DNA of 63,836 bases, filler included, from Rhizaria sp. SCN 62-66 (lineage: Eukaryota), in NCBI GenBank assembly GCA_001724265.1. It is 5 parts of 5 records of this genome, joined end to end, with 100 filler letters (N's around TTAATTAATTAA, not from the genome) between each part and the next. Parts side by side here need not be neighbours in the genome. Positions count along the whole stretch, not along the records: positions 40,439 to 53,278 come from MEDY01000530.1; 4 more parts are not named here. One strand, written 5' to 3'. Position 1 is the first letter of the stretch, and the number at the start of each line of letters is the position of its first letter. The translations under genes were made by a program, and so were the position numbers. This document shows positions 1 through 63,836 of this stretch, piece by piece. A model generated the notes under the pieces. It worked only from the letters and a program-made list of their open reading frames with translations. It did not search any database and had not been told where the DNA came from.

Positions 1-195
1 GGCCTCAGCGGCGATCTCCATGGCGGCGAGGGTGCACTCGTCGTCGAGGAGCTTGCCCTGGAAGATCAGGCGCATAGACTCGGACGAGACGCCCTGGGCG
101 AGCTCGACCTGGGCCTTGAGGGCCTTGACGGTGGTCTGGGAGGAGACGTCAACGGTGACGGTCTCGCCCGCAAGGGTCTTCACAAACACCTGCAT
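1..195 (-). CDS. Ubiquitin-like domain protein, 3'-partial (possibly a FUBI-eS30-type fusion)
   Basis: ATG at 195 gives MQVFVKTLAGETVTVDVSSQTTVKALKAQVELAQGVSSESMRLIFQGKLLDDECTL, a ubiquitin-fold pattern (MQIFVKTL...RLIF.GK.L.D..TL) too divergent to be ubiquitin itself. It runs off the window and is absent from the ORF track. Confidence 0.85.
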   Translation of the reverse strand, partial: MQVFVKTLAGETVTVDVSSQTTVKALKAQVELAQGVSSESMRLIFQGKLLDDECTLAAMEIAAEA

Positions 196-1007
196 CTATA
201 CTCGGGAAGCAACAAGATAGACAACACAAACGTGAGGCAAAGAGACGCGGACAAAACAGAGAGAGGAAAGCAAAAGATGAGCATGCAGCGAAGCGTCAGG
301 CCGAGAGCATCCAAGAGCATCAAAGCAAGTGCGCGTTTGAGGCACAAACGCAGTAGTGAGGTGAGAGCAATAAAAGGTCAATAGAGAATAGTGCAAGACA
401 ATCGTATCACACAAACTCCTGGGCAAAATAACGTTTCCCTCGTTGCACTGGAGCCGATCGCAGATCTCCCGCTGCCCGCCGCGGCATCTAAGTGTAGCCC
501 AGCCCACCCCCGCGGCCTACCTTTTCCCCACGCTCACGGTCGGCTGGCAGGCTCTGTGGTCCAGTAGAGACTGACTGACGGCTCGGTCGGTCAGCAGGAA
601 GACGAGGGCAGCATTTCGAACGACTTCACAAATCAATCGATATCGACATGAAAACATCGTTGTTTGCAATTATGATTTGTTTGTTTAGCCTATTCTTACA
701 ATTGATGTATTTGTTGCAATAATATTTTTTGTATCTTTGCAGCCGTTGTATCGTCGCGTGCGTCCGAGCAACGATCAGTGGACCCCTCTCCCTCGTTGAG
801 TTTGTTGTGGTTAATCGATTATCGCAACTTTTGTGTCGCATCCCCCAGCAACACCCCTCCATCTGATTTCACTTTCTAGCGCTGCCTGTCTTCTCCTTGC
901 AGCGAGTGTGAGTGAGAGGCCCAGCCCCCTGCCTGGCGCTTCCCACCATTTGGTCCTCGTCCGGCCTCTCCGCCCCGTCCCTGCGCCGTCAGGCCTCCAG
1001 CCCCTCG

Positions 1008-4000
1008 ATGTCTGCGCACGCACTTCCACCGCCCCCGCTCTCGGGACTCGGCCTTGGCATTAACGCCCCCAGCAACGGCGGCGGCAGTGGCTTTGGCAGC
1101 AGCGCGGGCGCGGGCGGCGGCGCCAGCACTGGCAGCAACAGCTACGTGGGCGGCAACAGCGGCGGCGCGACCCCGCTCAGCCCGCTGGGCTCCCCCAGCA
1201 GCGGGCTGCTGCTCCCGCTGCCCGCCGGCATGGGGCCCAAGACGCACCCAAGCAACGTTGGCTTCAGCCTGGGCGCCGCGTCGGCCGACGGCCGCGGGCG
1301 CGTAGTGGCCACCATCGTCGGCGTCGTGCTCTTCTTCCTCCTCCTGTCCTTCTTCGTCGCGCCGCCGCCGATGCTCGTCGCCAAGACGGGTGCGCTCTAC
1401 GGCGGCGACGGCCAGGGCCCGCCATCGCTGCCGCTGGACAAGGCCGCCTCGCCGACAGGTCTGCCGTTGGCCAACTACGCCGCCGTGATCGACGCCGGTT
1501 CCTCGGGCTCGCGCATCTACGTCTACCAGTACCGCCTCCCCTTCTCGGACCAGTACAACCCCGCAGGATCCGGCGCCAGCTCCTCCAGCTCGAGCCCCAG
1601 CTCTAGTGTGAGTGCGGGCGCGGGCGCAAGCGCGGCTTCGCTGGACGGCAAGGTGAAGCAGGTCGCCCCCGGCGGCGACGTGACGGGCGACCCGACGGCG
1701 GACGTGCTGCACATCGCCATCGCGGAGGACGCGCAGCACCGCGCAATCATCAAGAAGCAGGAGCCTGGGCTCTCGGCCTTTGGCTCCCACCCCGCCGACG
1801 CCTTTACCTCGATCAAGCCGCTGCTCGACTTCGCGGCCGCGCACATCCCGGCCCCACTCGTGGCGTCGACGCCCATCTACATCCTCGCCACGGCCGGGCT
1901 GCGCCTGCTGCCCGCCGTCGAGCGCGACGCAGTGCTCGAGAGCGTCCGCGCGGGGCTCCGTGCCGAGGCTGCGCGGGGCCGGTTCTCCTTCACCTCCGAC
2001 TCGCAGGTCAACGTCATCTCGGGCGAGGAGGAGGGCGTCTACGGCTGGGTCGCACTCAACTACTTGCGCAACCGCTTCGGCGACCTGGCGCAGCCCTACC
2101 CTACGGGCGGCCTTGACCCGCACTCTTTCTCCGTGCTGCCTACGCCGCCAGTCAACCCCTACTACCTCGACAACGCCAGCAGCAGCGGCAGCGGCAGCAA
2201 CGGCTCGCAAGCGTCTGGCTCTGGTTCTGGCGCTAGCGCTGGCGCCGGTGGCGGTGGCGAGCGGACCAACCGCCCCGGCCAGGGCAAGCACCTGGGCGAA
2301 GTTGACAGCGCTGGCGCCACCAACACTGGCACGGGGACAGGCGCGGGCACTGGTAACGCGAGCGCGGCGGCGCCCACGACCGTGGGGCTGGTCGAGATCG
2401 GCGGCGGCTCGGCCCAGATCGCGTTCGAGGCGCCCGATGTGGAGGACATCGACATCGATGGTGACGGCATTCCCGACCCAGGTACGCGTTCTGACAGACG
2501 AACAAAGAACTTTGTGTTTTGATTAATATGCTCGGCTGCATGGTTTCTTGATGAAATGTGTGTATTTGTCTCAGATTGTGATGTATCACTTTCTGTAATT
2601 CTTTCTTTGCTTCTCATCTCCTCTTCTCTTTCTTTTTGTTTTCAGGCACTGGCAAGCCGCACCCGCCGGACTTTGTGTTCAACCTCGACCTCGACCTCGT
2701 CTCCTGCGACTCGTCCAGCTCCGGCTCCGGCGCGGGCGCTGTGTCTCCCGGCAAGACGGTGGAGATGCTGACCGGCGAGGAGGCGGTGCGTCAGCGCGCC
2801 ATCGGCCGCCTGGGCAAGGGCGGGCACAAGTACTCGGTCTACACGGCCTCGTTCCTGGGCTTCGGCGCTAACAGCGCGCGCGACCGCTACGTGGCGGCGC
2901 GCGCAGAGGCCGCGCGGCGCGAGGGCCGCCGCTGGGGCCGCATCGAGGACCCGTGTTTGCTGGAAGGGCAGCAGCAGCGCTTCCGCGCCGCGCTGGTCGG
3001 CGGCTGGGGCGAGAACGTCGAGGCCGTCGAAGACGCTGCGGGCAGCGCTGCGATCGACAAGGACCGTGATCACTACACGTTCGTGGGCACGGGCGACTGG
3101 CACAAGTGCCGCGAGCTGTTGGTGCCGCTGCTGGACGCGGACCTGCCGTGCCCGTACCCCTGCCCCTTCGGCGGCAAGTACCAGCCCGCGCTGACGCCCG
3201 CCGTGCTGGCCAAGAACTTTTACGCCTTCTCCGAGTACTGGTACAGCACGCGCGACGTGCTCGACATGGACCCTGCCGCCTTCTCGGGGTTCGCGCTCGA
3301 GCAGGCCTCGCTGGCGCTGTGCCAGAAGGACAGCAACAGCTTCGCCAAGGCCCAGGAACGGCTCCGCGCCGGCGGGTACCCGGCCGCGACGTCGCTCGCG
3401 CGCCTGCGCCAGCAGTGCTTCAAGTCCGCGTGGCTCGACGTCGTGCTCTTTCGCGGCCACGGCTTCCCGCGCGCGCAGGCGCAGTCGGTGCAGCCGGTGA
3501 GCTCGATCGAGGGCACCGAGGTCCAGTGGTCACTGGGCGCGTTGCTCGTGCTCGTCACCGACAAGGTCAAGGCCGATCGCGGCTTCTGCCGCGCGCTGCA
3601 GCGCAACGACAACATCGCCGACGCGCACATGAAGGCCACGTTCGACCACGCTCGCAGCGCCCTTATCAGCGGCTCCACCACGGGCTCCACCACCGGTTCT
3701 GGCACCGGCTCCGGCTCTGGCTCTGGCGCGGCGAGCGGCGACCACAAACCCGGCAAGGGTTACGCCGAGACCCCCGTCGGCAGCAGCAGCGGCAACGGCG
3801 GCGACGATAATAACAACGAAAGCGAGAGCGGCGCGACGAGCCGGTACGCGTGGCGCGCGGGCGTGCTGCTGCTGCTGACCATCGGCGGCGTCCTGGCCGC
3901 CGGCAACGTCCTCGTCCGCGTCTGCGCGCGCGCGCGCCGTAGGGCCGGCCTCAGCCTCGGCGGCGGCGGCAATGGCGGCGGCAGCGGTGGCGGCAGCGGC

Positions 4001-4096
4001 GGCAGCAGCGGCTTGATGGGCGGCGACGACGGCAGCAAGAGCCGGTCGGACATCCGGTGGCAGCCCGTGCCGATGATCGTCAGCGGCGAGGTCTAA
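1008..4096 (+). CDS. GDA1/CD39 family NTPDase (apyrase), YND1/ENTPD4-like, ~974 aa; join(1008..2481,2646..4096)
   Basis: Apyrase conserved regions IDAGSSGSR, ATAGLR, EEGVYGW, EIGGGSAQ and WSLG, plus FYAFSEYWY and QCFKSAW. N- and C-terminal TM helices. Phase-1 intron GTACGC...TTTCAG at 2482-2645 joins the two ORFs. Stop TAA. Confidence 0.93.
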
Positions 4097-4120
4097 GGAC
4101 AGCGTGTGGAAGTACGCACT

Positions 4121-4160
4121 TTTGTTTGTTTGTTTGTTTGTTTGTTTGTTTGTTTGTTTG
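4121..4160 (+). repeat. (TTTG)10 microsatellite in the apyrase 3' UTR
   Basis: Ten perfect TTTG units read directly. Confidence 0.97.
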
Positions 4161-5643
4161 TGATTTGGTGTTGCATTAAAAAAATATTAAACCGTGTTAC
4201 ATTAGCGTTTATGGGTGATATTTGACTACCCTTTTGTACTTTTATTATGATGACGACTTCAGGCAACATTGTTGATCCTGATTCTCATCACTACCTTGTA
4301 AGCAAGGACAATACAGTGTGACTGACTTGGTCGCGCTCCTCTTAAGACAATTCAAGACGCACTGAAAGAAAAAACATCTCCTTCAACATCTCCTTTAATA
4401 AAAGCTCATAGGCGACAATTATGCATTTAATACGTACGTACTGTACTTGTATTCATTTGTTGTCACGGGCTAAGTAGTTACGTGCGGTGTTTGTCCCCGG
4501 AATTGGTTCGAGAGCATAACTATGAGTGTATTGATGCATGATTACATGAGAAATCGCGAAGTGACAACAATCTAGACATGAGATATCAAACTTAGCGTAG
4601 AACAGAAGGCTGGGGCCTAATTGACAACCTAACAGTATGTTTTGCTGCAAAAGCGGGTAGATATTGGGACAGGACTAATAGTACGGCTGCGACAGCGGCC
4701 AGCGTGCTTAGGTAACAAGCACGCGAAAGATAATGATTTGTAGAACAACAATGACGACAACCAACAACCAAAAAAAAAGACAGCGAAAAGTAGAGTGTAA
4801 CACAAAAAGTGAAACACTATAGAACACGGAATACGCATCTCACACTCGTGAACATAGCCACACCCGACTTACATTTTAAGCAGTTGGCACTTGTACATGT
4901 AAGATGTAAGTACTGCCGAGCACAGTATGAAATGAGAATGTCGCTGTCACACAGGTGATCTCATGGTTAATCGAAGAAACAGAACGTTTGAATAAAAAAA
5001 GATGAGAGCGACAAAAAAGAGGAGCAATGAAAACAAAACAAAGTAGGTGTGAAGGGGCATTCGATGTACAACGCCGTGCAACATACGGGCAGGAAAAACG
5101 TGAAATGGGCACATTGGGGCGAACTAGTCGCATGCTCGGATCAAGAGTAGTCGAAAATAAAAGCAAGAGCAACCATCGTGTTACTCCACTCTCTATTAGA
5201 GATGGGTGTAGTTGTACACAGAAGATGCACTTGTGTGGCATTAGCACATAGCACACACTCGTCGCTAGGCAGCGAGAATAGAAATGCAGGGACATACTAC
5301 TAGCGTGACGAAAACAAGAAAACTGAAACACATTGACAGCATTGGATGATAGTAATAACACTAACAAAGGAGAATGCAAGTGCGCAAGCTAAGAATAAAC
5401 ACCGAGAAACCTTCTAAAAACACACAAACACATCCATACATTCATCGATACGCACAACACAGAGACGCACATTTGAACCTAAAAAGATGATACAATGAAC
5501 CAGAATCAGAAACTAATATGAACAAGACAGAAACCATGAGGAAGAGAAAACAAAAACAAAAACAAAAAAGATATTGGATAATACAAAGACGTGACTGAAG
5601 CAAAGTCCTGAGACGTGTTCGAAGTGCTGTGCTGGCTTCTGTC

Positions 5644-8600
5644 TTACTCGTTGTGTTCGTGGTCAGCGACGTCCTCGGCCACGACCTCGTCGCCGCCGTC
5701 GAGCCCGGCGGCGCCGTTGCTGGGCAACGCGGCGGGGCTCTCGCGCGCGCTCAACGGGGCGGGCTCGTCCATGCCGCGCTCCGACAGCGACGCGCGCGCC
5801 GCGGACACACTGGCAGGGCGGGACGCCGTCGCGGGGCGGCTGTACTCCGGACTGTGGGACGCGACGGGCACGGCGTCGACGTCCTCGCTGACGACGGCGT
5901 CGTTATGGTCATGCTGGTCGGCGCCAGGAGCGCTCTCGTGTGCGTCCGCGTCGTGCGCGTCCGCGTTGTGGCTGTCGGCGTTGCCTCCGTCGTCGTCGTG
6001 ACCGTAGCCAGGGCCGCCCGCGGCGACCGCCGCGCCGGCGCCGAGCCCGGCGGCCGCGCCGTAGCCGGCGTACTCGCCGCCGTGCGGCGCAGCGCTCTCG
6101 TGCGCGTCAGGGTAGGGCGCGGGGGCAACCTCAATGACTTGCGCCGACTGCGGCTGCCCGTAGCCGTGCTCGCCGCCGAAGTTCTGGTTCTCGGCGTAGT
6201 CGGCGTGCGTCGGCTCGTCGGGCGCGTACTGCGGCTCCTCGTAGGCTGGCGCGGGGCCCGGCTTGGCGTAGTGGTCGTCGCCGGGCGCGTTGGCCGCGTT
6301 GGGGTCGGCGCCGTACTCATCGTTGTCGCCGTGGTTCGCAGTGAGCACCATGCCCGCGCCCGCACCCGCAGCGGCGCCGGCGGCAATGCCGAGGCCCATG
6401 GGAGCGGCGCGCGAAGGGCCACCGTAGTCGTTGTTCTCGTAGTCGTTGTTCTTATGGACCATCTCGATGCCATCTTCGGCGTTGGGGTCGTACTGCTGCT
6501 GGGGTTTGACGGAAACGATGGCGCGCTCGTAGGCGGGGTCCGACACGTTCATACCGGCGTTGTTGTCGCCCTACGCAAAGAAGAAAAAAAAAAAAAGAGG
6601 AAGATTGAAAGAGAAAGCAATGAAAATTTAGCATGATACAAAAAAAAAATAGCAAATTTGGTTAAGACATGGAATATTGTTTGAAAGTGAAATGATTGTG
6701 ACAAATATGAAACGTACATGAATTCCCTCAGTGAAGGCCTCCTCGGGGACGACGACGCCTGACGAGATCTCCGCGGGCGTGGGGAGCTTGGAGAACTTGA
6801 GGCTGTGGCGTTCAAACATCTTGCCCCACAGGTAGGGGTTGAAGCGTTTGCGGCCGAGCAGGGCGGCGGGGACGGCGCAAATGAGCGTGGACCACATGAT
6901 GAGGTACCAACCGGCGATCATCCAGTACAGGGACGAGAACGTGGTGCAGCAAACGGAGTCGACGACCTTGAGGTACGAGCGCGAGAGCGAGCGGCAGCCG
7001 GCAATAGCCTCGGCGCCGTCGACGAAGGTGCCGAGCGAGCCCTTGGCGTTGGTGGCGAACGCGCGCACGACGGGCTGGAGCTTGGGTCCCATGCGGCCGA
7101 AGACGTTGTTGTCGGGGTCGTCGAGCTTCTCGATGATGTAAGTGTTGGGTAGGTCCGTGACCTGGGTGTGGATCTGCTTCCAGACGTCGATGATAGCCGA
7201 GTCGGTGCCGCACGACGTCTTAGCGAGGTCGTTGACGACGCGGGGGATGTTGACGGTGACGTTCTGCGAGTTGGAGATCTTAAAGAAACACTGCTCCTGG
7301 GTGCCAGAGCCGCCGAACTGGCTGCACGCGTCGCCGCTAGTGAACTCCTGCACGAACGAGTTGGCGGACTGGCACGTGTCACCGAATGCCAGCATGACGG
7401 GCCAGAAAAGCGCGCCGACAATCAGGAAGCCTAGCACGGTGTTCATGAACATGAGGCACAGCGAGCAGTTGGCGCAGTGCGTAGAGCAGTTGCCGCAGAA
7501 GCGCGTCTTGCAGAGCCAGCCGAGCAGCGATGCGAGCAGCAGCGTGAGCACCATAAAAGCCGGGAAGATGAAGGACAGCGAGAAGATCTGCGTGTAGGTC
7601 AGCGGCACTGGTGCCATGTCGGTGATGTCGCCGATCTGCGCGCTCTCGACCCAGTTGATCTCGTTGCTGAGGCACTTCTGCGTATAGCACTTTTCGCCGT
7701 CAGGGTACGAGTTGCCCTGCGCGTCTTCGCTGTAGCGGTACGCCAGCGGGGAGTCACCCGCGAGCTGCGACATGTCGGCCACAGACAAGAGGTAGTAGAC
7801 CGCGCCGTGCGCGACCGCGGCCTTGTTGTCGACGCGGTTGATCACGTCGACGATGTCGTCGACGTCGGACGCGAGGTTGACGTTGATCGTGAAGAGCGAC
7901 TGCGCGTCGTCAATACAGTCGCCGAAGGTGTCGACGGAAGCGACAAGCTGGCGCGTGGCCTCACCGAGGCCCTGCTGCAGGTACACGTCCCACAGCTTCG
8001 CCTTGCCCATGTCGGCGTACAGGTTCGGCAGGCAGACGTCGAGCGAGTCGAGCAGGCTGTCGAAGTCGGTGAGCGTGCCGAGCACCTCAGACCTGATGTC
8101 GTCCACCTGGCCCGAGACGTCGTCGATGTCTGACTGGATGTCGACGCCCTTGATGGCGTCGAACGTCGCCTCCAGGATCTCGATGCGCGCCTGCGTGACG
8201 CCGGGGCTGAAGTTGTTGATGCGGCCGATGAAGGCCTCCGCGCCCTCGATGTTGGTGATCACAGGGGCCAGCGAGGAGAGTCCGGTCACCATGTTGCCCG
8301 TCCTCGTCTTGATCTGCGTCGCCGCGTCCGCCGCGAACACGCCCGTGTCGGCCGTGGCTGAGGACGCGAGCGTGGAGATGGCCGCTGTGCGGTCAATCGA
8401 GACCCAGCGGTAGGTGCTCTCCATCGCCGTCAGCTCCGTCGCCGTGTAGCCCGTGTAGCCGCATGTGGCCCCGGTCGAGACGCCGTCGCACACGGTGTCT
8501 TCGGTGCACGTCGTGGTCGGGGACACCGGCTGGCGCGAGGTGGGGTCGAAGCAAATCGCCACGGCCTGGCACACGCCGGCTCCGATGTCCGTGCAGTCGT

Positions 8601-11048
8601 CCGTGGTGGTGCAGGTGGTGATGGACGAGAACTCGCACACGCCCTGCGTGTGGCCCGCCAGAGACGTGCCCAGCGCGTCGACGTCGGCAACGGACTGCGA
8701 GGTTGCGGGCACCCACGACGCCGCCGAGGCCCACGCCGCAGCCACGGGGGTAAGCTGCGTGATCATGTTGTTCACCAGCGTGCGCGCGGCCGCGATCGGC
8801 GCCGTGTTGGCGCCCGCAACGGCGGTGGCAAGGTCGCCAGACGTCTGGATGAGGTAGTCCATGAAGGCCGCGAAATCAGCCTCGTCTTGCGGGGAGATGT
8901 CGTGGTTGTCCTTGTAGTTGGTCAGCGCAGTGGCCACGCCGTCAAAGCTGGCGATGCCGAGGACCGCGGTGATGTTGTCGGCGCGGCCCTGCTGCTCGGC
9001 CAGCACCGTGTCGAACTGGTTGAACGAGTTCTTCATGTTGGTCATGGTGCTCTGCGCGTCGTCGACGACGCTGCCCAGCGCGATGAGCGTCTGGTTGAAC
9101 TGCACGATCTGGGTCATGATGTCATCGCCGCAAGTCGTGATCGCGTTCGCGTTGGTCGAGAAGGCCTGCACGTCGGGCCCGATCAGCGGCGCGGCGCGCA
9201 CGGGCGCCAGCGCAGTGTGCAAGTTCGTCGCAGCGGTCGCCGCAGTGCCCAGCAGGGCCTCAAGGTCAGTATGAGTGTCAAAAACGGACTTGGTGAGCGG
9301 GAGCGCGGCCTTAAGGTCGTCTGCGAGCGTGGCGTCGAACGCGGTCTGTGTCGTCGAGGCGGGCGTCACAGCGCCGAGCGCGAACGCGGCCTCGATGGCC
9401 TTCTTGATCGGGGCGAGGACGTCGTTGAGCACCGAGTTGCCGTTGTTGGCGCTAAAATCGGGTGGCACACCCGTCTCCCACATCGGCTTGAGCTCGGTGG
9501 CGCGCGCGGTGAAGTCGGTGGCCCACTTCTGCGCGGTCGCCAGCGGCGGCGCGTAGCTGGACAGGTTGCTCTGCGCGTCGATCAGACCGCGGAAGGCGGC
9601 GTTGCCGCCCGCGCGGCCCGTGGCGAGGTTGGTCGGGCCCACGGGCTGCGTGGTCCAGTCCTTGATGCTGGCCTGGAAGGTGGCCATCGACATACTCGAT
9701 GACGACTGCGCAGCGGCAGCCAGGGTGTCGGCCTCGTCGACCGCCTGGTCGAGAGGGTAGTAGTTGACCGTGGCGGCCTGCTGCAGCGAGGCATCGCCAA
9801 TAAAGACGGTGCGCCAGCTGGCATAGGGCGTGACAATGTCGGTGCCTAGCTTAACCGAGATCTCGTCCATGGTGTCCTTGAGGGTGGTCATATAGGGTTT
9901 GGCGTCTTCGTAGGCGTCATTCCACGCAGTGAGCGAGGCCGCGGTCGAGGTAGGCACGGTGAGCTCGTTGAGGTTGGCCTCAATGCAGTCGAGCGAGGAG
10001 CGCACGAGCGGCATGTCGACGTTGTCGTAGATGGTCTTGTTGACAGTCTTAAGCGTGTTGACGACCTCGACGTTGAGGTCCGCCGTCATCAGGTTCGCCG
10101 TAGGGGTCACCATGCCGTACGCCATCGAGGCCGCCGATGCGGGCGACTTGACCACGGACTTTAGCGCGGGCGCGACGGCATAGACGCCGCCCGCCGCAGC
10201 CGCGATCATGAAGCCCGTGAGCACAGCGATAGAGATCCAGGCCAGGATGCGCGCCGTCCAGCGCTCCCAGGCCGGGTACGCAAAGCCGCCCTCGGCGTCC
10301 GTGTCGCGCACGTAGCCCCAGCAGCCGCAGCAGCACGTCGTGTCGCCGGTAACCTTGTACGCGTTGAGGTTCTTGATCGAGGGCGCCGAGTAGCAGCAGC
10401 AGCCGCAGCCGTTGCCATAGCCGCAGCAGCAGCAGCAGTAGCGGCAGGCGCAGAAGATCAGGAAGAAAATGAGCGTGCCCAGGAAAAAGGCGAGGCCAAA
10501 GAAGACGTACATCGAGATGGACTGGAGGTAGACGACCGAGGAGTCGGGCGGCGCGCCCGTCTTGATCACGTCGCCGAAGGAAGGCGTCGTGAACGCGCAG
10601 GTGAGGTTGGTGCACGTCAGGAGGTCATATGCGGCGAGGTCGCTCGAAACCTGGGGTGGGAATAAAGCAGGAAAGGACGCAAAATGGAGAGTGGGTCAGA
10701 ATGCCACAGAAATAAAGAGAAATCGCGACGGTTTAGAAGGGAGGATGCGAGTTAAGTTAGTGTCAGTTGAATGGCGGTCCTAGGCGAAGAGCGCGGTCAG
10801 GCGAGACGTAGAGGGAGATTTCCAATGGAGTGTTGTGATAGCAACAAGAAACGTACTTTAGCACCGCTATAATCAATGCGTGGCAAAGTCGAGACATCAA
10901 TAAACGAGTCGTGGGTGGTTGTGCAGGTCTTGCACTGGGGCGAAGTACCAGAAGGCTCGCATGTATCCGCGGCCGCCGCGAACGGCAAGGCTGCAGTGCT
11001 CATGAGAGCGAGAAAAAATGCGAGCAGAAAAGTATGAAGAGCCCCCAT
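5644..11048 (-). CDS. Prominin/tweety-like 5-TM glycoprotein, ~1683 aa; complement(join(5644..6570,6718..10650,10857..11048))
   Basis: Signal peptide MGALHTFLLAFFLALMSTAALPFAAAA. TM1 is followed by a Cys cluster (CACRYCCCCC), then TM2, a very long helical ectodomain, TM3/TM4 followed by DTC, a second loop, TM5 and an acidic tail. Two phase-0 GTACGT...YAG introns link three ORFs. Stop TAA. The family call rests on architecture only. Confidence 0.7.
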
Positions 11049-11621
11049 ACTTCCTGGCGCAGGTGTCATAAAGGAACACAGATCAAAGGTGACTTAGGTG
11101 AGGAAAAACTGGCAGGAGGTTCAATTAGAAACGACCATCCAGTCCACGCAGCGTCTCCAGGCAGATACTCTCGATGGGCAATTCAATTTTGGAACAACAT
11201 GAAAAAGGAACAGTAAAATCGCGTATGGACAAAGTTGTTCATGCAAAATGAATCGTAAACCAGGGGAAAGTCGCGCGGCACTCACTTTTTCGAGTGATCC
11301 CAAACTCACACATCCTGCAGCTCGCCATTGGTCACAGCCAAAAAACAAACCATTTTCGCGAACCGCGACACCCACCAGCCAGCCAACCGGCCCAGTTGAT
11401 TGCTCGCTCCTTCCGAAATACGCCTCTGTAGACGGTTTTTAATCGTCACTTGTTGTCGTACGCAAGACAGAGTCGATTGAAACTGTTTTTTATTGGTATG
11501 TTTGTTCTAAATCTGTTCAGTCGCAGATGAACCGTGCTAACCCGCAACCAAATCCACTCGTTTTTTCCCTTCGCTCCACTTTATCTTGGTCGTCCGCGCG
11601 CCGTCGTACTCAGCCCGCTAG

Positions 11622-12512
11622 ATGTCGCGTGGGGCAGCCGACGCCTAGTATGACGACTACCTGTCGGACCGACGTCCCCTCGTCGAGCGCCACGACGACC
11701 CTGTGCGCGACTCGCGCCACCGCCGTGCTGTCGGCGCCAACGGCCCGTACTTGTACGACGACGAAGACGACGATACAGACGGGAACGCTGACCGGCGCCA
11801 CGTGCCGCCCTCGCGCCGCGTCATTGAGCCCAAGCCCAGCATGGGGTGCTGTGCGCGCATCAAGGACCGCATGCGCCAGTACTACCTGTACCACCTGATC
11901 TCGTTCCTCGCCCACTACTTCGGCCTCGCCATCGCCATCATGACCACGGTGACCTCGATCACGCGCGAGAAGAAGGCCATCTCCGTGTCCTCCGGCGTCG
12001 GCGTGCTCGCCGTCATCTCGCTCGTTGTCGACCTGTATCTACTGCACCACCACTACGTCAACGAGACGTACTTCCCCTACTGCGCCGCGCCGCACCTGCT
12101 CTTCATGCGCAAGAACAAGCGCGTCGATCCGCAGCCGCCGCCAAACGAAACGCTGTACTTCACCGAGAAGCTCCTCATTTTTTGGCAGGGCTACATTTTT
12201 GTCATTATCCCCTACACGAACCTCGCCACGGCGCTGAACCGGCGCAAGGGTGCGATGACGACGTGGGACGAAGTAATCCTCACGCTCATTATCGTCCAGC
12301 TCTGCATCACGCTCGTCGCCTGGGTCCTTTTCATCGGTTTCTACCTCGTCTTCATCTTTGAGATGCTGATTCGCTTCTTCTGCTTCTTCTGCTGCCTCTA
12401 CCGCCCCCGCAAGAACACCGCGCCCGTGCCGACGGACGACCACATCTTCGCCTCCCACTCCTCAGACCCCATTTTCTACATTCCCTACGAGTTCCTCTAC
12501 GAAAACTTGTGA
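11622..12512 (+). CDS. Hypothetical 4-TM membrane protein (296 codons if TAG 11646-11648 is read through; otherwise starts at ATG 11841)
   Basis: GC3-biased frame with four hydrophobic segments and Cys clusters. ATG 11622 is in frame, but codon 9 is TAG. Stop TGA. Confidence 0.7.
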
Positions 12513-12925
12513 ACACCGCACGGAACAAGGGACAAGTTCAAAACGAATGTCTGTATACGGTATATCGACGGTCGTCTTGCTGCAAAGAGTATTCTAAGTG
12601 AGCTAGGGCCACAGCAACGGTCGCGAGGTGGCTGAATTGCTTTAAAATGTCACCCTAACTGTTTTAAACTTGCTTTCTGGTCTGACAGAAGTGAATACAC
12701 ACGTTTTAACTTTGATTTCATCCCAATTGACCTGTGATTTTTAAATTTTGAACGTTTCGACAACAGTTGTTTCTATTTTTATCTTAGACCAGTTTGACCG
12801 TTCAAAATATAGATCGCCAGAAGTTGTTAACCCCTATGTAGCGTCAACTAAAAAACGCCAAAAACGCAGTTTTCGGCAGGTAACTTCCACAATAGAAATC
12901 TCTGTGAAATAATCGTCAAAGCTTA

Positions 12926-13025
12926 NNNNNNNNNNNNNNNNNNNNNNNNNNNNNNNNNNNNNNNNNNNNTTAATTAATTAANNNNNNNNNNNNNNNNNNN
13001 NNNNNNNNNNNNNNNNNNNNNNNNN
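12926..13025. other. Artificial contig spacer
   Basis: 44 N + TTAATTAATTAA (stops in all six frames) + 44 N. Confidence 0.98.
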
Positions 13026-15433
13026 CAACCGTATGGGCGCCAGCGAGTGCGAGGAGTGCCCGTCTGGCTCGTACCAGAACGAGATCGGCCAGGCCTCGTG
13101 CATGCTTTGCTCGCCCGGCACCTATACCGATGTCGCCGAAGCCACCCAGTGCACGGATTGCCCCATCGGCAAGTCGCAGCCGTTTGCCGGCGGCGAGGGC
13201 TGCCTGCCGTGCGAGGAAGGCACTTACGGTCTCGACGTCGGCCAGTCGCGCTGCCTGTCGTGCGCGCCCGGTACGTTCAACAACGCGACCGAGTCCACGT
13301 CATGCTCGACGTGCGTGGCTGGCAAGTATCAGGCGGTGCAGGGTCAGACAGTCTGCAACGACTGCCCGGCCGGCCGGTACGCGCCCGCTAACGCCGTCGA
13401 GTGCACCGTGTGCGAGAACGGCATGGCGAACGAGCTCACTGGCCAGGCCACATGCGTGCTCTGCGACCCCATCGTCTCGGTCCCCAACAAGGAGGCCACG
13501 GCGTGCGACTGCATTGCAGGCTACTACTTGGCCGACTACACCAATCTCACCACCTTGAAGCTCGAGGCCTACGTCCCTGGCTACAACAAGTTCGTCTGCC
13601 AGCCCTGTCCCACTGGCGCCGACTGCTCCAATGTCGGCAGCAAGTGGACCACGCTGCTCACCTCCGCCGGCTGGTGGCGTGCGACCAACGAGTCGTCCGA
13701 GTTCTACCGCTGCTCCATCCCCGACTACTGCCCCGGTGGCATTGCGCAGGCGTCGACGTTCGACGAGACCAGTGGCTCCGTGTGCGCGTCCGGCCGTCAG
13801 GGCGTGATGTGCAGCGAGTGCGCGCCTGGCATGCGCACCGGTATCGGTGGCATTTGCGAGGCCTGCCCCGACGACGCCGGCTCCTACATCGTCATGATCA
13901 TCGTGCTCATCATCATCGTCGCCCTGCTGCTGCTGTCCATCTGGCTGCTGTGGAAGGCTGGCGAGGACATGCTCAAGAGCGCGCAGGCCGCGCCGAAGCA
14001 GGAGGACGACGTTACCCAGGACAGCGACGACCTCTACGAGGACTCGGACAACGACGGTGAGCGCAAGACGAAGGATGGCAAGGACGACGCCGACATGGTT
14101 AGCGAGAGTCTCGACTCCGAGTCCGAGGCCGTAGTTGTCGACAACATTGACCCCTACTCTCCTGCACACATCAACCGCATGCTGCCCGGCCCCCCGCTGC
14201 CGCCGCCCAACTTCACGTACAAGCTCAAAATCTTCCTGTCTTTCATCCAAATTGCCACGCACATCGGCACCGGGCTGGAGATTCAGTGGCCTAGCACGTT
14301 TAAGTCGTTCATCCTGTTTTTCGACTTCTTGAACTTTGACTACATCTTCAGCTCGATCACCTCGGCCGAATGCTACGATGCCGTCAACTACTACTCGTCT
14401 TACGTCGTTTTCGTGTGCCTGCCCGCTGCGATTGTAGCCTTTGTGCTGCTCTTCTGGATCCTGCCGCGCCACTTCAACCTCTTCTGTCTCGTGGCTCATC
14501 ATCCTGTACGCGCTCTTCCTCCTCTACCCGATCGTGTCCAGCACGATTCTCAACCACTACGTGTGCAAGACGATCCGTGATTCGCAGAACTCGTACTCGT
14601 TCCTGCTCGTCGACCTCTCGGTAACGTGCAAGACCGACACTTGGTGGCTCTTTGCCTACATCGGCTTCCCGCTCATCCTCGTCTACCCCATCGGTATCCC
14701 AGCCTTCTTCTTCGGCATCCTGTACACACACCGCAAGCAGCTGCACATGAGCCAGGTCCAGGCTCAGTTCGGCTTCCTCTACGCTGGCTACCGCGACGCC
14801 ACGTGGTGGTGGGAGCTTGCCGATACTTTCCACAAGCTCATCCAGACCTCGATTCTTGCTTTCCTCCCTCTGCTCGCGCAGCTGCCCTTCGGCATGGGCG
14901 TCGCAATCGTGTACCTCATGGCCATCCTGCTCTTCAACCCGTACCTGCGCAAGGAAGACGACGCGCTTGCGATGCTGTGCCAGAACTTGATCTTCCTGCT
15001 CATGCTCGCCGGCTACTTCTTCCAGATCGAGGAGAACGTCAAGCTCTCAACTTCCGAGGACGTCGGTATGACCCTCTGTCTTCTCTTTGCCGCCGGCGTT
15101 TTCCTGGCCGCGTTCGTCTACTACCTCGGCCGCGCGCTGGTGCTCATGGCGATCGAGCTGCGCCAAAAGTTCTGCCCCAAGAAGACCGCGCCCAAGGACC
15201 TTAAGAACCTCGAGGCGGACGAGGCCGAGGCCGACGTCGCCGAGGGTGGCGAGGTCATTGACGAGGAGGCCTTCACCTCCGATGACGACGACGACGAGAC
15301 CAGTGGTGACAGTAACAACGGCATGGGCGAGGATGAGACTGAGCCCTCCGTCTCGGGCTCAGGCTCTGGTGCTGGCTCAGGTGCCTCCGACAGCGAGGCC
15401 TCTGGCTCTGGTTCTGGTTCCGAGGATGAGTAA
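13026..15433 (+). CDS. Cys-rich (GCC2/GCC3, ephrin-receptor-like repeat) multi-pass receptor-like protein, 5'-partial, frameshift near 14490
   Basis: Tandem C-x2-G-x-Y/F...C-x2-C repeats, then TM helices with KIFLSFIQI and QFGFLYAGYR...WWWEL, motifs typical of protist Cys-rich 7TM-like proteins. The coding signal moves from frame 13033 to frame 14441 near 14485-14495. Stop TAA. Confidence 0.8.
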
Positions 15434-16602
15434 GCATGTTGTTGCTAGTGCAGCAGCGTGCTGTTGTCTGAAACTCAGTCACGTCACCGTGTGATGAGTC
15501 TCTCCCTTCGTTTTTTCTCCTACAATACGTTCATTCTAGCTAGTTCCCCTTCCATTATCCCTTTTAAAAACAAAGGTTACAATATTTTCTCAACTGATTG
15601 CGTACTAGCCTTTCATTTGAGCTCTTATGTCTTTTTGTCTGTTCCTGTGCTCTCGTCTCGCAACTCTTCCACAAACGCACCTGCTTCTTGTCTCGCGAGT
15701 CAGTGAGTCAGTCAAGTGAGTGTGTGAATGTGTTTGTAAGTTTGTGTGGGTAAAGCTGAGCAGCAGGTCGGCGATGACGGGAGAGGTCGAGTGCTACGCA
15801 TTCATCTAGTTCCATGTCATAAGTCAGCTTATGTTAAATGTTATCTGTGACCGTTATTTGTGTGTTTGATTGTTTGTGTTCATGTTTGAAACTTTTTTTA
15901 ACAGCCGTTGCAGCTAAGATTTGTACTGCTCGGCCACTAGTACGAGGTAGCTACTAGTTTTAAAAAAAAATAGTTTTTTAAGTCGCCTCTTGTTGTTTTC
16001 TGTTGTCGTTTAACTATTATTTGCTCCTTTTTCATTCTCCTCTTGCCTCTTTCTTGGTCTCGTCATAGTTTAGGAGTCAACAGCCTGTCGTTAGTCAGCT
16101 AGTAATGTGGATTATGCTACTCGTGCTATTGCGCGTTGTTTAGTAAATGGTAGCTCCATGCTGGTGTTATTTTATTACTGTATCTGCTTCATCATGTAAA
16201 TAAGGTGTTTTATTGGTCATGGCCATGGCTTTTCTGTTTCAGTGCTGACACTATCGCCGCATCTTGGGTCTTTTTAGGATGAGTTATTACGATCTAAGTA
16301 TTGTTGCAGCACAGTGCAGTGTAGTCCGTATGCGTATATGCCAGTAGGTGCATGTCGCCTCTGCGTACTAAATTGATTCAACTGTTATTATGTACTACTT
16401 CCTTCCCTGTATACTCGCCGCCCATTGCGTTGCTTGTCTTGACAGAAATACAACTCAATTTGATTAGTCATTTCACTCGATCACAATCTGGAATAACGAA
16501 CTATTCATTTGAACAAGAGATGCATCATTCGCCTCGACTTAGGCTGCTGATCACATGTTTTGCTACCAACTCGCTCCACTCCGCCGTGCATTGACATACA
16601 GT

Positions 16603-17295
16603 TCACTGCTTGTGAGGCTTGAACTTGGGCGGGTTGATGAAGAACGAGCCCTCCTTGTCGGAGAAGTTGTTGTGCCACTCATCCCGGATGCTCTGCTGCA
16701 CGGCCTCGGCGCCGGCGCTCTGCGTCCACAGCGCGAGCCGCACGTACCGCGGGCGCGCCGACACGACGGCGCCGGAGATGTCGTCCGAGTGCGTGAAGTA
16801 CTCGCCGATGAGCGCCAGCAGCGTCCACAGCCAGCAGTTGTTGACGGCCTCCTCGCTGCCGGGTGGGAACTCGAAGAGCCACATGCCGCCGTTGGCGTTG
16901 GCGGGATGCTCCCACTCGGCCTTGATGCCCTGCTTGAACATGAAGTAGTCTGCTCCGTCGGGGAGGCTGCCCGCGGGGACGAGGTTGTTGTACAGACGCC
17001 AGAAGCCCTCAACGGTGTTGAAGTCCACGATCGGCTGCGGGTTCCAGTCCGCGGTGGACTTGGAGTACCACATCGTCCACGTGTGTTGCAGCGGGTGCAG
17101 CTTCTCCCCCGCAACGTTCGACGCTACACTGGACGAGGACGCAGTAGCAGCAGCAGCAACGGGCGCGGAAACGACGGCCTCAGCAGAGGTTAAGTCAGCA
17201 GTCGCGGAAGCGGCAGCAGGAGCCACAACAGCACCGGCCGTGGGAGACGACGTGTCGGCCACGGCAGGGGCGCTGCTCTCAACTACTTCGGACAT
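16603..17295 (-). CDS. eIF4E: Translation initiation factor 4E family cap-binding protein, 230 aa, intronless CDS
   Basis: HPLQHTWTMWY, FNTVEGFWRLYNN, DYFMFKQGIKAEWEHPANANGGMW, WLWTLLALIGE, GAVVSAR and RLALWT. ATG 17295 follows a CTAAC...CAG acceptor. Stop TGA. Confidence 0.95.
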   Translation of the reverse strand: MSEVVESSAPAVADTSSPTAGAVVAPAAASATADLTSAEAVVSAPVAAAATASSSSVASNVAGEKLHPLQHTWTMWYSKSTADWNPQPIVDFNTVEGFWRLYNNLVPAGSLPDGADYFMFKQGIKAEWEHPANANGGMWLFEFPPGSEEAVNNCWLWTLLALIGEYFTHSDDISGAVVSARPRYVRLALWTQSAGAEAVQQSIRDEWHNNFSDKEGSFFINPPKFKPHKQ

Positions 17296-18063
17296 GGACC
17301 TGTGAGTTAGGAGACTAGGTGGGGAGAGAGGTATACAAAGACACGGCGACAAACAAAAAGGAAGTTAGATAATACCGCTCATATATAAACCATATTTGCA
17401 ACTCTCATTCGAAAAAAACGATTAAAACATCTGTAACCCACATCAAAACAACCAGCAGCCTTCAGCTTGCTCTCGCTCCGTGGTCGATTGGTGGGGACTG
17501 CAGACTCTGCAGACCGGGGCTGACCACAAAATGGTTTTTGCAATTGTCACGGCGCGAAGCAAGCCACTGGCTCTGTAGCGCGGCAACCAGTCGAATCGCC
17601 GAGCCTTTCGGCGAATATGGTGCAAGCACTTCGTCGCGAGTTATAGGGACGAGCACGGTGCATACGCACGTCAAAATGGTGATTTGGCATATAACGCACT
17701 TGTTTTACCTTATGAATATTAACTGTAGCGCCGATGGAGCGCTGGAATAGGCTTTGCAAAGAGATCGAAAAGTTGCGCTGAGCACAACTCTCGAGAGCGC
17801 CAACGTCTTTTTGGTTTTTGGCATTATCTGCACCGTGCTGCCCATATATTCGTGTCTAGGTACCGAATTTGTGTATAAACCTTTTCTTTTTATCTTTCAC
17901 GGTGCTAAATAATGTAACTTGTGCGTATATTTGTCACATTTCAATGTTCGTTGAACGCACGTCCGCCCTAAAACTGCTGACACCCGGCTCACGGCAAACA
18001 AAAAAACCCTGTATGGCCTCTATTTGCTTCCTATTCCCGCCATAATTATGTTTTCCGCGCAGA

Positions 18064-19903
18064 ATGTCCACTGAGGCTGAAGTCTCTACCAACTCCGCCC
18101 CTGACGCCAGCGCCGTGTACGTCGACAAGGGGTCTAAGGAGGTCGACGGCGTCCTCGGCTGCCTCACCCCCAAGCAACAGGAGGCTCTCGATGTCCTTAA
18201 GGCCAACCCCGTACGTCACACATCTCGTTCTGCCTGTTTATCTATTATGTGTATCTGTCTTAATCCCATGTTTCCCCGCTGTATATTCCCAACAGGGCGC
18301 ATATATCCTCCGTTTTCCCCTCTTCGTCATCGTCCGCGCACTGTACCCTTCGCGCTTCATTTTTAACTTGCCTCGTCTCATGTCCTCTTTTTTTGTCTTT
18401 TATTCCCTTGTGTACCGTGTCCACGCCTTGCTTGTACAGGACTGCGCGGGCCTTGACGACCGCGCGCTGCTGCGCTTCCTGCGCTCGCGTCAGTTCCGCA
18501 TCCCCGAGTCAACCGAGATGGCGGTCAACTACCTCAAGTGGTACAACGACAACCACATCGCCGAGATGGCCGCGTCGCTGCCCGGCAAGGTCGAGCTCAT
18601 GGGCCGCCTCGTCCCGCACGCCTTTCACGGCTTTGACCGCCACGGCCACCCGGTGTACATCGAGCGCGCGGGCGCGATTGACCCGTACCTGCTCATGTCC
18701 CAGGTCTCGGACAACGAAATTCTCATGTCGCACGTGTGGGGCCAGGAGAACCAGATCCGCCGCTGCGATGAGTCGTCCAGAGCGCGCGGCCTGCCCCCCG
18801 GCTCGATCGAGCGCTTCACGACGCTGATGGACCTTAAGGGCATGACCATGACGCACCGCGCGTGCCTCAAGTTCACCAAGAAGATCACCGAGTGGGACGA
18901 GAAGTACGTCCTACCCACATATATAACAACACACACACGCACACACATGTATAACGCGCTAGCAAGAGTCTGTGTAAATATAATACTCTGCGGTATCCGA
19001 CATCTCACACGACATCAATTGATCATGTTAAATTGTAATGTGGCCGCAAACTATCTTTTTTCTCTTCTTCGACATCACTGATCTCTATCCCGTTTGTTCA
19101 ACCCCGCCTCATCGTTACACAGGTACTACCCCGAGCGCATGGGCTACGTGGTCGTGGTGAACCCGCCGGGCATCTTCTCCCTGTTCTGGAACATCGTCAA
19201 GCTGTGGCTGGATCCCGTCACCAAGTCCAAGATTGTCGTCTGCAAGAACGGTTTCGACGCCCTCCACGAGCTCATCGACCCCTCCCAGCTGCCCGCACGT
19301 TACGGCGGCACGAGCACCGAGCCCGGGCTGGAGGAGGCGCTTGCGGACCCCGACTACGCGGCCATGCGCGCCGAGTTCCAGTCGGACGCGGCGTGGGTCG
19401 GCCGTCTGACCGACATCTCGCTCGCGTCAGGGCAGAAGCACCGTCTGGAGCTCGCCGTCGAGCCCCATGAGACGTACGAGTGGTTCTTCAAGTGCGACGA
19501 GCCCGTGGGCTTCCAGGCGCGTTTCTACCCTACCGGCACGCCCGTGACCGCGCCCGACACGGACGCCAACGTGCTCATCGTGACCAACTGGTCGCGCTGC
19601 GAAGCCAACAAAGTGCCCAACCAGGGCGCGCACACGGGCGACGGTGCCGGCACGCTCGTGCTGCTATGGGACAACGATAACTGGTGGGGCGCCAAGCAGC
19701 TCACCTTCGGCGCCGACCACGCCCGGCCTCGGCCCCACCTCACTGCTGACGCTGCGCACGCCGCTGCGCCTGCTGCTGCGTCGGCCGCTGCGCCTGCCGC
19801 TGCTGCTGTTGCTGTGGAGGGCAAGGCCGAGGCCAAGACTGATGGCGAGGCGGATGGCGAGGGCGAGAGCGCCGCCGCTGAGAGCAAGCCCGAGGACGCG
19901 TAA
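18064..19903 (+). CDS. SEC14-like CRAL-TRIO lipid-binding protein with C-terminal GOLD domain, ~463 aa; join(18064..18210,18440..18903,19123..19903)
   Basis: LLRFLRSRQF, HGFDRHGHPVYIERAG, MDLKG, YYPERM (formed across the splice), WLDPVTKSKI, LPARYGG and a GOLD-like GTLVLLWDN. Two GTACGT...CAG introns keep the frame. Stop TAA. Confidence 0.93.
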
Positions 19904-20899
19904 ATCGCATCTAAACCACCCAAGTTAGAAAACATAGCAATGTCAAGTGTCTCGACTTAGCAAAACAGCATAGAGAGCTGGAACAGTCGTGCTTATCCGA
20001 GGGAAAACGAAAAAGAAATTCTCGCAAATTGATAGGATTTCTTCTTCTTCGCCTGCTTTCTTTGCTTTGCTTTTGTTTCTGTTTGTGATTTGTGATTATG
20101 GCAAAGCTCAAGGAAACATATGAGTCTGAGTCTGTGTGTAATCATGCGTGAACTTATTGTTTTTCTTTACGAGAGCACAGTGCATGTGCTTCTTGTTATT
20201 ACCTGTCTGTCACTCTTAACACCCATACGTCTCGTGGATTGCTCATGTTGCGAGCTGCAGAGTGACTAGATGGGTTGTCCAAATGAACGATATACCTTGA
20301 CTGTGACGTATTTGTGTATGTGTGTGTATTGTGTTAGTCCAAGTTTGTCTGCTCGTGTATATGTGTGTTTCCATGTGAGTGCGTGTGCTCAGTCCGCTTT
20401 CTGTGCATCTGCGTGCGTGCTACTTTGTTGTTCTCGTTCTGTCATGTTTCTTGTACGATACTCAGCACTGTGCGTCGCTCTGCTCCGCTCCCTTCCGTGT
20501 CTCATTAACTTTTCTTTCACTTTGCATTGTCGTGTGCTCACACATGCTGCTTAGCATCTGTTTAGTCTCGTATATGTACAAACTAACAGTGATTGATATA
20601 ACCTTATACGTAGTCGTTTTAAAACATTCGCTAACTAATTGTGTATGTGTAATGATCAAAACAAATCAAACGATTTCTCTCAATCTAAATCTCAGTTACC
20701 GTCCGCTGTAAATCTGCAGTTCAGAACGTCCGAGGTATAGAACGATTTTTTCTTCAATCTGCTACAATAAACAGCTTCTATTCTAAACAACGACAACAAA
20801 TATCAAAAATACGTAATCATCATGCTCACTTTGTATTTACACTGTCGTCGCGGTCTGCAGGATGGCCCTGCCGTGCACGGTCTTGTCGGAGACAAGAAC

Positions 20900-20954
20900 A
20901 CTGACACTGATACATACATAAGCCTGATCTGATAATGCATGTATCAGTGTCAGT
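20900..20954. repeat. Perfect 16-bp inverted repeat (hairpin, 23-nt loop)
   Basis: ACTGACACTGATACAT (20900-20915) pairs with ATGTATCAGTGTCAGT (20939-20954). Confidence 0.9.
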
Positions 20955-21152
20955 ATTGTTCAACTTCTTTGTCACAGCATGTTCTTTTTTTAATTTTAAA
21001 AAAAAAATACGTCTTGGTCCGACTACATCACGAAATAATAGTGTTCAGTTTGCTCTTCGTTGAGGTCACTTGACTCGCAAGCAGTCTGTCACTCACTGCT
21101 CACGGTCGCTGCTCACGGTCACTGCTCACAGTCGCTGCCACTGCGCACTCAC

Positions 21153-23942
21153 TCAATTGAGGATCTTGCCCAGCACGACTGCGAGCCCAGCCGCGGCGGC
21201 CGTGGACAACGACAGCGACAGCGCAGCGACCCGCGGCCGCTTGGCCACACAGTCAGCCAGCTTGTGCAGGCCTGAGCTCACGACGGCGGCCGCGGCCTCA
21301 ATGTTGCCCGCCCCCGCTCCCGCCGCTCCCGCCGCCGCACTTGCAGCCGCAGTGGCACTCGCCGTCGCAGTTGCAGCAGAGACGCCCGGCGACGCGCCCT
21401 TGCTGCCGTTTCCCGTCCCCCCAGTGACAGCGCCGCCGGTCGCGCCTGAAAGCGACCCCGAGGCGGCGGTGGCGCTACGCTTGACCCTCTGCGGCGACGT
21501 AGCGCCCCCGCGGAAGAGCCCCGCGCCGGCCCCCGCGGCGGCGGTCAGCGAGGCGGGCTCCAGCAGCGCCAGCGCGGCGCCCGCGACCCCACCCGGCGGC
21601 GGCAGCGCGCGCGCGGTGGCGTCGGCCAGCACAGCCTGCGCGGCGGCGACGGCGGCGGCGCGCTCGGCCAGCGCGGTCAGCGCGTCGGCGCGGACTTGGT
21701 ACTCGCGCAGAGGCTCCACCAGCCACGTAGGGTGCTCGTTGGCGCGCACCAGCGCCAGCGGGGCCGCGGCGGCGGGCAGCGTGAGGCAGCACACGCCCTC
21801 GCTCGCGAAACGGACCGAGAGCTTTGAGGCCGGCAGCAGCTGCGCGAGTGCCAACGATGCGGCCGTCGCGACGGGGCTGCTGCTGCTGCCGCTGTTAGAG
21901 AGGGAAACTGTAGAGTCGGCTGCCGCGTCGGTCTCGGCGCCAGAGTCGACGGATGACAGTGACTGAGCCTGACGCGACTGCGCCTGCGATTGGGGGACGA
22001 AGAAGGACAGGACGTCGGTGACATTGGTCTCGCGCTCGAAGCACGTCAGCGCGAGGGTCGACGTGCCCGCGGCAGCGGGGCGGAAAAACGCCGGATCGGC
22101 GTCAGGCACCAGCGAAACCAAGTTGTACGAGAACATGAGGTGGGTCTGGTTGCTGAGGGACGCCGCAGCGGCCGAGTTGAGGCAGTAGACGCCGTTGGCG
22201 GACCAGGGGTACTCGCGGTCACTCTGCTGCTGCTTCTTATCTTCGTCGTCAGTCATATTAGTCGCGGCAGTCGCGCTGCCGTCGCCGCTGGCGTTGCTGT
22301 TGTTGCTGCTGCTGGTAGGAGTCAGGAGGCCGGCCTCGGCCTTCGCGAGAGCCGCGTACACATGCGCGAAGACGTACCCAGTGCAGTAGGCATCAAACGC
22401 GGCCTCGTGGAAGCGGCCAGACTCCTCCGTGTACACTGCTTCGTCGATGAGCGTGATCGCGGCGGGCGCGGCCGCCATGGCCAGGGCGCGCTGCTCCTCG
22501 GTCACAAACACGTTGTACGCCGAGTCCTTGGGCGCGAGGCTGCTCGTCAGCGACGGCGCCGCTGGCAAGCTCACGGTCACGGGCGAGCTCACGGTCACTG
22601 GCGAGCCCACAGTCGCACTGGCGTCGGCGCCGCGCGAATCCCCCTCATCCTGCTGCTGCTGTTGCTGCGGGGCGGGCTCGGGGAGGGCGAAGGCGGGCAG
22701 CGCGCCGCGGTCGGCGTCCTCGCGCGCGCGCTGCACGGCGACGAAGGTGCGGAACAGCTGTTCCAAGTGCGTGCGCTCAGAGTGGATATAGCACGGCAGC
22801 GCGCGGTACTCGGGGCTGCCGTAGAGAAACTTGGTGCAGAAGGCGACGGGGAAGAGCGAGCTGAAGAGCGCGGTGAAGCCAGCGAACGAGTCGGGGAGGT
22901 CGCACTCGAAGGCTTGGACCATGAAGAGGAAGTCGAACAGGCAGTTGTGGCCCACAATCGGCACCTTGGACGACGTCAGCATGTTCCATATGCTGCGGAA
23001 ACCAACCTTGGCGTCGAACTCGGCCAGCCGCTTCGCCTGCGCGCGCGCGCGGGCCGCCGCGACCTGGGACTGCGTCAGGAGACTAGCGTAGGAGATGGTG
23101 CCCCAGCCAGCACCCGCCACAGGCGCAGCAGCACTCGCACTCACAGAGGCAGAGACAGAGGCAGAGGCAGTGGCAGTGGCGTTTGCGGGGCGCGAGTTGA
23201 ACGCGAGCGCGCGGTCGTCAGGCATGGGGAAGCGGGCACGGATGCGCTCGTAGATAGCGGCGCGCAGGAACGAGTTGCAGTCCGCGATGGCGTGCTCGAG
23301 TGGCGGCAGCTCGCTGGTGTCCTCGCCGGCCGCGTCGCGCGCCACGCGGGCGTCGAGCTCGGCAGCGTTGGCGGCGTAGAAGGCCGAGAAGGCCTCGACT
23401 TGCGCGTCCACGAACGCGGCGTCGGCGGGCTTGGTCAGGGTAATCGCGCGCCGGTTGTCCTTGGTGTCCTTGCCGCGCGCGGCGGCGTCGTCGCGTTCGG
23501 TGTCGCGCTGCAGCTTGACGCGGAGCTGGTGCTCGGCGGCGGCGTTGACGTAGCCCACGCTCTGGGAGATCCACTTGGACCAGTCCATGTTGTGCTTGGT
23601 GTTGAAGTCGACGGCCGAGAGCTCGAGCCGGACGACGGGGCCGCAGTCGGAGTCGCGCGTCGGCAGTACGTAGAAGTTGTAGGGGCGCGCGATGAGCTTG
23701 CTCGGGTCCTCGGGGTCCTCGTGGAAGAGACAGATGCCCATTTGGATGATGCTGAAGGCCATGGCGGCGGTCCGCATCTTGAGGTAGCGCGTCTCGATCG
23801 AGTCGAGGACGTCGGAGGAAAACTCGCGGCCGGGCATCGAGATGCCGGTCATCTCCTCATCCAGGGAGATGAAGCGCGCCGTGGGGATCAGGGTCGCCAA
23901 CTCGGCGGCCACTTCGGCGAAGTTGGACTTGGTCACTTCCAT
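21153..23942 (-). CDS. PARN/PNLDC1-like CAF1-family DEDDh 3'-5' ribonuclease, 929 aa, intronless
   Basis: MEVTKSNF, ISLDEEMTG, IQMGIC, PYNFY, R3H-like CNSFLRAAIYE, VGHNCLFD and FHEAAFDAYCTG. Stop TGA. Confidence 0.92.
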   Translation of the reverse strand: MEVTKSNFAEVAAELATLIPTARFISLDEEMTGISMPGREFSSDVLDSIETRYLKMRTAAMAFSIIQMGICLFHEDPEDPSKLIARPYNFYVLPTRDSDCGPVVRLELSAVDFNTKHNMDWSKWISQSVGYVNAAAEHQLRVKLQRDTERDDAAARGKDTKDNRRAITLTKPADAAFVDAQVEAFSAFYAANAAELDARVARDAAGEDTSELPPLEHAIADCNSFLRAAIYERIRARFPMPDDRALAFNSRPANATATASASVSASVSASAAAPVAGAGWGTISYASLLTQSQVAAARARAQAKRLAEFDAKVGFRSIWNMLTSSKVPIVGHNCLFDFLFMVQAFECDLPDSFAGFTALFSSLFPVAFCTKFLYGSPEYRALPCYIHSERTHLEQLFRTFVAVQRAREDADRGALPAFALPEPAPQQQQQQDEGDSRGADASATVGSPVTVSSPVTVSLPAAPSLTSSLAPKDSAYNVFVTEEQRALAMAAAPAAITLIDEAVYTEESGRFHEAAFDAYCTGYVFAHVYAALAKAEAGLLTPTSSSNNSNASGDGSATAATNMTDDEDKKQQQSDREYPWSANGVYCLNSAAAASLSNQTHLMFSYNLVSLVPDADPAFFRPAAAGTSTLALTCFERETNVTDVLSFFVPQSQAQSRQAQSLSSVDSGAETDAAADSTVSLSNSGSSSSPVATAASLALAQLLPASKLSVRFASEGVCCLTLPAAAAPLALVRANEHPTWLVEPLREYQVRADALTALAERAAAVAAAQAVLADATARALPPPGGVAGAALALLEPASLTAAAGAGAGLFRGGATSPQRVKRSATAASGSLSGATGGAVTGGTGNGSKGASPGVSAATATASATAAASAAAGAAGAGAGNIEAAAAVVSSGLHKLADCVAKRPRVAALSLSLSTAAAAGLAVVLGKILN

Positions 23943-24532
23943 GCTGTAGCGGGAGAAGCGAACAAGCTAGACAGCAGGTACGTGGGGAGCAGGTGCAGAA
24001 AAGAGTGCAAAGTTGACAAATAAGAGAGTGGTTGATAAGTGGTTATGAGGGTAGAAAACGTAGGTGTAGTTGTTATGAGTCAGAGCACGAGCGAGGAGGA
24101 AGATGCAAGGAGCGAAAGCAAAGGACCGATATGCAACTGGGCGGGAAGTTCAGTGGATGGAAGATAAAGCGAGCAAGGGTTAAGCATAAGATAGTATATT
24201 AAACGACTTTCATAAATAACGTCGAACATAACATGAATACCACCGCGATGTGGTCCTTTCATGGAGATATTACTGCCACAAATCCACCCGCACAAAGCCT
24301 GCACGGCTCTGGTCACGGCGCGTTTTTGTGGCTGGCTGGCCAGTCGACCGAAACGACCGTGGGCAATCTGACTGGGCCGTTACCGTGAGCTATCGAGGAG
24401 ACGAGGTCAAACACGTGAAACGGGGGTCTGATGTCGTTTTCTGAAATTGTAATTTATACATGTCATAAAATTTGTAGTGCATTTATAGCTGACAGTCCTT
24501 TTTTCTCTGTTGACGTTGCCCCCAGGCCGCCT

Positions 24533-27320
24533 ATGTCATCCTCGCGGCACACTGGCACCCTCTCGTCCCAAGTGAGGGCTGCCCAGCGTAGTGAGGACAA
24601 GCGCGCCCGCACAGATGTCGTCAGTGCATCTATCCTCGCGCAGAAGGATCACACGCCACGTCGCTTTCCGCCCGCGGCGTCTCCGTCCTCCCATGGCTCT
24701 TTCAACGCCTCCAGCCGCTCCATTCCCCCTGCGACCGACGTACGTTTTCTCTCCGACAAAAGATCGCTCTCTTTCTTCATTCGTGCACTTTGTCAAAGCC
24801 GCACTTTCTAGCGTCATGCTTTCCTTGTACGCTTTATCGCTTGCTTATCACTTCTGATGTAACCAAATTTTTTTGTTCCCTGTGCTCCCTTTTCAGTCCT
24901 TGTCGGCCTCTTCCTCGCGGCCTTACCCAGTTGCTAAGCCGAGCGGCGAGACTGCGTCCGCGCGCCACCGCCGCGACCAGGCGCTCGAGGCCATGGCGGG
25001 CATCGAGCAGTTCGAGCGCACTCTGGAGCACCAGACTGCCACCGCCTCGTTCTCCTCCGTAGCCGCCCGCTCTCACAGCGCGAACAACACCGGCGCCAGC
25101 GCCGCGACAAGCGGCAACGCGCCCCTGCCACCCGCGCTACTGCCGTCACTGAGCCCGCGCGCGCCCGCGCCCGTATCGGACCCCGACAGCGGCAGCAGCG
25201 CCGGCACGGGCGGCGACAGCCCCGAGGCGCACCTGCGCCGTGTCGCCGCGCTGCTGCCGTCCCCGCAGGAGCAGGCGCAGACTGCCGCGCGGTCCATGGC
25301 GCGCATCGCCGCGCACGCCGAGCACGCCGCGGCAGCGCGCAAGGCCAGCGACCTGCTGCGGCGCCGCGCCGTCGTGTCGCACGAGGCAGCGCATGACGCG
25401 GGCGCGCAGGCGCGGCACCACGCGCTCGTCGCGGCCCGCGCGCGCCACGTCTCCGCTGCCGAACGCGCACTGGGCGACGAACTCTGGCTCTCGCAACAGG
25501 CCAGCACGCTCGTCGACCTGCACTCGGCGGCGCGCGTGGAGCAAGCGCGCCTTACGCGGCTGCACCAGCAGCAGGCTCAGGCCGAGCGCGAGGCCGCGCT
25601 GCGCGCCGCGGCCCGCGAGGCCACCGCGCAAGCGCTCGCCGCCGACCAGGTGCGCCTCGCCGCCGTGCGCCGCGACGCGGACGCCGCGCGCCACGGCGAG
25701 AACATGGCATACTGCCGCTCGCTGGCGGAGCGCATCGTCGCGCTTGCACTCAAGGCGGCCGCGCACCGCGAGCTCTCGCAGCAGGCGGCCGTGCCGACGC
25801 GTGTGTGGGCCGACTGGACTGCGGCCTTCGTGCGCGGCGACCTGCTCCCGCTCCACTCCGCCGCCTCGGACCCCTACAGCCCCGCGTACACCGGCAGCAG
25901 TACCAGTGTCAGCGGCGCGGAGGGCTTCTTCGCGGCCGCGACCACCGGCGGCGTCCCTGGCGCCCGCGCGGCGTGGCTCGCGGGCGCCGACTCGGCGCTC
26001 TCGGCCGCGCTCGCAGCGGTCACCGACGCCGCCGCGCGCGCCGACGCCGATGCCGCCGCCAACAGCAGCGGCAACAGCAGCGGCGGCAGCGGCGCGGGGG
26101 CCTCTGACGGCGCCGGCGCCGGCGCCGGCGCTGGCGGCGCGAACAGGCGCCGGGGTCCTGGTTCGTACGGCAACGCCGACTCGCTGCTGCCCGGCGCGGG
26201 CGGGCTTGGAGGCGCCGTCGCGGGCGCGGGCGCTGCCGCGGCGGCGCTGACGCCCTCGCAGCTGCTGCTAGCCGCGCTGCCGGGGCTCCCCACGCTGCCC
26301 GAGGGCGCGGCGCGGCTCACGGCCGCCGACGTCGACGCCGCGCGCGGGGTCGACCGCGACGCCTGGGCCGCCGCGGCCGCGCTCGGCGACTGCGACGGCG
26401 CCGGCACCAGCGCTGCGGGCACCGGCATAATCGTCTGTGGCAGCAGTGCCGGCGACGAGAGCGCTGCGGCTGCGACAGCTGCTGCGGCGGCTGCCGACGA
26501 GGCGGCGTTCGACGCATACCTGCGCCTCGAGGGGCCCTGGGCGCGCGGCGACGCGCAGCTCCCGCCCGCCTGCGTCCAGTCCGCGGCCGCCGCGGGCAGC
26601 GGCTACGGCGACGACGGCTACGGCGGCGACCTGGCCGCCGCGGCCGCGCCCTCCGTGAACGCCGCCGCCGCCGCCGCCACCGTCGTGGCCGCCACCGTCA
26701 GCAACGCGAGCGCCATGGCCAGCCACGGGTCGCCGCGTCGCACCGGCACCGGCTCCTCCTCGTCATCAGCCTCGGGCTCTGGCGCTGGGAGCAACGGCAA
26801 CGGCAACGGCAGCCGCGTCTCGATGGGTGGCAACCTGAGCGCTGCGCTGCTCGCCGCCGCGAGTGGCCCTGCGTCGGGCGGCAAGGCTGGCGCGAGCGGT
26901 GCCGCCGCGCTCGCCGTCCCCAACCCGGCTCTCGTCCCCGGCGGCGGCGGCGGCAGCACTGGCGGTTTGGGGCTGGGGCACGACGACCCCTCGGTGGCGG
27001 CCTCCGCGGCGGCCGCGACGGCGCTGGCGGCCGAAGGCAACCCGCTGCTGGGCTCGCTGCTGCAGAAGCTCGTCGACGTGGCCGCGGACCGCGAGCCCAA
27101 GGAAGTGCCGGTGACGGTGCCCGCGCTGCCGCTGGGCGTCGTGCTGCTGGGCCGGCCGCTGGCGGGCCGCCGCGAGCTCGCTGCATCGCTGGCGCACCGC
27201 CACGCGCTGCGGCAGCTCCGCATCGAGGCGCTCGCTGCCGACGCCGTGGCCGCGGCGCAGCGCGCTGACCCCGTGCGGCTTGCGCAGGCCGTCAAGGCGG
27301 CGCGGTCTTCGGCCGCCACC
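24533..27320 (+). CDS. SPEF2: SPEF2/CPC1-like flagellar central-pair protein, 3'-partial; join(24533..24739,24897..>27320)
   Basis: Blocks in SPEF2 order: RHGENMAYCRSLAERIVALALKAAAHR...VPTRVWADWTAAFVRG, FDAYLRLEGPW, NPLLGSLLQKLV and an adenylate-kinase-like LLGRPLAGRR, separated by Ala/Gly-rich inserts. Phase-0 intron GTACGT...TTTCAG. Confidence 0.75.
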
Positions 27321-27420
27321 NNNNNNNNNNNNNNNNNNNNNNNNNNNNNNNNNNNNNNNNNNNNTTAATTAATTAANNNNNNNNNNNNNNNNNNNNNNNN
27401 NNNNNNNNNNNNNNNNNNNN
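27321..27420. other. Artificial contig spacer
   Basis: N44-TTAATTAATTAA-N44. Confidence 0.98.
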
Positions 27421-27429
27421 GTTATCTGA

Positions 27430-28177
27430 ATATAATTCGAATTATATGTATTTAAATGCTTATCATTTACACAAGAAACACCACTTTTGAACACAGAAAC
27501 ACCACCTTTGGACACAGCGGGGGAATACACCGCGGGCCGTCTTCGTCACCGTCTCACATGCTTTTTTATGTAAAATGTCGTGCGTCACAGGTGCCCTGGT
27601 GCGTCGAGAGCTCGGGCGCCATGCGCTGGCCCTCGAGCACGCACAGGACCTCGAGCGGAGCTTCTCGCCCGCCACGTGCGGCGGCACGCGCGCGATGTCG
27701 GCCGCCGAGCTCAGCTCGAGCGTGTTAGCGAGGTACTTGGTCAGCGCAACAGGCGCGATCATGTCCATGGTCGTGGTGTCGATGTTGAGCATAACCACTG
27801 GTAAGTCCGCGCGCGCCGACGCGGGGCGCCTGGAACAGCTCCTGCAGCAGCACGGCGCCCTGCCCCAAAGTGGGCATCTCGGCAAGCTTGGCTAGGTCAA
27901 AGAGGCTCGGGCCGTTGGTCAGCGACTGCTGTTATGTTTGCAACCGACATTTCGCATAAAATTCCGCATAAAATTCCAAGTTTCCCCGGCTCACACTGAG
28001 GCCATCCACGGCCGTTTCAGGGTGTGTATATAAAGGTGGTGTTTCTTGTGTACACAGACACCCCGAATCTGAAAGCTGTCTTACACTAATATAACTCGAA
28101 TGATATTATCATAATACAATTTTTTCAATGAAAATCACGGTCTGTGTATATAGGAAACAACACCTTTGTAGACAGCG
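27430..28177. repeat. Inverted-repeat structure (palindrome plus GAAACACCACCTTT subrepeats) around a GC-rich gene fragment; possible non-autonomous DNA transposon
   Basis: Palindrome ATATAATTCGAATTATAT at 27430-27447 with a degenerate copy at ~28089-28108. ACACAAGAAACACCAC(C/T)TTT-type units are direct at ~27468-27512 and ~28142-28168, and inverted at ~28031-28052. Confidence 0.55.
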
Positions 28178-31126
28178 ACCGCACCTCGGTGTATCTTCGT
28201 TTTCTGTTAGTGGTGAGATTTGGTTTGTACGTGTACATGTACGTATGCAGATTGACGACTGAAACAGCTGATTGTACCCGCGCCGCAGCCCCGCTCGGAC
28301 CACTGCCTCCAGCTCCTGCACACACCGCCCCCGACAGGTACTCGAGCAGCGGCCGCGGCCACAGAGGCGGCCTGCCCCGTCACCTGCGCCGCATAGTCAG
28401 TCAGCGCGGCGAGCGAGAGCGTGGTTATGTTGCGCAGCGTCACGCACACGTGGGACTTGCGCGGCGCAGCGGCGGTGTTGACGGCGCCATCCTTTGGAGG
28501 CTCCTCGGGCGACGCGGCGGGCGCTGCATTGACGGTGGCGGCAGCAGCAGATGCGCGAGAAGCAGCAGCGCCCCAGCGACGACCGCGACTACTGCGGTCA
28601 TCACAGCCGTCATCACCGCCGCAATCGCTGCCGTTAGCATTCATGGCACAGTCAACGGCCTCTGAGGCGGCAGTGGCAGCGGCGGCGAACGCGGCTTCCA
28701 TCCTGGAAACGACGGGGACCGGCAACAGTGTGGACGCATCGTCCTCGCGCTGCTGCATGCCGAGGAATGTCGGGTCGCGGGTAAACACACAACGTCCTTG
28801 TTGTCTGCGTCCAGCTGCGTAAACAAGTACGCGAGCTGCGTGCCGTCGAAGCATAGCCCCGCCGCGGCGGTCAGCGCCTTTTGCAGGCTCGCGACGATGG
28901 TGTGTTGTCGCACCAGCGCGTTGTGCACCGGGGGGATTGAAGTGCACCATGTACGAATGCAGCGGTTTCACGTTCTAAAGCTGAACGCCAGGTTGGACTG
29001 GGCAGTGACTTTGCGGCCCTTCGTGCCTGGAGGCTTGCGGGCCACAAGCGTGAGATGGAACGTATTTGGAAGAAACACGTTGACTGGAGGTCATCTTAAC
29101 TGAAAGGAGACGCGGTTAAGTATGATATCTCAACTGTCGACCTCCCAATAGCAACATAGCAACTTGAAATAGATATTTTGCACTCAATTAATGCATCTCC
29201 AATTATTTTATTAAATCGTGTAGCTAATGAGATACCCGTTTTTGTAAACCCGAACACTGTCTGACTTTGCAACTGCTGCCGTTGAGGCGCATCAACATAC
29301 AATGTACTGTACATACTAAGTATCTCTTACTGGGCACGATATCATGGCGATTCGCGTGGTTCTGGTCGCTGAGTCAGCGATTGCGTCTTTTATCAGTCGA
29401 TGTGTGTGTCGTCGATCACTATTAATGCTGGCGGTTGCAGCACTGCGCTACACACTGTCGTGCGCGGTCGCAACGCTACGGTTGACCTGGCTAATTTTGT
29501 CGGTGAGCTGGTCATCCATTCGAACGTAGTTAACGTCGACGTTGAACAGCTGCTGAGATAGCAGCCAACTAGATAAAGCTGGGAATGCATGATGCCCTTG
29601 ATGTCGCGCAGAACGCACTTTGCGAAATTGAACCGTGCCAGTTGACAAAGCGCCGGAGACATCTGACAGCAAACATAATGTCGCTGCGGTCGCAGCGGAC
29701 CAGGTGGCTAAGCTGGACAGTGAGATGCATATCGCTGGCGTCGCTGGCGTCGTCGTAGCTGATGTCGTACTCGGTTGTCGCCGCCGGTGATGGTGACGGT
29801 CATCGTATTGCCGCCACCAAGCCCAGGTGAGCGACGCTGTTGTGCCGACATCAACTTGGAGAGCGGCAGTTTTGTCTGCTGCTTTGGCGTGGGCGTGGTA
29901 CAAGCCCCACTTGGCCGTCGCTTGACAACCAAGGTTCAGCCGCCGTTGTGCCGCTCGAAGCGGCAGTCAAGACAGGTTAAGCTTTTCGTCGTCGGTGGTC
30001 CTGCAGCGGGCCGCAAACTGAGGCTCGATTGCGTCAATGTCGACGCAATCCCCTTGTCGCTACAGCCACCGCATTGTCGTCAACGAAACAGCTCAGCAGC
30101 GCTGCATCGGTGTGGTGTCGTGGCGCGCGTACACGCTCGGGTCCTTGAGCGTTGGCATTTACACGAAGCTGAGCGTGAGCGAGTGTCCACTCAACACTCC
30201 CGGGCGCGATCGTGGCCATGCCCGCGCTCTCCACGACAGCAATAAACGCCGTCAGCGACGCGAGTCATGTCGGCTCGAAAGTGTTCCTTCAGACCTTGCT
30301 TCGCACGCGCAAGCGCAGCATCGATTTCGTGTCCATAGCGCCGACATCAGCAATGCGGACTCGGCTCTCGCAAACTCCTTGCTGCTGCGTCGAGCGCCGA
30401 ACTGGACGCGAACCCTGCGGTTACACTGGGGGGATAGCCGTATCAAGTCCTCCATACGGGAGTGAGACTACGACAAGGCTCTCGGATTCGGACTGTGTGA
30501 TGGGAGCACAATGAACAAGTTGTCACCGTAGAACTAATCGTATTAGTATCAAATAATATTAATCTCGTGAATACTAATAGGTAGAATCGAATTGGATGGC
30601 GAAAGGCAATGGGCCCTAGCCGGGTCTTTTTTCTCTGTCACGTTCTGCTCTCAACTAAAAGCATGCAATTGAATAACAAAGTAATCTTGCGTGCATCGGG
30701 TTGTAGCAAATCTCAAATAATATGTTTTATTTTCTTTAAGTTATAATATTTTAGCACTAAATATTGTCGCGTTGTCGAGTAACAGGCTAAGCTGCTCCTC
30801 CGGGAGGAGCGCTGCGCAGCAGGCTCGAAGACGAAGAAATCAGCCCTGATGAAGGCCCCCCTCATGATTTCGAGGCAAAACGGGTTCCTGTGGTAGAGGG
30901 CGAACATGAAGGACAGGTTCCTGCCTCGGCCGAGTGCCGTGGGCTCGGGGCGGATCTCGCCAGAAGGAAAACCGGCCCCGCGCGACCTAGTAGCAGCAGC
31001 TGGAGCATACTATGTCGTATGAATATAACGCTGCCTACGCGGTCGTCGACGCTTCTCCCGGTGGGATTATGGTCATGAACGAGGCGGGCTTACTAAACAA
31101 TCCCGAACAGAATTTTTACTTCACTG

Positions 31127-31302
31127 TGAGATATTGACCATAAGGATGAGCTGATGCGGTTGGAGGATGACACGACCGGCAGGGCTAAAGGGCCCATAGC
31201 GGTGCGGAGGAGACGCAGAAAATCAGCGCTGCGCATACTGTACGTGTTGATGTTGTCAGTAGCGCCAATTTTTTGATTGAGAAGTGCGATAGAAATGAGC
31301 CA
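31127..31302 (+). repeat. Dispersed repeat, copy 1
   Basis: First 30 nt (TGAGATATTGACCATAAGGATGAGCTGATG) are identical to 53734-53763. Similarity continues to AGAAGTGCGAT...TGAGCC with one ~45-nt indel. Confidence 0.85.
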
Positions 31303-32989
31303 GGGACCAGTGAGGCCCCAGTGATGGCAAAAGTCTTAACAACGGCCACATCACCGATCAGTCATTATTTCGGAGGAACTCGCACATATGTCAACATGTG
31401 TCACAAGAATGACGATGATCTGAGGCTTGCTGACCGTCTGGGACAGGGTTGGAGCTGCTGGCTGCATAAGGTGAGATGACCGATCAATTAAAGTCGATAA
31501 AACGGCATGTTACTGATTACTAATAATAAATACATCCAAAATGTTTTTATCGTGTCATCTATAGCCTGTAATATCAGTAAAAGCCATCTGAACGCCGGTG
31601 TAACAGACCGCAGCTGACTGGGCATCGATGTCTTGAGTGCTGATATTGCAAAACAAAGCAAGAATACCGACACATGGGGGCTTATTGGCCACAAATAGCA
31701 ATGTTTTACCGCAAAGTGACTTGCGAGGTCGTCAGCATTGCTCTGGGTAATGTGCTACTGGTCGATCGACTCTACGAAGATCGGACATCGTGGCAAGACG
31801 GTTGTAAATCAGCCTCACGCCCAGGTTCGCGTCCGCTCTATCTACCACAGTAAATTGCAATAACCATATACCCGATGGTTCCGAATAATTTCTCACTTAC
31901 GCGTTCCTTCCTGCTCTAAAAACGCGTTTCCCTACTAGCTTCGCGTGTTAGGAAATTGACTGTGAGCAGTTTCAGAGTTTAATTCTCCGGAACAAACCGA
32001 TGGAATTGGTACCACTTTGGTGCAATTCATGAGATTGATATAAGAAAAACGCAATACAAATCGATCTTTTCTACCTAGGAGGAGGATCCTCTCACTCTAG
32101 CATCGCGAACCCTCTCTTTGGAGCCCAGCTCCGCCCATCTTCCTGCTTTGCGGCTCCTTCTCTGTGGTTTCATTTTGTCTCGCCTTGTGTCTTGCCTTGC
32201 CAGCCTTTGCTGTTCAGCTTCACATGTGACAGATGAGCGGTGGGAGGAACTTGCGCAGCTCATCTTCGCTTGGGCCAGCCAGGTGAGAAGAAGCTTGACA
32301 AGACTGCTTCATGGGTTGACAATATCCACTCGACTAGTCACAACAACAACCTTAAACGGCGTATCAAGAGGTCTTCGCAGCATGACGACGACGAAAATTC
32401 GGCACAACACCATCCCAACAAGACAACTGTGGGTGTAGGCGACACTCGCCATGGTGGTCGTCATCATAAGGCGTTGCACGACTCTGACTCAGATGGCTCA
32501 GACTCTCCGTGTAGGCGCTGCTGACTCGAACGCTCAGGTCACCGCTACTATAAAAGCGTCCCCGCCCTCTCCCTGTCACTGCCACCAGGTACTAGTCTGA
32601 ACAGACGGTAGCACATTATGCGAGTTCTGTTAGCGCGAGAGCGAGATCTATTAATACGCGCTCCTGGGGCTAGCCTTGTACAAGCCTAGTTTTCGGGTGG
32701 GGCAGCGGTGGCAAGTGTTGTTGCTGTGCTCGGCTGTCGGCGTCGTCTTAGACCCCGGCTCACGGCCAGCTGCTAAGGCGTCGAGGAAAGGTGTAATGCA
32801 CTGTATATGTAATATTAATATATGTATTACGCTCTGGCTCGAACGCTTTACAGTATAAATATTACAAAAGGAGGTGCTCCGCATGGTAGTTCGTGGCGCT
32901 GGCGTGTTGGGTCGATGTGCTCACCACAGTGAGTACAAGGGTGTCCCGTCTAACTGGCGAGACCTTCACTGGCTCCTCACCGAGCATTA

Positions 32990-35000
32990 CGCGCTTGTAA
33001 AGATCAAAGTCGAACGTGTCGTACACCTGAGGATGCCCTTGTAGCCCTTCTTCGCGTGGCCACCCGTCAGGCTCAACACATACGTCTTAGCACGCAGCAT
33101 GGCCTTCTCCAGCGCTGTGTCGCCGGCGATCTCCTTCTGAGGAACCCAAGCTTTCCATTGTTCGCGGCTTCGCTGGGGTGATCGGTGGGGTAGCTCGACG
33201 TGTCGTAGATGGCGCGCAGCTCCGGGGTGCTGGCGATGTAGTGCTTGAACGTCTCGCCAAAGTGTTGGATGAGCAGACTGCGGGGTGGCTGAGACGGCCC
33301 ATTGTGCGCCAAGCCGCCACACGTTGTGGAAACGCGCCTGGCTAATCTGGCAACGGACCAGCTTGTGACCCTCGGGCATGGCGGGGAAGAAGCGCAGACC
33401 ACCACGATCGTCGACTCCGTTCACAGTTTTCCCGCAACAGTGGTTGCTGAGGCCCTTGCAGATGTTCTCGAACGGTTCGTCACCGCGGTTCTAGGCCTCG
33501 ACGCGCAGCTGGGCGTTGCGCTTGGCGAACTCAGCGAACACGGCCTCCGAGCAGCACCGCAGCACCGCAGACACGCGCTTGAGCACGACACCGACTCTCA
33601 GCAGCGCTGTCAGGTAGCGAAACCCGATGTGGTCGTCATCGAAGCGCTGCATCAGCTTGCGGTTGTTGTCGGCTCTCCCATCGCGACCTGTTGTGCGCTC
33701 ATCTGCTCGCAAATGGCCGCGCTGTGCACGAGCCCCACGAACGGGCATTCGAGCAACTCGTCTTGGACCTCAGGCATGCGGTGCGGGAACGCGAGCTTGA
33801 AGGTGACGAGCGTGCGGTCAAACCTGTGCTTCTCGACCCACGCGTGCACGTACGGCAGGTTACCGCGTAACTGCTTGGCGCACTTGTCGAGGCTCGCGCC
33901 CATGTGCTTGAAGGAGTCGTGGAACTGCAGGTCCGCGCCCAGTTGAGCATAGACGTATTTTGTGCTCGACTGCGACAGTGACTTGGTTGCGTTGTTCTAC
34001 CACGGTCAGCTTCGGGTGCGCCATGCGCAGTCCTGTGCGGATTTCCTCAGGCGCGGCGTATGCAATGACGAGATTGGTGTCGAAAGCGGCTCCGTTGTGT
34101 GCCCAGAACGTTGTTGCTGCATGTTTGGTGATGCGGCAGTGCGGGTTGCACGCGAACTTCGGCGCCCAGCCGCGGAACGCACCCAGGTGCTGGTTCTTGA
34201 GCAAGGGCTTCGGGTGGTAGTAGTAGGGCACTGCGGGTCCTCCTCGGTGAACTAGCCGTCGCACATGTAGCAGCGCGTCTTGGACGTGGATATCATCGGG
34301 GCGCTAGAGCGAGAAGCCGCGACAGGTTCGTGATCCTCACGAAATGTTCTTGCAAGTTCGCGGAGTCGACGTCACCGCAACGTGTGAACAGGCAGACGTC
34401 GATGTCGGTCTCCATACCCATATGACCAGCGCGCACGCGCTCGTGGGTCTCGCTTGTGGCGTCGCCCGGATCAGCGCTCCCCACGTGCACGATGGTCTTG
34501 GTCTGGAAGCCGTCATCATCAGTGTGGACAACAGTGTAAGTCGGCAAGACGCTGCGGCAGCGGGTGAACAGTATAGAGTCAAAGATGTTGCGCGATAGAC
34601 GCTCAACCACGTCAGCAATGCGCCCGAGGAAGGCGTGGCTGTCCTCCTTGCCGGTCGTGTAGTCGGCGAGGACGATGCGCTTGGCATCAGGCGCGCTGGC
34701 GCTATTTATTGATGTCCTGGAGAGTCCTTGGTAAGAGTGTAGCATGTGGCAGACATTTGTCACTGGTGATTTGATTCTAGTAACTCGTTTCTTGTTGGTC
34801 ATAGGGCAAGAAAACTCGCAGGAATAATACATATTTTCTGCGTGACACGTGTACTCCAGCACTTTCTGCATCGTGGCGTCCGTTTAGCGGTTGTTGCACG
34901 GTTTCCCGCGGTTGTGCGAATGGCTTACGACCTTGTAGGTGTTTACGCAGTCCATCGACTTGCGCAACACGATGCGGAATGTCATGCAGTGCTGCTCCAC
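32990..35000 (-). pseudogene. Decayed protein-primed family-B DNA polymerase of Polinton/Maverick type
   Basis: Colinear fragments across frameshifts: CYMC..FTEED, GAFRGWA...CN, HNGAAFD (ExoII), FHDSFKHMGASLDK, KLAFP, KGLSNHCCGKT (motif B-like), YDTSSYPTDHP...GKLGFL and LRAKTY...KGYKGI. Motifs A and C appear deleted. Confidence 0.85.
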
Positions 35001-37013
35001 GGCAGTTGGTCGTTACACTTCTCGAACGTGACGATGTTACAAATGGCGAAACGCGGCGGTTGGGTAGCTGGGCGGTCAGGGTGGTAGATCTAGCTGAGCA
35101 TCAGCAGCTCGCTTGGCCCGACACTTTTCGCTGCAGAGCACGGGGAGAGCTCGCCGCGGAAGGTGCTGTGGTAGCTGCCTCAATCTTCCTGGAGAGGTGT
35201 TTGTAGTCCCTATGTCAGCGATGACGTTGTCGCCGCGCTCGCTGCACATGCGGTTCAGGATGACCTTCTCCGCTTGTACTTGTTCAGTCCCGTGTCGAAA
35301 CCGAATTTCTCCGCTCAGCGGCTGTGACGCTCAGCGCAGAGAGTGGACCTCTCGCCATAGATCTCCGACGCGCTGTCCCTGTAGAGCTTGCCGAAGCGCG
35401 ATCCCTGTATGTCGTTGATCAGCTCGCTTTGCAGCAGTGACAACAGTTCCGCGCCGACCCCGACTCCGCATCCTCTGCAAGCGGCAGTCGCTCGTTGAGC
35501 TGCTCAGCAGTGTAGTTGTCGCCGGGTTGCTCGAGTGGGGGAAACGTCATCGTGTTCGAGTACACGATCTGGGGCTGGTCAGGCGTGTATCTGATAGAGT
35601 GCTCAATGATTTCGTTGAGCATCTGGCCTGTGGACAGCAGTCCCTGCACCGACTGAATCCTGGTACGCATGAGCGCGACTCAAGTGCGTTCAGCAACTCC
35701 CTCATCCTCGCAGAGAACCTTGAGAGAGCGACCGTGTACTTCGACTCCTTACGGATGCGCTGCTCAAGGAGCGTGTTAAACGCGCGGCGGGCAGAGATAA
35801 TGGGCTGCGCCGCCTCGACTACAATCGTTGCGTGCTCCGGTGCGAGTCCCATCTTGTCAGCGATGCCCGCCAGCGTCCTGGTCATGGCGAAAATGGATAA
35901 GCGTGACAGCAGAGAGACCAGCCCGTTCTTGCCATAGACGTTGTGTACACGTTGCCAGTGAGAGACACTAGACAGTCGAGGTACCTTAAGAGGGCGTTTT
36001 GATGGACTAGTCCGTGATTGTCACCCCGCGTGTGTGCGCAAGTAGGTCCGGGTTTGCGCATGGAGCTTGACGGGGTCCTTGCTGGAGTAGTTCTTTGTCT
36101 CGATGCTGCACGCTTTAACGATGGCCAGATCGGTGATGTAGACCTAGGGGTCGCTGGTGTAGGACAGGGTGGCGGTTGTGTCGACGCATTGCCGAGTCCT
36201 TGCCCTGGAGCTGAGTCACCGTGTTGTAAAGCGACGCCGGCTCGCGTAGTTGTTCGTGAGACGGGAGGTGCACATTTGCTTGTGCACGTCGTCGACCGCC
36301 CTCCATGGTGTTTGTGGTGACGTGCACTCGCTTCTTGCTGAGAGTAGTTGCCATCCCCTTGGTGTCGCCAAGGTTGGCGCCAGCTGCGCTGTCAGGAAAC
36401 TCAAGTTGGAGCGACAGATCGATGTCACGTTTAGGGCTGTGGCCAACCGTCGGCAAGTCCACAGTACGGATTAAGTGTTCAAACTTCTGCTTGGATGTCT
36501 TGTCATCGAGGAGTGCGAGCGCGCCACTGTCTGTGTCGAACCTCACCTCGTGCCGCTTGAACTTGTTTACCTGCGTTGGCGTCCAGCCAATGGAAACCGC
36601 GATCGATGGCAAGACGGAGCGAGGTAAAGATCGAACCAAAAGCGTACGCGCACGCGTGGTCAACGATCATGCGCGCCTGGAGCCACCAACAACGAGGCGA
36701 GACTTATATCGCCCGAGAACCTCGCCTTAGATGAGCTTCGGCGAGTTCACGAAGTATGAGCGGATGATGTCGCCGCGATGGGCAGGGCGTCCGACGAGAG
36801 CTCAGCGAGCGTGACTTTGAGCGGCACCTGTTCAAGTTCCCGCTCGCGCGCAGCCCGCCAGGACGACACCTCCTTCTCGATGGAGGCCGTGCCGGCAATC
36901 GCAAAGTGTGACTTGGGGAGAGCAAGCGTGTAGACATACCGAACCGCAACTCGATCGGGACAAGGATTTGCGGTTGAGGGAGGGGGCAAGGACGGGTCGG
37001 ACGGAGTCGACAA
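35001..37013 (-). pseudogene. Frameshifted coding remnants co-oriented with the PolB relic (unidentified; PolB N-terminus or neighbouring element genes)
   Basis: Protein-like fragments in shifting frames (35419-35885, 36115-36663, 36747-37013), with no introns and no recognisable motif. Confidence 0.4.
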
Positions 37014-37059
37014 GCCGGCAGCTACTAGTACTGTACTAGTACGAGTAAGAAGGATCTCT

Positions 37060-38420
37060 CCTTCGAGCTCAGCTGCGTGGTTAACTTCAAGGACCTCAAG
37101 CCCTCTACTACGGCGCTCGGTAACGGCGTGGGTGCGTATTGCCTTATCTGGGCGGCGATGCAGCGTGGTGCGGCGCGTGTCGAGACAGCGGATGGGCCCT
37201 GTGGGTCGCTGCTCGAGGACCCACTGCGTTTTGCAAGCCTGCCTGCTTTAGATAATGTGCTTGTCATGCCGGCCTTGCCGTGCAAGGCTATTCTTGCCGA
37301 CAAGTGCTTCAAGGAGCGGGGGCTGCACGTGTGCACGACGCTTAACAACGAGGCCCGAGCAAGCCTGATCCTATTGATAGCTACCGCATGGTCTATTAAA
37401 TATTGATAGTAACACGTTGGCCGAAGGCAGCTGTGGGGCTTCGTGATTCCAAGCAACGCCGCTGTTGGCGCGGAGGAGACTGCGGTCCTTGAGGCTTCTG
37501 TTCATTCGTGGCTCGGTCGTCCGAGCATTTCGACCGTGCGCAGGGCGGTGGCGGCCCCGGGAAGCACTTAAGGACGAGTCTGTCAAGGACTACGGCTCAT
37601 GTTCTCTGGCGAAGATCACCCATCCCGCGGCGAGAAGGGCCCGGAATCTCGCGCGCTTTGTTAGCGCGCGCATCAGCGCTGATATTGTACAGATATCTTG
37701 GTCGTTAAAGGTGAGTTCAAGATGGCTCGTGGCGTATTTCCTCTGCAGACGCGCGACGAAGCTGTGGATCACCTGATTCGGTTTGTGGCGCACATGCATG
37801 CGTCCAACGCGAAAGGTGTACGCGAGGTTTGAGTTGACGGTGGCCGTGAGCTCAGCTCAGCGCGGCTGAGGGAGTTTCTCTCATGGCACGGTATCTCCTT
37901 GCAAGTCACAGCAGCGCAGAGGCTGCACAGATCGAGCGTGAGCATCGCGCGATTCATCGCGCAAATGCGTGCATGAACGCGGCGCCGTGGCTGCAGCGCG
38001 AGCTCTGGGCGTTTGCGGCCTGACACGTTATGCCAGTGCACGACAACTCGATGGGCTATCAGTAACTCGTTCAAGGGGTAACTCCAGCCATCGCTGCGAA
38101 CCTGTCTGTATGAAGCTTGCTTGATGGCAGCCTGTCGCGGAGCTCTATAACGAGCCCCAGTTCTCTGGTGAGAATCGCGGTTATCCAGCGCTCTGGCTTG
38201 GGCTAAGTACTGGACAAGCAGGCAGTGATTCGCATCACAGCGAACGTGACGCCGAGTGCGCACGCGCCCGAGTTCGAGTCGTACGTCTTCGTGGCGAACG
38301 GTGCCGCGGTGATTGCCCCGCCTGCGTTGAGCCGCTGACTATGCGACTCTCGGTGAAGAGGGTCGAGAAGAAGCTGACTCGCGTAGGCGGCAACAGCAAC
38401 AGCAGCTGCAGGTCGACGCG
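37060..38420 (+). mobile_element. Decayed Ty1/copia LTR-retrotransposon pol fragment (post-protease region and integrase core)
   Basis: LDNVLVMPAL (cf. L.DVLYVP.L), SRWLVAYFL, VREV*VDGGRELSSARLREFLSWHGISLQVT (cf. LRSDNGGEF...F....GI....T) and LQRELWAFAA, in copia order, with stops and frameshifts. Confidence 0.75.
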
Positions 38421-39391
38421 GCTGTGATGCTTCGTTTGCCGCTGCCTCCTACGAGCCACCGGCCTCGTGCAGCGCCTGCGGCAGCGCCCGCATGGGTTGC
38501 TGTGGCAGCGGTGGCGGCGGTGGCGGCGCTCGTGGCGCCTCCGGTGGCAACGCCCTCAGCGGCACCTGCGGTGGCGCCTCAAGCACGACTGGCATCACTG
38601 CTTTCGATGCGGGTATAGTGCATGAGGCTACTACCAAAGAAGCTGGCGTCACTACGCAGGTCTCCTGCGATATTGGTGCCGTATGTTACTCAGTTGGGCA
38701 ACACGCGTGTGCCTACTCGTATTCCGACTCAATTTGTTTTACGAGCAAAGTTGGTGGTAGGAAGATGTTAAAAGCGCGCATGGTGACAAACGGGGCGCGA
38801 TAAGGACGTTCCGCTTAGTTAGGCTGCTCAAAGGGGCGGCTTGCAGGTAGCGCTGTGTTGCGACTTGTTTGTGGTTGGCAGCCCCAAAGCGGGTTTGCGC
38901 AAACGGGGGACACTTTGCGAACAGAGCTGAAACCGAGTCATTGGAGTAATTCAGCTTAATAACGTTTACAAAAACTTATATTGTGTTTATATTCATTTGC
39001 TTCGCGGCATCTCGAGTCCGATACTGCGCCTTTAGCGCTGTTGATATGAAACGACATCACTTGGCCAAAACCTCTATGCGACATTTGACGTCCGCAGTGC
39101 TTACCTGATGGCTTCGCTCGAGAAGCCGTTACGCTCTCAACGGTTTTGGTGCATCTGAGATCTGCGAGCGCCCGCGTGCCATTTTCGGAGAGCAGCAGGC
39201 GCTGGTTTGATCATCTCAAGGGCACGCTCAGCTGTATGGGTTTTAAACTTCTGTCTGAGGATACGTACGTGTTTCCATGCGCAAACAAAAAGGGTCAACT
39301 CGGTGTTGACGGGTGCTTGGCGACGCCCAGGGCGAGGCTTTAATCCGCGAGCTAGAAGCGGTGTATTCATATTAATACTAAATTATATGGA

Positions 39392-39461
39392 TACTAGTAT
39401 TTATATTCATATAATATTATACTAGTACTAGTACTAGTAATACTAGTCTATTACACTAGTA
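39392..39461. repeat. Cluster of ACTAGT palindromes in an AT-rich patch
   Basis: Six ACTAGT hexamers in ~70 nt. A similar doublet occurs at 37024-37041. Confidence 0.7.
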
Positions 39462-40338
39462 ATATGAAATTTGATATCTCTCGCACCAATCCCGACGACA
39501 ACGGCACTTTCTTGGGCTGCGACATGGTTGTCAGCAGTGAGGAGGGCCGTACCTCAGCCCGCGACGCGGTCCAAAGCAAGGAGCAACGCAAAAATCGAGG
39601 GGAGGCCAGTCGCAGGAAACTGCGCGAATGCATGACGGAGGGTGGAGCATCGCGGGCGCGACGGGGCGGGGGGAGCACCACGCCGAGCAAGCAGTGCGCG
39701 GCGCTGTGCGCAGTGAAGTGCAGCGGCACGGCGACCGCGGCGGCGTCGGGGCACGCCGCGGTGACCGCGGCCGACAGCAGAATGTCGACCATTGCCATCC
39801 AATCCTTTTATGGTTAGGACTGTGAGGACCGTGAACGACCTGGGATGTGCGTGCATGAAATGTGGGCTGTTCAGTCTCTTTATTCGATCATCGCATTGTT
39901 ATACTGTGTGTTGGGGATCACAATTTCATACGTATTTGCTATTTGTCAAGCAAATAATGCTAACCGCGGATTCCTCTTGCTTCAAGGTAGGGAGACTTGG
40001 AACTGGCCTCCTGCACATGGTTGAGCATTTTCCAAGACAGGAGATTTCGATGGGATTCATTGTGCTAAAATGTGTTACTAGTATCGATGATGTTTGGATA
40101 TCGATTATTTCACTCATGTTGTACGCTCGAGTCTTTACTCCGAGTGCTATGAAGTGGGAATACAAACTTCAGTTTTCGTTTTCCAAGAGGCTCAGCCGCA
40201 GGACAACCAGTTGAGATCACGTCAGCATGCGCGCAAACAGCGCATGATCAACCTCATCAAATTTTCCCCCGTCATTATCTACATATCTACATTGCACATC
40301 TTTGGTATCCTGCCTATCCGTCGTCTTGGCCGTGCACG

Positions 40339-40438
40339 NNNNNNNNNNNNNNNNNNNNNNNNNNNNNNNNNNNNNNNNNNNNTTAATTAATTAANNNNNN
40401 NNNNNNNNNNNNNNNNNNNNNNNNNNNNNNNNNNNNNN
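40339..40438. other. Artificial contig spacer
   Basis: N44-TTAATTAATTAA-N44. Confidence 0.98.
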
Positions 40439-40695
40439 ATGACGTCACTGAGTTTTATTCGTGTGAGTTGTGATGACTTAAGCGATAGCTCATTTTTTTG
40501 TTCGTGTGAGTTATAGTCCGCTCCCCCCCATACTACTTTATAAACCACCATCCAAAAAAAGCCACGAATAACACAGCGCTTAGCGGGTGCCTGCGACTGT
40601 GACTACTGCTTGAATCCCCGCGCAGACTCGCGAGCAGCCGTGAGAGAGGTTTTTTTTAAAGCAACAAACACTTAACTAGTAAAGCGATAACCGCT

Positions 40696-43600
40696 TTAAG
40701 CGACGAGAGCGGCGATGAGGGCCGCACAGTCAGCCGCTGCGGCGACACCCGTAGCGGGCTCGCGCGTCGTCACACTCTGTGCAATCCAGTCCACGGCCTT
40801 AACGGCGGGCGTGGCCTGCGACTCGCCGGAGAAGAACGACGACGACATGAGCACCGAGCTCAGCGCGCTGCGGACGTCAGCGGTCTCAAGCACCGAAGTG
40901 CCCGCCATCGTGGTGAACGTGCCGACCTGCGCCGCCGACGCGCCCGCGGCAGTGCTGAGCGCGGCGTCGCGGAGCCCGATCTGCGTGCACACACTGGCGA
41001 GAAGGAGCCCGGAGCCGAGCGTGCGGGCCGAGGACGGGATGAAGCCCGTCTCCGTCAGTGCCGTCGCGTCGTCGTCGAGCCAGGCCTGGGGGACGAGCAG
41101 CCCGATGGGAGTGACCATGTTCTGCAGCGGCGTCGCCACGGTGCGCGTGGCCGCTGTGATCACGGCCGTGTCGGCGGTCTGGATAGCGCGCGTCATCGCC
41201 TGCAGACGCGCGTAGGGGAACAACACGTTAGTCCGCAATACAGTGAAGTCCGTGGTGTACTGCGCCGCGATGGCGCCCAGCGCGGCCTCGACGGTGAAGG
41301 TCGCCGGGTCGATCGGCGCGGCGAGGCCGGCGACGCCGACCGGCATCGCGGGCGACGACGCAAGGCCCCACAGGTTCGCGTGGTCGCCGGCCGCGGTGGC
41401 GAAGATGTTGTTGAAGAAGGTCGTGGTGTCCGGCGAAGCCGTGGTGAGGGAGGGCGTCAGTGTGGCGGCCGGCGTGAAGGTGGCGAGCGAAGTACCGACG
41501 TCGACGAGGTTGATGCCGTCGTCACCGAGGTAGAACACGTGAGCGACGCCGTCATACGCCGCACGGAGCTGCGCAGACCACAGGGCCGCGCCCCACGCGC
41601 CCGCGGCCGTGCCCGCAGCGACGACGCTCGTGTCCGCCGGCGTCGTCGCAGGGGTCGCGGTGGGGACGTAGGCCTGTTGAGTCAGCCAGTCAAACGCGGC
41701 CTTGACGTTGTTGCCGCCGAAGTGATTGATGGTCTGGCCCGCGTTGTACACGCGGGTCTCGGCGCCCCAGTGCGCGTCAGCAGAGCACAGAGGGACGTAG
41801 ACGTGCAAGTAGTTCTTGAACGGGTTCGGGTTCTCCGCCGCCGTGGCGAACTGGGCGTCGTTGTAGCCGTTCTTCTGGAACACACCGGTGAAGTTGCGGT
41901 AGCGGATGCTCGCGCGGTCCGTATCGACCGTGACGGCGTACTGCACTGTGGGCAGCGCAGAGTCGCAGGTGCCGGCGTTGAAGCACACGCCGTCGGTGCC
42001 ACCGAGCTGGAACAGCACGTTGCGCGCGTCGTTGGTGCCGGCAGGCGGGATGTAGACGAAATAGCTGAAGGCGTCGCCGCGCGCGCAACCGGTGTTGGCG
42101 GTGGCGGCGTCGGGCACGATCTCAACCCAGCGGTTCGTGGGCAGCTCAGACAGCAGCGGCGCGCCGGCAAAGACCGTGAGCGCGGGGTAGAGGTCGTCGG
42201 AGCTGGAGCCACTGTTGACAATGAGGGCGATGACGATGATGACGACGAGGAGGATAACGACCCAGAGGAGGACGAAGAGGAACCGCTGGCAGCAAGACCA
42301 CTTACGCCACGTGCGGCGGAACGAGCCGCAGCAGCGCTTGGACTTGACAAGCAGCTCACGGCGCAAGTACTCCTTGATTACAGTCTCCTGCTCCTGGGCC
42401 ATTTCGGCGGAGACGGCCTCGTAGACGGCGTCGTCAGCGTCAGTCTCAGCGTCGCCACCGTTGTTGCCGTTGCCTTTGTTGCCGCCCATCTGAGTCATCT
42501 CGACAGCGCCCGCGTCGCCGTCGGCGACGGTGTTGTGTGCCGAACCGGCGTGCGGTGTGACGCGGGCCGGATGCTGACCCGGCGGGCTCGCAGAGCCAGC
42601 GCCAGCGCCAGCACCATCAGTGGCGGCAGCAGCAGCAGCCGAGGCGGGGTGCGTGGGATCGTTGAGTACGATGCCGGCGGCGGTGGCAGCGGCGCCGATG
42701 GCGTCCGTGGTGAGGTAGAGCCCCGCCGCGCGCGCAGCCGTCCACTCGGCCTGCTTGGCGGGGGTGCCGCGGGCCAGTGCGGTGTAACGATTACGCTCAA
42801 ATCCAAGCTTGATGCGCTCCAGGTGGTCAGATACGAGCTTGATCTCCTCGAGTTGGACGAGCTCGAGCGCGAGCGCTTCGGGGGAGTTGTCGACCTCGAC
42901 CACAGCGGCGTCCTCGATGACGGGGTTGTAGCCGGGGTCGGTGAGGCGCTTGGCCTGGATGTCGTGGATCTCGGCCAGCCGGACGAGTGCCTTGGAGAGC
43001 TCGGTGCCGATCTGGGAGGAGACGCCAAAGCGCGAGTCCGTGTGGTCTTCGCCCAGTGAACCGACGGTCATGAACACCTCCTCGAGTGTCGTCAGCGACG
43101 TCTGGATGTCGGTGACGCCCAGGCGCTCAGACTCGGCCTCGAGGGAGGCGAAGAAGTTGGCCAGGAGACGCGACGCGGCGCGGGGCACCTTGAAGCGGAC
43201 GACAGAAGCTTCGACGGACTCGACGATGGCGCCCGGAATCGCCTGCTTGACGTACGCCGTCACGCCCTTGATGCGCGCGCGACGCTCCTCATCAGCGGCC
43301 TGCCCGTCGACGAAGACCGAGACACGGTAGCCTGTGCCGAACTTGTTCTTGAGACGGATCGAGGTGCCGAGGCAGATGAGCTTACCTTCCTTCATGATGC
43401 CGATGCGGTCGCCGAGGACGTCGGCCTCCTCCATCGAGTGCGTCGTGAGCACAGTCACACGGTCGTACTTAACCTTCTCGATCAGGTCCCAGACCTAATG
43501 GTTTCAGAAATTAGAAGAGTGAATACGAAAAATGATTATGGTGATATAAATAAATATGTTGACGAATAATATTCATGTTCAACTTCTTATTACGTAGATA

Positions 43601-46488
43601 TATATATGTGAATATTGATAGATTTATCGTACCTGGCGAGCGGCGACGTGGTCCATGCCCGTAGTGGGCTCATCAAGATACACGATCGCGGGGTTACCAA
43701 TCAGCGCGATCGCGACAGAGAGACGGCGCTTCATACCACCGGAGAAGGTCCCCGCAGCGACACCGGCGTACTTGGTCAGGTCGACGTCAGCGAGGCGCTC
43801 AGCGACTTCGAGGTGCATGCGTTCGGTGGGCACGTTCTTAAACGCGGCAAACAGCTCCAAATGCTCTGCGGCGGTGAGTTCGCGGAAAAGCACGTCATGC
43901 TGAGGGCACACGCCCATGCGCTTCTTGATCTCGTGCATGCCGTTGACGACGGAGTAGCCGAGAACGCGTGCGTCGCCGGACGTCGGACCTAAGAGGCCAG
44001 TCATCATCGAGATCGTCGTCGACTTGCCGGCACCGCTGTAAATGACAAAAGCAGAAAAGAATCGATCAAGATAAATTTCGATGCTTTAGAAAAATTACGC
44101 TCGATAAATGCGCATACAATGCCATAAATAATGACAGATACATAATTTAAGAGATGCTATTCCAATTCAAGCGAGATATCTCAAGTTAAGTAGATGACGT
44201 ACTTATGGCCGAGAAGGCAGAAAAGCGAGTTCTTATCAAGAATGAGGTTAATCTCCTTGACAGCCTGAAAATCGCGCTCGGGTTGGCGGATGCAGCAGCA
44301 CGTGCGCGCGTAGTAAGTCTTCCCAAGCTGATCAATGCGCACCGGGTAGTTGACGTCGAGTGTGTTGCGCACGCGCTCGCCCTCAGCGAGAACGTCGGGG
44401 TCTTCGCCCATCTGCGTCGCCTTGATCTGCGCAGCGATGGCGGCCGCGTCGTCCTCCTGCGCATGCTCATCACCGTCGTCGCCGTCGTTGTCAGCGGCGG
44501 GAGAATTTGCGCCGTCGGGAGAGTTAGAAGAGGCCGGGTCAGAGCCAGCAGCCGCCACCCCACTGGCGTCCGTGCCGTCGGTGTTCTTGGCACGCTTGTT
44601 GCCAGAGTCGGGCTCGATAGAGCCGAGGACGCGGACGTCGTTGGGGCACCAATAGGACGGCTTGAAACAGAAGAAGCACGACTGCGACATGCCGTTCTCA
44701 TCAGGCAGCACAACATCGAGGTAAATACCGATGACGAGGAAGATGAGGGCGTCAAGCAGCAGTAGCAAGCAGACTTCAGAGACGGACATAAAACCGTCGT
44801 TACGCTGAGCCCACGTCATGCCGTTGAGGTAGTCACTGGACGCATAGAAGCCGATCGTGTCCATCGACTTGGCAAGCAGCGACCAGGGCTGAATAATGAA
44901 AAAGACACGGATACCGATCGAAACGGTGTCCTTAAGCACAAGCGAGCCTGCGGCCTGGACGAGCATGCCGATAAGGAACATGGCGAAACCGAGAATGGTG
45001 CCGGTGCGGGCCTTGGAGACGAAGTTAGACAGGAGGAACACAAGGGTCACAAGGGACAGACCAAAGCAGAAAAAGAGTAAAAAGTACACAAAAAAGTTTG
45101 TCTTCAAAAAGAACTTAAATTGGAAGGCTGATCCGACTGCAATCAGCAGGAGAGCTGAGAGGGTGTTCAGGATGGTGTTGGTAATAAAGTACGAAACCCA
45201 GTATGCCGATACTGACAGACCCATTTGGTGCATAGAGGTACGCAAATGAAGCTCGCGTTCGCCAACAATTTGATTGAGTTGCATCACGATGTTGAACATG
45301 AGAACGCCGAAAAAGAAAATTGACCCATAGCTGAGGTCAAAAACATCATCAGAAAACGGGGCAAAAATCAAAAATGATCAGGGTGAGCATATAGGAAACA
45401 TAGCTTCAGAAAATATATTCGTAGAGTAAACGCTAAGATTATTTAAGAGATCTACGGTGTGTGATGAATCAATAAAATTGCAGTGAAAAAATGTCGTACC
45501 TGCCAACGGCGTCAGTGGGGGAGATGGACGGATGCGGATAGGGCAGCATATCAAAATTGAAGCTGAAATCAGCAGCTGGAGTGGCTGCCAGGTCGTTGGC
45601 GAGTGACAGCACGGCCTATCAGCGCACAGTAACAGTGACAGTGATGAAGAGCAGGGAGCAAGCAGGGAGCCAAATGAAGCAGTATGTGAGGTTGGAGTTA
45701 GGATATAGAAACACATATCACAAATACGAACTATTTTGCATGTAAAATTGCCTAGGTGCACAAATGCAGGTTCGTATGCTGTCACAAACAGTAAAATGAA
45801 CTGTTTAATCACACACTACTCACACGCCACGTACCTGATTGACTGCACTGGTATAAGGGATGAGGACCTGATACTGTGAGTCCACAAACGTCGTGCGGAA
45901 GCGGTCACGCGTCTGGTTATATTGCACAACATAGGAGATCGACTGTAAATTCGCGAGTGAGGGCGTTGCGGGATCAGAGTAACCAATCTCAAAGTGCAGT
46001 GCACCCTGTGTGCTGTTACGGTTCTTGAAGGCGTAGTCGTTGAACGCTTCCTGAGTAGCGAACGCCTGAGTCTTAGTGATGCCGTTCTGTGACTTGATCT
46101 TGTCGATGATGGCCTCCACCACGGGGTCGTTCTCCGGTGTGTAGGCGACTGTAATACACGTGTACGAGTCCGGAGGCAACGGGTTGCCCAGGTGGTTGAC
46201 TCGCACGCACTCCTGGAGCAGTCCGACGTCGAGGGGTGAGGGCGAGAGGTCGCCATTGGTGATCTCCTTGTTGCTCGGGTTTGACCGGATGCCGATGTCG
46301 ACAAGGAAGAGCAACAGCACGAGAATCACGGGCACGAGCAGTTGCACGATGGAGGACCGTGGGGACCGAGCAAGAGTGAGAAAGTTCTTGCGGAGCATGA
46401 CACGGAGCTGGCGAAACCAGAGAGCAACGGCACCGCTAGAGCCCGCCATGTGGACCTCGGAACCCGGGCCGGGATGCGCGGCGGACAT
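40696..46488 (-). CDS. Half-size ABCA transporter fused to an extra TM and a pectinacetylesterase/Notum-like domain, ~1699 aa; complement(join(40696..43494,43633..44035,44203..45330,45500..45615,45835..46488))
   Basis: ABCA N-terminus QLRVMLRKNF, ERELHLRTSMHQMGLSVSAYW, Walker A GHNGAGKS (formed across the splice), GVCPQHD, FSGGMKRRLS, LDEPTTG, TTHSMEEA and TLEEVF. Four GTACG...YAG introns give 5100 nt in frame. Stop TAA. Confidence 0.92.
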
Positions 46489-47514
46489 GACGCGGACGAG
46501 CTGGAGCGGGAACGGGGCGTGGAGGTGTCTCAAGGAGGGACCGCGAGGGGGGTTCTGTGGGAGCAAGGCGGAGGCAGCGGAGAGCAGAAAACGAAAGTCG
46601 ATGAGTCAAAAAAGCGCGGAGTAGATATAAAAAACCGCGTTCTATCGGACAAATACCGTTAAAATTCTCCGGGCACTGTTGCGGAAAAGATATCCGTGCG
46701 TTTGAGGATCATCGAAAAGACGGTTCGTCGCGAGGTCCAGCGGGGCATCAAATACGAGTTAAATATATCTAATTGTTATTCAACGTGCATACTATTACAA
46801 AAAAATACAAGCCAGAAATTGTTCTCAAAGAACATCATGCACCATCCATGTTGCAATGAGCATACGATGACAAAAACTCATTTTATCATTTCTTCTCGGT
46901 GGCCTCGAGCGCGACGCTTTGAACGTTTTATTTTGTGGTTGTGGCTGTGGCTGGTGTGAGCGAGTTCGCAAAAAATGCTTTGTCGCCTTGTCCGTCAACG
47001 AAGTGAACACGGTCAACTCGGGCGACGGGGATCTTAGAGGATCCATCCTGCTCGTGGGGGGGACAAAACCGATATGTGGGAAATTGTACTTATGGCCCCG
47101 ATGCCACTATACGCGTTGATATCTGTGGCTTTCTTGTGTGAATGAGATACACGCCGTGATATGTTATCCGGAGTCCTCGATCCGGGGTGGTTGAACAACG
47201 CCTTTGAGAGATTCCAAGCGTCTTCTTATGTGCTTTTCTACGTTCATTGACATTTGTCATTCAACCATACGATAGAAAACGACATATTGTCACATGTAAC
47301 ACTCCTTAAGATGCGCTTTGCTGCCTGATCCACGCAGGCATTTTCCTTTTTGAGCCGCACAGTCTCAAACTCCCTCGCCCCCATGTCGTCTTTTCAACCT
47401 CCCTCGGGTCAGTGCCACACATCTAGCCGCTCATCTCACCACACGTAATATTCTTTTCTCCACTTTTTGATCTCTGCACCCTTGCTCTTTGCCCCCTCCT
47501 CCCCCTCACAACAG

Positions 47515-50500
47515 ATGCAGATTCTGCATCGCCTGGCCTTGGGCAGCTTGCTGCTCTTGGCAGCCTTCCTCGGCTCCGCGACGGCTGCCGACCCAGCTCC
47601 CTTTGAGTCTTCCACCCACGCGTCGCTACCTAACATCCCGATTCTGCCCGTTGCGTCCGGCTACGCGTTTAGCACGCTCACGCTCGACTGCTCGCCTGCG
47701 CTGGCCGCGGTTGATGACGCCTTTTACCTGTTTGATTCGACCACTGCTGGCTACACGGCTGCTGTACCCGATGTCAGCGAGAGCGAGGCTGTGTCGGGCT
47801 GGACCCGTTATACTTTCCACATTGGCACTCAGGTATGGACATCGTTCGCTGTGTCGCTCTCACATTCACTGCCTCGCATCTCGATGCCGATTTGAGTGTG
47901 TGAATACTTGACTCGAGTCATTGACTTTACTTGTTGTGTATCGAGACCATCCAATTCGATTATTGCATATGTCTAACCTTTTCTTCCGTCGTTCGCTGTT
48001 GTTTATTCTGCGCACTCTTTCTTCTTCCTCTTCTCAACAACGTACTTTAGGACGGTCTCATCATCCTGCACCGTGAGAACCTCAGCTGCGTCCAGTACTC
48101 TGCCACCGACGCCGCCGTCGTCGCCTTCTCTGGCGCCATCCCGCATACCCCCGCGGCGTACGACATCGTCATCGAGGAAGTCGACACGCGCACCCGCATT
48201 GTCGTGCGCCCCACCGGCGCGCTTCCCTTCATCTCAAAGGCGGACTCTTTCACCGTAACCGTCGTCCCCACCGTCCCGGGCGCTGCGTACCTCCCTGCCG
48301 CGTCCTGCGGCACCCAGTTCGTCGCTGACTCGGCCGTCAAGATCACCCCCGCCGCGCACGCCCTCAACACGGTCTCGTTCTCGGCCGCCGCTGACGCCGA
48401 TGCCTCGGCTCCCATCGTCTTCTACTGCGCCGCTCGCGCGGACTCGGCCGTCGTCAAGGCCGCCGCGTCAACCGCGGTGACCACGGTCACCGTCGGCGAT
48501 CAGGACGTCGTCACGACGTTCATCCTCGGCAACACCGCCTCTTCCCCGGTTCGCTTTGCGTACCTCCCCGCCTCTGCACTCACTACTGTCACCACCGCTG
48601 CCGGCGACATGGCCGTTTCTCTCCCCACGCCTCTGCGTGGCTCCGTCGGCTTCACCCTCGCCTCCCGCGCCACCGCCGGCGGCGTCCCGGCCCGTCTGGC
48701 CTGGGTCAAGGCCAGCGGCGCCGTCTCCTCCCCCGTCGCCCTCAGCTTCACGTCCAATTTGCCCGCGTCGTCGTTGATGATCGCCACTCTGACCGCGCCC
48801 TCCGACGCCGTCGCCTTCACGCTGCTCGCGCATACCATCGCGCCCTTTTTCGTCTACAACCTCGGCCTCTCGCAGGCGTACAGCGCGGTTGAGGGCTCTG
48901 CCGCGCTCGAGAGCACGTACGTGCCGCACTACGACGTCGTCATCGCCAATAGCTCGTACATCCGGATCGCGGTCAAGCACGATAACAAGTGCGTCGCCGA
49001 CCAGTCCACCGAGTTTTCGTTCTCTGATTCTACGCACGTCAGCGTTCTCGCTGCCCAGACGAGCTGCAAGCTGTACGCCGACGGCGCGCTCATCTCCGGT
49101 TTTTTCCCTGTCAACTATGGCGCCAATATTGCGCTCACACTTACGCTGCCCTTCGCCGCTTACGCGTCGTGCCCTTCTCTGCTCGAGGTCTCCTGTGGCG
49201 CCACTGCGGCCTTTGCCGCCAACGGCGTCGCGGCGGGCACTGTTTCGCTCGTCCTCAACGGCGTCTCCGTTGTCACCGCGACTTCGTGGAATATGACCAA
49301 CTTTGACACCGCTGAGCTGACGTTCCGATCGTACTTCAACAAGGCCCTCTCGCGCTCGTTCGTGCCTGAGCTGTCGACCGCGGCCGAGATCGAGACCGCC
49401 ACCGACGCGCTCGGCGGTTACTCCGTCGTGTCGTTGCCGTATACCCTCGCCGTCAGCGCTGCCAGCACCAACACTTTTTCGGTCCAGAGCGTTACCTCGC
49501 CGGTCAAGATCTACGGTGAGTACCCGGTCATCAAGCTCGTGTGCAGCAATGATAACGCCGCTGGCACCGCGCCCGCGCTGAGCCTTGTCGGTATTGTCAA
49601 TGCGGACGGAACGGATATGGAGGTGATCTCTCCCGAGTGGACCATGGCGGCCAACGGCCTTGACTCGAGTGCCACTTTCGTGGTCGGACAGGTACGACTA
49701 ATTAACGCAATTGAATCACATGTTCATATAATTATTTGAATAACCTTTCTAGCTATTTATTATTTTATTTTAAAGTTGAGATTCATCCATCGTACTCACT
49801 TACATCTCCTTTTATATTATTTCTCCTGTTTTTACTACTGCACTGTCATGTAGGCCTCTGGTCTCGTGTTCCTGACGCACTTCAGCGACGCCGACTGCGC
49901 CATCCTGCCCTCGTCGCAGCCCGACTACGTCGGTGTCGCCCTGGCGTACATCACCAGCACTCCTCACCTGCCTCTGCGCCTCGCGGTCACCCTCGCCGGC
50001 ACGACCCCTTCGGCCGCCGCGACCACGCTCACGGTCACCCCGCTCGACCGTTTCACCGTGCTCGACCCTTATGTGCGGTTCTCGATCCCCTTCCTCACCA
50101 AGGTCTCCGCCGCCGCCCCCGCCATTTCCTCCGACCTGCTTAAGTCCGATGCCACCGCCGCCCACGCCGCCTTCGACCTGGGCTTCAAGTCCGCTTTCGT
50201 GGTTGCCCAGCAGGCCCCCAACGGCGTCCTGACCGTCGGCACCAGCTCGTTCGCGCTCGCGTCGACCGCTAACACGCGTCTGCGTCTCATCGTGACGGTG
50301 GACTCGGTCACCGCCGCCAACGTCGGCCTCGAAGACTCTGCCCTCGGCGGCGACATTACGTTCTCGTACTCGATGCTGCCGCAGCGCGCGAACCTGCTAC
50401 CTCTGCGCCAGAGCATCTACAACTGGGTGCTTTCCTATGAGCTCGACACGCTCGTTCGCGGCGCCTTCCCCGTCTTTACCGTGAACCTCAACTACAACGC

Positions 50501-53278
50501 TGCTGGCGTCATCTCGGACGTCAACAACAATGTGCGTGTTCCGGGACAGATCCAGTTCTCGTTCCCGATGGGCGACGCCAACTCGCTGCTGCGCTTCGAG
50601 GCCGGACTCCCCGTCTACTGCGAGTCGCCCCAGGGCATCGTGTGCTCGGTCAACACGGCCACCGGCGTCGTGTCGCTCGGCCAGAACTTCCCTTCCCTGC
50701 CCATCGGCGCCGAGAGCTCTGAGCAGGAGATCGCTCGTTTCCGCAACTACCAGGTCCGTCTCTTCGGCGCGCGCCTCGCCGGCACCGCCTTCACGCTCAC
50801 CCCGGGCTCCGCGCTGCCCCCCGTCGCGGCTGACATCGGCGTGGCCCTGTCCGCGCCCTCCGCGGCAACCGCAGGCGCGCAGTCGCCTCTCGCCGTGGAC
50901 CGCGATTCCCACCCCGTCCCCGTCTACGTGCTCCCCGCGGCCGCCGTCAACATGGGCTCCACCCTGGCGCTCATCTGCCCCCACAGCGACGACCTGACGA
51001 CCGCCGGTGTCGTCCTCTACGACGGCGCATTCGCCACCAAGCCTGTTGCCGTCGAGACCAACACTGAGCTGTCGTCGCTCTTCCCGGGCTCTGCCATCGC
51101 CGTCACGTTCGTCGACCTTGCGTCTGCCAAGGCCTTCGCGCTGTTCACGCACCGCCAGCAGACGTGCCTGGCGCGCTTCCTCCGCTCTAGAGCGGACTTC
51201 GTCACCGACGACTCGTCGGCTGCGTTCCCGCTGTTTACCGTGCAGCACCTCCAGTCGGCCACCATCACTGTTGCCAACGCCGCCGCTGCTACTGCCCCCG
51301 CGCCCGCGGGCGACACCGACGCCCCCGCGAAGCCCGTTCTGGCGATGTCCGCGCCTGTCGCGACTGAGACCGTGACCGTGACAGTGTCCCCGCAGTTCAG
51401 CTACACGTTCTTCTCCCGCGGTGACTCTTTCACTCTCTCCGGCCCCTTCTTCGTCCACGCCCCCGTCATCTGCGCCGCTGTCGGTTCTTCCGCCCGCATC
51501 GGCGTCACCGCTGCCGTGACCAACGATGCCGGCCTCCGCATCGAGCTCGGTTCCAACACTTTCCCCGGCGAGGCCTTCGCTGTCGCGTGCACTGGCGTCT
51601 CCGTCGCTGCCGCCCACAACAACAACAACAACGCTGTTGTTCCAGTCGCGGGTGTGTTTGCGCCTGTCGCCGGCACCAAGCTGTCCTTCACGGTCCGCTC
51701 CCACGCGTCCTCGCTCTTCACCCTCAATACCGTCGCCCTGTTGCCGTATGCCGCCCCTGTGCCCGTGCTGCCCGCGTCAACCTTCGCCCTCACGCTCGCG
51801 ACTCCGTACGCCGACACCGAGACCGAGGTTTTGCTGCAGCTCACCGCGCTGCCCGGCAAGCTTGTCGCGGGCGACCGCGTGACCGTTGCATTCCCCGCCG
51901 CCGTCTACGTCCCCATCCTCCCCACCCAGGGCTCGGTCGCCTGCTCCACCGTGAACGCGGGCGCTGAGGTCGCGCTCACGGTCACCAAGGCTGGCGAGGC
52001 CCAGTTCGCCGTCGTCGCGGGTGTCGTCGCCAAGGACGCCACACTCACTTGCGGTCCCGTTCGCACTGCGCCTGGCGTGTACTCCGGCCTGGACGCCGCC
52101 GCGCCCGTCGCGGCCGTCACGGTCCGCGGCCTCGTCAACGGAAAGTACGTCCATATTCTCTGTTTCGCAAATTAAGGCTAAACTATGTTTACATTTCATT
52201 AATTAAACTATTTTTCCTGCTCTTTTACTCACTTATTGACTTTTTTGTGTGTTTTATTACCGCTCAATTCGCTCTGTTTAGGCTTTCGACCCGCGCTACC
52301 GCCGCTGGCGTCGCCCTTCCCGCCCTGACTCTGCTGCCTGACGCGCTCGAGCTCAGCTCCGCCTCCATTGCCCCCGCCACGGGCTCCGTGTTCATCGCCG
52401 GCAAGCAGGACGAGACCCTGCTCGTGACCCTCCCCGCGCTGCCCGTCGCGCTCCCCGCCGGCGCTGAGATCGCCGTCACCGCTGCTTTGCTCCGTGACGC
52501 CGACATCGCGTGCGCTGTCCTCGGCGACTTTGCGACCGCTTTCCCGGCCGTCAAGGTCGACGGAAGCACCGGCAAGGTCTCCGCGAGCGCGATCACCGCT
52601 GTCCCCGCCTCCGCCAAGGCGATCGTCATCCGCTGCGAGAACGTTGACATCCCCAGCAAGTTCGCCGCCGCCTCCGCCGCCGCGGGCTCGTTTGCGGTCA
52701 CCGCGACGGCGTCGCTGGCCCCGCGCCAGTACGTCCTGGCCAAGGGCGCTGTCTCCGCCGCCGCCATCCGCGGCTCCGGCTCCGTCAGCTCGTCTTTCTC
52801 GGCGGCCGCTGTCGGCGAGGCTGGCAAGATGAAGTTCCTCTTCTCGGACATGGCTGTGTTCAACTACAAGTCCTGGCTCTGGGGCTCGCTGTTTGACGGC
52901 TACAAGATCGAGAAGCTGCCCAACATGGAGCTTGAGTTCGAGGTCGCGCTGCCCGCGACTGTCAAGCCCCTCGCGTCCGGCTTCAGCTGCGTCATGGATC
53001 CTTACTCCATCCAGCTCCCTGGCGTCACTGTCTCCCTTGCCTCTGTCAACGTCGCGGCCAATACCTTCCGCTTTAAGACCGTCGGCCCCATTGACGGCGA
53101 CGGCCTCGCTGTCGTCTGCGCCAACCTTGTCGCTGCCGCCTCCGCGCCTCACGTCGCCGCCCCCGTTGTCACTGCCTATGTCGCCGGCGTCGCCGAGCCC
53201 ATCTTCCAGGCTGTCCACTCTGGCCGCGCCACCTACGCCCCCTTCGCCCCCGTCGGTGCTGCCGAGGTTGCTGCGTCG
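47515..53278 (+). CDS. Large secreted/surface Ala-Val-Thr-Ser-rich protein, 3'-partial, >1749 aa; join(47515..47832,48051..49691,49854..52144,52282..>53278)
   Basis: Signal peptide MQILHRLALGSLLLLAAFLGSATAA. Three phase-compatible introns. Beta-strand-like alternating pattern with spaced Cys pairs. Strong GC3 bias. No family recognised. Confidence 0.82.
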
Positions 53279-53378
53279 NNNNNNNNNNNNNNNNNNNNNN
53301 NNNNNNNNNNNNNNNNNNNNNNTTAATTAATTAANNNNNNNNNNNNNNNNNNNNNNNNNNNNNNNNNNNNNNNNNNNN
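53279..53378. other. Artificial contig spacer
   Basis: N44-TTAATTAATTAA-N44. Confidence 0.98.
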
Positions 53379-53733
53379 TCTTTGCCGCGTATGCGTACCG
53401 GCGTACTGCATCGACAATGACGAACAAAACGACTTGCGTGCAACCCGCGATCACTTTTTCGCATGCGTCCTTGCATTCTTTTCTGCCTTCTAAATAAATT
53501 TTGTTCAATTCGGACTTTGTTTTCGATTGAGTAACTGACTGGTGATGTGTGTGCAAATGATCACATCATGGCTAACTTGAACTGACTATATTCTGAACTA
53601 TAATAAACCTAACCCAGCGGTATGTAGATTGTGTTTGGTTTAGTTGTGCAAATATCTCGTTCTGTATTCGATCAGATTTGATTGGATGATGAGTCTTCTG
53701 GCGGATTCTTCAAACGTGATCTTGGATTAACAT

Positions 53734-53865
53734 TGAGATATTGACCATAAGGATGAGCTGATGTGGGTCGCGGGTGACACGGCCGGCCGGGCTAATCGGC
53801 CCATAGTGGAGCGGAGGTCAGTGGTGTCAAATTTTTGATTTAGAAGTGCGATGATAGTGAGCCCA
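53734..53865 (+). repeat. Dispersed repeat, copy 2
   Basis: Homologous to 31127-31302. Confidence 0.85.
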
Positions 53866-54401
53866 CTTCCGAGTGCGCGTCTTGCACTCGACTGTTGAAG
53901 TATGGACTATTTTCTTGGTTTTTTTTATTTAGTATTTGCTAAAAAGAGCTTTTTATTGACTGACCATGTTTTGTTGTTGCATGTTCAGGTGTGCATTCAC
54001 TCGGGCCTTCTGAGGCAAATGTACAGCAAACATTAAGCTTTAGCTTAGTGACTTGGCTAATACACATTACTCGTTTCCTACGGCGGCTGGACCGACTCCT
54101 TGCTCCCTCTGATCGAGTTTTATGACGCTTTCAAACACGACGCACATGTTTTGATTGTTGAAATGTAATCACGTATTTTTCTGTATTAGTGTGGAAGTTT
54201 ATAATAATAATTGCCATATTCCGCAATTCTTTCTCACGCTCCCAATTCTTTACTCTTTTTCTTGGCATGTTCCGTGTGCTTATTGGTCCCCGGAAGCTCT
54301 TCAAACTCGTGGTCTCCTGACACAAACTGACGTACTTTCAAGAAACTGATTTGTGCGAGAAGTAAACAAGTATACTGTTTTATTGACACTTGCGTACCAT
54401 C

Positions 54402-57400
54402 ATGATATTGCGTGGGTGCCTCGCAATTCTCCACTTTTTGGTGGCAGTATGCATCCTTGACATCCTTCACCCAAGCCTTGTGGTTGCGTCGACTCCTCGG
54501 CCCTCTCCTCTCAGGTCGCTGCTGCACCAGCAATCGCCATAGCCAGCCACATTACACCCCAGCTTTGATGCTTCTCTGTCCCCAAAACTACCGTTGATGC
54601 CAGATAACACTGGTGCCGACAGCGCTGCCCCGCGCGCCACTCACGTCGTCGTCGCAAGCAACCCGCTCGCTGTTGTTGCTGCGCCTGGATGGCCGCTGCC
54701 TGCTGCGACGCTGTACGACGACAGTGAAGACGCTGACATGAACACCTTCGAGTTGAATGACAGCGGTATGTAGGCATTTGTGACTACCGCTGTCTCTGGG
54801 CGCGCGCCCGACTTGGGAAACGACTACCTCGCGCACCCAGAAGCGCGTCAACACCACGCTGGACTGTTCTTTTCACCACAAGCAGCAACGCAAGCTCAGG
54901 TCTACGAGGTCCGCCTGATTGCAACCTACACGTCGGCTATCCAGAATCCTAATATTCAGCCCCCACTCATTCCTCTTGTCATAAAACTATGGAGTTTCCA
55001 CGCAACTGTTGCCTGCGCGGGCTGTACTTCGATCGTCTTGACCAACTTCGCATCCACAACTTACTTAACCAGTGCGTCTAGCCTTGTTATATCGGCATCC
55101 GAACTAGGTACGTGCGCAGATCTTGTCGCTGTCTCGTTTTCACTGTTATTGCGAAAAGAATATTGTGAATATTGGTGTTAGAATCCGGCAGCACGGAAGC
55201 CGCGGGCACACCCAGAAAGCGGCGCGGACACGGCATCCGCAGTCGAAGCCGCAGCAGCAGCGGCAGCGGCCGCGGAGGCCAGCGCGGCGGCCCTCGCAGG
55301 CGTCATGCTAAGCTGCGCGTGCGCGGTGGGGCGCGAAGGGGTGGTGAATGTACTGTACAGTGAAGCCGCCCTGGAGCGCGCGTGAGGGCACGAGGCGGCG
55401 CGCGGGCGTCATCATGCGGTACGCGCAGCGCCGTGGGCGACGCCTGCATCGGGTTTGCGCCAGCGTTCGCGCTTGAGTCCGCGCTCAGCCGCAGCGTCAG
55501 CAACGTTGTGAGCGTGCCTCTTGTCAACGTGCGACTCATAATCTTTGATCTTACTGAACCATCTGAACCACCTGATCTTCTTTCTCTTTTTTTCACCTCG
55601 CTAAACGCGTTTTAATGCGCAAATAGGCTGTTCGAGCGGTGCTGGCACCGGTTCTGGTACTTACACTGCTGTAACGTACACAGGTTGCACAGGAATGACT
55701 TTCGGCGCGACGCGATTCACAACGACCCCATTTTCACAAACTGTCAGTGCTTCTCACCTCTTGAGTGAGACCTGCGACAACGCAGTGTACACGCAACCAC
55801 TAGCGGCAGCTTCTTCAATCACGTTTGGCGGCGTTAAACACAGTGGTGCGACACCAGCGTCGACTTCGGGTATATACCGAATTAGTGTGCACGCGACGTC
55901 TCTGCGCTCTGACACCAGCGATCCAACAACGGCAAGGGCCATCACGTTCGAGCTGGCCGTGCGCGACTTTGTTACAAGCGGGATTGAGACGACAATGACC
56001 TCAGTGATCAGTGGATACACTCTGAACTACGCGTATCTGTACCTTCAGCTTGGGCCGTCTGGGGTGATCAGCGTCGCTTCGCCTCCTGTTGCTGTTGTTG
56101 CCCCTGATCTGTACACTTCTTTCGATACTGCACTCTCTTTCTCGGGGGTTCTGAGCGCTGTAACAGCTATTGGAGGCTACAATACGTATCGTATTACTTA
56201 CACAGGAGCGCGCCCCTACTCTTTCAGTGGAAACACACGGCTTATCTTCCGTTTCACTGCGCTGTTCAATAGTGTGGCCTACAGTGCTCGCGCACTTGAT
56301 GTGCGAGCTAAGTTTGCATTCATGACGACGGCAGAGATCGCGGCTCTGTCACCTATGGCCCATTTCGCTTGTCCCAGCGCGTCTGGCAGCTCGGGACGCA
56401 GTTACACAGCCGCTCAAACAGAGATTACTGTGGAAGGACAGACGATGACGGGCACCTCTGGAGCATCCGACATTCACACTGTGATCTTCACAACTTGGAA
56501 GGGCGCTGGTGTCAATACGGAGCTTGCATCAAATGGGAGCCCTTTTGTTGGAACGCTTACTCTCTCATCCGGTTCAATGCAGTTTACATCAACTTCTGCG
56601 ATCGACGTAGCCGGCTGCTGGACACTCGGGTTCGTGACCGGTCAACTGCGCTTTAGCTGCAATGCCGGCACTAATCTCGGTTCAAATGAGGTTGCAATCA
56701 AAGTTACCGGAGTTCTGGTGCCGACGGGCTCGTCGCAAGTCACGATTCCTGCAGAAGCGCTGGTTTTTTATCTCACCACAACAAGCACAACCACGACCCC
56801 GATGACATATGCGACGAGCCGCTCGACAACAATTTTAGCGAAAGTGTCTGCCATGGCCTTCACTTACACCGCCACGGCGTTTGCTATCAAGCCCGTGGCG
56901 AGTGACTTTGCTCAGACGGAAACCTTCGTCTCAGCAACACTGGCTATTGTCCGCGGCGAGAGCTTTACTACGAGCTCTGTGCTTTATCTCGCTACTGGCA
57001 TCTCATCCTGCTTTGACTTTTCAAGTGTTACGGTCTCTGGTCAGTGCGTTGTTAGCGGCACGCCAAGCAGCAGCTTGGTGTCTTTTAAATTTACAAGCAG
57101 CTTTTCTCTTGATGTGACTGCGTCGATTTCTTGTTCATTCGCCAACCTAAAGATTCTTCATAATAACGCAATAGCCCGCGTGACAGCCCAGGACCCGTAT
57201 ACCTTGCTGCCAAATGCGATTATGCTGCGCACTCCAGGCCTTCCCAGCGGAATCCCCGCTAAAACAAACATCGTCGCACGCCCGTCTGGCGCCGTTCCCT
57301 ATTTTTGGCATATTGGAGCCGTGGGCCGCTCGTTAGTGCGTGGTGCGACTTTGTTGACACGCACAATGCAGATTCAGACAATGCTGTATATCTACATGTC

Positions 57401-60400
57401 GGCACCAAGCTCGGTCACATTTTATTATACCATCGCGCTCAACGGTGCGTGTTCGGGTTTAGGACTCTCCGGTGGATCAAATAGTGTTGCGACTGATTCT
57501 GCAACAACGTACCGTGTCACAACAACGGGTGCGACGATCTACTTCACGTTTGACGCCGACACGTTTGATTACTATCCCATCAAACCTTCGACGTGTCTTA
57601 CAGTGAGCTCATCCACAGGTACCGTCGCCCGCGCTGGTGACATCCAGATTTCATATGTCTCAACAACGCTACCATTCGACTTTGCCATCTACCCGGTGGC
57701 CGCTCAGCTCTCCAGCACTGTCAACCCACGCGACGCAGATCACTCCACAGCGCCGGTCGATATAGACTGGGAAATTGTGATTTATGCTCATATGGCGCTT
57801 TCCTCCTGGGCGTTCACCATCTCGACGCAATCGGCAATGGCATCAACGCTTGTTTTCATCTCGGGGATGACGACAAAAGCGCGTCTTACCGCAAAGTACA
57901 CGGAGCTATCATGCACGCTCACGCAAATAAGCGCGTCGAGTCTCCAGCTTTCTAGCTGTGGCAGTATTGCCAACGACGGCAGTGGCAAGTTCACCCCACG
58001 TGTCTTGCGCTTTGGTGCAACCCGAGCAACGTACGCCAACTATATGACAATCTTTCAAACGTACACAACAGCGACTGGTGTACTCGCTTCGCACAGCGTG
58101 AAATCTGGCATTGTTCAGCAGAACACTGTTGTGACTGATGAGAGCATCTTTATTGCTAACTCGCTACCGAATGTTGTTCCGATGTTGTGGACCAAGGACG
58201 TTATCTCGGCAAACGTTGTGAACCCGACGACCACGACACCCACTGTCACAGCAATTACAAACCAGAATTACTTCTTCAAGGTTTTTTTCTTTAAAGCCAT
58301 CACAACGACCACCGTCACTTACTCGTACAGTGCTTCCACCGCGCACGTGGGCACGCCAACAACGGCTGGTTCATGTTCTTTGCTGACTGCAGGAAAAGTT
58401 ACATGTGTGTCAACGGCGACTGTGAAGATGCCCGTCTCTTTTCGCTCAACGTTTGTCATTGCCTATGAGAAGGCATCGTTCGCCAAGACCGACTTCACGT
58501 TTCCTATGACTTACACGTACGCACTAGGTGGTGCTAGCAGCGCTACAGCAAACGCGTTTACGACTGACACATTGGATTTTGCGTACAGCACTACTGTGCC
58601 ATACGCGTTTCATGTGCTGATAACGAACCATACCTGGGTCAGCAGTGATCTTACAGCAACGTTGCAGCTCTATATTTTCCCGCTCACCGCCCAGGTAGAC
58701 ACGAGCACAATCACCGTGCGCAGTGACTGTGGCGCTTACCAGGGCGCAGGCAAGGCAGTTACGTATCAGAACCTCGCAGGCATGTGTGCACCATCGCCAA
58801 TCACGTCTGTGGGAGTCACAACAAGTTGTCTTCCAACACCGCAGCCCAAGTACTTGGCTTATAAGATTGCTTCGGGTTACTTTCTCGACGACGCCGAGTA
58901 CTCGCCCTTTTTCGCTAATGAGACGCTCATCAACAAGTGTTTCAGTCTTGTGACTGCGACACCCGCGACCATCTACCCACTGCACGACGTTCCGCTTGGA
59001 CACATCCCTTATATTATGGTCACATATTCAGCGACTGCTTTTGCGATTACGCCCGCATCAAATCCGCTGCAAGTGGTGACAACAGTCTCGGGCACGTTTA
59101 CCATCACTAGTGCAGAGGCCGTGACGACGTCTGATATACTATCTTTTGTGTCTGTGGCGAACTCGCTTATCTTCACCGCAGCAACACTCTCTGAAGACTG
59201 TGTTTTGTCTGGCACCCCCAGTGCGACGCAGATCTCCTTTACATCAAAAAAGGCGATTTCGCAAGGTGTGCCCAAGGTGCTCACTTGCACTGTTTCAGGT
59301 ATGACTGTGACTTATGCAAACACACCATCGCGTGTCACTGCTACTGACCCGTACATTTTGCTGCGCACTGCGGTCGTTCTCCGCTCACCTTCAAACCCCA
59401 CCGTGGGGGCCGCACTGGCGGCCAACATCGAACTGCGCGTGGCTGCGACGCCAAAGTACTACTGGCACTTTACGTCGCCGGACCGCAAAATCACCACGGG
59501 CTCCGTCATAGCAGCGACGCGCAACCTGTGGGCGCAGTTGCAGCTCTATGTTTACCCGTCCACTCCGGCCGCAGGATCCTTCGCGTACAGTTTTATTGTG
59601 AAAACAGCTACCTGTGCGGGACTGACGCTCACGGCTGGTGTTGGCACGGTGGCACTTGATTCGACGACAGTGTATCGCTCGACAGTCGTTTCCAATCTGT
59701 CAGTGGAGTTCGATGTTACAAATACGGCTTTCTACCCATTGAGCCCCTCAATTTGTTTTACTGTGACAAGCTCGTCTGGCTCCGTAGCGCAAGCCGGAGG
59801 CACAAGCATTGCGCTGAGTGGATTCGCATCGCGCCCGCTCGACTTTGTGTTCTATCCAGTGCGCGCAAGTCTAAGCTCCGGTATTGACCTTAGCGTCACG
59901 ACTCATGGCTCCGCTTCTGTCGACCTTGAGTATGAAGTCATTCTGTATGCGCACACAGCATTTGCAGCCAACTGGGCGTTCACGCTGACCATGCAGAGCG
60001 AGATTGCGCCGCGTGCTGCGATCGCGACCGGCACTGCCGCGACCGCATCCTACACTGCAGGCACTGGGCTCACCAAGGTCACGTGCACAGTCAGCCGCAC
60101 CAGCGCGACTGTGGCAGCCGTGAGCAACTGCGACGCTATCAGCGGTTCGAATTACTATTTCGCACCGCGTGTGTTCCGCTTTGGACCCGTGACTTCGACG
60201 TACGCCAACTATCTGTCTATGTTTAAGACCTACACCACGACTGAGGGCGCGCTTGCAACAGTCTCCAGCGTCAGTGTTCCACAGCAAAATACTGATCAAT
60301 CCGACAATACGATTATTGCCGCAAACTCAAAGCCCAGCGCTGTTATTGCACTCTACTCCACTCGCGTTACAAATGCAACAGTTATTGGCGCCACTACGCT

Positions 60401-63400
60401 GACACCAACAGTCACAGGCTCATCACGTCAGAATTATCTTGTGCGCGTGTTTTTCTTCAAACGTATTTCAACTGCAAAGGTTACTTACACGTATAGTGCC
60501 TCATCTGGAATGACCTCGAGCTCAACAGCCTATGTGGGCACGTGCTCTAATTTTGCTCAAGGCAGTATTACCTGCGTCCCATCGATATCACCAGCGATGT
60601 ATTTCTCTTTCTACACAGGCTTATTCACAGTTCCCTATGAAAAGGCGTCGTTCTTGGCTTCTGAGTTGAGCTTCAGTCTTGCCATCACATATGAAGCAAC
60701 TGGATCGGATTCCGCAACCGTGTCCGCGTTTACTGGCTCCCCACTTGGCGCTCCTCTAACCTATAATCCGCCATTCCAGTTCACAACGGTGCTCACCGAA
60801 ATCGCATGGGCAAGTACCGACTTGACTGCTAAAATCCACTTGTACCTGTTTCCACACACAGGTGAACTCAGCACGTACAACTTTGTTCTGCAGAGCAATT
60901 GCGGTGTCTTTAGTACTGGCAAACCTGTTGCACTAATCAATAGCCTGACTACAAATGCCACGTGTGTGAACCGCTACAGCGGTGGTTTTGATCAATTGTC
61001 GATGCCCGCAGCGTGCATGCCACCACAACCCAAGTTTATTGGTTTCCAAATCGAGGCGGCATACTTTATGAAAGCAGTTCAGAAGACGGCATACGCAGCA
61101 GGCCGTGTTTTCGCATCATGCTTTACACTTGTTGATGACGCAACTTCGACTGCACTGACGACGCTGGACGATGTTGACATTGGACATGTACCGCCGCCGA
61201 ACGCGTTTATGTACGATGTCCTGCTTGCGCGCAACTCAACAGCCTTAGTGCAGCGCGCACGAGCTGACATCCGCATTGTGCTGATGGTGCCAATTCCCGC
61301 CACTTCAGTCAAGATTTTGGTGACAGTTTCCAACTCCACGGCATCTGAAAACTGTCCCGCCGGGCTCACAGTTACTGCGACGACATTCTACGCTCTTGGT
61401 TCCAGCTGTACTCGAACCTCAGCTACTGGCTCCGAGCTTGTCGCCACATGCACTGGTGGACATTGGGGCAACAAAGACGTTTTTGCGTTTGGATTTGATT
61501 TCATTAACTTTCCATCAACCGTTAACAACATTGAAGAGACGCCCTACTTGGGTCCCGGCTGCATCACAGTCAAGATGACCTACGACTTGATGACATTGAC
61601 CGGCCTTCCCGCAACGCCCGTGTGGTCGCGCCCGCTTTTAAGTGCTGAGCTTGACCGAACTCAGATCACGGATGCAATTCAAAGCACGAGTTATCATCTC
61701 AGCATTGACCTAGGTGACGAAAATTTTGTTTCCACGGGTAATGACTTTTCCTTCTTTGCATTGTTACGCAGCTTTAGCGGCCTCACATTTACCACCCACA
61801 CGGGCTTTGTAGCGACGAATAAGATTGACTGGAACGTACAGTCTCCAGTTTCTGGCGCGGTCGAGTTTGGTCCGAACGCGCCCGCCACGGCAGCTGGTGT
61901 GTGTCAACGCACCGCGCCTTGCACCGTGCGCATCCCCGTCACAGCTACGTTTGCCGGAACAGTCCCGCTGTTTGCCTCGGTAAATGTGTACGTCAAGGAG
62001 ACCTCGACAGGCCTGACGCGGCCCTATGCCACGGCCCCCGTGCGCATGCCTGCAGGTCTTATCAGGCAGCAATTAACACCACCCACAATGCCATTCCGCG
62101 CAACCGCATTCAAGGTGACTGCTACTGCCGCATCGCCACTACTGCGCACTTTCACAATCACTCTGCGCGACAGCACAGCACTCAACACCGCAGCGCTCCA
62201 GTACTGGGGCGTACAACTGCCGCTAGCTGGATTCGCCTATAGCCCTGCGACGTATACCGTTAAGGTAGGTTCTGATAGTGCGTCAACTGCGGTCTCTGTG
62301 CCCACCGACGGCGAAATCACGATTCCTTATATCAGCACTATGGTTAACGTTAACGTTGTCTTGACGGTGAGCGGCGTGACGCTAACGCTGGCGGAGACAC
62401 CTGAAATTGTTACAGTTGCGCTTGAGCACTACTCAATGCGCAACACGCTCGCAGCAAACAGCACGCAGTCAGATCGCGCCGTTTCTTTTGGATATAGCGC
62501 ACTGAAGCAAGATACGCGCTCTACGTACACTGTCTCGAGTAACGCGTTTGCCGCAGGTCTTCGGCCTGTGTACGCGACTGCAGACTGTACCATGAATCTT
62601 TCGCAGACGCGCTATCAGATGAAGTGCACTGTGGCGTGGACTGGTCTTGTTGATATTACGCCCAGTATGACCCTCGCGCTCGTGACGCGCGCCGCCTCGC
62701 CGCACACCACACCCACCGGCGTGCGGCTTGAGAGCGCGACGCGCACAAAGCCCACGCCCATTTCTTCCGCGTGTACACCAGCGACTGTAGGTGCCGCTAT
62801 TGCACTGACCAACTGCCTCGCCAACGGCTACTCTTCACTGACACTGGAGGTGCTAATCTCCGCAGTGAACTTTGTTGTTGAACAGCAACTCGAGATCGAG
62901 TTGCGTTCTGGCACTGCACGTCGTGCGGTTGCTCTAGTGCGTCCGCCGTTGGGTGTGATTGCGCTTACTGGAGACAACCCGGTGTTTACTGCCGCGTCTT
63001 CGACTTCGCACAACGGACTCCTTGTCATGAAGCCTGTGCTGTCGTACTATGCTAGCACGATTTCGAGTGCGCTCTTTGCTGAGATTGAGATTCTCGGCGG
63101 TCAGTTCGGGACGCGTTTCATTGCTAACGCAAGCACGGGGACCACAGCCGTCACATTCAACAGTTGTGCTGTTGAGTGTTCTCTTACAAACGTTATTTTC
63201 CCCAACATTTCGATTTCTTTGCTTTGTTCAATCTCGAGCTGCAGTTTGCCTGCCTCTGGCGAGCTCACTGTTTCCATCAAGAGCGGATTTGTGCCTGGCG
63301 CGGCTTCGGAGGAGCGCGCTGTTCTGCGGTTGTCCATTGCAGCGACCGTGGTCGGCCCCGGTGACCGGCGCGTTCTCTACCACGGGCTCTTCAATGCTCC

Positions 63401-63836
63401 ACGTGGCACTCTGACGGGAGGCGATAGCTCTATCGGCACTAACGCCGTCACAGCTGGTGCAGTCGCGCGCACTGCGGTGCACACGATGTCACCTGCGACT
63501 GCGCTTTGTAACGGCGGTGACATTATCCTTGACGATGGAGAGTACTTCCGCCTCACGCCGCCTTTATCTGCCCGCACCAACATGGCTTGGGAAGCACTGG
63601 CCGCCGCGGAATACTCTTGGCGTTCGCCGGACATTGCCGCGAGTGGTACCACTACGGTGGCTCTAACCGCCATAGTCTCGAGCAAGCAGCGCTGGATCAT
63701 CCTGCGACCACAGACTGAGGGCCGTGCGTATTGCTTCGGCGCGCGTCAACCGAATCTAATTGCCACTTTACCCATCGTCATCCCCGTGATGGCGTCGGAG
63801 AGTTTCACCGTAGAAATTCTCTCTCGAGGCGGACTC
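54402..63836 (+). CDS. Giant secreted Ser/Thr-rich protein with a ~720-aa tandem duplication, 3'-partial; join(54402..55107,55627..>63836); 5' structure uncertain
   Basis: The frame from 55627 stays open to the window end (~2,736 codons, so it is not in the ORF track). Phase-1 intron GTACGT...AATAG at 55108-55626. Upstream signal peptide MILRGCLAILHFLVAVCILDILHPSLVVA. Two in-frame TAGs in exon 1. Confidence 0.85.

Follow-up and report, generated by a model that had tools for sequence, protein, structure and literature searches.

A minus-strand gene in the window, i.e., the whole stretch of 63,836 nucleotides analysed here, encodes an ABCA-type half-transporter that runs through a seventh transmembrane (TM) helix into a C-terminal domain with the predicted alpha/beta-hydrolase fold of Notum and the pectin acetylesterases (PAE). 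This domain lacks the catalytic serine and histidine and, as judged from its sequence and that of its relatives, is a pseudo-esterase. With somewhat less than even confidence in the reading as a whole, we propose that this is a real fusion gene in which the dead domain most likely acts as a non-catalytic ligand-binding module for the pumped lipid. The initial annotation of this DNA had described a half-transporter of the ABCA type whose last exon continues without a stop past the nucleotide-binding domain (NBD) into a catalytically dead, PAE/Notum-like domain on the outer or luminal face, and the evidence given below bears out the transporter, the continuous exon and the dead domain, while an outer or luminal location fits the sequence features. 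Its further idea, that the domain binds acyl groups and could be a built-in lipid acceptor or sensor, may hold by analogy with the pocket of Notum. The motifs that it quoted, the basic/Cys stretch and the TM helix are each present in the minus-strand translation.

The gene (46488-40696, minus strand) was modelled by sequence reading and tblastn as five exons with 1,699 codons (Table 1). The spliced coding sequence is in frame with zero internal stops, and its product is 60% identical to the database protein P0004 across 1,681 columns. All four introns show GT..AG borders and are AT-rich compared with the GC-rich exons, the GC fraction being 0.42 in intron 1 versus 0.625 in the coding sequence. 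The end of exon 1 was read off the sequence, and a splice joint of intron 1 (45614/45834, cut +1) is found in one contig of run X5 and in one of run X12. Two other joints in X12, 42245/42591 and 43917/44016, were set aside; their sides are only 22-24 letters long and their ends are not those of introns, and they were therefore treated as cross-matches from relatives or repeats. Exon 5 is open from the NBD to its stop codon, giving a frame of 932 codons from stop to stop. Rfam gave zero matches in the window at gathering scores, and Pfam gave zero matches in the four large Ala/Thr/Val-rich ORFs adjoining the gene.

Table 1. Features of the fusion gene; positions count along the window.
Feature	Position	Strand	Basis
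Exon 1 (start ATG, TM1, most of the ABCA extracellular domain)	45835..46488	-	tblastn of P0004 17-216 onto 46443-45835
Intron 1, 219 nt, GT..AG	45616..45834	-	sequence
Exon 2 (end of the extracellular domain)	45500..45615	-	tblastn of P0004 217-256; splice sites read
Intron 2, 169 nt, GT..AG	45331..45499	-	sequence
Exon 3 (TM2-TM6 and NBD start up to LGHN)	44203..45330	-	PF12698, tblastn, donor site read
Intron 3, 167 nt, GT..AG	44036..44202	-	sequence
Exon 4 (NBD core)	43633..44035	-	PF00005 E 1.7e-22; motifs read
Intron 4, 138 nt, GT..AG	43495..43632	-	sequence
Exon 5 (NBD H-loop to end of the Notum-like domain; 932 codons and stop, single open frame)	40696..43494	-	translation
R1 regulatory domain, ABCA1-like, borderline match	43108..43338	-	PF23321
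Cytosolic segment	42346..43107	-	translation; alignment A3 consensus
Basic/Cys juxtamembrane stretch KSKRCCGSFRRTWRKWSCCQR	42283..42345	-	translation
Seventh TM helix FLFVLLWVVILLVVIIVIALIV	42217..42282	-	Kyte-Doolittle mean 3.78
Notum/PAE-fold pseudo-esterase domain, probably exoplasmic, 506 residues, model starts 42192	40699..42216	-	Pfam, profile, AF2, Foldseek, VIA
Oxyanion loop, altered, G-G-T-D-G (family consensus GGGAC; Notum GGW)	41989..42003	-	alignment A1
N-x-T sequon, invariant in the 4 aligned fused ectodomains	41887..41895	-	alignment A2: N100, T102, G103 invariant
Ala196 at the nucleophile site, G-T-A-A-G (family G-C-S-A-G)	41605..41607	-	translation, alignment A1
Asp224, triad acid kept, LGDDG (family LGDSG; Notum LADSG)	41521..41523	-	alignment A1
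Val401-Cys402 beside the family His-Cys motif: His replaced, Cys kept	40987..40992	-	alignment A1

The transporter part is, by its sequence, an ABCA-type half-transporter. Exon 3, which is 65% identical to P0004 by tblastn, carries an ABC2_membrane_3 domain (~44721-45329; PF12698, E 5.8e-16), and the NBD motifs are intact, with Walker A GHNGAGKST (spanning intron 3), signature SGGMKRR, Walker B VYLDEPTTGMD and H-loop TTHSMEEA. TM1 is followed by a large loop, as seen in the orthologue P0004, in which TM1 covers residues 47-65 and the next TM is at 253. The best PDB matches of P0004 are ABCA3 (5e-148) and ABCA1, ABCA4 and ABCA7 (1e-112 to 1e-124), with ABCB at 1e-35. The R1 match scores below threshold (PF23321, E 3.4e-5, 24.3 bits versus a cut-off of 27), and so do those of the fused relatives P0005 and P0007. 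The cytosolic segment downstream comprises, in this order, a portion that is conserved in the fused relatives, an Ala/Gly-rich low-complexity linker and a conserved pre-membrane helix.

Membership of the C-terminal domain in the PAE/Notum family is borderline by Pfam alone and clear from the sequence evidence taken together. A search of the C-terminal part against PF03283, which had been suggested as a check, gave a match just above the cut-off with a 544-residue query (E 2.4e-6, 27.4 bits versus 26.6) and just below it with queries of 920 and 932 residues (25.8-25.9 bits), and the match is limited to profile positions 12-188 of 355. With phmmer, 398 relatives were found at E<=1e-3, of which 144 rows were drawn into alignment A1; the profile built on A1 reaches Notum with E 1e-18. 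This family profile was needed because the ectodomain alone, searched with phmmer against PDB sequences, missed Notum and gave chance matches only (E 0.05-0.36). The motifs follow in the order CARGD..FSYFV, QLGGTDGVCFN, NPNPFKNYLHVYVPLCSADAHWG, HFGGNN and LGDDG (minus-strand translation 40696-43458). An AF2 model computed from the ectodomain sequence alone (pLDDT 34) was discarded in favour of one based on the 144-row alignment, which has pLDDT 71 and pTM 0.78, with 128 of 498 residues, chiefly in the C-terminal half, below pLDDT 50. The comparison of an AlphaFold model with Notum by Foldseek, likewise proposed earlier, gave E values down to 2.8e-7, and VIA gave Z 24.6-27.2; in both, the matches listed are all Notum. 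Drosophila Notum superimposes on the model with Z 27.2 and an rmsd of 3.6 A over 326 of 349 residues. The top three atlas clusters, all PAE (score 0.78), were taken as a lead only.

The active site of this fold has lost its catalytic Ser and His. The initial annotation had read Ala in place of the nucleophilic Ser at codon 41605-41607, and the translation has it exactly there. Of the 144 rows of A1, 125 have Ser in the nucleophile column and 3 are gapped there; the 16 rows with a different residue include all five ABCA-fused ones, the elbows of which read GTAAG, GTGAG, GSGVG, AAGDS and GGDFG (A, G, G, G and D at the Ser position). The catalytic His, which the annotation had not mentioned, is also absent by the alignments: the column holds His in 116 of 144 rows and in none of the ABCA-fused rows. 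A further alignment set this column at S447, and neither of the two positions holds a His; the window protein has none after ectodomain residue 271. The acid is retained, its column in A1 being Asp in 130 rows and a gap in 13. The oxyanion loop, noted earlier as GGT in place of GGG, is altered as tabulated. Compared with Notum as numbered in PMC8172013, Ser232 is Ala in the window domain, His389 has no equivalent and the oxyanion loop is changed. Because Ser and His are lost in the window protein and in all four relatives of the same architecture, the ectodomain is classed as a pseudo-esterase, and the sequence predicts no esterase activity. That it is nevertheless a hydrolase, with an unconventional nucleophile or with a residue contributed in trans, seems very improbable to us. 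In its favour, the Asp has been retained along with most structural motifs, and in P0005 a Ser precedes the nucleophile position by one residue (G-S-G-V-G). Against it, the five proteins share no other Ser, Cys or Thr at the elbow or next to it, none of the columns beyond the Asp has His in two or more of the four fused ectodomains aligned, and the oxyanion loop bears an insertion.

Several sequence features suggest that the ectodomain is extracellular or luminal. In all five fused proteins the 25 residues before the TM hold 5-8 K/R versus 0-3 after it, the window protein having 8 before it. The number of Cys is exactly six in every one of these ectodomains, and the sequon fits the same orientation. 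Alignment A2, which comprises four ABCA-fused ectodomains, has 58 invariant columns including five Cys, despite 23-53% identity. A hydrophobic C-terminus (AALIAALVA) was considered as a GPI-anchor signal and rejected, as the conserved Cys has only 9 residues after it and the relatives are without such a tail. Relative to P0004, the ectodomain is 53% identical versus 62-68% for the ABC core, so at sequence level it diverges faster. This faster evolution would fit a relic, i.e., a formerly active esterase that is now decaying and is carried by the transporter as a functionless passenger, as would the loss of Ser and His with replacements varying among the members and the long low-confidence insertions in the AF2 model. 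We consider a relic improbable, though less so than a surviving hydrolase, as five lineages, down to 23% identity, still have 392-506 residues of open frame downstream of the TM, with the Asp, the same six Cys, the core motifs and an N-x-T sequon all preserved, whereas for a relic truncation or loss in some lineages would be expected.

The fusion to the transporter is, on the sequence evidence, genuine and conserved, and it is undescribed in the literature searched. At least four other database proteins, P0004, P0005, P0007/P0154 and P0028, which come from sources other than the window, have the same C-terminal domain downstream of ABC2_membrane_3 and ABC_tran, and an equivalent of the seventh TM is found in all four. 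Their C-terminal domains are 23-53% identical to that of the window protein and none has the Ser or His. P0154 is an uninterrupted ORF of 1,670 codons (L001:4383-9392) on a contig of 148 kb, with 23% identity in the Notum-like domain. P0004 and P0007 are assigned to the family through phmmer and the alignments, because Pfam gave no PAE match at E<=1e-3. A word-indexed search aimed at longer relatives with the fusion came back empty, and one seeded with the P0004 ectodomain gave nothing beyond P0004 itself and the ORF of the window. Both count as weak evidence of rarity, since distant fused forms did turn up in the exhaustive search. The initial annotation knew of no ABCA protein with this architecture. 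In line with this, the literature search found no description of an ABCA with a Notum/PAE-like domain, but the architecture is not unique, given these database proteins, which are unnamed or labelled as generic ABC ATPases.

An artefact, either a chimeric metagenome assembly or two neighbouring genes read as one, is hardly credible as an explanation, and sequence and contig data have largely refuted it. The window consists of concatenated metagenome contigs with N spacers, and the linker is of low complexity, which is where the assembly of run X4 breaks into overlapping pieces. Reads or transcripts over 42300-43100 had been named as a check. Contigs of X4, which stems from an independent study, give depth in 30 of 30 bins of the gene, and the pieces 42176-42626 and 42589-43414 overlap and span the TM and the linker, with 0 and 2 differing letters, respectively; X4 also contains contigs that are 90-95% alike. 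In the runs examined no single RNA contig joins the NBD to the Notum-like domain. A polyA-RNA contig (43954-44116) extends into intron 3, and therefore the cover from that library may be unspliced RNA or DNA. In runs X5, X11 and X12 some parts of the gene are without cover. Against an artefact stand the position of the junction inside one stop-free exon, the same domain order in the four proteins from other sources, one of them a single ORF on its contig, and the close agreement of the overlapping X4 pieces.

How ABCA exporters hand lipid to an acceptor is still debated. In the reading that we favour, the predicted ABCA pump would move lipid via its own TMD and NBD, the seventh TM would tether the pseudo-esterase close to the transporter's own extracellular domain, and the dead domain would receive, hold or sense the pumped lipid or an esterified surface molecule. 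Such a lipid- or ligand-binding role is inferred by analogy with the pocket of Notum. A less probable but serious alternative is a role unrelated to lipid, i.e., binding of glycan, matrix or a partner for adhesion or localisation, dimerisation of the half-transporter, or sensing for extracellular gating. Half-transporters must dimerise, and animal adhesion modules include dead cholinesterase-fold domains. Plant members of the family bind acetylated pectin, as described in PMC5465549, and sulfate sites of Notum are implicated in glypican binding in PMC8172013. As the plant members characterised in PMC5465549 act on acetylated polysaccharide, not on lipid, it is the analogy with Notum that points to a lipid ligand. 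The conservation and topology data fit both roles equally well. A lipid-unrelated role, however, leaves unexplained why the domain was separately attached to two unrelated classes of lipid transporters, ABCA and the Patched/sterol-sensing-domain (SSD) RND proteins described below, and no glycan-binding or dimer interface was identified. For the favoured lipid-binding role, a natural ABCA with a built-in outward domain derived from an acyl-binding esterase would be a simple, self-contained model of lipid hand-off, and it would add a clear case of a pseudoenzyme reused as a binding module, the binding role being drawn by analogy.

A parallel fusion, with the PAE domain again at the C-terminus, exists in Patched/SSD RND proteins (P0010, P0011, P0032, P0037, P0069, P0075 and others). 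Like the ABCA fusion, these consist of a transporter body, an extra hydrophobic helix 30-60 residues upstream and the C-terminal Notum/PAE domain, but the transporter superfamily is unrelated to ABCA. Their PAE domains cluster in a clade of their own (SH-aLRT 98), and Ser, Asp and His are all kept in 9 of 12 rows; therefore most of them are probably active esterases. The proteins are uncharacterised and unnamed or labelled as generic RND exporters. Notum, Patched and Dispatched are known from animal morphogen signalling, and the parallel fusion would tie the Notum and Patched/Dispatched families to a common lipid-handling context in microbial eukaryotes. A broader proposal, which we regard as rather unlikely and offer as a speculation, is that the Notum fold was recruited independently, each time with one additional TM, to the outer face of ABCA and of Patched/SSD RND transporters. 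This would amount to a eukaryotic system, so far undescribed, in which esterases and pseudo-esterases tethered to transporters handle esterified or acylated lipids on the surface of the membrane, with the dead domain of the ABCA branch serving in cis as the pump's own lipid acceptor. In animals, apolipoproteins or the ABCA ectodomain tunnel do what such a cis acceptor would do. If true, Patched-like transporters would have been paired with Notum-like deacylases earlier than, and separately from, animal Hedgehog/Wnt signalling.

Neuroligin-type cholinesterase-like domains and the GID1 receptor are non-catalytic alpha/beta-hydrolase-fold binding domains. In these, an esterase fold without its catalytic residues is reused for binding, and the window domain may work likewise; they belong to another branch of the alpha/beta-hydrolases, and the homology proposed is limited to the fold. 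The plant pectin acetylesterases (CE13, PF03283) are in the same Pfam family as the window domain, which has counterparts of their N-terminal Cys motifs and of the GCSxG and Asp positions described in PMC5465549. In contrast, plant PAEs are secreted stand-alone enzymes with the GCSxG Ser and the HCQ His, whereas the window domain has neither and does not stand alone. With human and Drosophila Notum (structures including 4UZK and 4UYU), the palmitoleoyl-protein carboxylesterase that deacylates Wnt, the domain shares the predicted fold over almost its full length and the order of the motifs, the Asp aligning to LADSG, at ~13-16% identity. Both would be extracellular, Notum being secreted, whereas the window domain is membrane-tethered and fused to a transporter. 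ABCA1, ABCA3, ABCA4, ABCA7 and the half-size ABCAs have in common with the window protein the ABC2_membrane_3 TMD, the big loop between TM1 and TM2, an intact NBD and, by a sub-threshold match, a putative R1-like domain, and it differs from these known ABCAs by the additional seventh TM and the putatively exoplasmic pseudo-esterase of ~500 residues located C-terminal of the putative regulatory domain.

The gene on the minus strand of contig 40439-53278 encodes an ATPase-competent ABCA half-transporter that is tied covalently to a Notum-fold domain predicted to face outward, with a linker and a seventh helix between the two. The window itself is built from metagenome contigs, with N spacers and a ttaattaattaa linker at each join. 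As each linker lies between a pair of 44-N runs, the window represents separate contigs, and neighbours across the spacers are not physically linked. The exon model was derived from tblastn of the full-length relative P0004 and from splice sites read in the sequence. The four introns are all GT..AG, are 138-219 nt long and have a GC content of 0.25-0.42 compared with 0.625 in the coding sequence. The spliced coding sequence spans 5,100 nt (1,699 codons) free of internal stops, and the encoded protein shares 60% identity with P0004 across 1,681 columns; the open frame 40696-43494 alone covers 932 codons from stop to stop. An antisense open frame of 799 codons on the plus strand (40660-43059), opposite the coding exon, was rejected as a gene, as all homology is on the minus strand and such frames are a usual by-product of GC-rich coding sequence. 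Adjoining the ABCA gene, the plus strand of 47449-53278 carries very long Ala/Thr/Val/Ser-rich frames (48051-49739, 49854-52175, 51968-53278), which show no Pfam match at E<=0.01 and are possible genes for a large, repetitive surface protein. At the contig end 40445-40653 the contig depth in sequencing run X4 sums to 371, versus about 6 across the gene, several runs have loose ends at 40538-40541, and the segment looks like a repeat common to other places or organisms.

Table. Exons and spacers of the window, and relatives carrying transporter and Notum/PAE-fold domains
Feature	Position or length	Strand	Basis or content
Exon 1	46488-45835	minus	tblastn with P0004, splice sites
Exon 2	45615-45500	minus	tblastn with P0004, splice sites
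Exon 3	45330-44203	minus	ABC2_membrane_3 membrane domain, E 5.8e-16
Exon 4	44035-43633	minus	Nucleotide-binding domain, PF00005 E 1.7e-22
Exon 5	43494-40696	minus	Opens with H-loop, then sub-threshold ABCA1-type R1 domain
N runs	12926-13025; 27321-27420; 40339-40438; 53279-53378
P0004, ABCA-fused	1,626 aa		Pfam PAE not reported at E<=1e-3
P0005, ABCA-fused	1,759 aa		Pfam PAE reported
P0007, ABCA-fused	1,385 aa, N-terminally cut; cluster mate P0154 1,670 aa		Pfam PAE not reported at E<=1e-3
P0028, ABCA-fused	1,358 aa		Pfam PAE reported
Patched/SSD RND + PAE: P0010, P0011, P0032, P0037, P0046, P0069, P0075, P0083, P0107, P0022, P0077			Pfam

The transporter half is assigned to the ABCA half-transporters by its Pfam domains, its motifs and the solved structures closest to P0004, which are ABCA3 (5e-148) followed by ABCA1, ABCA4 and ABCA7, with ABCB proteins far behind. 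Walker A, signature, Walker B and H-loop are all intact in the nucleotide-binding domain (NBD), and the regulatory R1 domain scores 24.3 bits against a cut-off of 27.

Beyond the linker, a basic/Cys stretch (42283-42345) and a hydrophobic helix (42217-42282) are followed by 506 residues with the motif order CARGD..FSYFV, QLGGTDGVCFN, NPNPFKNYLHVYVPLCSADAHWG, HFGGNN and LGDDG. The initial annotation had placed this region in the pectinacetylesterase (PAE)/Notum family; all motifs that it quoted were found in the minus-strand translation of 40696-43458 and 40699-42192, and profile, family-profile and structure searches agree on the assignment. PF03283 (pectinacetylesterase) matches with E 2.4e-6 over profile positions 12-188 of 355, at 27.4 bits where the gathering score is 26.6, and with longer queries the score is slightly below the cut-off (25.8-25.9 bits). 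The best matches in a language-model atlas, taken as a lead only, were three PAE clusters (score 0.78). An exhaustive phmmer scan returned 398 relatives at E<=1e-3, of which 44 reach <=1e-10 and 2 reach <=1e-30. The family alignment A1 contains the window ectodomain and 143 of the best 150 listed of these 398, i.e., 144 rows; it omits the window's own ORF P0003, P0068, P0083, P0120 and P0138, and three fragments below 130 aa (P0087, P0101, P0108). The A1 profile matches Notum of human and Drosophila (E 1e-18), with tGcSaGayG placed against Notum AGSSAGGTG and lgDsg against LADSG. An AF2 model built on A1 reached pLDDT 71 and pTM 0.78, with 128 of 498 residues below pLDDT 50, mostly in insertions 229-268, 340-385 and 430-443. 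In a Foldseek search of this model against the PDB every match listed was Notum (E down to 2.8e-7); a single-sequence AF2 model (pLDDT 34) and a single-sequence PDB search of the ectodomain were uninformative. Since VIA re-alignment covers 326 of 349 residues of Drosophila Notum from model residue 20 to 495 (Z 27.2, rmsd 3.6 A), the whole region of about 500 residues, beyond the Pfam-matched part, is modelled as one Notum-fold domain with insertions.

The catalytic triad is placed in GCSxG, an Asp motif and HCQ in plant PAEs (PMC5465549), and it is formed by Ser232, Asp340 and His389 in Notum, with an oxyanion hole of Gly126-Gly127-Trp128 and Ser232-Ala233 (PMC8172013). At the nucleophile column of A1, 125 rows have Ser and 3 a gap, while 16 carry some other residue (9 G, 3 D, 2 A and one each of H and R). 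All five ABCA-fused rows belong to these 16: Ala in the window, Gly in P0004, P0005 and P0007, Asp in P0028. The window motif is G-T-A-A-G with its central Ala at codon 41605-41607, as annotated initially. The Asp column (D 130, gap 13, K 1) is kept in all five, and none of them has the His of the His column (H 116, gap 22, S 4, Q 2), where A1 sets an aliphatic residue and a conserved Cys (window V401-C402) beside the family H-C. An earlier 37-row alignment set this column at window S447, and the window lacks His under either placement: its ectodomain contains no His after residue 271, and no alignment column past the Asp shows His in two or more of the four ectodomains with the ABCA fusion. 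The oxyanion loop is also altered as proposed, being GGTDG in the window and one residue longer than the family GGGAC. The initial verdict of a dead enzyme is thus strengthened, because besides the exchange of Ser for Ala the catalytic His is absent. Judged by the aligned residues, the ABCA-fused domain cannot be a Ser-His-Asp hydrolase; that it should act by non-canonical catalysis appears very improbable. With profile, fold and Asp of PF03283/Notum present, and Ser and His missing, it is best classed with catalytically inactive members of the PAE/Notum fold and not with the esterases. Eight further relatives (P0009, P0023, P0036, P0045, P0125, P0034, P0015, P0035) also lack Ser at the nucleophile position, so that catalysis has been lost more than once in the family; some of them may be fragments of fused proteins.

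The same domain order recurs elsewhere. A Pfam scan covered 19 long proteins (18 long phmmer relatives and P0004), and the numbers of fused forms given here are minimum values, drawn from the best 150 of 398 relatives. Four of the 19 combine ABC2_membrane_3/ABC_tran with a C-terminal Notum-fold domain, which in P0004 and P0007 was assigned by phmmer and alignment; another four have neither transporter type in the Pfam result (PAE only in P0017 and P0068, PAE with Abhydrolase_1 in P0120, PAE with amine oxidase in P0138). The fused relatives come from differing sources (JGI/IMG, NCBI, ENA, Logan) with names absent or generic, and all have a strongly hydrophobic helix 20-35 residues ahead of the domain. 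Among four loci from a metagenome contig scan, L001 (148-kb contig) encodes P0154 as one uninterrupted ORF (4383-9392, 100% identity over 1,670 residues), and L002-L004 carry a PAE-like domain without an ABC or sterol-sensing (SSD) match nearby. A second ABCA-type gene on L001 (14-1654, minus strand), oriented divergently beside the fused one and 32-33% identical to P0004 and P0154, could encode a heterodimer partner of the fused protein; none was found in the window's own contig.

Sequencing runs place the host, an intron-bearing microbial eukaryote, in bioreactor and wastewater metagenomes. Of 14 runs holding the region, four contain half or more of the words sampled from 41900-43700, and three of these four could be the source sample itself. 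Run X4, which is independent, has depth in 30 of 30 bins of 40445-46700, and pieces 42176-42626 and 42589-43414 overlap inside the linker with 0 and 2 other letters. This continuity, together with the same architecture elsewhere, makes a chimeric join very unlikely and the fusion genuine; an artefact of any kind is barely credible. Contigs of runs X5 and X11 join 42251/42942, i.e., the TM region to a segment just past R1, with 30 letters replacing about 690 nt, which points to relatives whose linker is far shorter, as it is in P0028. Related-strain variants in X4 (43333, 43360, 43363, 43372, 43384) are without exception at third positions of exon 5 codons, as purifying selection would lead one to expect; this concerns the region just after the NBD, at and beside the R1-like domain, and not the Notum-like domain.

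A spliced joint 45614/45834 (cut +1, GT..AG, minus strand) that removes exactly intron 1 was found in one contig each of X5, a cDNA library marked as probably DNA, and X12, a polyA-RNA run. X12 contigs match without differences at 40689-40871, 41063-41330, 41420-41780 (Ala codon included) and 42092-42279 (TM); another (43954-44116) enters intron 3, so unspliced RNA or DNA is present in this library too. Among the run contigs examined, no RNA contig was found that joins the NBD to the Notum-like domain; both are likely on a single transcript.

Given a cytosolic NBD and one further TM, the Notum-fold domain would face the cell exterior or lumen. In the five fused proteins 5-8 K/R lie in the 25 residues before the TM and 0-3 in the 25 after. 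Each ectodomain has exactly six Cys, five of them invariant in A2, the alignment of four ABCA-fused ectodomains, as is an N-x-T sequon (N100, T102). A functionless relic is improbable, being opposed by conserved length, Cys pattern and sequon.

The fold is also tied to a second, unrelated lipid-transporter class: 11 of the 19 scanned proteins, a lower bound from the best 150 of 398, carry Patched/sterol-sensing/MMPL (RND) domains, with an extra hydrophobic segment ahead of the C-terminal Notum/PAE domain. Nine of twelve SSD-type rows keep GCSAG, GDSG and HC; P0046, P0107 and P0077 lack Ser. P0083 (2,357 aa) has 2H phosphoesterase, RNA ligase and AAA_33 domains further along its chain and probably represents two neighbouring genes merged by the gene caller. 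A maximum-likelihood tree, built quickly from 56 rows and 363 columns with SH-aLRT as the sole support measure, included the window, four ABCA-fused domains, eleven SSD-labelled domains and forty stand-alone matches chosen for length/coverage, with P0017 counted as SSD on upstream TM helices alone, P0077 omitted and P0154 replacing P0007. The SSD-fused domains form one clade (support 98) and the window, P0004, P0005 and P0154 a second (96), which P0006, a 397-aa ORF on a 1.4-kb contig and possibly a fragment, joins at 91 and the long-branched P0028 at 81. From these separate clades, the domain appears to have been joined to ABCA and to RND transporters separately; all five ABCA-fused forms may have a single origin.

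Five lineages, as little as 23% identical, keep the ABCA-fused state, and 58 columns of A2 are invariant. The Notum fold has a large hydrophobic acyl pocket beside the active site (PMC8172013). This pocket and the attachment to two lipid-transporter classes make it the most economical reading, which we favour at slightly less than even confidence, that the domain would be a non-catalytic ligand-binding module next to the pump's extracellular domain that may accept, hold or sense its lipid cargo. A glycan, adhesion, dimerisation or sensor role is rather unlikely, albeit with the point in its favour that plant PAE family members bind polysaccharide. The initial annotation knew of no such ABCA architecture, and no published description of one was found in the openly accessible full-text literature; fused proteins already sit unnoticed in public sets and do not form a new category. 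The fusion of a Patched-like transporter with a Notum-like esterase likewise seems undescribed and may exceed the ABCA case in interest. The novelty lies in the architecture, as the ABCA half and the PAE/Notum fold are each known, and compared with ABCA transporters the transporter half of the window protein is an ordinary ABCA.
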